A DNA stretch of 59,122 bases, filler included, from Squatina squatina (taxonomy: Eukaryota): assembly GCA_031763465.1 (NCBI GenBank). It is 4 parts of 3 records of this genome, joined end to end, with 100 filler letters (N's around TTAATTAATTAA, not from the genome) between each part and the next. Parts side by side here need not be neighbours in the genome. Positions count along the whole stretch, not along the records: positions 27,652 to 40,595 come from JARFOE010967098.1; 3 more parts are not named here. The stretch is one strand, 5' to 3'. Positions within the stretch are counted from its first letter, which is position 1. Each line of letters opens with the position of its first letter. Shown here piece by piece: positions 1 through 59,122 of this stretch. A program made the translations under genes and the position numbers. The notes under the pieces are model-generated. The model was not told the origin of the DNA and searched no databases. It was given only the letters and a program-made list of their open reading frames with translations.

Positions 1-172
1 GGCGCTGTAGTGTTAGAATGTTTTCTCCACTCCAGCTTTTATCCATTTCCTCCCGCATGGATTCAGACTGTTATGGTGAGGGAATCTCATTATTCGTTAA
101 TCCTTGCAATCATGAAGGATGTATGGAAGAAAAAAATATGGAATATGTGTCAAAATAACAGAACCACCTTAC

Positions 173-298
173 CTACAGATGCCAGCACAGCAACAGCTAT
201 GATGAGACAACTAAAGAATATGTACAGCACTTTCACAGCCAGACTCAATGACCACGCAGTTTGGCATCTGCAACAGCCAGGTCTTGAAGTCCTCTCTG
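173..298 (-). CDS. SCARA3: SCARA3 (scavenger receptor class A member 3) internal exon, cytoplasmic end plus TM helix
   Basis: Manual minus-strand translation ERTSRPGCCRCQTAWSLSLAVKVLYIFFSCLIIAVAVLASV resembles recalled human SCARA3 [40 protein letters not shown]. GTAAG donor at 172-168; tandem AAG/CAG acceptor (start 298 or 295, both in frame). Not in the ORF track. Confidence 0.85.
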
Positions 299-942
299 CT
301 TCATTAGAAAACAAAATTATGTCTGTAAGTTAAGGTGAAAAAAAAAATCATAATTGCATTTACTGTGAGTACTTCTGTAAATTTTTTACATAAAATAGCA
401 ATTTTGGTTGCCTACTGGTTAAAACTTGAATGACCCTTCAATTATACTTTTCTTTTAGTGCAAGTTGGAGAATCTTTATCTGAAAAAGTGACTTTCCAAA
501 CTTTTTTTTTTTGTTGGGGACGAGGCAGAGGTTTTGATGACACAGCTGGAGAATGCATTATCTTCCATCCAGTGTTGGCATCAAGGACTCTCAAGTCAGA
601 GATAAAAGTCTTAAGTGGAATACATTTGTGTAGTCCCAGCCCACTACTGCTGCCCCACAGAAAAAACTAGTCCATGTCACTTATAATATAAATTAAATGC
701 ACAGTTCAGCTAGTCTTCCCAAACAAGGAGGTAGATTCTGAGGTGGAAATTGGGCAGTAGTACNNNNNNNNNNNNNNNNNNNNNNNNNNNNNNNNNNNNN
801 NNNNNNNNNNNNNNNNNNNNNNNNNNNNNNNNNNNNNNNNNNNNNNNNNNNNNNNNNNNNNNNATCACTTATCATGAGTGTTTTAGAAATGGAAAAATGT
901 GCAACAAAAAAAGCTGAGTGAATAAACTTGCTAGCAAAATGA

Positions 943-1036
943 ACTGCAGATAGAAAAACACTAACCTTTCATGTTCTGTAATTATATTCTAAATGCACTA
1001 ACCTTTCATGTTCTGTAATTATATTCTATCTGCAGT
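943..1036. repeat. 33-bp direct duplication flanked by a 13-bp perfect inverted repeat
   Basis: CACTAACCTTTCATGTTCTGTAATTATATTCTA occurs twice (from about 958 and 996). ACTGCAGATAGAA (943-955) is the reverse complement of TTCTATCTGCAGT (1024-1036). Confidence 0.85.
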
Positions 1037-2766
1037 AAACGCCTGTTGCATCTCACCGTCACGCAACAACTTTCTTTGAAAAGTTAACCAGACGAGAACT
1101 TCCTGTAATACAGTAAAGATTTAGGATAACGTTGCAATGGACACATGCACAGATACATACAATTTGTTGCAAAAAAAATCCCCTGAACGAACCGTCTGTA
1201 ACTACAAATTTAAACATGTATCGTTGCATTTATATACATATATATATATTTCAAAAGATTAAAGCGGTTTTTGAATTACTTTTTTTCAAAAAAAAAGCAC
1301 GTCATGATTACATACCTACTTGTTTTCAGCTAAGTTTCCTTCATGAAAACATGTCTGGGAAACGCAGACTGCAACTCAAACCTTCTGCTAATCCTTCTTG
1401 TTCTGGAGCCTGAATAAACTTCCTCTCTGAAAAAAACAAGCTGAATGTTTTTGCCCAACAGGCGACATGTTTCCCGTTCGGAGAGCCGTGACCTCGGCTC
1501 GTTTTACTCAAACATTTTCAGAGAGGTTTGCACCAGCGAACGACCATGGTGTGAGCCTGCAGGGTAACCACACTAGGGCAATGCTAATTGTTAACAAATG
1601 TCTGAATTGGGAAGGGGAAAACAGTTCACATTGACAAATGTGCAGATTACAACTATTCAAGAATGAAGAAGTTGTGCTAATTGTTCATTTGAACTAAAGT
1701 GCCAAAATTGTTAAAAAAAAACAATGTAGGAGATAAGAGAGCAGCCGACAGGAGCCCGTGCGAACGCCCACAAGCCATCCCTGTCACACCAACCTCCCAA
1801 AAAAACATTTATTAAAACGCCGGTTCTCGCCAATGTATTAAAAACTATACTGAATGTAATGCTTTTGAACATCTCCAACAACTCGGGCAAAAAGGAATCA
1901 GAAATGATTGTAGTCGAGATGTGCACTTCGATCAATAATTTTGATTTCAGGAAAGTTCTTGTTCTGGCGTCTTGGGACGTTTCACTGCGAGAAAGGCGCT
2001 AAAGAAATACAAACTGCCGGTGGGGGGAGAGTCAGGACAAACAGAGGGGCCAGCGTTGTGAAGAGACCCCCGTGTGAAGGCGGCCAGCCGGGCCGAGCTG
2101 GACTGAGCCCAGAAGCCGGGGTTATGGTGCCCGCTGTCGGGTCGGACTGAGCCCAGAGGCCGGTGTCGTGGTGCCCACTGCTGGATCCAGGCAGCAGCTG
2201 CACCGAACCGCCTGCTGCATTCCACTCATTTGTTCTGTTTTTTTTCTCTCGCTCTCTCTCCTTGGGAACAGACAACTCCATCTAGACTTTTCCAGAAAGA
2301 CCCAGAAACCTATTCAACATTGCGTATCGGTGACTCAACAGAAATGTAAATGTAACCTTGAGTCGCAGGATAAAAGGGTCCAGGACCGCTGTGCGGAGCG
2401 GAGATCAGCAAGGGCAGGGACAGGCTTCTGTGCAAGGTATGGGCGCAAGAAAAGGTTTGGCTTTTTTTTTTAAAAAACAATTGCTGCTGGTTTAAGAGGG
2501 GACTGCTAGTGATGCGGTGTAAAAAGAAAAATAGCTTCTTTTAAACAACAGTAAATATTTGTCTATTTAAATGATCTGATTTGGTAATATATTATAAAAT
2601 TTAGAATATAAAGAGTATATATGAACGATCAGCAACATAAAGATTTAGCATATTAGCAAAATTATTNNNNNNNNNNNNNNNNNNNNNNNNNNNNNNNNNN
2701 NNNNNNNNNNNNNNNNNNNNNNNNNNNNNNNNNNNNNNNNNNNNNNNNNNNNNNNNNNNNNNNNNN

Positions 2767-3530
2767 TTAGTGGTGCACTCTTGCCTCTGAGTCAGAAGGC
2801 TATGGGTTCAAAGCCCCCACCCACTGTAAAGACTTGAGCATAATCCAGGCTGGCACTTCACTGCAGTACAGAGCAAGTTCTGCACTGTCTTTTGGATGAG
2901 ACATTAAACCAAGCCCCACTGCCTTCTCGGGTGGATGTAAAAGATCCCATGCCACTATTTGAAGAAGAGCAAGGGAGTTCTCCCAGTCTACTGGCCACTA
3001 TTTATCCCTCATGACTGTCAACATCACTAAAACAAATTATTTGGTCATTATCTCATTGCCGTTTGTGGGACCTTGCTGTGCCAAAATTGGCTGCTGCATT
3101 TCCTACACTACACCAGTGCCTGTGTCCTTTGAGACGACATTAGCTGTGAGCTAAGATCACATAACAGGGTGGGCCACAAGAAGGCTGTCATCATCCACCC
3201 GAACCGGTCATGGTAAATGCTGCCACCTTCTCCATAGATGGAAAATTAAAGCATCTCCATCATGCGACTGTGGAGTTCCAAATCAGACCCTGGAGCACAT
3301 CATTGAGCACTGCCCTCAGAGGAAATTCACAGGCAGCCTACAGGATATCCACGCTGTTATACTGGAAGCTATGGCCTGGATATCTGACTTAGATATTGAC
3401 ATTTGATTTGCTTTGCTACTACCATACGAAAGAAGAAGACCACACTTCAAAAGTACTTTATTTGGTTGTACAGCACTTCGGGACATCCTAAGGTTGCGAA
3501 AGGCAATCAATGCAAGTCCTTTCCTTTTTT
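2767..3530 (+). mobile_element. tRNA-derived DeuSINE (SacSINE1-like), split by an insertion at about 3119-3439
   Basis: tRNA-like head (GGGTTCAAAGCC B box) and Deu-domain core GTGGATGTAAAAGATCCCATG...GAAGAAGAGCA. The tail CACACTTCAAAAGTAC...AATGCAAGTCCTTTC resumes after 3439, collinear with the intact copy at 26134-26583. Confidence 0.8.
3119..3439 (+). mobile_element. Vingi/Ingi-type LINE 3' end (ORF2 C-terminal CCHC zinc knuckle) nested in the SINE
   Basis: 3200-3406 translates RTGHGKCCHLLHRWKIKASPSCDCGVPNQTLEHIIEHCPQRKFTGSLQDIHAVILEAMAWISDLDIDI*, with a CxC...HxxxxC motif, followed by a CCATACGAAAGAAGAAGA tail. Confidence 0.7.
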
Positions 3531-4834
3531 GTAATACCTTAAATTAAATTCTTCTTGTGAGATACTGAGGTGTTGCCAGGGTGATAGCTCCTATATTAAG
3601 AAATAGGTGGGGATGAAGGGAAAGATAATTGCTCTGAACAAAATTGTCTATCTGCTAAATTATTAGCAGTGCTTCATGTCTGTTCATGTCCATGCAATTG
3701 CTGTGTTTTGCATCACAAACTATTAAGCATATCCATTCTTTTTAAATTGTGGAAGGAAAGAAAATAACTTGAGAATTAAGATCCTTGGTAAACATTCATC
3801 AAAATCATAAAAATAACACAAACCTATATTTCAAATCTCTCAAGTATCTGAGTCAGAAGCCTGAATGTGATCTGATGTGGGGTGATAATTACATAGCACA
3901 TCATAGACCTTTCCTTGCTCAGCCCAGGGGCCCATGATTTGTAGCAATTCTCGGAACTCTTCTAAGGAAGAATTATTTCGAGAGCAATATCTATAAGCCA
4001 GATAGAATTAGTGCTTAACTGCTAGTTATGATCAGCTAGTTATTATTTTAGTATTGTTTATCAACCNNNNNNNNNNNNNNNNNNNNNNNNNNNNNNNNNN
4101 NNNNNNNNNNNNNNNNNNNNNNNNNNNNNNNNNNNNNNNNNNNNNNNNNNNNNNNNNNNNNNNNNNNNNNNNNNNNNNNNNNNNNNNNNNNNNNNNNNNN
4201 NNNNNNNNNNNNNNNNNNNNNNNNNNNNNNNNNNNNNNNNNNNNNNNNNNNNNNNNNNNNNNNNNNNNNNNNNNNNNNNNNNNNNNNNNNNNNNNNNNNN
4301 NNNNNNNNNNNNNNNNNNNNNNNNNNNNNNNNNNNNNNNNNNNNNNNNNNNNNNNNNNNNNNNNNNNNNNNNNNNNNNNNNNNNNNNNNNNNNNNNNNNN
4401 NNNNNNNNNNNNNNNNNNNNNNNNNNNNNNNNNNNNNNNNNNNNNNNNNNNNNNNNNNNNNNNNNNNNNNNNNNNNNNNNNNNNNNNNNNNNNNNNNNNN
4501 NNNNNNNNNNNNNNNNNNNNNNNNNNNNNNNNNNNNNNNNNNNNNNNNNNNNNNNNNNNNNNNNNNNNNNNNNNNNNNNNNNNNNNNNNNNNNNNNNNNN
4601 NNNNNNNNNNNNNNNNNNNNNNNNNNNNNNNNNNNNNNNNNNNNNNNNNNNNNNNNNNNNNNNNNNNNNNNNNNNNNNTTGCCTACCTAAAATCTGATGT
4701 CCTGACATGAAAGGTGCTATACCAAAATATTTTTAAAAATCTATTATGTACAATTCATTTCCTATTAAAGGTACTCATGTTCATGGATGGACTGGAGGGG
4801 AGCAATATGTTGGAACATAAATGAAGAATGAAAA

Positions 4835-4952
4835 CTAGAATGTTTAAAGCAACAGGGAGTAGTTGAGGCAAATAGCATAGATGCATTTAAGGGGAAGCTA
4901 GGTAAGCATATGAGGGAGAAGGGGTGGAGGGTTATGCTGATAGAGTTAGATG
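4835..4952 (+). mobile_element. CR1-type LINE 3' fragment
   Basis: CAGGGAGTAGTTGAGGCAAATAGCATAGATGCATTTAAGGGGAAGCTAG is the typical CR1 ORF2 C-terminus; similar to 29230-29590. Confidence 0.65.
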
Positions 4953-5619
4953 TTGTAATGGGCAAGAAAAACAAAATTAGATGAAAATTAATAAATTCAA
5001 GCTAGAAAAAGCAATATAAGTATAGAAAAAAAATGTTAATATAAAAGAAAATTCCTCTACTAATCCTGATTCTGTTTGTTATAAACAAAACATTTTACAG
5101 GGGGAATTTCTGACCTATCCTATTTTATAGTACTTACAATTGGAAACTAAGGAATTATTTCGGGAGTCGATTGAAAGGCAATTTACGCTGTGCATTGACA
5201 AGATTTTTAAAAGTTGCTTTTAGTTATAGAGAAGGCTCTTTCTTCTTTCAGACGTATGCCCAGAAAGTTCCTTCATCCTGCTAACATCCTACTAGTTTCC
5301 AAATTAGACATTAACAAAGTAGAATTGTGAACAGTCACCCATCTATTAATAATAAGCAGCATGACATTATCTTAATGATTGGGATTTTTCTATGACTCAT
5401 TTGTTTTTCTCTTCTTCATTTCAGAGTGTTTTGACATGGATCACAAACCTCTGCGAAAGGAGTTTNNNNNNNNNNNNNNNNNNNNNNNNNNNNNNNNNNN
5501 NNNNNNNNNNNNNNNNNNNNNNNNNNNNNNNNNNNNNNNNNNNNNNNNNNNNNNNNNNNNNNNNNAGTGCGTAATACAATTAAATGTTTTAAAGTGACTT
5601 TTGCTTGCCTCTTTTCTAG

Positions 5620-5839
5620 CTTGTTCCCTATCTGCAGTCTAACCTGACTGATTTTAAGCATCTTGAAATCCTGAACTTCAGAAACGGTAGCATCATAGTG
5701 AACAGTCGCATGAAGTTTGCCAAGCCTGTTCCACAGGATGTTACCAATGCAGTTTACCTAATCCTGGATGAATTCTGCAACACAGCATACCAAACTATGA
5801 ACCTTGCCATTGATAGATTTTCTCTGGATGTCGAGTCAG
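5620..5839 (+). CDS. IMPG2: IMPG2 (interphotoreceptor matrix proteoglycan 2) internal exon, second SEA domain
   Basis: 220-nt exon, TTTTCTAG acceptor and GTAAAC donor. Encodes [74 protein letters not shown], closer to recalled IMPG2 ([23 protein letters not shown]) than to IMPG1. Confidence 0.9.
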
Positions 5840-7795
5840 GTAAACTGTTTCCACTATTTTCAGCTTGTTCCCTTAATGTTTATTTTTGTGACTTCATTTG
5901 GATAGATGAGAATGGTCTGAACCATGATTTCTTTGTGACCATGACTAATTCTAAGGTATGACCAATAAGCAGAAGGTATAGACCTAGGTGATCAGATCAA
6001 TACTTTCATCCATCTTGCTGCAGTGCAGTGCATTGTTGAGTTGCTTGGCTAAGTTTCATGGAACTTGCCCAGTCAAGTGAAGTGTTCAGGTGATGGGACA
6101 TGAACTATTGGGGTCTGTTCTATTGGAAGTCAAGTACTGCTTCCATTTTAGCTGCTTGCTATCTCTTCTGGTTCTTTGATTTTGTCATTGTTGAAAATTG
6201 GATAAGGAAAGCAAATAATGACATAACATATGACATTGTTTATGATATAGATCTATGTCAGCAATGTTACATGTGCAAGTTATGTGATCAGCATAGAATC
6301 CTTCAATAGATACACAGATGAATATATACTGACTAGGAATAAGCAACAAACTTGAAATGGGAATGAAAATTTATCCAAATTTAACACTTAAGGTATATCT
6401 TCATTGATAGTCACCTTGCATGATTTGGATTCCCATTTTCTCTTTCTTCTTCCACGCATTCAATGAGAACAAATGCTGCAAGGTGTCATGCTGGCCTTTC
6501 TATGGTCACATGAAGGTCACCAGTAAACCGCTTTTCAATTCTGTTGGATAATTTGGTGGGGATTTTGAGATGTAAAAATGTTTTCATTAGTAGCAAAACA
6601 CTCTCTCCTACGGTACTGTCTGTTTGTGTCACAGGCTGCCTAGAATTTGAAGAGAAGGACCATGTTTGGGGTAAAGACTGTAGGAGCTAGATCCCTAAGT
6701 CCACCAACCTTTTAGAGTACAGCAGCTTCAATGTAAACTGTTTCGGGGGCTGATATTTTGGACATGCATGTCTGGCTCCTCTGCTACATCACTAATAGGA
6801 TTTAAATAATCCAAATTCTTCTGAATGCTCATCCCTGGCATCGTGCTTGTAATAGTTACGTAACAGTCGGGTGATTAAACAGGGTTCTGTGGAGTTCATA
6901 GGGATTATATAGAGATAGAATTGAAGGCAGGTTTTAGAATTGGCTAAATATGTTTACAATTCTCTTATGACTTATTATTTGTGAACTTACTAAACATGAA
7001 AATACCGCATTTATAAACCAGGACTTGGAGTGTAAACAAAAAGTGGCCCTATTTTTAAAAATGTTTGTCTAAGTCATTAGGGGAGGCTTCCTATTTGTTG
7101 CACCTGGGGAATGCTCAGTGAAGACCCGTCTATTTCAGTTTTCCAACTGTGCTTTGCTGGGACTTCCTCAGCATTTCCAGATGGGTACAGCTGGGCCTTC
7201 ATTTCTAGCTTGTCTGATAGTTGGATCCAACAGTCCTATATCCACAGGATTAAAGGCCAAAGAAACCAGGTAATGGTATTTGTGTGGGGACTCTGTGGAC
7301 TGGAGGGTCTGCAGGGGTCCCTGGAGAACCCAAAAGATTTTGCTGGCATGTTTATTTTTAGTGGCTTCATCTCTCCATAGGACAATCTATAAACCTTTGG
7401 ACTTCTGACTGCTGTTCTGTAGTAATCAGAAGGTCCTGATACCAGTGGACAGAAGCATAGCGGCATACCATCAGGAGGCAAGCTGCAAAATTTTAAATTC
7501 AAGGGCACCTCTTTCGTTGCAGGCGCAGGGCACCTCCAGTACATTGTGCCCTCAAAATCCAAGTCAGTTGTATTGCATTATAATCATTCCTGCAATATGT
7601 AATATTGCAGTCTACAAAGCATCATTAAATTGCAATCCTTACAACCACACTTCTCTATCAGCTATTCCAATTGAGTAAAAAGCAATCAGATTATTTCAAT
7701 TATAAAAAAAGAGGCAAACCTTGCCAAATCACTGTTGAAAAGAAAGACATTATCCACACAAACTATTATAAACTGAAAACTTTATTCCATTAGTT

Positions 7796-8268
7796 TCATG
7801 GGCTATTATTTATGGAGTCTTTATTGTCAGTCAATAATGGTTCCCTTGCAGAATCTTCCTCCATACGCTCCTGGCACCAGGGAAGCTTTGCTAGGACTGG
7901 CTTATGGAACCCATTGTAGAGCGCTGCACCTGCCAGCAGGATGAAAAAGCCTAGGATCTGGAGACCATGGAATTGCTCCCAACCCACTGAGAGGCTCACT
8001 ACCCAGATTATTATGGTCCGAAGACTGTCCAGAACCATCCGTGTGGTTGCACTGATTTCCTTTGTGACACTAATACCAGCAAAGTTGAAGAATGCAATGC
8101 TTAAAATGTTTCCCAAGAGGGCCAAAAAAATTAATGGTTTTATCCCTATTTGACAGAAAGCATCAAGTGCATCTTCAAGGACACCTCTGGGGTTGCCACC
8201 AAAATGGCCCACAGGGATATAGTACATTGGAATCAACAGAAGGGTCAGGATGATGAATCCAAACATTC
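7796..8268 (-). CDS. SLC35F6: SLC35F6 terminal coding exon
   Basis: Poly-T/AG acceptor at 8270-8269, then GMFGFIILTLLLIPMYYIPVG...EDALDAFCQ...SIAFFNFAGISVTKEISATTRMVLDSLRT...REPLL...NSP*, characteristic of SLC35F6. Confidence 0.92.
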
Positions 8269-10009
8269 CTAAAAAAAAAAGAGGGGGAAAAAAAAAATTA
8301 CAAAATGGATAGGAAGGTTTGAAAGCCAGCAACAAGTAATGAGAACAGACATTTCACAAGTGAGTTACAGATCTCAAGTACAAGGGAAAAAAAAGCTAGA
8401 AAATTTTGTATGTGGCATTTCCCACTGATGGACATTCTTGGAATTAGAACCATGCTACACTTTTGTACTAATATTCAAGACTAGAGTGTACTAGATTACC
8501 ACTTGACCCAACAAATGTGCCCTGTTTTAGTGGGCAAACAGTGGCGTCAGTCACAGTGTCCAATAGCAAAGATGAATGACTAGCTATGTATAAATTTTGC
8601 CCCCTTGTATATTAACCTAATCCATTTCTAGAAGAACTTAAATTGGCATTGTGCCACTGTTAATACCATATAACAAAGCTATTTACCAGTGAGTAAGCCA
8701 GGAGCCATACTCTGTTCACCATTAGTGGAATGGGTTGTTTGTGGAGTTGGAAGAGGAAGTGAAAGGATAGCAATATTCATTGACATATAGAAATACATGC
8801 AAATTAAAGTTATNNNNNNNNNNNNNNNNNNNNNNNNNNNNNNNNNNNNNNNNNNNNNNNNNNNNNNNNNNNNNNNNNNNNNNNNNNNNNNNNNNNNNNN
8901 NNNNNNNNNNNNNCCAGATTCTTCCTTAGTTTCTTAAATCTGTGCCAAATTGACCTAAGACAATATAGTGAGCACTTTTCCACGTAGTGACATTGTCAGT
9001 TGGTTGGCCCATTTATTTTTGTCCCCCTTGTGTTGATTGGATAATAATTCAAATGCCCAGGTAATACCATCAACATCACTCCATCAAATGTTCTCCCTAA
9101 TGGAACTCCATGGACTATAAAACCTTTTATTTTTTTACAACAATGTATAAAGCTTGCAGCTATTATCTTGCTTCTGTACACTGCAAACACTGACAAATAA
9201 TATTACATAAAAAGCATCATAAGAGTATGATTGGCAAATCTTTTATCATTTGTTTGCAAACATATGATACGATGACGTAAATCATATTGAAATGCATTAT
9301 TACACCAGTTGCATGGGATGGCAATGTGGAGGAAATGATCCATAGCTCCTCTCGCCCAAGCAGAAAGCCTGTTTTTTCATGAATCTAGTGCCTCTTCAAA
9401 CAAAGACAGTCAGATTGTTTTTAGTAAACATTCCCAATTACCAAGGATTAGTGATTTTGTTATTCTTTTAAGTATCTCCAAAAATCTATGGTGTAGAATT
9501 AGTAATAGTAGAATATCTATTAATCAAAATAGTCATTTGATAACTGTTGAGCAAATCATTTTATTAAACTAAGAATTTTATTTACAATGAAGTATAGCAC
9601 AAAACATCTTCAGAAACAGCACACACAACGTTAGGTACTCTAGCATTATATGTAAAGTTATGTACAACATAGATTGAGACAATGCTACATGTGTTTATTT
9701 ATCCCAGTACATCATGGAAATATGCTTCATAATAACAAATAACATAGGAAAACAGATTGCCATTATGCAGTGTTGTCTTATCGGGCCTGTGCACTGGAAT
9801 GCAANNNNNNNNNNNNNNNNNNNNNNNNNNNNNNNNNNNNNNNNNNNNNNNNNNNNNNNNNNNNNNNNNNNNNNNNNNNNNNNNNNNNNNNNNNNNNNNN
9901 NNNNGTGTTGTCTTATCGGGCATGTGCACTGGAATGCAAAAGCTCAATGAACAACAATGAACATGAGCATTGTGCATTAATTGTTGAATGTCTATAGAGC
10001 TGTCGCAGT

Positions 10010-10118
10010 TTACAGCACAGAAGATGATCTTTCAGCTCATCAGTCTATGCTAGCTCTTTGCTGGAGCATTCCAAAAAGTAATCCCACCGTCCTGCTCTGT
10101 CCACATAGCCCTGTATCT
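10010..10118 (-). mobile_element. CR1-derived 3' tail fragment
   Basis: Reverse complement of the CAGGGCTATG...CTGTGCTGT tail also seen at 15270-15375 and 16414-16525. Confidence 0.55.
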
Positions 10119-11883
10119 TGCTGTACTTCAAGCAATGTTGACATATGGATCATCAATTATTGTACCATTTGCTGTTCATTATTGCTATTATAACTTGGAT
10201 GATCCCACACCCAGTTATAAAGAGAAATACACTCTATTTACAATGACAGGTGTGGTTTATTGTGCCTCAATACACAAGTTTTTGACCAATCATGCTTTAG
10301 GGCATTTTCAGAGGCACTACAAGTTTAAAACACCTCTCATGCAAGATTCATGCTAACTGTTCATCCACCTTACTTCCTCTAGCATGAATTACTGCTCTAA
10401 ATATGCAGCAGCAACTCACAGTGATGCACTGAGAATTTTGCATTTGTGAGTTCCTGTAGTTATATTCAACTATTCAATGTATAAGATTATGTTGTATGAG
10501 TCAATTTGAACATACATTTCAAGGTGATATGCTGTCAATCAGCATGCTCCTTTAATAGTTGTGAGGCACCTTTAAATTAATTAGAGGTGAGCCAATGTTT
10601 GGCTACAGAGGTACAGAGAAAGTGGTGGAATGGTTACAAAGTACCAGTTATGCCTGACTTTCAGATTAAAGGTGCAGTTTTGGCATTCACTTTCAGGGGG
10701 TTCTTTTATCAATCTATGCTGCCAGTGGGGAGTTTCACCCACCTGTAGTGCAAATCGTAAATTTAGGTGTGCGCTGCCCATGATTTTCTGAATATTAAAA
10801 TCATGGGCAATATACATCCAGATTTGTGCTGTCCCCATTGGCAGCTCACAAAATAACTCCCTGAAAATATAGATGTTACTATACCTACACGTGCTGCTCA
10901 CTTTAAGCACTGATTACTCTCAAAGGATCATCCCAGTAGAAGCAACTGTTACTTACTTTAACATAAAGGCCAAATAGGCAATGAACAGTTATTTTATTTT
11001 AGCACATACTGAGCATTTATTTGCAATGTCCATTATTGTTCTTCAAAATCAGTTTTCCTTGCCTCCTTCATTTAGTCTGCTCCAATATTCAGGGTCTAAA
11101 AACTCAACCTAATCACTACTGACTAGTTTACCCTATCTTCTCTTTCACCGTTATCAACCTTGGTTTCTTGCAGGATGCCAAACTCTAAGGCTGAGAGATT
11201 ATAAACACATAAATAACAGATATGTGCATGTACTGTATGACCTTGCAGGAAAGACAACTGGAAAATAAGTTAGATGTAATTGATTCCAAATAAGCCAGTT
11301 TTCATTCATCAGGTAAATATCGATCTTAAAATGTATAAATTTCTGGCAAAAACACTTATTTTGCACCATTTCTCATGTTTGCCATCTTCATCATATATTG
11401 AGAGTCCTGGATTCATTTTTGTTTCATTTTTCTCAGTCATTACGAGTTGCTTTTGACCGCCTTCTCTTTCTTTATTCGTTATGCTCCGTGAGTTCTACTG
11501 CCTCTTACCTTTGATGCTATTTGTTTATTCCATTCTCCCTTTCCACCCACACTCAAAAGGTCAAAAGACAAGCATCGATCAGAGGGCCACATGAGTTAGG
11601 GGATGGAAATTGAAATAGATGGTGAAAGTGGCAATGGGCAGTGGGCAGACGGAAAACACAGAGAGGGACTGGAAACTGCATAAGGGACAAATATATTGGG
11701 CCTGAAATTGCGATTGGAGGCTTCCTGCGTGCGGGTGCCTCTGATTGCAATTTTGTTTACGTACTTATCTAAGGGTGCTGGATNNNNNNNNNNNNNNNNN
11801 NNNNNNNNNNNNNNNNNNNNNNNNNNNNNNNNNNNNNNNNNNNNNNNNNNNNNNNNNNNNNNNNNNNNNNNNNNNNNNNNNNN

Positions 11884-12068
11884 AGACACTGAGACACAGA
11901 CAGGGACAGAGAAACACGGACACACACACACATAGACAGACACACACAGACACACAGACAGACACAGACACACAGGTGGAGACATAGACAGACACAGACA
12001 TAGATTCACAGAGACACAGACAGACACAGACAGGTAGAAATAGGGACAGACACAGACACGCACACGCA
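11884..12068. repeat. Degenerate (AC)n/(ACAG)n microsatellite
   Basis: Direct inspection: ACACAGACACACAGACAGACAC... Confidence 0.9.
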
Positions 12069-12197
12069 GACTGGCATGGTGACCAGTTAATAGAGACAGG
12101 GAGAGGACTGATTCTCACAGCTGCTGCCTGGCAGCAGTCGCTCTGGTTCCTCGAAGCTTTGGCTCGGAGCCAGACACAGAAGCTTTCNNNNNNNNNN

Positions 12198-12447
<250 letters not shown>

Positions 12448-12540
12448 CTATTAATATTCAGGACAGGAACACTTGACCTCCAACAATGTCCTTAAATTAA
12501 GATATAGTTTGAATTTAATCAATTAAAAGTATTGTGTGTC

Positions 12541-12678
12541 GGCCAGTGGCTCAGTGGTAACACACTCACCTCTGAGTCAGAAGGATGTGGGTTTAAGTCC
12601 CACTCCAGGGACTTGAGCACAGTATTCTAGGCTGACACTCCTGTGCAGTACTGAGGGAGTGCTGGACTGTCGGAGGGG
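12541..12678 (+). mobile_element. SacSINE1-like SINE 5' head
   Basis: A box TGGCTCAGTGG (12547-12557) and B-box-like GGTTTAAGTCC (12590-12600); collinear with 26134 onward. Confidence 0.8.
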
Positions 12679-12950
12679 CTGTACTGAGGGAGTGCTGCAC
12701 TGTCGGAGGGTGAGTACTGAGGAAGTGTTGCACGATCGGAGGGGCAATACTGAGGGAGGGCTGCACTGTCGGAGGGTCAGTACTGAGGGAGCGCCGCAAC
12801 GTCGGAGGGACAGTACTGAGGAAGGTTTGCACTGTCGGAGCGGCATTACTGAGGGAGGTTTGCACTGTCGGAGGGACGGTCCTGAGGGAGCGCTGCAGTG
12901 TCGGAGGGTCAGTACTGAGTGAGTGCTGCACTGTCGGAAGGACTGTACTG
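12646..12950 (+). repeat. 33-bp minisatellite expanded from a SINE internal segment (9 full units plus a partial, runs into gap)
   Basis: Consensus CAGTACTGAGGGAGTGCTGCACTGTCGGAGGGT at exact 33-nt spacing from 12646 to 12942, with no spacers. Confidence 0.92.
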
Positions 12951-13119
12951 NNNNNNNNNNNNNNNNNNNNNNNNNNNNNNNNNNNNNNNNNNNNNNNNNN
13001 NNNNNNNNNNNNNNNNNNNNNNNNNNNNNNNNNNNNNNNNNNNNNNNNNNTCCAGTGCTACTATATACTTTAATATGACGACCAGAATTGTACACAGTAT
13101 TCCAAGATTCAATACAAGT

Positions 13120-13435
13120 TCAGCATAACTTCCCTACTTTTCAATTCTAACCCTCTAGAAATAAACCCGAGTGCTTGGTTTGCTTTTTTATGACCTTATT
13201 AACCTGCGTCACTACTTTCAGTTATTTGTATATTTGTACTTCCAGATCCCTTTGCTCTTTTACCCCACTCAGATTCATATTTTCCAAGTAATATGTGATC
13301 TCCTTATTTTTATTACCGAAATAGAATGGAATACCTCACACTTATCTGTGTTGAAATTCATTTGCCAATTACATGCCCATTCTTCAAGTTTATTAATACC
13401 TTCTTATAATTTGTTGCAGTCCTCCTCAGTATTGC
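13120..13435 (-). mobile_element. CR1 LINE ORF2 fragment (post-RT region)
   Basis: Minus strand shows degenerate W-MKFNTDKCEV-H-G and E-RDL-V-I motifs typical of CR1 ORF2. Confidence 0.7.
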
Positions 13436-13961
13436 AATGTGCCTCATTATTAGAATAGATTGCATTTAACCTGATTTCGGCATACTTGGTTTTGACACTG
13501 GGTGTAAAAAAAAAATCCATTCCCCAACATTGATATCTCTCAGCTTAAAAAATAAAATACAAATCCAAACATATGTTAAAAAAGTACAATTTGAGAAGTA
13601 TGTGGAAGGACATATATCCTCAAAAAACAATATAGTTTCAACATAGCAATTACAATCTTATGTTTCTTTTGGATGCATAAATACTAAATAAATGTATTCC
13701 ACTTAATGTAATATATAATGATGTCACATAAGTGTACAGCATGACACCTCTCAATCTAGCCTATTCCTTTTATCACAGTGTGTGGCCAATTACAGTGATG
13801 TTTAATAATAAATTGTTAGTATAAAGGCTAAAGGACACCCAGTCAATTGCTTTGCATAAATGAGTTTTGATCATACAAAAGCAAGCATATTAGCAAAAAA
13901 AATCTCTTATGTGAAGGCCCAAAGTATTTCTTCAAAGTCTATTTTATCTTTGGTAGAACTT

Positions 13962-14061
13962 NNNNNNNNNNNNNNNNNNNNNNNNNNNNNNNNNNNNNNN
14001 NNNNNTTAATTAATTAANNNNNNNNNNNNNNNNNNNNNNNNNNNNNNNNNNNNNNNNNNNN
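13962..14061. other. Artificial scaffold-concatenation linker
   Basis: 44 N + TTAATTAATTAA (14006-14017) + 44 N. Confidence 0.97.
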
Positions 14062-15269
14062 CCTTGCTAGCCTGTGATCTCCCTACCCCCCCCCGCCCTC
14101 ACTTATCTTCATTTACTCTTCACTGGTTGTTCACTGGCTATGCCGACTTGATGTTAATGAGACCCGAAGACTAATATCGGGGGTGCCTCGGGCTTCACCA
14201 TTCAGGCACAGGGATCCGAGAATGGGCACTCTGAATTTCTGCCCCCAAGTTCTAAATACATGCCCATAACTTCAATACTGGCTAAATAACATTATGGGGC
14301 TAAATTGCAATGTGTCTTCCTTACCATTTCTAAGCCATCCACCCAATTTGCATAAATGAAAAAGCATGAAGATTATTAGCCTTCCTTTTTTTTCTTGATA
14401 ACTATCTTGGGATTACAAGAATTTAATGATAAGAAATGCACTATTTTGAGGAAAACCTAGTTTGACAACATATATAAGTTCCACATTTTACGGTGCTTTG
14501 GGAATCTGATGAAATCATTTTTTCATCTTGCGTCATGTTACATTGACACACTGAATGATTACATTCATTTTGACAATCTGGAATTGATTTTTCATAAAGC
14601 AATTAAGGGATTATATTGAAATTTACATTTGTCTGCATATAATTATACTTAGAATTACTAATGGAAATACCACCTCTTCCTGACCATGCAAAAGCAATTT
14701 ATCTTAACTATAATGGGAATGCCTGACTGTGACCTCTGCCTGGTCTAAAATCAAGTCAAATTTGCATTTTTGTACTTCAGAGAATTTCCAGTCCCTGTAT
14801 GTATTTAATGTCATCTTCTTTTCAAGAATATGTACTCATAATGAATGAGAAGCTATTCATTCACAGTCAACAATGCAGACCAGTGGTGATCTTGTGCCTG
14901 CCCAGAGCCAACACTCACAGTTCAGTAACAACACAGGCGTTGTGCTTATCGCTTGCCTCACAGAACGTCTAATCCAGGAATCCAGTTGTGAAAAATTACT
15001 AAATGAATGAACTCCATTTACAGCAAAGTGCCTCTTTCCATCGATACAACAGGCTATGGCCCTTATGTTTGCTTCATCACATAGCTTCTCAAATCTTCTC
15101 TGTAAGGTTGCTGAGAGGGTGCTGATGCTAAGAATTCTAATTTATATGAATATAATGAAACTGTAATTTGAATGTCTGGACAAGGACTTCTGAGGTTAGA
15201 ATGTGTTATTTAGCAATATATTTGGACCTACAGAGACTGACCAGCATCAAATGCCATAGACTCATTATA

Positions 15270-15375
15270 TCATACAGCATCAAATGAGGCCAATCGGCCC
15301 TTCGTGCCTGTGCTGGCTCTTTGAAAGGGCTGTCCAATTAGACCCACTCCCCTGCTCTTTCCCCATAGCCCTGAT
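15270..15375 (-). mobile_element. CR1-derived 3' tail
   Basis: Reverse complement closely matches 16414-16525. Confidence 0.7.
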
Positions 15376-16413
15376 GCCATGATACACTGTTTCAGTTAGT
15401 TTATTTGCTTATCTGCTTNNNNNNNNNNNNNNNNNNNNNNNNNNNNNNNNNNNNNNNNNNNNNNNNNNNNNNNNNNNNNNNNNNNNNNNNNNNNNNNNNN
15501 NNNNNNNNNNNNNNNNNNGGGACAGATGACTAACCTTGAGCAGTCACAGCCACCGCTATGTGGCTAATTATACTATTTTTCATGGCCACATTTCCTAAAA
15601 TTCCAGGATATAAATGGTGAAAACAAAAAAGAAATTGAAAGAGTTATTGTTTGGTTGATATTTTAGTCAATACCGATGTTTAACTTGTGCCATTGCCTTT
15701 CCCGAACAATTGTAACATTAGGGCAATATACACTACCAAGGGAGGTGGACCATGACCTTGGCCTGTGTGCCACAATCATGCATTGTGCGTGTAACCTAAC
15801 TGACTTCAGTTAGTGTTTTAATCTTGCATGATTCTGCCAATACTAACTGAGCTGGCAGTCAAACAATTAGACAAATATTGAATTAATAACAAGCCTTTCT
15901 TACATGCGGACCTCCTGTAAAACACTGAATAAAAAGCCTCACGCATAACCTGCAATGGTATTTTGAAGTGAAATATGGGGCAGAAACCACACGTTATCCC
16001 AGGTTGAGCAGCTCACCGATCCATTATTTTGGTGGGTCGTCACAAATTGGTAATACTGCTTCTAATAAACAAATGTAAAATAAAAAATAGTGATCTCCCA
16101 AAGTAACACAGCACATTCTGCGAAGATAGTTAGCAATATTCCACAAGTTTACTGAGTCTAGGAACCAGGATTTCATTTCTGAAGAGCTACTAAAATGTCA
16201 CCAAACTTTTACAGCTTTGATTCACTGTAATAAGTGCTGTCTGGAGCAGTTGCCAGTTGCGTGCAGCTGGCCCAGCAGGAAGGTTGAGGTCAAGCTAATG
16301 AACATTTCTTCCTNNNNNNNNNNNNNNNNNNNNNNNNNNNNNNNNNNNNNNNNNNNNNNNNNNNNNNNNNNNNNNNNNNNNNNNNNNNNNNNNNNNNNNN
16401 NNNNNNNNNNNNN

Positions 16414-16525
16414 AGGGCTATGGGGAAAGAGCGGGGGAGTGGGGCTAATTGGACAGCTCTTTCAAAGAGCCGTCACAGGCACAATGGGCTGAATGGTCTT
16501 CTTTTGTGCTGTATGATTCTATGAG
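16414..16525 (+). mobile_element. CR1-derived 3' tail
   Basis: AGGGCTATGGGGAAAGAGCGGG...GGCTGAATGG...TGCTGTATGATTCTATGA, ending in the CR1 ATTCTATG terminal motif. Confidence 0.75.
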
Positions 16526-19500
16526 GCGGCTGAACAGGTTAAGCCAGGACCTGGCCTGAAATTCAGAAGTTTTACACGATTTTACAACTGAAAAACAGGC
16601 AAACATAAATTACATTTCTCACCCCAAAAATCCAAGAAATTGACTAAAACGAAGTGCAACAGCTCAAACAGCACATTCTTCCCAGACAGGCAGGAACAGC
16701 TGGTTCTTATACATGGCTAAGGCTGGATTTTTGTTGGTATTATCTTTGCTGCATTTCTTGCTCACCCAACAACGAGTAACAATCAATGCTAACAGGCTCT
16801 CTAGAATGTGAAAGAGGTGGTTAAAGCATTTGAATATTGGAGGAATTAAGTCCTTAAGAATTAACTCATTATTAAGACATTTGAATATATCTGTGGCATT
16901 CACTGTCAATATCTCAATCAACACTCTTGCTCGCAAAGGCAGATGCAATGAATACATCGTATAATAATTCTAGTGATTCCTGGTCAGCCTTCCCAGGAAG
17001 CACCTGTCTGCAATATTCCTAGTTTAATCCAATGGTTACATCATTACAGCCTGATGCATTTAATAGTTGTAAAATAAATACTTACTCAGCATGAAAGACA
17101 AATGAGATAATTTGGACTCTCAGCCACAAGTGGTCTTTGTAATTCGATACAGTAGCAAACCGAGAAGGGCTACCATCAAAAGAGTTTATTTCACACTGTT
17201 ACTTGTCTGCAAATGTGAATAGAGATGTATTTGCCACAAAAAGACCAAACAACAGTTAGTTTTTCCAAAACAATAAGCAAAGCCTCACTCTAGAGAGGCA
17301 ACTTTATCTTTGAGGAGATGGAGAAAAGAATTTACATTAAACANNNNNNNNNNNNNNNNNNNNNNNNNNNNNNNNNNNNNNNNNNNNNNNNNNNNNNNNN
17401 NNNNNNNNNNNNNNNNNNNNNNNNNNNNNNNNNNNNNNNNNNNCAAGTCCTGCTGTCAAATGAGTGGAAGCAAAAACATTTTTTAAAAAGCATTAAATTG
17501 TACACTTCTTAATTATCCATAACACTAAACTCTTGCTCGGCAGTGAAATGTGAACTGTTTCACTTGCTTAGGGCATTGAATGTGAAGCCATCTATAAAAA
17601 AATTTGTGTGGGTGACCAAATGGTATTTGTTAAAAATTAACGGAATTTGAAAGGAGCTTCTTGCGTAGTTTAATTGTTTCCAGAATGTTAGTTCAAAAAA
17701 TTGTAAGGTTGTGTATCACACGCAAAGTGGGTGACTGCCAAAACTCCACTACAAGAATTGGCACCAGTGCTAGCAATGCAATGAGAGTATAATTGGTCCC
17801 AGAAAGCAAGCTATCTGAAGGGTGCAGATAAAAGATGTCGAGGTTCTGATCAAAGAAAGGTAAGAGCTAATTTCAACCATTTAGTTATCTTGACATATTC
17901 AACTAAATGTAATTGAAACAGCTTGAACTTTTCTCAATGGAATTAATGTTGGATGTAGATTAGTTATAGCATTGACATTTCATCTCTATACTGTGAGTTA
18001 ATGTTGCTGCATATAGGGATATCTATTTGAGACTGAAGTTAATGAGAGGAACTTTACTCTGTATCTGGCCGAATCTATAGCTGACCTGCGAGTGCTTCAT
18101 GCTGACAATGGAAAAACATTCCATTTCTCAGCACTGACATTCTTTGCTTTGATGAGCACAAAATTCTCCAGGAAAAGGAAACATGATCATCTAACACCGA
18201 GCAACAAATGTTCTTGGATTTTACAATGTTAGAATCTAGTAATCCCAGTTACTACTCTCAAGACAAAAATATTTATCAATTTAGAAAGACATTGCCAGAG
18301 TTGTGTTAGACACAAGGGAAGAAGCACAGGAATGCATTGTGCATACATACTCTGCATCCCAATTATTTGCCTGTCTTCACCCAATTCCCTGACTCTCTGT
18401 CTAATTGAATCTCTGCTTATCCTCACCCATAGAGAAAGATAACAGCTGGTATCACAATTAACAAGTGCTTCATTCAACAACATATTAAATACATTCCTGT
18501 TTAAAGCTAGCATTTAAAGTGCTGGTGACTAAAACAGACGAGGGTAGGTGGAGATCGGCATAGACTTGCAACTTCTTTTGAGGGGTACAGGATAGAATAG
18601 ATCCATCATGATACAGACCACACTCACCTATTGCCTTTAACTCACTAGTGCCAGTCTCCATCTCACAGTCAGTACTTATATTGTTATTAATGGATAAATC
18701 CTATATCCGACAATTTCAAACCATTGGGTCTGCCCAATTCAAATAGGTGAACCCAGCCTAATTAGAATATCTGCAAATCAGCTAAAGGCAACTTTTCCTC
18801 TTGGCTTAAATGCAGACTTATGCTGTTGTCGATTTAAAATTGGTTAGAGGGAGTGGAACTACAACATGCATTTTATAATGCATTTAACATAGTAAGTATG
18901 TCCCAAGACACTTCATAGATTCATAAACAGGTGCCAAGGAGTAATGNNNNNNNNNNNNNNNNNNNNNNNNNNNNNNNNNNNNNNNNNNNNNNNNNNNNNN
19001 NNNNNNNNNNNNNNNNNNNNNNNNNNNNNNNNNNNNNNNNNNNNNNCAGTTTAACACCTCATCCAAAGGACAGAGTGGTGACCTTGATTAAATCTAGTCT
19101 GTTTCAGTGTTGGTTCCAGAAATTGGATGGCAATATTCAGTTCACTACAGCAGATATTTTCTGATCATCACGCAATAGAACATTACCCGGTCTTAAGTGA
19201 TAGATAACCTGAGATGCATATGTAATAGGAAATGCTTTTGAATGATTCAGTGATCTAACAAACAGAAATGTTCAAGGGTGTTGGCATATGTCACAGCATC
19301 CTTCATAACATTAAAATCTGACTTGTGAAAATACTGACAAAACTTAATCAAGATTCTGTATTTATTTGCAGACAACATAAGCAGGTGTTTTAACGAAATG
19401 CAGGAGGAAAGCCTTGTTTATATTGCTAAACAGCCTTTCCAGTGATTTATTTGGACAATAATGTCTGGATCCACACACGTTAGAAATGACTCAGGGGATA

Positions 19501-19695
19501 GTAGTATTTCACTGTGCATGTGCCTTCAACATACTATTTGCAGGCTTAGTTTAAGATTATTTTTAGAAACCCTTTATGCCGATTTAAAAAAGATTGTGGG
19601 TTTGTAATTACTTGGGGGACTTCAAATTCATGTGGTCAGAATTTTATGGAAGTCTTAACCAGGTCTGAGTTGCGGACCCTTTAAAATTTAACGTG

Positions 19696-19778
19696 AACAT
19701 AGAAATATAGCAGATAGGAGCAGGAGTAGGCCAGTCGGCCCTTCGAGCCTGCAAGTCATTCAGCATGATCATAGCTGA
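19696..19778 (-). mobile_element. CR1-derived 3' tail
   Basis: ATAGGAGCAGGAGTAGGCC...GGCCCTTCGAGCCTGC; same family as 44770-45035 and the 23560-23620 tail. Confidence 0.65.
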
Positions 19779-21717
19779 NNNNNNNNNNNNNNNNNNNNNN
19801 NNNNNNNNNNNNNNNNNNNNNNNNNNNNNNNNNNNNNNNNNNNNNNNNNNNNNNNNNNNNNNNNNNNNNNNNNNNNNNACACAGAGGAGAAATGAATCCC
19901 AGATTGGTTGTACACAACGGTCCTGAATTTCTGCAGGTGTTATCCCGATCCTCTGCCATAAATTTGGTGGGAGATTGGTGGAATCTCTGTAGAAACAGCA
20001 TAAATGGCTGAAAACAGTTGTGCAATTAGGAGAACCCCCTATTTAGAGCCAATATCATTCTGATAAACACGATGCTTGGCTCCTTTACATTCCTTCTCTC
20101 CAGAAAGGCATTCACCTATCTTATTAAATCCATGAATCTGGAAATTAAGCTGTGCACTATAATCACACAAGTACTTAATGTATTCTTACTAAATTCCCCT
20201 GTCTATTATTTAAACGAAGGTGTTAACCTGATTTTTTTGTAAGGAAATTAATGCCTCTGTTAAAATAATGGACAAAGGAATTTGATACTAACTTGTTAAT
20301 CATTCAAACAATAATATTGCACAGTGTAATTTCCGAGCTCTGATTTCCTCTCAGGTAACATTTTATTAATGCAGCGTGTCCNNNNNNNNNNNNNNNNNNN
20401 NNNNNNNNGGTGAATCAATATTTAACAGTTAATTTAAATATATTCCTGCTGGGCTTTCATGCCACTGCATCACAGCAGCACTGGAGAGCAGCAGTAACAA
20501 GTGCCATTAAGTGTTACTGCAACCATTCATCCCATCCCCTAACCTTCGCCTCACAATAACATGTTATTTGGAATAGCAATGTCAAAGGTAAAACATCAAT
20601 AATTTTTTTTCCGCTTCTGTTATTAAAGTGAAAACATTGTGCCGCCAATGTACCAATGATATTGATGAACAAAAAATCCTGTGAGGTCTGCTAACCTCTC
20701 CTCTCCCACACCTCCCTCACCCAAATTCCTGATATGCTCGACCGACAGAGCACAAACTCATAAAATCTGCCCTTATTTGTGATGTTTCAAATGTCACATT
20801 AATGAGGATTTGCCTATCTCTGCATTTTCTATAACAGTGGACAGCAGGAATCCTGCAACAGCACTGACTGGAATTCAATGGTGTTATGTTGACAAATCAT
20901 CAAATAATGTTAATCATGCTACTAACACTATTTAGTGGTGGTGCTCTGGTAATAAACCTCATCCTTATCCTGACCATTCAAACATTTTCACCATGCCCAT
21001 CTGTAACATTGTAGTTCAGGCACTCTGCTTGATTGACAATCCCTGTTACTGCCTAAAAAGTAAATCTGCTGGTTACAATTGCAACACGTTTTGACAGCTG
21101 TCAGGTCACTCAGTGGGTGGGTTATCTTATTGCTGTGCAATGTCTTATTTCAGGGCAAAGGAAAAGATGATGTAGGCCATTTCTCCCTGCAGTAAGCTCT
21201 CTTCCTACTGATACTGGCAGGGAAGTGTTGTATGGATCACTAGCCAGCTTTCCTTGGCTGTGGGGTACTATGTGCAGAGAAAAGACCATAAAAGGAAAAA
21301 TCTGGACAATCCAATGAAATACAAAAAAAGAAACATTAAAAAGATTGCAAAAGATCTATTGACACTTCATCAACAATCTGAGATATGGAACAATCCCTTT
21401 CCTTATAAACATTGCTAAAATTTGAATACATGATTACATTGTTTTCCTTGATACTTCCAGCTTTGTGCAAGACGTTTATAGACCAGATGCCCAACTTTTG
21501 TCCATAGAAAGCTCTTTAATTTTTTACGCATGGGAAAAGCAAGCATACAGGCTTACTTTTACCAGCGTAAGAGTTTTTAAAAATGTAAAAATAAAATAAA
21601 TTAGTGGTACATTGTTTNNNNNNNNNNNNNNNNNNNNNNNNNNNNNNNNNNNNNNNNNNNNNNNNNNNNNNNNNNNNNNNNNNNNNNNNNNNNNNNNNNN
21701 NNNNNNNNNNNNNNNNN

Positions 21718-21959
21718 CACTGGTCATGCTCAATCAGCTGCGATGGGTGGGCCACATTGTCCGCATGCCTGATAGAAGACTCCTGAAACAAGCACTCTAC
21801 TCCGAGCTTCATCACGGCAAGCAGGAGGGCAGAGCAAATGCTTCAAGGACATCCTCAAAGCCTCCCTGAAAAAAATGTAACATCCCCAACGACTCATGGG
21901 AATCACTGGCCCAAGACCGCCCGAACTGGAGAAGCATCCGCAAAAGCGCCAACAAATTT
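21718..21959 (+). mobile_element. RTE-clade LINE ORF fragment
   Basis: QLRWVGHIVRMPDRRLLKQALYSELHHGK and, after a frameshift, FKDILKASLKK...WESLAQDRPNWR; hallmark RTE C-terminal motifs. Confidence 0.85.
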
Positions 21960-23245
21960 NNNNNNNNNNTCTGTTAAATCTTTCACTGTCAGAAGGGACA
22001 GTGGGGATGAAACTCACATTGTAATGGAACTAAGTATAACATTGCATGGGGACACAGGATTCCGTGCAGCAACAAATAACTTATGACGGCACATTCATCT
22101 CAGGGGCACAAAGTGGAAAAGTTATTGCTGGACTTTCTTGCATCATCTTTTTACAGATGAAAGAGGCGGCAGAGTCATCTGAAGCCGCTGGCACTGAGAA
22201 CAAAGCGCACTGGATATCAAGCTGAAAATGAAACAGAGATTTTGGTCTATTTTTTAATTAGAGGTATGGACAATATTGCTTCATCTATATGAAAAATAAC
22301 AAAATATAGTTTGCATAGCAGTCAATCCACCAAGGATTAGAGTGTGATTTCTATCCTGTCATTTAATGTGCCATGAATAATATTTGAAGGGTAATAGCCC
22401 TATAAACAGAATAATGCAACTGTAATTTAGCAGGTGGCAAGAAATCAATCAGTTGTTTGGTGCACTACCAGATGTTGATCCCTAATTGAATAAAAATGTG
22501 TTACTACTGACAAAGGGTGTCTTAAAATAGCTAGGAGAACAGCTCACACATACTCTCACATTCGCAAACAAGGGGCACATGTGCAAGGAGCATACTTCAA
22601 AGTGATAATGGATCAGGAGACACTCTAGTGGCCTCGGAAAATGAACAACTCCCGGTGGGGATTAAAAATAAAGGGTTGCGTGGAATTCAACTTCAAAGCG
22701 ATGCCCAGGACAAAAAAAGGAAAATGAAGTTACATGCCAGCTATCTTAGCATCAAATTCTCTGAAGTCAGAAGCACAAGAAGGGAATTTCAGACAAAGCG
22801 ATTGGGGCAAGAATTAAAGAAAAGAAAACATGAAGAGCGGCCAAGGACCACATGTGAGCAAATGCGCTGCCGCAGTCTTGCAGAAGCAGATTTATGTTGG
22901 CACATTGAGGCTGCATGGAAGCACAGATGGTCATAGTGGAAAATTTTAGCAAAGTATGATAAAATTGTTGCAACCAGCTCTTAAAAACTTTCAGCTATGG
23001 AATGCTGCATTTTAAAGATAGGGTCTTAGTAGGTCACTGATATTGCAACATTTCATACAACTAGAAATGAACTTCTCAGTAATTTGTCAGCAAAGGGCGG
23101 AACGCTTTTCCTCCTGTTTTGTGTATGAGGAATGTCTCAGTGTTTNNNNNNNNNNNNNNNNNNNNNNNNNNNNNNNNNNNNNNNNNNNNNNNNNNNNNNN
23201 NNNNNNNNNNNNNNNNNNNNNNNNNNNNNNNNNNNNNNNNNNNNN

Positions 23246-23620
23246 AAACATACAAAATTCTTACAAGGCTCGACAGGGTAGATGTTGGAGGATGTTTCCC
23301 GTGGCTGGGGAGCCTAGAACCAGGGGTCACAGTCTCGGAATAAGGGGGAGGCCATTTAGGACTGAGATGGGGAGAAATTTCTTCACTCAAAGGTTGGTGA
23401 ATCTTTGGAATTCTCTACCCCAGAGGGTTGTGGAGGCTCAGTCATTGAATACATTCAAGACAGATATTGATAGATTTATAGATATTAAAGGTATCAAGGG
23501 ATATGGAGATAGTGCAGGAAAATGGCGTTGAGGTAGAAGATCTGCCGTGATCTTGTTGAATGGCGGAACAGGCTCGAGGGGCCGGATGGCCTACGCCTGC
23601 TCCTATTTTTTATGTTCTTA
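23246..23620 (+). mobile_element. CR1 LINE 3' end
   Basis: RTRGHSLGIRGRPFRTEMGRNFFTQRLVNLWNSLPQRVVEA...KGIKGYG followed by a CR1 3' UTR. Confidence 0.9.
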
Positions 23621-26133
23621 TATATATATCCCCTTTACCACAGATCTGTTTCTTCCCCTCACGAGTGTACATTTGCCCTAGTGAGCTCTCTGTGGACACG
23701 TTCACTATCCCTTCAGAATGAAGGTTCATATTTTTATAAAGTCTTTTTCCAGGTGTGAATTGCAGTTCTTGTTGATGGTGCTGTCTGCAGCCTTTTAGGC
23801 CAGATGCCAATATGAGGGATTTGTACCATTTATATTTTTGTTGATATAATCAAGATTCCCACAGCAGAAATGATCCTTTCATAAAGAATACTTTGTTTGT
23901 CTGTCACTGGAGCTTTGCTGTTCAACTAAGAAGTTATCGCACAATTGCCTTTTATCAAGCCCTGCAGTGGCGATGTAAGTAATCATTTCAGAAAATATAT
24001 TAATCCTGGACACTAAACTTAATGGTTAAGAGAGTTTTCAAGTCTGATCATATAGGTAAACATTTTGGCACCAATGTTCGCTGTCAGCGATAGTGCTGTA
24101 TATGTTAGTTTTATATGAGCTAAATTTAATTTATCTCTTTTCTTCTCATAGCACTATTGTGTCCTCTGCTGCATAATGCAACACACACTACACCATATAT
24201 GCTAATTTGTAGCATTAAAATGTTATTTTGTTTTGAGCCATTAATTGTGGTTTCCAGGGCACAAACTGATTGTGCAAAACACATTTTCCAGTGGAAACTG
24301 AGGCTCATGGTGCTCTAGTTCACAAAGTCAAATCAAAACGTTAAAAGTCTCTATCGAATTTGAGAGACAGAGATACATAAGACTAAGAAAATGAAATAAA
24401 CATCAATAATAGGGAGCAGTAACATTTGAGGCTCCTACTAATCTAATCCAAAATGCTGCATGGNNNNNNNNNNNNNNNNNNNNNNNNNNNNNNNNNNNNN
24501 NNNNNNNNNNNNNNNNNNNNNNNNNNNNNNNNNNNNNNNNNNNNNNNNNNNNNNNNNNNNNNNGGGGTTAATGGGCAGACGAGAAATCTCCTTATAAACC
24601 TTAATAACCCACAGTGAACCATCGAACAGTGCAGCAAAACCAACTTCTAGAATCATGCATCAATCTCCATTAGACCATAAGGGATTGGATGCCCCCTACT
24701 GGACTACCAAGAAGTTAACACAATAAAAAGCCCAAACTAATGGAAGGAGCATGTTGGGAACCTAGCAGTTATTTCCAATACAATGGCCATGAAATTAGGC
24801 TAGTGGATGTACTTTTAAAGTGTTTGCCTGAAATTCCTTCCCACTATTTTAGCAGACATGTTAGCCCATTTATTTTAAACAAGATCGTGTCTCCATTAAA
24901 ATAACAATGAGGGGAATTCCAGATGAACGTATTATGCATTCAACCATTAATATTCCATGGTACAATTTCAGGAGCAATGAATTCTCAGACTCAACCATAC
25001 TTCCTCACCGGGAGTAAAAAAAATCACAAGGCAAATCAGCTTAACCTGTTCCAGTGCACTGTCTGGCTGCCAGATATAAAATCATTTTATCAGGGGGAAA
25101 GAGGCAGGCTGTTCTGTTTATATTCTGGACAAATTTCTTGATCTCAAACCTTTCCCCTAGTCTGCCCTTGCTCCCTATGATCAGAACCATACCTTTCCCT
25201 ACNNNNNNNNNNNNNNNNNNNNNNNNNNNNNNNNNNNNNNNNNNNNNNNNNNNNNNNNNNNNNNNNNNNNNNNNNNNNNNNNNNNNNNNNNNNNNNNNNN
25301 NNATTGCTACTTTCTTTGGGTCATTACATCTAAATGTAGTAAACACTCTGGATTGTAATATGCCCACAGATGGCCGGTTTGGAATATCCTAAAGTGTCTG
25401 TAATGCTGAAAGAGAGTGTACTGTGGTGGAAACTCATGGCTGTCCTAGAATCGTATGAATTTCAAATGCGGATAATTGGAATTCCTCCACATGGCAAGTG
25501 GGAACCAGGAGAACTACCTATGCTGTGCTACAGCACGATTTATGGACATTTTTCAGTGGTTGCAGGAAAGTGTTTTTTTAAGTTACATGGGTCAGAAAGG
25601 TTATTGGCACATATTAAATGACATACAGTGGCTTACATTATAAAATCATCAAATCAAAAGTTAAATCAATACATGCCACTTGAAATAAAATACCACAATC
25701 ATGTAAAATGATAATGCATCTCAACTAGATTTTTTTGCTCACCTCAGTCACGACATTTTGTAGATTTATTGTACAAGAATGAAAATAAGAATTTGGGGAA
25801 ATCTGCTCAGTCACACAAAGTGAGAACAAGGCATTCAAATAGAACAGATTTGATCAATTTCCTTATATAACGTAACTATTGACCTGCAATGGCACAGACC
25901 TCTGGAGTTCGTTAAAACACTCCTTTTGCATAAACCAGTTGGAAATGCCTTTGCAGGGTTGATGTTTTTCAAAGAGCCCTTTGCATTTCAATAATATCTC
26001 AGTAGATGTATGAAATTAACCACTAAAATTCTAGTCACTGAAATTAACATGATAATTTGGCAAGTCTATACAAACCATTTGTATTCAACAAATATTGTAT
26101 AATTATCATTTTAATCTTGCTGCTTTGCACTCT

Positions 26134-26583
26134 GTCAGCCATGGCTCAGTGGATAGCACACTCACCTCTGAGTTAGAAGGTTGTGGGTTCAAGTCCCACT
26201 CCAGAGACTTCAGCACAATAAATCTAGACTCACACTCCAGTGCTGCACTGTCAGAGATGCCATCTATTGGGTGAGACATTAAACCGTGGGCCCTGTCTGC
26301 GCTCTCAGGTGGATGTAAAAGATTCTATGGTAGTATTTTGAAGAAGAGCAGGAGAGTTATCCCCAGTGTCCTGACCAATATCTATCCCTCAATCAACATA
26401 ACAAAAGATGATCTGGTCATTCTCACATTGCTGTTTGTGGGAGCTTGCTGTGCACAAATTGGCTGCCACGTTTCCCACATTACAACAGTGACTACACTCC
26501 AAAAGTGCTCCGCTGGCTGCAAAGCACTTTGAGACATCCGGTGGTCTTGAAAGGCACTATATAAATGCAAGTTTTTCTTTCTT
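26134..26583 (+). mobile_element. Near full-length tRNA-derived DeuSINE (SacSINE1-like)
   Basis: A box TGGCTCAGTGG (26142), B box GGTTCAAGTCC (26186), Deu-domain core, and tail AAAGGCACTATATAAATGCAAGTTTTTCTTT. Confidence 0.85.
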
Positions 26584-26769
26584 GATGTCTGGTTTACACT
26601 TGAATGTGTAGTAGAAATAAATTGCCTGGTTTCCACCAGTATAAATATAGGTTCTACATTAGTTGGGCCTATATTGCTCTGTGCCGTTCTAGTGTCACTA
26701 GCTCCCAGTGGGTAGCAATAGTTGACGGCAACATAATGGTAAATTTGCTAAGGTCAAAGCCTGCGAAGA

Positions 26770-27432
26770 GCCAGGGAAAAATTCTGTTACGCCCCATTTA
26801 GGGGCAGTACCACTCGCGAGACGCGTGATTTTGCGCCAGGCGCAGAAGTCTCGCAAGAAATTGGATTACCGGCCCCGAAAGGAAAGGCAAAGTAAAGTAG
26901 TGCAGTTGTGTTGGGAGCAGGGTGCCGCATAGGAGGGGCTCTTCCCTTAATTATAGGTAAGGGTCCAAGCTGCAAACTCTGCATTTTAAAAATGGGCCTA
27001 CCTGGACTACCAGGGAGCAGGGGTGCTGTGCCAACAGCCTGGCACTCAAGTAGTGTGCTCGGCTGACTGATAGCGGCACAGACCCCGCAAAGCGTTCACG
27101 GGGCGAAGAAAAAATCAGCAACAGTTTTTTTTAAAAGGCCCACACCTCTCCTTTAACTAGAGCCCTGCGAGTGGCCATCTACCCTGTATGCCTGGCGATG
27201 CCAGCGATGGCTTCAGGGGGCGATACCTAATTTAGGGTCTAAGGTGCTAATGGGACAATTTGCACAGTGATGACGCCACAGCAGAGCGGGGCGCGACGGG
27301 TTTAGCCAAAGCTAAACTGCTGCAGAATTTAACGGGAGTCATTAGCGATGCCACAACCGGACGAAAAGTTGTTTGCGTCCCATTAACTCCCACGCTAACG
27401 GGAGGTACAAACGACCCGAATTTCTAGGCCTA
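26770..27432. mobile_element. Putative non-autonomous DNA transposon (MITE-like), GC-rich
   Basis: GC/CpG-rich island in an AT-rich background, bounded by GAAAATTC... and ...GAATTTCTAGGCC; the terminal inverted repeats are only imperfect. Confidence 0.35.
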
Positions 27433-27477
27433 TGCTTTTTATAAGTACTCATTTAAATATGCAGGATGAATATAAAT

Positions 27478-27551
27478 ACAAAAGCAAAATACTGTGGATG
27501 CTGGAATCTGAAATAAAAACAGAAAATGCTGGAAATACTCAGCAGGTCAGG
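27478..27551 (-). mobile_element. Penelope-like element terminal fragment, truncated at scaffold end
   Basis: AACAGAAAATGCTGGAAATACTCAGCAGGTCAGG is the approximate reverse complement of 50950-50990. Confidence 0.55.
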
Positions 27552-27651
27552 NNNNNNNNNNNNNNNNNNNNNNNNNNNNNNNNNNNNNNNNNNNNTTAAT
27601 TAATTAANNNNNNNNNNNNNNNNNNNNNNNNNNNNNNNNNNNNNNNNNNNN
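27552..27651. other. Artificial scaffold-concatenation linker
   Basis: 44 N + TTAATTAATTAA (27596-27607) + 44 N. Confidence 0.97.
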
Positions 27652-27755
27652 ACATTACCCCCAATACCATGTGCTTTAAGTTTGCGCACTAATCTCTTGT
27701 GCGGGACCTTGTCAAAAGCCTTCTGGAATTCTAAATATACCACATCCACTGGTTC
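27652..27755 (-). mobile_element. CR1 reverse-transcriptase fragment
   Basis: Minus strand reads PVDVVYLEFQKAFDKVPHKRLVRKLKAHGIGGN. Confidence 0.85.
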
Positions 27756-28432
27756 ATTGTTCATTGTGGATGAGACGGTAAATTTGAATAACTGAAATCA
27801 ATGGATTACATTAACGGCGGGTTCAATGAGCAATATTTGATCTGTGGTGCTCTGCTCAGGCGCTGCCACACATGGAAATATTTCCTTGTGGCTTAGATGC
27901 TGTCCCCCGTCCTCATGGAAATACATGGAACCACACGATCTCATTACCTTGGTCCTCCATTACAAAATCTGCATCTTCGCCACGTTAGTGGTCAGTTAAT
28001 TCCCGAGAAAGTGGGGAAGAGTTCACATTCGCTCCGTGTTCCCAACACAGTTTAGCTTCAGAGTCGGAATCTGAAATGAGCGTGGCTGGATGCTGGGTTA
28101 GTGCAACACGATACACAAATATTAATGGCCTCCAATTAAACCATGAATAAATTCAAACTCAGCTGCCCACCGCATTCTTCCTGTTCATTGCGTGTCCTGG
28201 GCTGGATTTGATTGGAATTCGGGCCGGCTGCAGGAAGGGGATCGGGAAAGTCGATTGGTGGAAAACGATATTCGTGCTAAGCTTTTTCGGCAAAGCAAAA
28301 GTAACACACCGGGGTTATTGGAAATCTGAAGATAAAGCCTGTCGATTGTTTTCGGCCCCCTTTACAAACTGATCTTTGTGAGAGTTAAGCAGACACTGGA
28401 TTGTAACTGTGACACGTTGCTCCCAACATTAG

Positions 28433-28687
28433 GTGACGACGTGACATTACATGTCGACCCGGCTTCCATTTCAGAAGGAGATATTCTGAGTCTGAACTGT
28501 CGCTACAGGCACTACAGGCGTAATTATGATGTTGCATTTTATAAAGCCAGCATTAGGATCCGTTCAATGAAGATGTCAAGCCGTGAAAATCGCCATAGAA
28601 TTAAGGTCAATAGTTTGGAACATAACGAAATGTATCATTGTGCGGTTCACAATAAGCAATCACGACGTGCCCAAGTTCATGTTCGCG
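28433..28687 (+). CDS. FCRL-like Ig exon 1 (D2-type C2 domain)
   Basis: 255 nt, phase 1-1, TAG acceptor and GTAAGT donor. DDVTLHVDPASISEGDILSLNCR...VAFYK...MYHCAV...VHVR. Confidence 0.8.
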
Positions 28688-29229
28688 GTAAGTATGGGGA
28701 ATATTTAAATGGTTCATACCTGAACTAATTTCCCCAAATTACTGGTGTACACACGTGAGAATTTCTGAATCTGAACAAAATTGTACATATCTGCATGATC
28801 TCCAAAGATGTTGTTGCTTCGATCCAATTAAGTTGTTTCGAAACTCGTGTAGTTGAGCCGACATTTCAGCACTCAGAATTCATGGTCCCAACATGTTACT
28901 GTAATTTGAAAAGCTTAATTGATGATTTGCCATCTATTGTTGCTGCCTCTTTAAGAAAGGGAATTTATATTCACTTCAGTACGTTTGTTTAATCGACACC
29001 TGTCGACATAATTGTTTGTATTTCTTTCTAATGGAGTTCGCCTGGTTCTCCTGCTTCCCCTCCATCCCATTCCCCAGTCCTTCTGTTCTTTGCACTGCCC
29101 ATTATACAAATATCGCCGTGATAACCTTCTCGCATTGTATACACCATTATATAAAGATACATACACGATTTGCAAGGTTGATTCCAGAACTACGTAACAG
29201 GAAATAATTAACAGGCTGGACGTCCTCTC

Positions 29230-29590
29230 TCATGAAATTAGAAGGCTGAAAGTGTTTCGATGGATTAGAGACAGTTTACACTTTTGGCAAAGAGCCAAGC
29301 AAAAGGCCATCAATATTAGATAGTCATCAGGAAATCAAATTGGGATTTCAGGAGAAATGACTTTACCTGAGAGTGGTGAGAATGTGGAACGCGCTACCAC
29401 AGGGAGTTGTTGATACGAATAGTTTTGATACATTAAAATGGAGCCGAGGTAAGTATCTGAGGGAAAACGGAATAGAGGATTAAGCTGATGGATTTATATG
29501 AGGAAAGAAGGGAGAAGGAATGGAGTGTAGCATAAATACCGGCAGATACTGAGTTGGTCAAATGGCCTTATGCTGTATCTCCTCTGCAAT
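29230..29590 (+). mobile_element. Degenerate CR1 LINE 3' fragment (intronic)
   Basis: TTCAGGAGAAAT...GAGAGTGGTGAGAATGTGGAACGCGCTACCACAGGGAG (RVVRMWNALPQG) plus CR1 tail. Confidence 0.75.
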
Positions 29591-30167
29591 ATTTATGTAA
29601 TTCTAACACCAAATATGTTTATAAAACATGGTACGACTGCACGCACAGTAAAACGGCAGCACTCTTTGGCTCCATTAGACCTGAATAATAAAGGGACCAG
29701 AGAGCAGAGAGACACAGCACCGGATCAACTCCCCTGCCAGCGCGCCAGATATAGTTCACTCTTCCTCCCGCTTGTCTGGGAAAGCCTCGGCGCTCCCCCC
29801 ACCCCCGCCCTCCGCCCCGCCACACCTTCACCGCATTGTCATACCCTGTTTCCACTGATCAGATATATATGACCATGCCTCCCATCTCAACTGTCAGGAG
29901 GGGAATATTGCCTGGCCTGGCGAGCCAGTTTCAGCAGAAACATTGATGCAGTATAATTCCTCGCAGATATATCAATGGGAGGAATTGTACAATAATGTTT
30001 TAATGCTACCTGCTCGCTCCAGCTGCTGCTTACCAAGAGTATAATGAAGTCCAGTCGCTTCCTCCTGACGAATGTCATTATTTGATTACCTTTGCTCTTA
30101 CAGTGTGTAAATGGTTTATCTCTGTGTCAGGAAATATTAGGTATTAATCAGCAATATGTTTGTCCAG

Positions 30168-30446
30168 AACTCTTCTCGAAACCGACATTGTGGTCTGAGC
30201 CTGAAGGTGAAATATTTGAGGGACAACAAATGATATTCTTCTGTTCTGTCGGAACAATGCCTCCCAATATTCGGCTTGAATACTCATTTTTCAGAAATGG
30301 CCACGCGGCAAATTTTAATTCAGGTGAAACGTATCAATTCACAAAAGTAGCTTCGTTGAAGGACTCGGGGACGTACCATTGTGAAGCAAATGCATTCTCC
30401 CACAGTGTGAATAAGAAGAGTGATGAGTTTTCCATTTCGGTAAAAG
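30168..30446 (+). CDS. FCRL-like Ig exon 2 (D3-type domain)
   Basis: 279 nt, phase 1-1, CAG/GTAAGT. ELFSKPTL...FEGQQMIFFCSV...LEYSFFRNG...DSGTYHCEA...KKSDEFSISVK matches the FCGR1/FCRL D3 pattern ELF..P.L...EG...C...FSF...DSG.Y.CEA...KRS. Confidence 0.88.
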
Positions 30447-31250
30447 GTAAGTCCAACATCTGTAATTATTGTTCATCTTTCATCGAAAGAACTCCTCTGG
30501 GTTTTGTAGGTAAATAAACATATGGGAGCAATCTAATCTCGGCAGGGGCTTACCCACAATTTTATCGCACAACAAATCAATTTAGAGCAGATTTAGTTGT
30601 AACAAAGCTTGGCGTTGGTCTTACACAATCCACACATTTGATTAAGACATTGTTCGAGCTGCAGAGTTTGAAGACCAGTGCGCACTCCCAGTGGGGAATG
30701 TTCGATTCCTGCAATCGTGTAGAATGGACGGTATTGAATTTTCCGCCCATTATATTTCCCGCCCGTTTTTTTGCTCCCATCATCTTCAATGGACAGAAAA
30801 TTCATGCACGGTGTCCAATTGAGGCCGGAGATACCGCCCGTTTTACCCAATGGCCCCACGGTAAAAATTACCCCATCTGTTTCACTCTGTCTGAATCAGT
30901 AAAGAGCAGAACCAGCTCAGGAATAGCAGGGTCTTTCGACAGACAGCGCCTTATGGCTCGCCAGTTCCCAAAATCTTTCATATCTGAAATTTCGGGGGTA
31001 AAATTTAACTTTCAGGGCGCAAAGGTTGAGTGTTTCAAATGTTCAGATCTCTGGTGATAGCTCTGTCGGTATCCTAACATGCAGATTCCTGTAAGCAGAG
31101 CGCATTCAAGGATTATTGAAAGTATCCTTCTCTGAGCCGCTGTCAGTATTGCATTGTTCCGATCGGTAACACTTGCTCTACCAACACATGGATTCCTAGT
31201 TCATGAGAAATGCTTTTGCTGGAAAATCCACATTGTGTACTATTTTATAG

Positions 31251-31529
31251 AGCTCTTCTCTGAACCTACATTGAGTGCTGAGTCTGAAACGCAATTATTT
31301 GAGGGCCAACAGTTAACACTCGCCTGTTCGGTTGAAATGTACCGCGCCGGTTCTTCATGGAACTACGGATTTTACAAAGATGGACAAGCTCTCAGTTCAG
31401 CAGCAGATTGCAACTATTACATCAAGGACACAACTCGAACCAGCGATTCGGAGATTTACCAGTGTGAACAAACTGCTTTGGGCAGTGAGGGGAAGAAACT
31501 GAGTAATCCGATTTCCATTTCAGTCAGAC
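31251..31529 (+). CDS. FCRL-like Ig exon 3 (D3-type domain), splice donor mutated
   Basis: 279 nt, TAG acceptor. ELFSEPTL...FEGQQLTLACSV...YGFYKDG...DSEIYQCE...ISISVR. The expected donor position reads GAGAGT rather than GTGAGT. Confidence 0.82.
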
Positions 31530-32421
31530 GAGAGTACAATTTATTGCAATTATTTATCATCTTTCATCCATATAATTCCCAGCACATGCTCACAATGGGA
31601 TTCTTCCTTCTAGAACAGGGCGCAATTATATTTTTTATAAGTACTAGATAAATACATTAATAAATCGTGTCATGGAGAACAAGAATAGATTAATATTTGA
31701 GTTTATACAAAATATTCTTCAGGTCATAGTTAATGTGTGCAGTTGTGGGCTTTGAATTCTAAAGGGAACTTTAAATTCATAGAACACGGACAGTGTTGAA
31801 TCACTAGCATTGCGCCCTGGTGGGAAACTTTAAACATCAGTTTAGACTTGAGCTTCAGAGACGAATACCGCGAAAGCAACTAAGGTTGAGAGGAAATGCA
31901 CTGGTGCGTTTGGAGTTTTAGGCTGAGGATAAATTAAATAAGGTCCCGTGTTTCCTTGGAATGTGAGTTCAGGAAGAAGGGATTATCAATTCATAATTAT
32001 CACGAAAAGCGGGAGGATAGAGCTTTGAAAAACTTGCTTCAAGTTGACGAGTGCTGGAACACAGTATGAATTGCCACGTCGAGAAATCGAGTAGAATACC
32101 GTGATTTAGGTAGAGCAGGACTTATGGTGGTGGAATAGTGCAGAATTCCTGCCTGTGACTAACAGCGTCAGTACGAATCAGGACCAGGCCAGAGATTGCA
32201 GTGTGGCCACCAGTGGATAGCATTAGGAATCATTTCAGGATCAGGATTTCCTCTATTAATTCCACCTACGGCTAAAGTCAAAGAGGGAGACGGCCGCCCA
32301 ATATTGGATTGGAAACCTGATTAGCGAGGCTCTATATTATGATGAGAGACCAATTTGACTGTGAAAGTGACACTACACATTGTACCAAAGCAAAGTAATT
32401 AACAAGTGGAACTATTTACAG

Positions 32422-32709
32422 GGATCCCAGTGTCCAAACCGGTACTGGCCATCAAACCTGGTGAAGAGTTAATAGAAGGAGACACAGCGTCTTTAACTTG
32501 TTCCGTGTCCAACGGTTCTGCCCCGATTACCTACATCTTCTACAAAGACCCGAATAAAGAACTCCACCGGGAGGCGTCCGAACTAACCGCAGTTACCTAC
32601 CAAATCGCTGAAGTCAATGAAAGCAGCAAAGGAGAATACAGTTGCGGGGCGGCAAAGCAGGCAAAAGACATTCTGCAACACAGCGAATCCGTTGCAGTTT
32701 CAGTGATAG
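32422..32709 (+). CDS. FCRL/PECAM-like Ig exon 4 (D4/D5-type)
   Basis: 288 nt, phase 1-1, CAG/GTGAGT. (R)IPVSKPVLAIKPGEELIEGDTASLTCSVSNGSAPITYIFYK...GEYSCGA carries the PVS.PVL...C....GS.PI.Y.FY motif of FCRL D5 domains. Confidence 0.88.
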
Positions 32710-34031
32710 GTGAGTTAGTACAAGTACCTCTTTCGCGAAATGATACAAGCGACTCAAATGCTGGCCAACCCGGGAACTAGTGAGTGTGCGGTAAGCTTGG
32801 AAGATGTAAAATCTTCACTGACATTCCTCTATTTGAAGGGAGGCACTGCGCCATTTACATTAAAGCCAAGAATAAACATTGAATGTCATCTGAACAGCAA
32901 ATGTTGATTTAAAAACCGCAGCAGTTATTTGTAGTTTGAAAGAAGCGGATTGCTCTCTTTGTGTGACGAATTAAGGGATTTTATGCAGATAGATTAATGT
33001 TTCAAAGCTTAATACCATAGGCAGTAATTGCTGGGCTTTGATTTTAAGACCATCATTTCTCGATAGTTGTTGCTAATGACCATGAAATTGCGGTCTCCCT
33101 GACGGTGCACACTCAGACTACTCTGTCATAATCCGTTACAAAGGGTCACCAAATTCCTGGTGTACACATGGACCAGCGCACGCGCGAAATCCGGAACTTG
33201 CCATCAATCATGGAAATCCAGTATTGCGGGCACAGTTTTGGAATATTTGCGCAGTTACCGCACAGCATTTGAACAGGAAAGTCTTACGGATGCTAAATGC
33301 AGAAGTTGGACCTGCTTTCATCAGCGTCACTCTCGATAAAAGCCTTAAATTAAAATTTCTACCCCAACACGCTTCAGCTCAATTGGGCAACATAGGTTGT
33401 AGCCCTGTATTATTGGAAGGTTGGCAGCAGTGGAGCACTCGGCCTGCAGGCCGGAGTTGTACATCACTGTGTACGGGGTAATTGTAACTTTAAGCGAAGG
33501 TGAAACATCTGACATGTTGAAGAGATTCTACCCATTATAAACCCCAGCCCTGCATTTCCTTCCATATACTTCAATGAGGAGAAACACCGGGTATGGTGGA
33601 TAATTTGACATTGTGCATTTCCCACCATCTTGTCAAATTTAATATACCACTTGCGCTGTTCTGCATGAAACTCATCCCATGTTGCAATGTTGGCTGACTG
33701 AACCCATGAAACTGTGGTTTGTGATTAAGGAATTATCCACCTGAGTATCAGTGCATGAACGAATATACTGGGAAAAAGAATCATGTTCTGTGGTCGCCCA
33801 ACTATGGCAGTATCTGATCGCTCACCTTGTTTATACCCCACATGATCTACAGATAGACCTAATATTCTACAGCACTGATACAGCATGAGGAATATTCTGA
33901 ATTTACGACTTTACCCAATGCCTTTACATAGTACCTTCAATTCTTGCACGAGTCTAATTTATTTTCTGATTTATCATAGTTCTTATGAGACCTAATTCTC
34001 TGCACCTTTATCCTTAATTGCTTCCCTCTAG

Positions 34032-34334
34032 TTCCTGTAGCTGAAGCTTCTCTCACCTCCAATACCAACAAAACGGTGATTTCAGTGGGGGACCGTCTCG
34101 TTCTCTAGTGTTATTTGAAGGCAGGCACTGCACCGCATTTCCACTGGTACCTGAACAACCAACAGTTAGAAAGCACCAGCGAATCTTACCAATTAAACAC
34201 GCATGGGAGTGAGCTCATTAACAACTCATTCCAGACAGGCCACGGAGGTTGATATCATTGTGTAGCGAGCAACAGATGGACCAATACAGGGTTATTTAAC
34301 GCAATCAGCAATTATATCGACCTCACGGTACAAG
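34032..34334 (+). pseudogene. FCRL-like Ig exon 5 with two in-frame stops
   Basis: 303 nt, phase 1-1, TAG/GTAACA. VPVAEASLTSNTNKTVISVGDRLVL*CYLKAGTAPHFHWYLNNQQL...GHGG*YHCVASN...IDLTVQ retains the Ig C, W and YxC residues. Not in the ORF track. Confidence 0.85.
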
Positions 34335-34639
34335 GTAACAGATTCATGATGTGATGTTATGAATTTCTTTTCTTTTGGCCAAGCGAACAGTATATTCAAG
34401 TTTGTAGCACTGAAGGACAGCTAGTGAGAGAGATAGAAAGGTGAATATTAATTAGCGCGGGACAGGGCCGTTTGGATCCTTTGATGATTGTGGACCAGAA
34501 AGTAAGACGCTGTAAAAATCGAGCTTAGAGGTGACAGTCCAAGGATCAGTGTTTCAGGGTGGAGGGACTGAGAGGGGTGGAATTTGTAACACCTGGAGCG
34601 CTATTATCTTATTCATCGATTACCTTTCTATCATTCCAG

Positions 34640-34741
34640 GACAGAGTTACACAACCGCGATCACAGCATCCGTTCTTCCACTTTTTCTCATCACGACCCT
34701 GATTGTGTTAGTTTGCTTTAAACTTCGGAAGGAGAAGCAAG
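34640..34741 (+). CDS. FCRL-like transmembrane exon
   Basis: 102 nt, CAG/GTGAGT. GQSYTTAITASVLPLFLITTLIVLVCFKLRKEKQ is an uncharged hydrophobic helix followed by basic stop-transfer residues. Confidence 0.85.
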
Positions 34742-35284
34742 GTGAGTAATGTCTTCCGAGCAGAGGGATTGGCTCTATAGTCACGAGGCGGGATTCACTC
34801 CCCTCCATAATCAGTTGCACCATTCGAAATGTAACAAGTTTTCAGAGTGAGATGCATAACGTGGGCTGGGGTAGGAGACGTTCTTTGCACTGATGTGCTT
34901 GGTTCTGCCATGAACTGAGGTGCTGTGTTGAGGACAATCCCCCCTCCACCCCACCCCACATACACCTTATTATATCCTTGAAAGTTATGCATCTGGGCAG
35001 TTGACAGAACAATAATTGGCAGATGGTTAATGACACGATGTGAAATCCGATAGTCGGTTTGTAGTGCATGGTAATATCTTAAAAGGCATCCGGATGATAA
35101 TTGTGCATTTTACTCTTATTACATGACTTACATAAATTCACGTTTACAACAGTTGACAAGTAATCTCAATGACAATGTTTGCTGTTTGGTTTTCATTAAG
35201 TAATCTCCAATCAAACTGCAGGCGTTAAGAGCGCAATATTTACTGCACAACTTGCTCAAGTATGTCTCTTTCTATTATATCCAG

Positions 35285-35315
35285 AATACTCCTCAATCAT
35301 TGCAACGCCGCAGGG
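35285..35315 (+). CDS. FCRL-like cytoplasmic mini-exon 1 (YSSI)
   Basis: Pyrimidine tract + CAG, 31 nt, GTAAGT donor; EYSSIIATPQG; phase 1 to 2. Confidence 0.7.
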
Positions 35316-35689
35316 GTAAGTCTGCAGAATCTTTAAATTATTAAGCAATCATGATATCCATCAATATCATGTAGGAGTGATATTATTCTTGGGCTTGGAT
35401 GCAATCCGGCGCTTTTGCATCTGCCACCAGTGTACGCCTTGAATGGAACTGAAAATCGGCCGGGACAGAAAGGGGCGGTAGGTGCCCTACCGCCAGTTCT
35501 CTGCCCCCTTCCCCCGCCGCTCTCCCCACGCCCAAAATTCGAATGTCACCAGAGAGTCTGTGATAAAGCTCCACTTGAGACGGTTAAGTGCTAAAAACTT
35601 CTTTCATTATAGTTGATACTTTTTAATGCATGCACAGCCCAGTCAGCCTATCAGCGGTGTTGGGGATTTTACTGGAAACTATTATTCAT

Positions 35690-36015
35690 ACATTCATGGA
35701 AACCTGCAGTACAGGGGGTGGCCAGTCGGCCCGTCTTGCCTGTGCTGGATCTTTGGCAGAGCAGTCGTGCACTGCCCCACATCCCCGTTTTTTGTCCGTC
35801 ACCCTGTCAGCAGCTCACTCTCAAAAACCTGTTCAACACAGTTTGAAAACTTTTTATGAAATCAACTCCCAACACCTTTTCAGATCAAGTGTTGCAGATC
35901 CAGACAACGCTCCAAGTGAAATAAAAATTCTCCGAAACTCCATTCTAGTTCTATTTGCAATGAATTTGAATGTCAGACCTCTGGTTATTCACCCCTTCGC
36001 CAGAGGGAATACTTC
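35690..36015 (-). mobile_element. Degenerate CR1 LINE 3' end
   Basis: Minus strand shows RG..F...RTRM..R.F motifs and a CR1-type tail. Confidence 0.6.
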
Positions 36016-36059
36016 TCCTGTAAAATGTCTAATTGATCAACATTCTCTGTTTACTCAGC

Positions 36060-37295
36060 AAACAATTAATTCAAGTTAGACAGATACGATGTAGTTCAGT
36101 CCATGCTGGCTCTCCTTGGTTCAGCCACTCCTTTGCAAATGAAAAACTGTTTTGTTCCTGATGGTTCATCAAGATGGTGCAGTAGATTTTTTTCATGTGC
36201 ACTTTTGGAATGCATTCAACAAAGTGCCTCACAAGAGGCTTGTTAATAAGGTGAAAGCCCCTTGGATGAAGAGGAAAGTGGCATTCAGGATACGGAATTG
36301 GCTCAGTGACAGGAAGCAATGTGAGGCGGTGGATGGATGTTTCCAAACTCGGAGTTGGTTTTCAGTGACGTTCCCCAAATTTCAACGTGGGGCAGATATG
36401 TCTTTGCCATTTTTTATCAACAATCTAGACAATGGAGTAGGCAGCAACATTATAAAGTTTGCTGATGATTCAGAACTTGTCCAGGCATTAGATAGTAATG
36501 AGGATGGTTGTAGGCTTCACAGTGACCTAGACTGGAATGCATAAATGGGCAGAAGTGCAGCAGATGCAGTTTATTGCAGGGAAGCGTGAAGTGACGTGTT
36601 TCATGAGAACTAATGTCGAATTACATTAGGAAATAAATAACATGGTTTTCAAAAGTGCAGATCAACAGAGATAACTCGGTGTCCATAGACATAAATCCTT
36701 CTCAAATGCTGGCCAATTTGATACGATGGTTAAAGCTGCATATGGTTTACCTGGGGGTTTATACATAGAGGCATAGAATATATAAAAAAGAGAACATGAT
36801 ATAAAGTTATGAATCACAGGATAGACCTCAGCTGGACAATACTTGACACCACACGTCAGGAAAGATTTACAAGGCATAGAAAAGGTTCCGAGATGGTTTA
36901 CCGGGCTGTTTCCAGGGATGAGGGAATGTATGTACGTGGTGAGGCTGGAAAATTAGCACTTGGATAATTCGATGTTTTAATGCAGTAGCTGGAGAGAAAA
37001 GGCTATTCCCTCTGGCGGCTGGGCCAAGTAACAGAGGCCATAGGTTGTAAATCATTGGGACAAGATCGAGAGGGGAGAGGTGGAAAATTGTTTCCATCAG
37101 AGATTTATTGGCTTCTTGAGTTCTCAACCTGAAGTAGCGTGGAAGCAGATTCCCTCAATAATTTAAAGATTCTGGGCAGGTGCTTGAGGCTGAGGACCTT
37201 AAAGGCTGTGGATAGAAGCTGGAGTGTGGGGTGAAGTGCCATTGCTCCTTCCAAGTTGTTTAAGTTCTGTATGCTTACTGCTGTAACCTTCTATA
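36060..37295 (+). mobile_element. Degenerate CR1 LINE ORF2 (RT to 3' end)
   Basis: AFNKVPHKRLV, IRNWLSDRKQ and FINNLDNGV...IKFADDS motifs, with frameshifts and stops, then a CR1 tail. Confidence 0.85.
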
Positions 37296-37384
37296 AATCT
37301 ACGGTTCTGTAGCAGATTGTGGAAAGTGAGATTTGAGTTGTTGATGCATCAACGTTTCATTTCTGTGAACATTATTTTACAAAG

Positions 37385-37476
37385 GGAGGACACTGGGAAT
37401 GGACCTCTGCCCCCGAGTGAAGAAACATCTGGGAGCAATATGGTGTATGCAGTTCTGGAATCAGCGCGAAATACCG
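37385..37476 (+). CDS. FCRL-like cytoplasmic exon 2 with ITIM-like MVYAVL
   Basis: AAG acceptor and GTAAGT donor, 92 nt, phase 2 to 1 (restores the frame after the 31-nt exon). EDTGNGPLPPSEETSGSNMVYAVLESARNT. Confidence 0.7.
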
Positions 37477-39477
37477 GTAAGTGTGAACTGATGTGACAAT
37501 ATAACGTTGATTGTTCACGGTAAAATGGTCCCTCATGTTCTCCCGACAACCAGTCATAATTGCAGCGAAAACTCAGTGAAAACTTCATAGAAAATGCCGC
37601 TTCTGCCTGGCTTGTGCCGATGATCCATCAACGTTGTGACGGAATGTGGTGGAAATCGCCCAGTATCTTTAGATTTCTTCATCTGCATCCAATTAGCATA
37701 AATAAGTTTGACCCTTACGTCATTATAGCTTGGACATTAAGCATCGTGTGAGTCGAGGGAAATAGTTTGGGGAGGTTGGCACGCTTCAATAGAATCATGG
37801 GCTTGGAGAGAAAAACCGGTTGGCTCAGTAAAGGATGTGATTATTGCCCTCGCAGACTGACCTGCCTGTTTCCTTTGCAGCTGAAGTTAACTGCTCCGAA
37901 GCCCAGTCAAAATGCTAGCGCTTAATCTCTTTCATCCTTGAATTCGTTAAATCCTCCACATCTTCTCATCCTATTTTCCTGAATGGGGTGATTATTACTC
38001 GGATGGGATTGATAGGGGGCCATCTGGAGGCCAGTATAAATGAATTAATCTGGGATCGTGACAATCAGACAGAATGAGCAATGGGTGGAGTAGTGAAATG
38101 AGATGGCGACCTTTCACCTTCCCACCTTTATAATTAAGCAGTCTGAGCAAAGGATACAGGAGCTCGACCTCTGGCCGATGTCGCGGTGCCTGACCTGGAG
38201 ACAATGAGGCCAATTGTGCTGCTCATCGTCCCCCTGTTTACAAGCATGAACTCACCACAGCCCCATGGCTTGAACTCAAGCGGCGTTGTGCCTTTACTCG
38301 CGGTGCTGCAGAGTCGTTTACATTAACCAGGTTAATTAGTGGCTACATTTTAAAAGCAGTGATAACAGTAGTAAATTTACAAGCATAACTTATACGATGG
38401 GTCTGGTCTCTAAATGCTTCCCTGTGCAACTATACAACTAAGCAGTTTCCTCCTTTCCTCCTTATCGCTTCTACTTCTGATCAGGCAACCTACAGCGAAG
38501 GGCAGTGCACAAATCACATGAAAGGTACAGATTTGTTTTCACATATCTGGAGGGATTTGTTTATCCCACAGCCTTTGATAATTACTCTGGAGGTTACCGA
38601 TTTTCGAGATACTGTGCAATGTTATCTGGGAAGGGTTTGAGTCGCTCGACGCATGACAGGACTGAAAATCCTGCCCCAAAATATCAAAATTACTATTGCC
38701 GCATTCTCATTTCCATTTCATGGGCAGAGTATCCTTAGAACTTGCAAACAAGCTCCCCCGTTCTGCCTTGAGGATTGCTACTTTGTGGAACATCGTCATT
38801 GACCTCAATAATAATTTTGCAATAAACTTCCACGAGGATTCCAAATGAGTAATATAAGTAGATCGATATTATTCAAGGCAGACAACGTGTACATCTTGCA
38901 AATATTTTCAATTCTTGGACAGTTAAATCAAACCTATAGACCTCCCACATCTAAATCGTCCGGCAGGATGATCGGAACAGGTTTCACACAACACTGTGAC
39001 ATTTCAGGTGAGAATGAAAGTCAAAAGATCGATCTTGCTCGTGATATCGAATCTCACGAAGTCTAAATGAAATTCACAGTTACTTAATTACAGTTGAAGT
39101 GCAATTCCTGTCCTAATGGAGGCAAACAACAGCCAAAGAGGCCATTCCAACTTTGTGTAATCGTGCAAATTAGGCGCTGTCAAATATGGCGCACCTTATC
39201 TCCTCTGATGTATCGGTCGCCAATATTTGATTCATTGGATTGAATGGAATTGGTCCCAGTCCCCGCATGGAATTGGCAGTCAGGAGCTTTCACACAGATT
39301 TTGTAAACATGCGTAAGATGCAGTTCCTCCCCTCCCACATTTATTGTCCCAAAGTCATATACAATAAATAGCTATATATCATCTTTATTAGACTGATGAA
39401 AATTAAATGTCCTCAGCATATCCAATATATTCATATAATGAATCGTATTACTGTTGTCTTCGTTCAGATCATGTATG

Positions 39478-39630
39478 TCATCTATTCATCTCTCCATCTA
39501 TTTATCTATCTATCTATCCATCTAACTATATCTTTATCTATCTATCTATCGATATCACTCCATTTCTTTTACATTCTTCTCTCTATTGATATCGATCATC
39601 TCTCTATCATCTATACATTAATCTATCATC
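39478..39630. repeat. Degenerate (ATCT)n microsatellite
   Basis: ATCTATCTATCTATCCATCT... Confidence 0.8.
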
Positions 39631-39677
39631 TTGCAATAATCTCTGTTTTTGTTTTTATTTATATGATACCAACACAG

Positions 39678-39728
39678 CTGACGACTTAGTGTATTCGGTG
39701 ATCACGATCAGAAATTCAAGAGACGGAG
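39678..39728 (+). CDS. FCRL-like cytoplasmic exon with ITIM-type LVYSVI
   Basis: CAG acceptor and GTAAAT donor, 51 nt, phase 1-1. ADDLVYSVITIRNSRDG. Confidence 0.65.
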
Positions 39729-40362
39729 GTAAATTGCATCAATTTATTGCATCTGTTGCTGGGGGAGATGATACATACATTTGGAAATGTTGAGGTCAGC
39801 TATTACTTTTAAGATGGGCTTCTGTGACATATTGTCAGTCACTTCAGGGGCTAATGGTTAAAATAATCACTGCAGTGGTTTTGCTAATATCGCTGCGAAA
39901 GTTTGGAGGGTGACCAGAAGAACACTCGGGAATTAGCGTCATGTGGAAAATAAAATCAGGCCGAGTGTAAAACCGGCATCCGACATGCTCCCGCCTTTTT
40001 TCTGCCCTGCAGTAAAAGTGGAAACTTACGCGAATGTACAAAAAAGGATATTCAAAAAGCAACAATAGTATTTATACAACACGCTTAACTTAGACGAAAC
40101 GACTCGAGTTCAATCACAGATGTAAATGTGGGCTTGGTGAGGTGAGTCTGAGGTTGCAAGTACCGTTTTGTCTATAATAAGATGATTAGAATGAAAATTC
40201 TGTACTCATTGGCTGCATATGATCTGTGCACGCATCTGAAGAGGGCCCGCAAGTTCCGGCCTTAGGGCAGCATTACAACTGCAGTGGGGGAATTTTGAAC
40301 TAGGGGCCTCGTCCCAGAAGAAGGGATCGTCCATTTATGGCGGACAAAAGGAGGACTGGAAT

Positions 40363-40595
40363 TCACTGGAATTTAGAAGAATGAGAGGGAATCTTATAGA
40401 AACGTGCACAATTCTTAAGGGATTGGACAGGCTAGATTCGGGAAGAATGTTCCCGATGTTGGGGAAGTCCAGAACCAGGAGGCATAGTTTGAGGATAAGA
40501 GGGAAACCATTTAGGACAGAGATGAGGAAAAACTTTTTCACCCAGAGAGTGTTGAACCTGTGGAACTCTCTACCACAGGAAGCTGTTGAGGCCAG
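40363..40595 (+). mobile_element. CR1 LINE 3' ORF2 fragment
   Basis: EFRRMRGNLIETCTILKGLDR...RTRRHSLRIRGKPFRTEMRKNFFTQRVLNLWNSLPQEAVEA. Confidence 0.9.
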
Positions 40596-40695
40596 NNNNN
40601 NNNNNNNNNNNNNNNNNNNNNNNNNNNNNNNNNNNNNNNTTAATTAATTAANNNNNNNNNNNNNNNNNNNNNNNNNNNNNNNNNNNNNNNNNNNN
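40596..40695. other. Artificial scaffold-concatenation linker
   Basis: 44 N + TTAATTAATTAA (40640-40651) + 44 N. Confidence 0.97.
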
Positions 40696-41622
40696 CTCCA
40701 ACATTTGTGGTGGCCATAGCCCTGCAAATAGGAGATACACATCGGAACAAGGTGCTACCTAGTACTGGACACTGACAAAACTCAATGCATTGTAGATCCT
40801 GTGCTCATTCATTATGAAGAGATTTGAATCATTCAACGCATCAAAACATTCACATTATTAAGCTACCACTTTGCATGAGCTAAGTGTGGATATGATAATA
40901 TCATGACCAGCTATTAAAACATTTTAAGATCAGCAATGATAAATTTAGAAGCATTAGAGGGTCTTACTGTGAAAGTGATGTGGTTATTCCAATTATATGT
41001 AAGATTATTATACTGCAAGCATTAAATGGTGATTGAATAACATTTATGGTTTTTGATAGCTGGTTCTATTTCTGATGCAAAGCTTTTTGGTTTATAGCTT
41101 CTCGTTTGAATAACTGCTATTACCTTACATTTATTGAAGAGCAGCACTGCCTTGATACAAGTTCTGCAGTAAACCCACACCAAAATATTACACATAAAGT
41201 AGCAGTTAGCATCGAAATGGAGTTGAAGACCAATGAATAATATATTTCATTTACTTATTTTACATCTGCCCATGAGAAACTGGAAGTGTGGGTGAATTAT
41301 TTGGAAACTGTTGTTGCTTGATTTGAATGAAGTCACAGTTTACAAATTAATTCAAATGTAACCATTAGCACCATTGTCTATATGTCATGTTGAACACTGC
41401 TCTTTGAATTGTAAGTCATGCCTTGTGTGTTGGGGATTTTAGGTTATCTTGTCAGTTTTTTCGATCCCTCAATTTTGTTCATCTCTCCGATTTGCAGGCC
41501 ATAGACAACTGGAGGGTCTTTAGGACTAATTCGTTTGCTTAAATTGATAATTAAATCAGTTTTTGGTAGGAAATTTAATCTCCAGTTATAATTTACAACT
41601 ACCTGTGATTTTTACCACACAG

Positions 41623-41725
41623 AAAATTGAAAGCCTTTGCAATAAAGGAGTGAAGAAAGTAGCTTGTGGAACCCAGTTTTCTGTTGTACTAATGAAAGAT
41701 GGACATGTATTCACTTTTGGACAAG
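41623..41725 (+). CDS. HERC1: HERC1-like E3 ligase exon, RCC1-like domain (RLD2)
   Basis: 103 nt, CAG/[40 protein letters not shown] versus recalled HERC1 [34 protein letters not shown]. Confidence 0.82.
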
Positions 41726-41869
41726 GTACCTTTTTATCTTTCCCCACTCATACAGTCATGTTATTGTAAGCAATAAAATACTGATGTAACATTTAGACTA
41801 TAAATTAATAGAGGCTGTAAATGGTTTTTGGGGTGATTCATTATACTCTGAAGCTACTTGGTTCAATGT

Positions 41870-42161
41870 GAGACAGTTATTGATGAGGCATATTGGACTA
41901 AAAGTCAAAGTTATACTGACAATATGTCGATCAATATTGAGGCCAGTTCTGGAACATGGTGTGCAATTCTTCAAACGAAATATAGTTACGTTAGAAAGCT
42001 TCAGAGAAAAGTGACCAAGATGATGCAAGGGATTAAGGTACAAAACTTTTTTTTTAAAAAGACTCAGCAAATAAACTTAGTTTTGCTGGAAAAAGAATAA
42101 AGGGATACAAGATATAGGCTTACAAAATATTGAAAGATATAGATAAGGTTAAAGTAAGCAN
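41870..42161 (+). mobile_element. Highly degenerate CR1 fragment
   Basis: Remnants of the CVQFW...LERVQRKVTKMM-G...YKILK-ID motifs. Confidence 0.55.
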
Positions 42162-43299
42162 NNNNNNNNNNNNNNNNNNNNNNNNNNNNNNNNNNNNNNN
42201 NNNNNNNNNNNNNNNNNNNNNNNNNNNNNNNNNNNNNNNNNNNNNNNNNNNNNNNNNNNNTATCACGGTATAATATTGGAGCTTCGGCGATAGCTCAAGG
42301 CCGGTTGAGAGGCCTCCTGTCTCCAAAGGTCAACATTCTGCCACTAGTGCGATCGATAGGAAGAACTATGATTCAGGGAAAGACTTATGGGCCTCAGATC
42401 ACGGTGAAGAGAATTTCTGCAAGGTATAGTACTCAAAGAGCAACTCTGCATATCCTCGTTAAATGCTATGAAATTCTGTTTTTAAATCTACTTAAAGGGA
42501 AACTCTAGAAATGCAAAGTACAAAACAAATAGCTTACCGTTCAACCTCAAAACATTTTAGCTAAATTTTTCATTCTTTACTGTGAGGAATGCCATCAGAC
42601 AGATATGAACTAGAAAAGATTAAAGTTGGGTAAATAGATAATGGATAAAATTAAGATTTTAAAATGGGCCCTACAGAAACATATTTGTTATAAATTACAC
42701 ATTGTTGGCTGTTCTTCATAAAATACCAAAAATGGCTGGTGGTTAGCTTCCTGTACAAAATGTCCAGAGAAGGCGGAACCCAAGCAATACATTGTGAATG
42801 GTTATTTCATTCAGTAACCCAAGCAGTCAAATCAAAATGGCTTTGGGTCTTTAATTTCAGTAAATTTGTACAAGCTGTAAAATGGAAATTGCCTTTTAAA
42901 AGAGGGATTCTGAATGAAAACTTGAAGTGTGGTTGAAGAGAAAACACTTGCCAGTCAACCCATTCCTTCCATAGATCACATGCAATTTACCAAGTCTGAC
43001 ATCTGCACAATCTACTCAATCTCTTATGGTGAACAAGCAACCAACAATGGGAAAAGGTGCCAAGAATGTACAACTCCCTTTAATTTTTCCCTAACCCTTG
43101 AGAATAATTGAGCAAAGTTCCAGGAAATTGATTGAGTCATATCATGTGCTTTACTGAACTCTGACCAATTGCATTCCACCAATTATGTTTTCAGCATCAT
43201 AGAGCATTTCATTAGCTGTGTCTGTGCTTATCCTCAAAATTCAATCCCAGATATGTACCTAGCTATTTTTAAATTGGTTATCAGCATAGTATACTCAGA

Positions 43300-43876
43300 A
43301 GATGCTAGGTAAGTGAACATAGACAGAATAAGTGAACAGGCAAAAGTGTGCCAGATGGAGTTCAATATGAGGAATTGTGAGGTCATCCACTTTAAATCCA
43401 AGAAAGACAAATTGTAATTTTTTTTTTAGTGGTGAGAGACTAGGAGCTGTAGAAGAGCAGAGAGAGATCTAGGGATTCAAGTACAAAAATCACAAGGCTA
43501 GTGGGCAAGTACAAAAAATAATTGAGAAGACAAAAAATGGTATGTTGGCCTTTACCTCAAGGGAGCTGGAATACAATGGGGAGTAAGTTGTGTTTCAGTT
43601 GTACAGAGCCTTGGTCAGACCACATCTAGATTACAATATTCACTTTTGGTACCACACCTTAGGTGGATGTAATGGCCTTGAAAGAGATACAATGCAGATT
43701 CAGCAGAATGATACCTGGCGTAAAGGGTCACATTCAGAGGGCAGGTTACATAAACTCGGCTTGCATTTCCTTGAGTGTAGATAGTGGAGAGGTGATGTAA
43801 TTGAGGTGCTTGAAATCATAAAAGAGTCAATAATGTAGATACAGATAAGTTATTTCCTCTGGTAGAAAAATTCAGA
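43300..43876 (+). mobile_element. CR1 LINE ORF2 fragment
   Basis: MEFN..CEVIHF, RDLG.QV and LYRALVRPHLDY..HFW motifs. Confidence 0.8.
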
Positions 43877-44000
43877 NNNNNNNNNNNNNNNNNNNNNNNN
43901 NNNNNNNNNNNNNNNNNNNNNNNNNNNNNNNNNNNNNNNNNNNNNNNNNNNNNNNNNNNNNNNNNNNNNNNNNNNNCTTGTGGTGTTTGATCATTTTCAG

Positions 44001-44306
44001 GTAGCAGCAGTCAGACAGGGGATGTCAGCCATTGTCCCTGTACCCCTCCTGTCTCTACTTACAGAAAGGCAGCTTGAACAGCTCGTGTGTGGGATGCCGG
44101 AAGTCAATGTGGATACCTTAAAGAAAGTTGTGCGTTACCGTGACATTGTTGAAAACCATCAACTACTCAGTTGGCTCTGGCAAACACTGCAAGAGTTTTC
44201 TAATGATGAGAGAGTGCTGTTTCTTCGCTTTGTCTCTGGCCGCTCCAGGTTGCCAGCCAACCCTGCAGACATCACACAGAAATTTCAGATTATTAAAGTG
44301 GACAGG
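44001..44306 (+). CDS. HERC1: HERC1-like E3 ligase exon, HECT domain
   Basis: 306 nt, phase 0-0, TTTTCAG/GTAGGT. VAAVRQGMSAIVPVPLLSLLT...ERVLFLRFVSGRSRLPAN...FQIIKVDR is HERC1-type; possibly a paralogue. Confidence 0.88.
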
Positions 44307-44769
44307 GTAGGTGTCCTGCATTGAAAGACTATATTGGTGGCTCGTGTGATTGACTTCTAACTAAATGTTGTAAGTTTGAAGGCCAATACAATCTGATACT
44401 CAAAAGTGTATATACTTGTGAATGAAATGATTTGCATGCCCTGAAGCTTAACCCAAGGGAATCCATGTGTATGGCAAGGGTCAACATTACAAAGCTTGTA
44501 TGCACTAAAGTTCTTCCTTTTATATTAGCTTGCATTCGCTAGTACATTTTCTTTCTGTTCATATTCTGCTCAGCTCTTCCAGTGCTTGTGACATTTAAGT
44601 GATAACCTTCCCAAGCTTCAGTCCTGGCTGCCACTATTGTTATTAAATCACCTCTTCCAAAACCTGTGTGTCTCCGATTTTGCGAGAAACTGGACTGAAG
44701 TGATTTAAATACTGCCATGCTGAAGGAGCAAAGCACATTCCTATCAGTTGTTACAGTCAGCTATTGCTT

Positions 44770-45035
44770 AACATAGAAACATAGAAGATAGGAGCAGGAG
44801 TAGGCCATTAGGCCCTTCGAACCTGCTCCACCATTCAGTGAGATCATGGCTGATCATCCAACTTCAGTACCCTGTCCTTGCTTTCTCCCCATAGCCCTTG
44901 ATCCCTTTAGCCTTAAGAGCTATATCTAACTCCTTCTTGAATATATTTAATAATTTGTCCTCAACTGCCTTCTGTGGTAGAGAATTCCACAGGTCCACCA
45001 CTCTCTGGGTGAAGAAATCCCTCCTCATCTCAGTC
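44770..45035 (-). mobile_element. CR1 LINE 3' end
   Basis: Minus strand TEMRRDFFTQRVVDLWNSLPQKAVE...FKKELD plus tail ending TTCTATGTT. Confidence 0.88.
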
Positions 45036-47126
45036 NNNNNNNNNNNNNNNNNNNNNNNNNNNNNNNNNNNNNNNNNNNNNNNNNNNNNNNNNNNNNNNNN
45101 NNNNNNNNNNNNNNNNNNNNNNNNNNNNNNNNNNNAAGCAGCTTACACATAACCAAACATTTTTTTAAATTGACCTTTTCTACTTTGCAGGATAAGCATT
45201 TGCTACATTACAAGTTTTACACCAAAAATGCACCAGTGTTACTTTTTAAAGAAAACTGTTTAGTTTGACTTTGTGCACTACTTAAAATCAGGAATTAACT
45301 ACATCTTGTAAAATGTTTTTTTGTAGACAGCATGTAGATGTGGTACAGTGACTAAGTGCAGCACTTTGCCTAATTTAAGCATCTTGTGTACAGGACCAGG
45401 GTGGATGATTGCCAAACAATAACCAGTAACCTGATTATGGAAACTTGACTAAGTGAATCGAATTCTTTGGTACTAAAATAATTTTCCATACCACACTGAA
45501 CAATAAAGGATCTGGTGTGCGCTAACAACATTCATATCATTTTCTTCTGTAGCCAATGCTTGGTGGTGACTGAGGAAGCACCTGCTGCCTGGAAATGCTC
45601 CTACATGACACAGGTCAGATGGAACACTGAAAAGGGATAAAAGAATTAAAAAACAAAGTAAAGGTGGTAATCTGGGAAGTAGAAGGCTAAGGTCAATTAA
45701 AGCTGTAAAAAATAATAAATGAAAGATCAGAATGCAATAGATCCTCATACCATTTGAGAGTAATATAATGTTAATGATTGAGGGAGCCTTAGAAATATGT
45801 GGTATTAATGGTATTGTAGTACATCAAAGGCACTTACAGTGACCGATTGCTGTAACTGTATATTATACAGTAAATTTAAATATTTGAAATGTGCTATCAC
45901 TAACACCAAAAACATTGGCTAGTCTGAGTATTATACCCGCCATTCTGTACAGTTTATGATGGTACAAGACATCAATATGCTTAGCAAAGAGCTCTTTAGA
46001 AATGAGAATGCATTAAGCTCCATCTGAAGTCACCAAATAAACCAGGCCCTAAGATAAAAAATGAAAATAATTAAAATAATCTGAATTTTCTGTCTAAGTG
46101 ATGCAACAAAAAAAATCAATAGAAGTATTAAAGTAATCTTTGGATTGCCCATAGTGTTGTTCATTGATAGAAATAATTAAAACTAAGTGGAATATTAAAT
46201 AATAAATGTCTCCCATGTCCAGCAAAATTAGATAAATGAATACATCTGTGCTGTCCCCCCTTAGGAACAGTTAGAAAANNNNNNNNNNNNNNNNNNNNNN
46301 NNNNNNNNNNNNNNNNNNNNNNNNNNNNNNNNNNNNNNNNNNNNNNNNNNNNNNNNNNNNNNNNNNNNNNNNNNNNNNCATATCAAGAGGAGATTTACTA
46401 TTGCTTTAACTCCTTGTTAGGAGCAATACTTCAAGTACTTTTAAAAGTACATTTGAAAAAAAATCAGGCGTTACTGTCTATAACCAATCAAAAAATACTA
46501 CTGATCTCTAAGGTTGTATTTCAAAAATGAGTAGTTCCAGAAAAACAATAGTATTTGATTAGCATCACATTACCTCCCAAGCGACATTCCTAGCAGCTGA
46601 TAAAGCCACAACATAACCTATCAAAATGTCATGTGATCGGCTTTAAAAAATTTTAAAGGTGAAAGTGAGAAAATAAATCAGCAAAACACTGTTACAACCT
46701 TCATCTCTGTTGTTTATTATTAAAACATTTCCACTGACAGAGAAAAATGCCTTCATTTAGAAAATATGAAAGGAAATTTTTCAACAGCGCTCAGTTGTAA
46801 AAAACATTATAATCCTCTTACAAAGATTAAACCTTGCCAACAGCCAGTGATTAAATAGGGTGACAATACAGTCTTCAGTTTTAAAAAGAAATTAACATTT
46901 TATTTGTTTTACAGCTAAGTAACACACAACACAGTGTACTTCATTCAGTTATTGGTTTCTTTTTGGTATGAAAGACTCTTTAAACTGTTTTCAGTCAGTT
47001 GTCAATTATAAAAAGTGGCCAGGGTATGAGTAATGGCTCAATTGAAAATTGAGCCAAGTGCTATCACTCAGCTTCTCCCAGGTTGCTCAGGATGTGATTG
47101 GCCCCATATCTATTACTCCACGACAG

Positions 47127-47246
47127 TGTTACTGAACTTATTGCTGGAAGCTATTGGTTTATCCAAGGAAATCTTATGTATCGTGACTTGGGGTTTGGGA
47201 AATGGAATCAGCAACAGTTTACCATCACACGTGGACTGTTAATTCG
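47127..47246 (+). CDS. Candidate coding exon of an unidentified gene
   Basis: 120 nt, phase 2-2, CAG acceptor and GTGTGT donor, open frame VTELIAGSYWFIQGNLMYRDLGFGKWNQQQFTITRGLLIR; family not recognised. Confidence 0.35.
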
Positions 47247-48626
47247 GTGTGTCCCTTTGGTAAAATGCACTACTTGTACTACATTACTTACAAGAATATC
47301 AAAATAATCTGCAGTTGGTAGAAACAGATTACGGTGATGTTTACACAAGTGCTCGAGATGAGCAGAGAATTAGAGGTAACTTATTTCTTGCCTGTTATTT
47401 TTGGATCACTGTAATCAATGACAAACTCAATTTTATGAACAAATATTCTATGTACCAGGGGAATCTGCTATGTTGGACCTCATTGTTCATTCAACAATTA
47501 TGATTAATGTGAAAATCAAATTAATGGAAATGGTGCAATTTTTAAATTAAGTCGAAAGAGAGTAGTATAGTGAGTAGCATGAAACAGCAGGGTCTCCACC
47601 TAATTTTGTGGTGATTTGGGAGGATTTCCAGATATTGACTTGGATGAAGATAAAATGTCACTGATAATGCATGCTTCCCTGGGAGTGATAGGGTACTGTG
47701 GGCCTCTTTAAGTGCTGCTCTTTGGTTAGGAATAGCATATTCTTAATGTTTGATTATTTATAAGATTAGTTGGAAAATATATTTAAAAAATGAGTTATCC
47801 AGAGAGACAGAAATGTCCCTGGACTTGCTGGCAGTCTATAAGTGTTGTTTTTAAAGAGAAACATAAAACAACATAAACAGCGACCCCCCATATTATTAGA
47901 TTCAACTTGATCAACCAAAGCTGCTGAAAGTGTAATGCTGGTACCAGATTTCAAAAGGGCTGGATTTGGAAAGGTTGTTTGGGCAACCTACGAGTTGGGG
48001 GCATTAGCAACACAGGAGGAAAATGGAATGACTTGAAGGGCATTCTTGTGTAAAAGGAAATCATGTCTGACTCTAGAATTCAAAGGAAATCACATAATAA
48101 AACAAAGCCACGTTGAGTAACAGGTCACGTGCAGGAACAAATCAAACTCAAGCAAAAGTATTTTCCCTTCATAAGGCAAATAGTTCTCAGGAGAACAGGG
48201 GTAGACATCAATACCCACACAAAGCAACAAAAGCTNNNNNNNNNNNNNNNNNNNNNNNNNNNNNNNNNNNNNNNNNNNNNNNNNNNNNNNNNNNNNNNNN
48301 NNNNNNNNNNNNNNNNNNNNNNNNNNNNNNNNNNNCAAACAACTTGAACTTTTGAAGAAGACGGTTGAGTTACTCTGAGCAGACTACCAACTAGTGTAGC
48401 TGCTGACCCGTAGGAACAACGTACAAATTGAAGAGACTTAAGTCGGAAGGGAATAAAGCAAAATTGTATTTGGTGGAAAAAATAGAAATGGTGCAAATCC
48501 TGAAGAAGATCCTCAGTGATAGGATATTCTTTAATATATACAAGTTCTGCACGTTTATGGTGCAAGTTAAACAACGAGAATGTAAATGTGATAAATTTGA
48601 CTACACTAGTATTACTATATACAGAC

Positions 48627-48821
48627 CTTGTAACTCGAAAGACTCCTGGATAAGAGATTGTGTGTGGACCAGTACTCTCACTCATTCCATAAAGTTCATA
48701 AAGTGTGATACGGAGACTTAGGAAGAACTCCAATGTTTCTTTAGTAATGGGTGCTGCTCCTGTAAAGCACTTCGTACATCGATCCAGGCCCAGTAAGTTA
48801 CGAACTTTCTTGAACACCAGA
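48627..48821 (-). CDS. ACSBG2: Long-chain acyl-CoA synthetase, bubblegum family (ACSBG2-like) exon
   Basis: 195 nt, TAG/GTCTGT. LVFKKVRNLLGLDRCTKCFTGAAPITKETLEFFLSLRITLYELYGMSESTGPHTISYPGVFRVT contains the YGMSE AMP-binding motif. Paralogue identity and 5' boundary uncertain. Confidence 0.8.
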
Positions 48822-49709
48822 CTATTTGCCAAAAGCAAGTAATTAAAAAAGCCAAGTCATCAAGTTTACTAATTATTCACTATGATAGGGTTGGTAAAAC
48901 AAGGTGTGATTGTTTCTTGCAGTAACTGTGACATAAAGGTTGCATATCAATTTGAATAAATAGCCAAAATGATTTCAGTTATTTAATATGTATTCTTTCA
49001 ATTACAACATCGTTCAACCTGTCCACTGTAGCAAACCGTTTCAATAGTTACTTAACAAAAAAGGATTGAAACAAATTCACTTTTGTAAATGAAAATAATT
49101 CATGCTCTAATTATGTAAGTATTAGTGGAAATGGAAGGATGTTTTTACTAAAAGGATCAGAAATAATTTTTCCAGCCTACTCCAGAAGTAAGGATAAGCT
49201 TACAGTTCTGAATAAACATCCAGCAGTGCAGCATGTGAAAGTGATGCATTCCATGATTTTAGGAGAATAAGTATGTTTGCTGCAGTTACTCAGTGGCTGC
49301 ATGTACATAAAATCACAAAATGATTTCTATTTTATTAAGTGTACCAGTACCCTACCTCTATATAAAATATTTGCAGAATTGTATTTGTGATACACTAGCT
49401 CCCACCTAATGGTCAAAATCTGTACTACAGATGGAACTGCAATTGAATTTTTTCTTCTTGTACGCCAACTTGAAATGGCACCATTAGTTTGTTTTGCCTG
49501 GAAAACAAATTGGACTAAAATAGATTTTTCCAATTCCCACAATATATTTTAGCACTGTTCTTCAATTTCAATGAAATAGTTGGGGGCATTGCTGTACAAT
49601 GGATACATTNNNNNNNNNNNNNNNNNNNNNNNNNNNNNNNNNNNNNNNNNNNNNNNNNNNNNNNNNNNNNNNNNNNNNNNNNNNNNNNNNNNNNNNNNNN
49701 NNNNNNNNN

Positions 49710-50010
49710 ACGTTATGTCCCTTTGTCCTAGACGCCATTCACCACTGGAGAAAGTTACTATTTACCCGATTACCTTCAAAATCCTAAAAACCTCAATCAA
49801 ATCACCCCTTAAACTTCTTTATTCCAGGGAATACAAGCCTAGTTTATGTATCTCCTTGTATCTAGCTTACATCTCCTCAAAAGAGCTTCCCTTTCCCAGA
49901 ATCACCCTGGTGGATCTAAGCTACATGCGCTGCATGGCTTTAATGCCTTTTCAATAATGAGGTGCCCAAAACTATACAAAGCCTCCCAACTTTAGCCTAA
50001 CAAATGTATC
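49710..50010 (-). mobile_element. Degenerate CR1 fragment
   Basis: Minus strand LYSLE..SLRGDLIEVFRILK motif. Confidence 0.7.
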
Positions 50011-50894
50011 CTTACTTATTTACCTTTTTTCTTAACACCTATATTTATAATACTGTTGGCCAGGTCAAGAGCACATTTTGGTGAGATTATTTTTTCCTGT
50101 CCCTAAAATGTTCTCCTACAGTTTGTTTTAAATCCCAATGCAAACTGTGAATACATCAAAAATATTTATATTGTGGCTAAAAGTAGTTTGTTTAAAATTG
50201 GAATTGTAAATCAGGTTATGTACTTAGAAAAAACTAGTCTCTTTCTAACAGACAATAAACTCTACGGGGAGGTTGAAAAGCTCAAGAAAACTTGCCTATT
50301 AACAGGTGCCACCACTCTGAAGGCCATCTCCCATTAACAGGAGGACAAAGTCAAACTTTGGTCAATGAAATTTCAAAGCAGAAGCACTGCAAAGAGTGTA
50401 AGGAAAGGGTTAATCAGACAGTCCTGAAGACTGCTAATGTTATACTATGACTTCTCTTTATATTGTACAAATAGCAGCCTTTAGTCTTTGTCTGCTAAGC
50501 AGGGAGGTTTAAGTCAATTGAAAGTAGCACTGGGCTCGTGAGCCTGAGCTGACAAAGCAATGGTCAGTTTGGTCACTTCAGTAAATGGAATTAAAAAGAC
50601 ATGCCAGTGCACCTGCAGAGAACTTTAACCAGTTGATAACATGTGCAGGTAAGCAGTTATGTCTGCAATGGAAAACACCTGGGTTGACTGGTACGAAATC
50701 ATACTGAATCAGAGAGGCTCGTCATTAAAACTTTCACTTGGTAGAATTATATATATATATATAATAAATATAACGAGAGAATGAAATTATCAAGATGATA
50801 AACTAAGGGAGTTGTACCAGTCTATGGAAAAATAACTCATTAAAACTAAAATTATTGGTAAAGGAAAATCAATTAAATTCTCATTACGGAAAAG

Positions 50895-50992
50895 CAGTTC
50901 TGACGAAAGGTCATCAACCTGAAACATTAACTCAGTTTCTTGCTCCCCAGATGCTGCTTGACCTGAGTATTTCCAGAATTTTCTGTTTCTGC
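50895..50992 (+). mobile_element. Penelope-like element terminal repeat containing a degenerate minimal hammerhead-ribozyme motif
   Basis: AGTT-CTGACGA-A-AGGT(CATCA)ACCT-GAAA-CATTA-ACT: conserved CUGANGA (50900-50906) and GAAA (50921-50924) boxes around stem II. Confidence 0.6.
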
Positions 50993-52959
50993 TCCTTATT
51001 ATTGAGTTGTATTTTAACTTTTATACAGTTATGTAATGCAGAATTGTCTTGCGGAGAAATGTATAAAAACTGGCCGTTTGTAATGAGTATTTAGATTCAT
51101 AAAGGCCTAAGATACTAAGCTCAGAACTGTAACACATTTGAATCCCCAACTAATCTTCATTAGGTCTGGGTGCAAATATTACCTTTGAAGTGTATGTTTA
51201 AGTACTGCTACACATACTGTACGTTTAATAAATCTGTGATACCTGATATTCAATGTACAAGAACCTTGATTTGAGGAGTAAATTATAACTAACGGCACCT
51301 ATTCTCCAAAAGAAACCATCAAAATGTTTTGATAGACCAGTTATACTACACGACTGGTACTGATGCAGGGCAGTTTTACGGAAACAAAGGCCTAGGATCC
51401 TTGCCACAATTCCTTCCCCTCTCTTCCAAGATGGCCTCTGAGCCCAGCCACATTCGCAGCTGTAGAAAAAGCAAGCTCAGAGGCCTCTGCAGAAATTTGC
51501 TGAGAAAGGGCTTGGGTGCTCGGTGCAGTGGGAGAATGAGGTGGCCAGCGAGCTGCTTGATCAAAAACTTTTACTTTAAAGTTTTCACATTTTATTAAGG
51601 GTGCAAATAGTGACACCACTATTGCCAGCCAGAATCAAAATGATTGGTTAATTCCCCCGTCAATCACGCCTGGAGACCACACTGCTGCAAATGACTGGGA
51701 TTGATTTTAGGCACATAATTTGTATTCTGCAACTATTCTCCACTCACTGCATTTTGTAGGATAAATAATCCTGCTTTTATCGGGAGGAGTTGCAGTAGTT
51801 CTCGGTCACAAATTCCGCTTGTGTAGTTTGTGGAGACTGTTTATATAGACGGTTTGCTGTAAGTTCCGAGCCCCACCTCCAACTCATTGACTGACAGTGG
51901 TGTCAACACTCAGTCCGTTTTATTAATGGGACCTGTGGTGGAAACACTAAGTACCTGCAACAGGCAAATTCGCAGATTTTAAACCCAAGGTCCCCTCCAC
52001 TGATCATTGCACACTGACACCCAATAGGCAGTCCCCATGCTCGGTGTTACAAGACACGTTGCTTGTTTTCATCTCTTCACCATGACACCCACACGTAGCA
52101 GGTGCAATATCTCCCCATCCCCCTCCTGATGAGCTTCTTGCTGAAAACTGTGAGGCTGGGATGCAGTGCATCTCCATGTTACTTTCTGCCTCCATGCACC
52201 CCAGCACTTTGGGGGTAAAGGGAAAAGAAAATTTGACCAGGAGTAAAGGAATCAGATGGAAAGCCTAGACCCAAGTGTGTAGTATAACTTGGGACTGAAG
52301 CACCAGGATAGAATTCTAGCAAGTGCTGCAAGACCATTCTCAGGAGGTTGTCTCACCTGTACACAGCCTAGAAACTTTTTAAATGTTAGAACTGTAACAT
52401 CGGCAAAGAGCACACTGCCCTGCTGAGTTTGGTAACTTTGCAAATTAGCCGGTACTTGGGCACAGGTGAGCAGAGCCCTGCTTTGCCCAGCCAGAGTAAT
52501 GCAGAGCTGTCCGTCTTAGTAAACACCACTGGCTCCACCAATTCCAGCACGCGTCAGTCTCAAACTGATATCTTCAATTAATGAGTTACAGTGCAATTAA
52601 GAAACCTGAATCTGTCTAAATTTTATTTGGAGTCATGAAAGGCATTAATTGATGCAGAGGAGAAATCTAGACAATCCAATTATAAGGCAAGAACTAATAT
52701 TTTGATGAGCTTATTTAAATAAGAAGTGAAAAAGATAGGTGAATGGCAGAACAGGCTCGAGGGGCTAAACGGGCTCCTCCTGTTCCTATGGGAAGATAAA
52801 CTTTGCCATCACTTATCAAACCAAGTGTTATACTGAGTATGCACTGCACAAATTGGAAAGCAAAAATTGCAGCACATGTTAAATTTGTTTTGAGGTATCA
52901 AATGTTTAAGGTACTGTGCATTTTCAATTACTGCAGCTGAACTGACCTAGATATAATAG

Positions 52960-53620
52960 CCTAGGGTTTCCTCTGCATATGTGCCCTGATACACAGACAA
53001 TCCGGCCATAAAAAAATTACACGGCTTAAAAAATTGGGGAATTTTGATGGGCTATTTGACTGATGTTAGACGGTACCAATTACAGTAACTGAGGTAGCGC
53101 GCAATTACAACACGCCCAAGTCGCCTCGATCTTTTATATCCTCCATCCGAACGAATAACCTCCCACAAAACTGGCCGCATGTCCCAGACTCTCCAATGTG
53201 AGTGAAGCCAATTGGGCTTGTTTGAGTCTCCCAACACTGATCAGATTTTCAGATGCAGCACCAAAGTCATTTTTCTGGTCCTTTAATTGCAATTCTTTGC
53301 CCATTTTTTTTGTTAAAGAAAATTATCCTGAAATCTGATGTTTTTTTAAAAATGTATTTTTATGGTAAAGAAGTCACATTAAAAACTGATAAGCTACCCC
53401 GATTACAGGTTCGTACATGTTGTGCCTGATTCGCATGAATGATGGTAGGATGAGTTGAAACTTAAATTTCAAGATTCAGGTTGTTCCAGCTGGTATATGC
53501 CAATTGAGTGAGCGTATTCTAATGAGATTGGGAGGACACTTGGGCGTTTTTCAACACTGGCAAAATGGGCACAGTTTCGGGTGCAACTTCTGGGTTTGCA
53601 CCCATGGAGGAAACTCCAGG
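52960..53620. mobile_element. Putative MITE
   Basis: CCTAGGGTTTCCTC (52960-52973) matches the reverse complement of GAGGAAACTCCAGG (53607-53620) at 12/14; no coding capacity seen. Confidence 0.35.
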
Positions 53621-54009
53621 ACAACTTGTTTAAGAGCACAATGATAAAGCTCCTGAGATAGCTTGGCTGATTGAGGTAGACAAGCCACAAAGACTAGGAA
53701 GGTCTCAGGATTGATTCCTGATCCGTGCGGTTAGCTCACCTCAAGTGGAACCACTACAGGTACTCAATTAGCCAGCATCACTATTTAAGGGAGGAAAAAA
53801 AAGCACAGGCATTGTCAGTCACAGGTGTTGTCAAACTATGAGTTAAAACTCGAGCAACTCATAAAAGAAAGGTAGTTATTAATATGTTAACTGTAAAATT
53901 TCTTTAATGTGCCAAAAGTCACTCGCTCATTAACAAAAAGGTATTTTTGAACCTTACAATTAGTTGTTTCAACAATTTCCAAGTACAAAATAAGGTTGAC
54001 CAAACTTAC

Positions 54010-54159
54010 ATTATCATGGCTAAGCATCACTCCTTTAGGGTTCCCTGTGGTTCCAGATGTGTAGATTAGCATACAACATTGATTGGCCGTCTGAGAGTTT
54101 ATGATTTCATCCAACTCTGCATCTGCGATACTATCCCCCAATTCCATGAATTGCTTCCA
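54010..54159 (-). CDS. ACSBG2: ACSBG2-like exon with the AMP-binding P-loop
   Basis: 150 nt, phase 0-0, AAG/GTAAGT. WKQFMELGDSIADAELDEIINSQTANQCCMLIYTSGTTGNPKGVMLSHDN. Confidence 0.88.
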
Positions 54160-54682
54160 CTTAGTAAAGTTTAAAAGGCAATTATTACACACGTTCTCTA
54201 AAAACAGCTAAATAATATACCTTGAAATATTTAAATGAGAAAATCATAATAAACTGATGTAATGTTAAATGCACAGTCATTGGTTGAGTTAACTGCTCAA
54301 ACATGTACAACTGACATAATAAATAAAATTAAGAACTCTTACGGAATACACATCTGGATCCTGTTGTTGCAACACGTCCTTGTATTGAACAATTGCTTTG
54401 AGCTGAGGCAACTGACTTCGAATCTAAAAATAAGAGTCAAAAATAGTTTTAAATATTCATTACAAGATTTAATAACAAAATATGGAGCAAGCAAAGTTCA
54501 TTCAGCTCACCAAACACACTAAAACCAAAGTGTATGTCCATTTTATCATGGACTTCCCATAGACAAAATTACTGAAATTACCNNNNNNNNNNNNNNNNNN
54601 NNNNNNNNNNNNNNNNNNNNNNNNNNNNNNNNNNNNNNNNNNNNNNNNNNNNNNNNNNNNNNNNNNNNNNNNNNNNNNNNNN

Positions 54683-54815
54683 CCCAACAGCACTGTATGT
54701 GCATCTTCAGCACAAGGACTGCAGTGGTTCAAGAAAGTGGCTCACCACCACCTTCTCAAGGGCAATTAGGGATGGGTAATAAATGCTGGCCTCACCAGCA
54801 ATGCCCACATAGTGA
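54683..54815 (+). mobile_element. Non-LTR retrotransposon 3' end (clade uncertain)
   Basis: GGACTGCAGTGGTTCAAGAAAGTGGCTCACCACCACCTTCTCAAGGGCAATTAGGGATGGG...AATAAATGCTGGCC, recalled as a common shark LINE terminus. Confidence 0.55.
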
Positions 54816-55186
54816 ATTAATTTTAAAAAGATATATTTCACATTTTATAAAATCACTCACACCTCATTTTCCAAATCACAGTTTGCTTTCTGTCGACCCA
54901 AAAGAACATTGAGATGACATGCCAACCATACAACCAAAGGCTGTAAGAAAAGCCTGGAGCAACACTAATTTTAACATTTCTCTCTTTTTATAAATAGTTT
55001 TTTTTGAGTGTAAATTTAACAGAGCTCCAGGTGAAAACTAAATCAATTTTGTACTGGAAATTTTCATACAGGAATTAACAATTATCCTGCAAATACTGCC
55101 CAGCTGGTCTAGGTCAATATTTGATCCAGATGTATGGAAGGTAATTCTTTCCAAAACAATGATTCAACATTTTTGGCATCAAATTC

Positions 55187-56475
55187 TTAAAAACCCATTC
55201 TGGCCCTTTTCTTTTTTGGCTGAGATGGTCCAAGCTGACTCTGAAAGGGTGTTAGCCAGGACATTTCATAAGTAGATGCCATTTGTGAAGGTTCAGCAAA
55301 TGACAACTGTGTGGAGGAAGCCAATGGTATGCCATCATCTCCTCGAGAAGGTTGGGGTGGATGGTCTTCCAGTGCAGCCAAGTAATTTTGAAGAATTCTT
55401 TTTCGTTCCTTGGGAATACTGATTAACTGCATTTCTTGTGAAAAAATTGGTGTTGGTGTTTGGCTTTGTTCTACTACAGACACATTGGATTGAACTTCCT
55501 TTTCTTGTCTAGACTCTTCAGTAACTGTCCCAATTGATTGCTTTACTTCAGTTGATTTACTAGATACATTACTTTCTGTACCAGACAAATAATCAGTGTG
55601 TTCTGAATCCACTACAGAGGATCTACTCCAATCTGAAAAATCACTGAAGTCAGACAAGCCAGATACTGAGGATGTGAAGCTGCCCGACAGCCCTCTTCGC
55701 TGCCCTGCTCGAGCCAATTTTTCACGTCTTCTTTTTGCGAGCAGCGCTCGGACATTCTTGTCCCGGTTCACACCTAGTTTCTCTGCCCACCACTCACTCC
55801 ACTTCCCCTCCCATGCTGCTGTAAGTCTTTCACTTAGCTCATCTTTCCACATTGAGGGATCCACAAGACTTGGGACACTAACAGGATCCAGTATTGGATA
55901 AGTACTGTGACAGAGCACTTGGTTCTTCTCCATAACTGCTTTCATTTTATCCCATACTTCTCTGCATGTATCATTTGATTCTTTGCCCTTCTTAAACCGT
56001 TTACAAGAAAACAGACGCTTCGTACTGAAGGCAGAATGTTGGTGGAGCATATCAGAGCCACTTTGAAATTTCTTTTGTTGTTTTAAAAATGAGTTCATCC
56101 ACCTTCGGCACATGGCTAGAGCAGCACAACTGGGTGTTAAAGGTTTATTACTACTCTGCTTGATGAATGACTGGAATCTTTGTTTGTCTACTCCACTCAG
56201 TGAAGAGTTTTCTTCCTGTCTTTCACCTTCTCCTTGTGCCAAGTCTTCTGCTCCTTCAAGCCTAGGTTCTGTAGAATGATTTACTGATTGTACCCCTTTA
56301 CTCAAAATGGAGTTATTTGGTTCATGATCACTTCCAATCCTAGCTCTTGATATGCTTTTTCCATTGGCAGATGAGTTCTTATAAACCAGCATCTGGTAAA
56401 ACAGGTCTCCCACGGCAGAGAGCTGAAACACAGACAGGGTCTTTTTGCCACGATAATGGTAAAGCGTTGCGAGTC
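55187..56475 (-). CDS. TAF1C: TAF1C (SL1/TIF-IB subunit) terminal exon
   Basis: TTCTACAG acceptor. VFQLSAVGDLFYQ, WKDELSERLTAAWEG...WW and the C-terminus SQPKKKRARMGF* match recalled TAF1C motifs. Confidence 0.9.
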
Positions 56476-56905
56476 CTGTAGAACAAAAACAAGGATTTTT
56501 TTTTCTCCTTTCAAATTCACTGAAGCACATACACCAAATTGTAAGTTTAAATTAGACCCATCCCCCCACAAACTATGTAAATAGTCTCAAATTGCATAGA
56601 CACCCTTAACTATGGATGTTGGATTACTGTTTATTAGGGAAGGTGCCTCTCCTGTGAGACAGCAACTTGCCATAAGAAAAACAACATGACATAAAAGTGT
56701 AACCTACCTTTCTGCCACCCCAATATAATTATAATGCAAAGATTTTTCAGTATTTCATTAACATTATATTTTCCATCTTTATACTTACTTTAAAATTATA
56801 TATGAACCTGTAATTGTGAGCTGGTAAATACATCTTGTGTATGTAGGAGCTATGCTAGTTACCAGTTAGACTAGTTCAGTAATATCTTTAAAAATCAGAT
56901 CTCAC

Positions 56906-57043
56906 CTGCCCCAGCAGAGTGGAGTCTCTCCGCAACCACTTCATGCCGCTGAGGTAACCTGACCGGTAGGTGCTGCATCATATCGTAAATACTGGAAAGT
57001 TTCTGCGGTGGACCGAATGACTGGCAAGGAAGTTGCGTCCCAC
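56906..57043 (-). CDS. TAF1C: TAF1C penultimate exon
   Basis: 138 nt, phase 1-1, TAG/GTGAG. GTQLPCQSFGPPQKLSSIYDMMQHLPVRLPQRHEVVAERLHSAGA splices in frame to the terminal exon; this frame is not in the ORF track. Confidence 0.82.
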
Positions 57044-57484
57044 CTAACAGAAGTTATAAAGGTTTTGGTTAAATTCAACAATTCTGAAGTAAAATCACAT
57101 CCCTGCTTTACAATATAATTGAGTTTTACATTAGGCTTCATCAACGCTTACAGAGGAACATGAGGAAAATGAAGCAATTTGTTTCCATAATTTTCTTGAC
57201 AGTTTTTCACTTGAGTGCATAGAAGAAAACCTACAGGTTATTTCTGACAGAAATGCAACATTCCTTTTTGCTGATATTTTGTTGCTAGAAGACTCAACAG
57301 GGGATCTAGTGCATTCTGAACATCTTTGTCACCAAAATAGAAACCATCAGTTCAGCATCCCCAAGCCAAACTTACCCTGAGGCCCCTCCCTATCCTAGTC
57401 CTGCCTCTCCCCACCCCACCCCATCTCTCCCTAGTGTCTCTCCCATCTCCCTGCCTTCGGTGAGTTCATCTCATCCATGACTGG

Positions 57485-58640
57485 ATCTCAGTTTCCACCC
57501 CTCCTACAGCATTGAAACAGCTTTAGCTAAAGTCACAAATTACATTTTCTGTGCCTGTGACTATGATGCATTATTGCTCCTCATCTTCTTTGTAGCCTTT
57601 CATACGGCTGACCACACCATTCTCCAACTCTTCTCNNNNNNNNNNNNNNNNNNNNNNNNNNNNNNNNNNNNNNNNNNNNNNNNNNNNNNNNNNNNNNNNN
57701 NNNNNNNNNNNNNNNNNNNNNNNNNNNNNNNNNNNNNNNNNNNNNNNNNNNNNNNNNNNNNNNNNNNNNNNNNNNNNNNNNNNNNNNNNNNNNNNNNNNN
57801 NNNNNNNNNNNNNNNNNNNNNNNNNNNNNNNNNNNNNNNNNNNNNNNNNNNNNNNNNNNNNNNNNNNNNNNNNNNNNNNNNNNNNNNNNNNNNNNNNNNN
57901 NNNNNNNNNNNNNNNNNNNNNNNNNNNNNNNNNNNNNNNNNNNNNNNNNNNNNNNNNNNNNNNNNNNNNNNNNNNNNNNNNNNNNNNNNNNNNNNNNNNN
58001 NNNNNNNNNNNNNNNNNNNNNNNNNNNNNNNNNNNNNNNNNNNNNNNNNNNNNNNNNNNNNNNNNNNNNNNNNNNNNNNNNNNNNNNNNNNNNNNNNNNN
58101 NNNNNNNNNNNNNNNNNNNNNNNNNNNNNNNNNNNNNNNNNNNNNNNNNNNNNNNNNNNNNNNNNNNNNNNNNNNNNNNNNNNNNNNNNNNNNNNNNNNN
58201 NNNNNNNNNNNNNNNNNNNNNNNNNNNNNNNNNNNNNNNNNNNNNNNNNNNNNNNNNNNNNNNNNNNNNNNNNNNNNNNNNNNNNNNNNNNNNNNNNNNN
58301 NNNNNNNNNNNNNNNNNNNNNNNNNNNNNNNNNNNNNNNNNNNNNNNNNNNNNNNNNNNNNNNNNNNNNNNNNNNNNNNNNNNNNNNNNNNNNNNNNNNN
58401 NNNNNNNNNNNNNNNNNNNNNTTCACTCTTACCTATCGCATTGTAGCCAAAGCATCTCTAGCAATGGTTTCTCTTCCCATGCCTTCACTATCATCTTAGG
58501 GGTCCACCAAGGATCAGTCTTTGGTTCCTGCCTCTTAGTCATCTACACGGGGTCCCCTGATAGCATTGGATCAGCTTCCACATGTATGCTGATGACACTC
58601 AGGTCTACTCTTTCACCACCTCTCAATCCCTCCACTTCCC
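57485..58640 (+). mobile_element. L2-clade LINE RT fragment spanning an N gap
   Basis: SIETALAKVT...AFHTADHTIL before the gap; GVHQGSV...FHMYADDTQVY after it. Confidence 0.8.
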
Positions 58641-59122
58641 CGGTTCAATTCTTTAGAATCAGTTTAAAATGCACACGTTTTCAGTTTAACTGCTCCTTTA
58701 TATACAGTAAGCTTGAAATGTTCTCCAAAATCTGGACATGGGGTTGCCACAAGTTATCCTGGACATGCTGCAGAATTCTGGGGGCCATGTTTAAAATTTC
58801 CTCTCTTCCCCACCAGCTTCCTGTGTCCTCCCACCCAAAACATGCTATATTGCTCCTGGATCATTATTATAGAGTAGACAAACACACAAGCTCACTAACT
58901 GTTATCATTAGTTGGAAGTTGCCAGTCACCTGAATATTGCAGAAGTAACACTTCCTGAGTACGCTGAGTCCCCAGGACAATCTTGTTTGTTCTGTTCCTT
59001 CCTGTCCCACATGCAACTTGTGCAAACATTGGTGGTGACTCCAGCATGTGGACCCACTTTAGAACAGGTACAGTAGGGAATCGTTCATCTACAATGTAGG
59101 CAGAATACTATATTTGAAAAAT

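Follow-up and report, generated by a model that had tools for sequence, protein, structure and literature searches.

A likely non-functional copy of an FCRL/XFL-family receptor gene in the shark Squatina squatina

We found that a locus in Squatina squatina is quite probably a headless and tailless copy of a shark FCRL/XFL-family gene, broken at five places and, on account of these five breaks, likely non-functional. It lies in the window (the whole 59,122-nucleotide stretch of DNA analysed, pieced together from unrelated records, filler included) on a gap-free contig of 12,944 bases (about 12.9 kb) that carries no neighbouring genes. A first-pass annotation had described a gapless chain of nine phase-compatible exons encoding a receptor. 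All nine were recovered in place, their phases chain and five of them are Ig exons; however, a tenth exon had been overlooked and the start of the last exon was wrong. That the chain encodes a receptor did not survive the detection of five lesions: two stops lie in frame and three splice sites depart from the canonical dinucleotides. The ten exons are as follows.

28433..28687, plus strand: Ig exon 1, FCRL D2-type; AG/GT intact; E replaces the F-strand G
30168..30446, plus strand: Ig exon 2, FCRL D3-type; intact
31251..31529, plus strand: Ig exon 3, second D3-type; E replaces the F-strand G
32422..32709, plus strand: Ig exon 4, FCRL D4 or shark PECAM1 domain 4 type; intact
34032..34334, plus strand: Ig exon 5, D6 subtype; two in-frame stops, both splice sites kept
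34640..34741, plus strand: transmembrane (TM) exon; helix without a charged residue
35285..35315, plus strand: tail exon 1, 31 nt; its Tyr is private to the window copy
37385..37476, plus strand: tail exon 2, first Tyr motif MVYAVL (ITIM-type IEYAVV in paralogue L074)
38468..38524, plus strand: tail exon 3, 57 nt, phase 1-1, one Tyr; overlooked earlier
39663..39728, plus strand: tail exon 4, ITIM LVYSVI; ends in a donor

All five Ig exons, initially proposed to encode C2-type domains, matched Pfam Ig families (E 2e-4 to 2e-12); the fifth is not plain C2 (Ig_3 48, I-set 36.5 and Ig_2 36.2 bits). Because exon borders are common to the window copy and its paralogues, the exon structure is not due to chance. 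Each Ig domain occupies one phase-1 exon and the TM exon stands apart from several tail exons, the gene build taken as a criterion from PMC2413239. The same one-domain-per-phase-1-exon build is also seen in other IgSF genes and is not diagnostic of FcR/FCRL. The donor at the end of tail exon 4 indicates that the gene ran on beyond the contig. The 781 bases upstream of exon 1 yielded no leader exons, of which FcR/FCRL genes have two, the second being 21 bp long. Likewise, the 867 bases that follow the last exon did not show the final ITIM/YxN exons known from intact relatives; the leader and final tail exons would lie off the contig.

Neither an open frame nor a full set of canonical splice sites runs across the window copy. 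The five lesions are listed below.

31530..31531, plus strand: lesion 1, exon 3 splice donor GA, not GT (GT in paralogues L015 and L016)
34106..34108, plus strand: lesion 2, in-frame TAG in exon 5
34250..34252, plus strand: lesion 3, in-frame TGA in exon 5, also present in sister copy L020
38468..38524 (exon), plus strand: lesion 4, tail exon 3 acceptor CG (AG in 3 of 3 paralogues)
39663 (exon start), plus strand: lesion 5, ancestral acceptor of the last exon AT (AG in 2 of 2 paralogues)

The start at 39678 previously assigned to the last exon corresponds to a cryptic AG inside it. Decay extends to the rest of the family in this genome: the nearest sister copies, L002 (96.6% at the nucleotide level) and L020 (91.6%), are both broken, and among 18 further Ig exons of the family read in the Squatina squatina genome, 7 contain stops.

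A locus that still works would have to skip its broken exons, giving a shorter D2-D3-D4-TM-tail receptor or a secreted D2-D3-D4 form, with exon death as remodelling. Several observations are compatible with this. The Ig exons are all in phase 1-1, and skipping exons 3 and 5 together with the dead tail exon leaves an open frame of 365 codons; exons 1, 2 and 4, the TM exon and two tail exons retain AG/GT; and rays are naturally without D6 (P0016-P0018). Exon 2 gave dN/dS values of 0.33-0.56 against paralogues, and the 21 nonsynonymous versus 4 synonymous changes of exon 3 on the window copy's branch, an excess of amino-acid changes, look neutral on this branch (ratio 1.4), but these counts are small and also cover time before decay. 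Moreover, three exon skips and use of a cryptic acceptor would be needed, whereas the stop-bearing exon retains both splice sites; the F-strand glycine is gone from exon 1 and both nearest sister copies are broken. We therefore consider a working locus unlikely. Far less credible still is that a fragmented, low-coverage assembly (1.15 million contigs) introduced the lesions by error and that the real gene is intact. The contig has no gaps and the five point lesions are independent of one another; relative to paralogue L021 each stop is a C-to-T transition, one of them also occurring in a separate contig, and the introns align colinearly with those of paralogues. The window copy is thus most likely a pseudogene, and the multigene family to which it belongs is decaying. 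Tandem duplication within a birth-and-death cluster would have given rise to such a copy before it decayed, and the stop shared in D6 would either predate the split from sister L020 or have recurred at a CpG.

The original assignment to a cartilaginous-fish FCRL/XFL family was borne out by domain profiles, a D6 clade, kin shark and ray proteins, and the model of an intact relative. Profiles and trees together typed the series as FCRL D2-D3-D3-(D4 or PECAM-like)-D6, both placing exons 1, 2-3 and 5 among the FCRL D1-D6 ectodomain subtypes. The FCRL type outscored the best PECAM1 type for exon 1 (36 vs 26 bits), exon 2 (68 vs 40), exon 3 (52 vs 28) and exon 5 (80 vs 24). By contrast, exon 4 scored 56 bits with FCRL D4, 58 with shark PECAM1 domain 4 and 45 with FCRL D5, and its grouping as FCRL D5 gave an AU p of 0.054, so that its earlier reading as a D5 domain is not upheld. 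Nor is the PVS..GS.PI.Y.FY motif diagnostic, since shark PECAM1 exon L007 outscores the window exon on human FCRL5 (170 vs 144 bits). Intact relatives possess a D1-type domain as well (P0016 d1, 48 bits). At the level of the whole protein, shark P0019 scored 193 bits with coelacanth FCRL and 173 with caecilian FCRL, against 133 and 117 bits with shark PECAM1. A CD22/Siglec profile was never the best for any window domain. Membership in CD22/Siglec or CEACAM, which have an N-terminal V-set domain, was rejected as intact relatives start with FCRL D1/D2-type domains; CEACAM gave weak PDB matches, and CEACAM rows stood outside the trees. A best PDB match to FCRL5 was discarded as proof of membership, the same top match being returned by shark PECAM1.

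Trees were built with FastTree on 168 domain rows and with IQ-TREE (WAG+G4) on 73 of these, a set that was thinned of redundant rows (frog, gar, sturgeon, shark and siglec) and contained no own-genome paralogue. Exon 5 grouped with D6 domains of Xenopus, Bombina, caecilian and coelacanth (SH-aLRT 96.7 / UFBoot 100), and the Xenopus row of this clade is the published D6 of XFL 658.5. The D6 subtype was called Xenopus-specific in the XFL paper (Guselnikov et al. 2008, PMC2413239). In AU tests on 91 columns, one of nine constrained trees was rejected (D6 with PECAM1 d4, p=0.023); those left standing include D6 with PECAM1 d5/6 (0.17), D3 with PECAM1 d3 (0.34) and the D2-type with PECAM1 d3 (0.39). 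The IQ-TREE search was not optimal, one constrained tree being 4 log units better.

All 15 matches in a search with exon 4 (D4) were shark proteins, 47-66% identical, while 11 of the 23 matches to a D3 profile came from sharks or rays and 4 were frog proteins of FCRL build. Closest to the window copy (42-68% identity per domain) are RefSeq shark and ray models (P0001 from Heptranchias, P0004 from Pristiophorus, P0019 and P0043 from Heterodontus, P0002 from Carcharodon), which share its domain series, TM and tail motifs; P0019 and P0002 also have its five-domain order. The reading frames of these models are open and include both a leader and the final ITIM/YxN exons, whereas the window copy is broken and cut. 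RefSeq names them automatically as Fc receptor-like 2/3/5 or PECAM-like. Such names were set aside as proof of membership, as 6 of 34 shark PECAM1 rows are also named Fc receptor-like; the automatic names are unreliable.

The window copy is without D1, and the receptor head was modelled on a protein of another species, the intact P0043 of Heterodontus (horn shark), in a template-free run of AlphaFold, which has seen FcγRI. Residues 23-289 of this model superimposed on FcγRI D1-D3 with a Z of 18.1 and an rmsd of 2.5 Å over 254 of 262 residues, and all 50 rows of a search with the head were Fc receptors or FCRL5. As a control, a model of shark PECAM1 retrieved human PECAM1 first, with Fcγ receptors only at rmsd 16-32 Å. 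Foldseek with the whole P0043 model was unspecific (PirB top at TM 0.14). Intact relatives are thus predicted to share a bent, FcγRI/FCRL5-like D1-D2-D3 head.

These results bear on a different origin, in which inhibitory adhesion receptors of the PECAM1/Allergin kind would have expanded in sharks, or the family would have branched off on its own from a common FCRL-PECAM1 ancestor, and would act by cell-cell adhesion and not as FCRL. The best single matches of exon 4 are shark PECAM1 domain 4 (59 bits), to which it is sister in the ML tree (81/75); most PECAM1 groupings are not rejected by AU, 5 of 15 matches are PECAM-like by RefSeq name, and the title of a 2002 paper ties FcR to PECAM-1 structurally. 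PECAM1 itself, with a six-domain ectodomain (shark P0189; own-genome exons L007 and L010), has related Ig domains and a Tyr-motif tail. It is, however, a separate gene, sharks owning a colinear PECAM1 orthologue with its own D1-D2. P0189 matches human PECAM1 over D1-D2, whereas P0043 gave no PECAM1 match at E 1e-10 and no family row exceeded 22 bits with the PECAM1 d1 profile or 34 with that of d2. Nothing in PECAM1 corresponds to D6, which falls among tetrapod FCRL domains, and intact members, unlike PECAM1, run colinear with FcγRI both in sequence and in predicted shape, the control model having no Fc-receptor bend. A PECAM1-type origin appears improbable, and we retain the assignment to FCRL/XFL.

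The TM helix is indeed uncharged, as first described. Among the three tail motifs noted, only LVYSVI fits the ITIM pattern: MVYAVL has M where paralogue L074 has I, and the Tyr of YSSI is private to the window copy, whereas paralogues L074 and L070 carry N. Of the 25 family proteins that have a real TM, all contain one or more ITIM-pattern motifs and 20 finish in YxN, as do caecilian and toad FCRL. The proposed inhibitory build is supported by the sequences, the window copy combining an uncharged TM with one ITIM-pattern motif. An activating NxxR TM was seen in none of 26 shark sequences scored and none of 4 own-genome TM exons, in searches that favour long inhibitory forms. A family search of the assembly for the FcRγ adaptor gave one match, which we take to be CD3-zeta-like. 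FcR-locus markers (SLAM/CD2, IGSF9, DUSP23, TAGLN2) were not seen among the neighbours in 400 kb of scaffold C91, a stretch that is 57% N on a scaffold with one family exon.

From FCRL biology, intact members would be type I leukocyte receptors whose outer D1-D2-D3 head, with its predicted bent FcγRI/FCRL5 shape, may engage ligand while a D3-D4-D6 stalk holds it out. Co-ligation would lead to phosphorylation of tail ITIMs, recruitment of SHP-1/SHP-2-type phosphatases and damped B-cell or myeloid activation. We tentatively propose clustered immunoglobulin Fc (pentameric IgM) as the single most likely ligand. Among human FCRL1-6 only FCRL5 bound hexameric IgG-Fc and the mouse FCRL5 protein showed no such binding (PMC12757038), and XFL does not conserve the Fc-contact residues (PMC2413239), indicating that Fc binding is not family-wide.

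The novelty implied earlier is lower, since RefSeq already auto-names the family and Wang et al. reportedly described elephant-shark fcrls in 2021. The literature searched, with subscription journals mostly outside its coverage, yielded no paper describing shark members of the family, and PMC4536121 contains no passage on sharks. Cartilaginous fishes are without FCRL or Fc receptors according to a 2014 survey and a 2026 review (PMC4016189, PMC13337447), and Ig-Fc receptors escaped identification in a single-nucleus study of the nurse shark (PMC10529500); the title of a 1988 report, as cited in PMC6795676, speaks of Fc receptor activity for shark IgM. The window copy itself is of little weight. 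It is the under-described family that may include the shark IgM Fc receptor, and its intact members, with their predicted FcγRI-like head, offer concrete candidates on which the question can be tested. The full proposition, that sharks carry a true expanded FCRL family with an FcγRI-shaped D1-D2-D3 head plus D6 and that the shark IgM Fc receptor, long looked for, is one of its intact members, is possible but doubtful. If true, the Fc-receptor scaffold would be as old as antibodies and D6 an ancestral jawed-vertebrate domain, not a frog invention. On the grouping found here, the shared D6 places the set of FCRL domains as far back as the first jawed vertebrates.

Human FcγRI and FCRL3/4/5 are colinear with the family over D1-D2-D3 in sequence and predicted shape and provide the best PDB sequence matches for exons 1-4, but identity is about 23-26% and D6 is missing from the one mammalian FCRL sampled. 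The TM of activating classical FcRs is charged, unlike that of the window copy. The XFL TM2 inhibitory class (PMC2413239), caecilian P0179 and coelacanth P0180 resemble the family in D2/D3 types, a repeated D3, a membrane-proximal D6, phase-1 exons, an uncharged TM and a multi-exon Tyr tail. They differ in sequence (about 30-43% identity per domain), and the shark family is without a clear D5; XFL also has activating NxxR partners, which were not seen among the 26 shark sequences scored. The caecilian FCRL tail has an ITIM followed by YxN at its end, and coelacanth P0180 shows the order D3-D3-x-D6-TM, as in the window copy.

The exons lie within a single contiguous record without gaps (12,944 bases; window 27652-40595; G000:C967098). 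The spacers at 13962-14061, 27552-27651 and 40596-40695 each consist of a 12-base linker with stops in all frames, flanked on either side by 44 N. As the window consists of four separate parts joined by these spacers, nothing outside 27652-40595 neighbours the gene. All nine exons proposed by the first-pass annotation were found where it had placed them, with chaining phases. Each of the five Ig exons matched Pfam Ig models, and paralogous contigs aligned with this one through exons and introns at 65-94%, indicating that the exon structure is real. Comparison with paralogue L074 revealed an overlooked tenth exon at 38468-38524, and moved the start of the last exon from 39678, a cryptic AG, to 39663. 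That last exon terminates in a splice donor. In the 867 bases downstream of it, no counterpart of the ITIM and YxN exons that end intact relatives was found, and in the 781 bases upstream of exon 1 no leader. A TCTA-type simple repeat occupies 39480-39559, and decayed pieces in the ORF list at 36143-36541 (intron) and 40240-40595 (contig end) are reverse-transcriptase remnants, presumably of LINE class.

The exons had been read as encoding an inhibitory receptor; the exons stand and the product does not, as stops and non-canonical splice sites interrupt the copy.

Lesions of the window copy and the corresponding state in paralogues
31251..31529, + strand, exon 3: splice donor GA; GT in paralogues L015 and L016
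34106, + strand, exon 5: stop; CAG in paralogue L021
34250, + strand, exon 5: stop, TGA; CGA in paralogue L021, TGA common to sister copy L020
38468-38524, + strand, tenth exon: acceptor CG; AG in 3/3 paralogues
39663, + strand, start of last exon: acceptor AT; AG in 2/2 paralogues

In addition, the F-strand G is replaced by E in exons 1 and 3, private changes in exon 3 comprise 21 nonsynonymous and 4 synonymous ones, and the Tyr of YSSI, formerly counted as a tail motif, is private to this copy. Elsewhere in this genome, stops interrupt at least 7 of the 18 further family Ig exons and at least one of the three further TM exons read, minimum counts given the fragmented assembly. The window copy is likely part of a pseudogene that descends from an inhibitory receptor gene of the shark FCRL/XFL family; it would make nothing, or else a transcript cut short at the stops in exon 5. 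Less probably, the same locus may give a remodelled transcript skipping the damaged exons, since their omission leaves an open frame of 365 codons.

The family assignment behind the pseudogene reading was examined with domain profiles built from non-family rows. The FCRL profiles contain more rows than the PECAM1 profiles. Exon 1 scored highest as FCRL D2, at 36 bits against 26 for the closest PECAM1 type; the highest scores were to FCRL D3 for exon 2 (68 vs 40) and exon 3 (52 vs 28), and to D6 for exon 5 (80 vs 24). Exon 4 tied between PECAM1 d4 (58 bits) and FCRL D4 (56) and scored 45 as D5, the type first given to it. An ML tree (IQ-TREE; 91 columns, 73 of 168 rows) placed exon 5, together with its orthologues in sharks, in one clade with the membrane-proximal FCRL domains of Xenopus, Bombina, caecilian and coelacanth (96.7/100; 91 in FastTree). 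The Xenopus row is D6 of XFL 658.5 (supplement of PMC2413239), and this source describes the subtype as Xenopus-specific. Exon 1 joined FCRL D2 at 91 in FastTree and not in IQ-TREE; forcing this clade gave the best likelihood. AU tests rejected one of nine alternative topologies, and tree placements other than the D6 clade are weak. Whole Heterodontus P0019 and Carcharodon P0002 scored higher with coelacanth and caecilian FCRL than with shark PECAM1; whole ray protein P0016 scored 192 with caecilian FCRL, 123 with partial coelacanth FCRL and 143/122 with PECAM1.

All 15 matches in an exon 4 search were shark proteins. Among named family proteins, those of a sawshark and a sevengill shark were closest. 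A D3 profile search added rays, then frogs, and a deep search, in which 20 of the 150 matches listed were identified by name, added caecilian, coelacanth, sturgeon, gar, teleost and one mammalian FCRL. Automatic names mislead in both directions (PECAM-like on 5/15 family matches; Fc receptor-like on 6/34 rows of true shark PECAM1, namely P0185, P0193, P0194, P0196, P0204 and P0214), and shark PECAM1, whose orthologue P0189 matches human PECAM1 D1-D2 colinearly, was thus taken as control. Ray members P0016, P0017, P0018 and P0062 pass directly from a fourth-type domain to the TM, without D6. L006:451-738, a more distant Ig exon of this genome (39% to exon 4), scored 63 bits with the FCRL D4 profile and equally with that of PECAM1 d4, and may belong to a second FCRL-like lineage. 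For two further orphan Ig exons of FCRL D4/D5-PECAM1 type, L008:368-634 and L009:1501-1791, the fetched proteins included nothing close (35-45%).

Intact Heterodontus P0043 was modelled with AlphaFold2 from 24 sequences of sharks and rays and without templates; mean pLDDT was 73, with values mostly of 85-95 within domains. Its residues 23-289 superposed on FcγRI with Z 18.1 and rmsd 2.5 Å over 254 of 262 residues, and on FCRL5 with Z 15.6 and rmsd 6.3; all 50 rows of its superposition list were FcγR, FcεRI or FCRL5. By contrast, the shark PECAM1 control model ranked human PECAM1 first, with Fcγ receptors at rmsd 16-32 Å. FcγRI, FCRL5 and FCRL4 share this three-domain shape (PMC12757038). An FcγRI-like head is predicted for this relative, a shared fold being no proof of binding.

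FCRL tails with ITIMs recruit SHP-type phosphatases and inhibit. Intact family members have an uncharged TM. Among the 25 family proteins with a TM, some of them isoforms (six more without TM and one spurious match were left out), all carried one to four ITIM-pattern motifs and 20 a terminal YxN. By analogy, intact shark members would recruit such phosphatases and inhibit. Between species, the D2-type domain varies somewhat more than the stalk (mean identity 0.40 vs 0.45-0.48), in keeping with a part that faces a ligand. For intact members, Ig Fc is the likeliest single candidate ligand, albeit a doubtful one, because IgG binding is absent from most of the FCRLs assayed (PMC12757038) and Fc contact residues are absent from XFLs (PMC2413239). 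No NxxR activating partner was seen among the shark sequences scored, in searches that favour long inhibitory forms, and no FcRγ exon in the family search of this fragmented assembly. A single TM exon of the zeta/gamma family turned up in this genome, L073:348-434, which we take to be CD3-zeta-like.

This kind of gene is already known, and the window copy is a further member; the present analysis contributes the D6 link and a shape prediction checked against a control. Two elephant-shark fcrls were reportedly described by Wang, Belosevic and Stafford in 2021. PMC4016189 states that FcRL is absent from sharks, and PMC13337447 restates this. In the portions available, PMC11372145 lists fcgr1a-like, fcrl3 and fcrl5 by automatic name in bamboo-shark B cells, PMC10529500 has no Ig-Fc receptor among cluster markers, and PMC5278576 gives GO terms only. 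A paper of 1988 with the title Fc receptor for shark IgM is cited in PMC6795676. Since automatic naming labels shark PECAM1 as Fc receptor-like in several species, the 'fcrl5' of shark expression studies may be PECAM1. We found no description of the family in sharks in a search of mainly open-access literature.

Elsewhere in the genome, a lone intact D3-type exon (L012; G000:C91:140925-141200) was the only family exon in the 400 kb (57% N) read of scaffold C91, and no marker of the FcR locus or of the LRC could be made out there; this is either a misplacement or an unexpected locus. Nearby pieces are Pfam-supported neurexin, glycosyltransferase and CHD genes, the last presumably CHD3-like, along with pieces that we take to be AHNAK-, ZBTB3-, VPS51-, SLC22- and MYBPC-like. 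The other parts of the window carry unrelated fragments.

Fragments in the other parts of the window
5620-5958, + strand: SEA-domain gene fragment (Pfam), presumably IMPG-like
7799-8353, - strand: presumably the last exon of a membrane transporter, SLC35F6-like
12202-12447, - strand: two-pore K+ channel fragment (Pfam), presumably KCNK3-like
41551-41766, + strand: RCC1-repeat exon (Pfam), presumably HERC-like
53890-54207, - strand: AMP-binding exon (Pfam), presumably ACSBG-like
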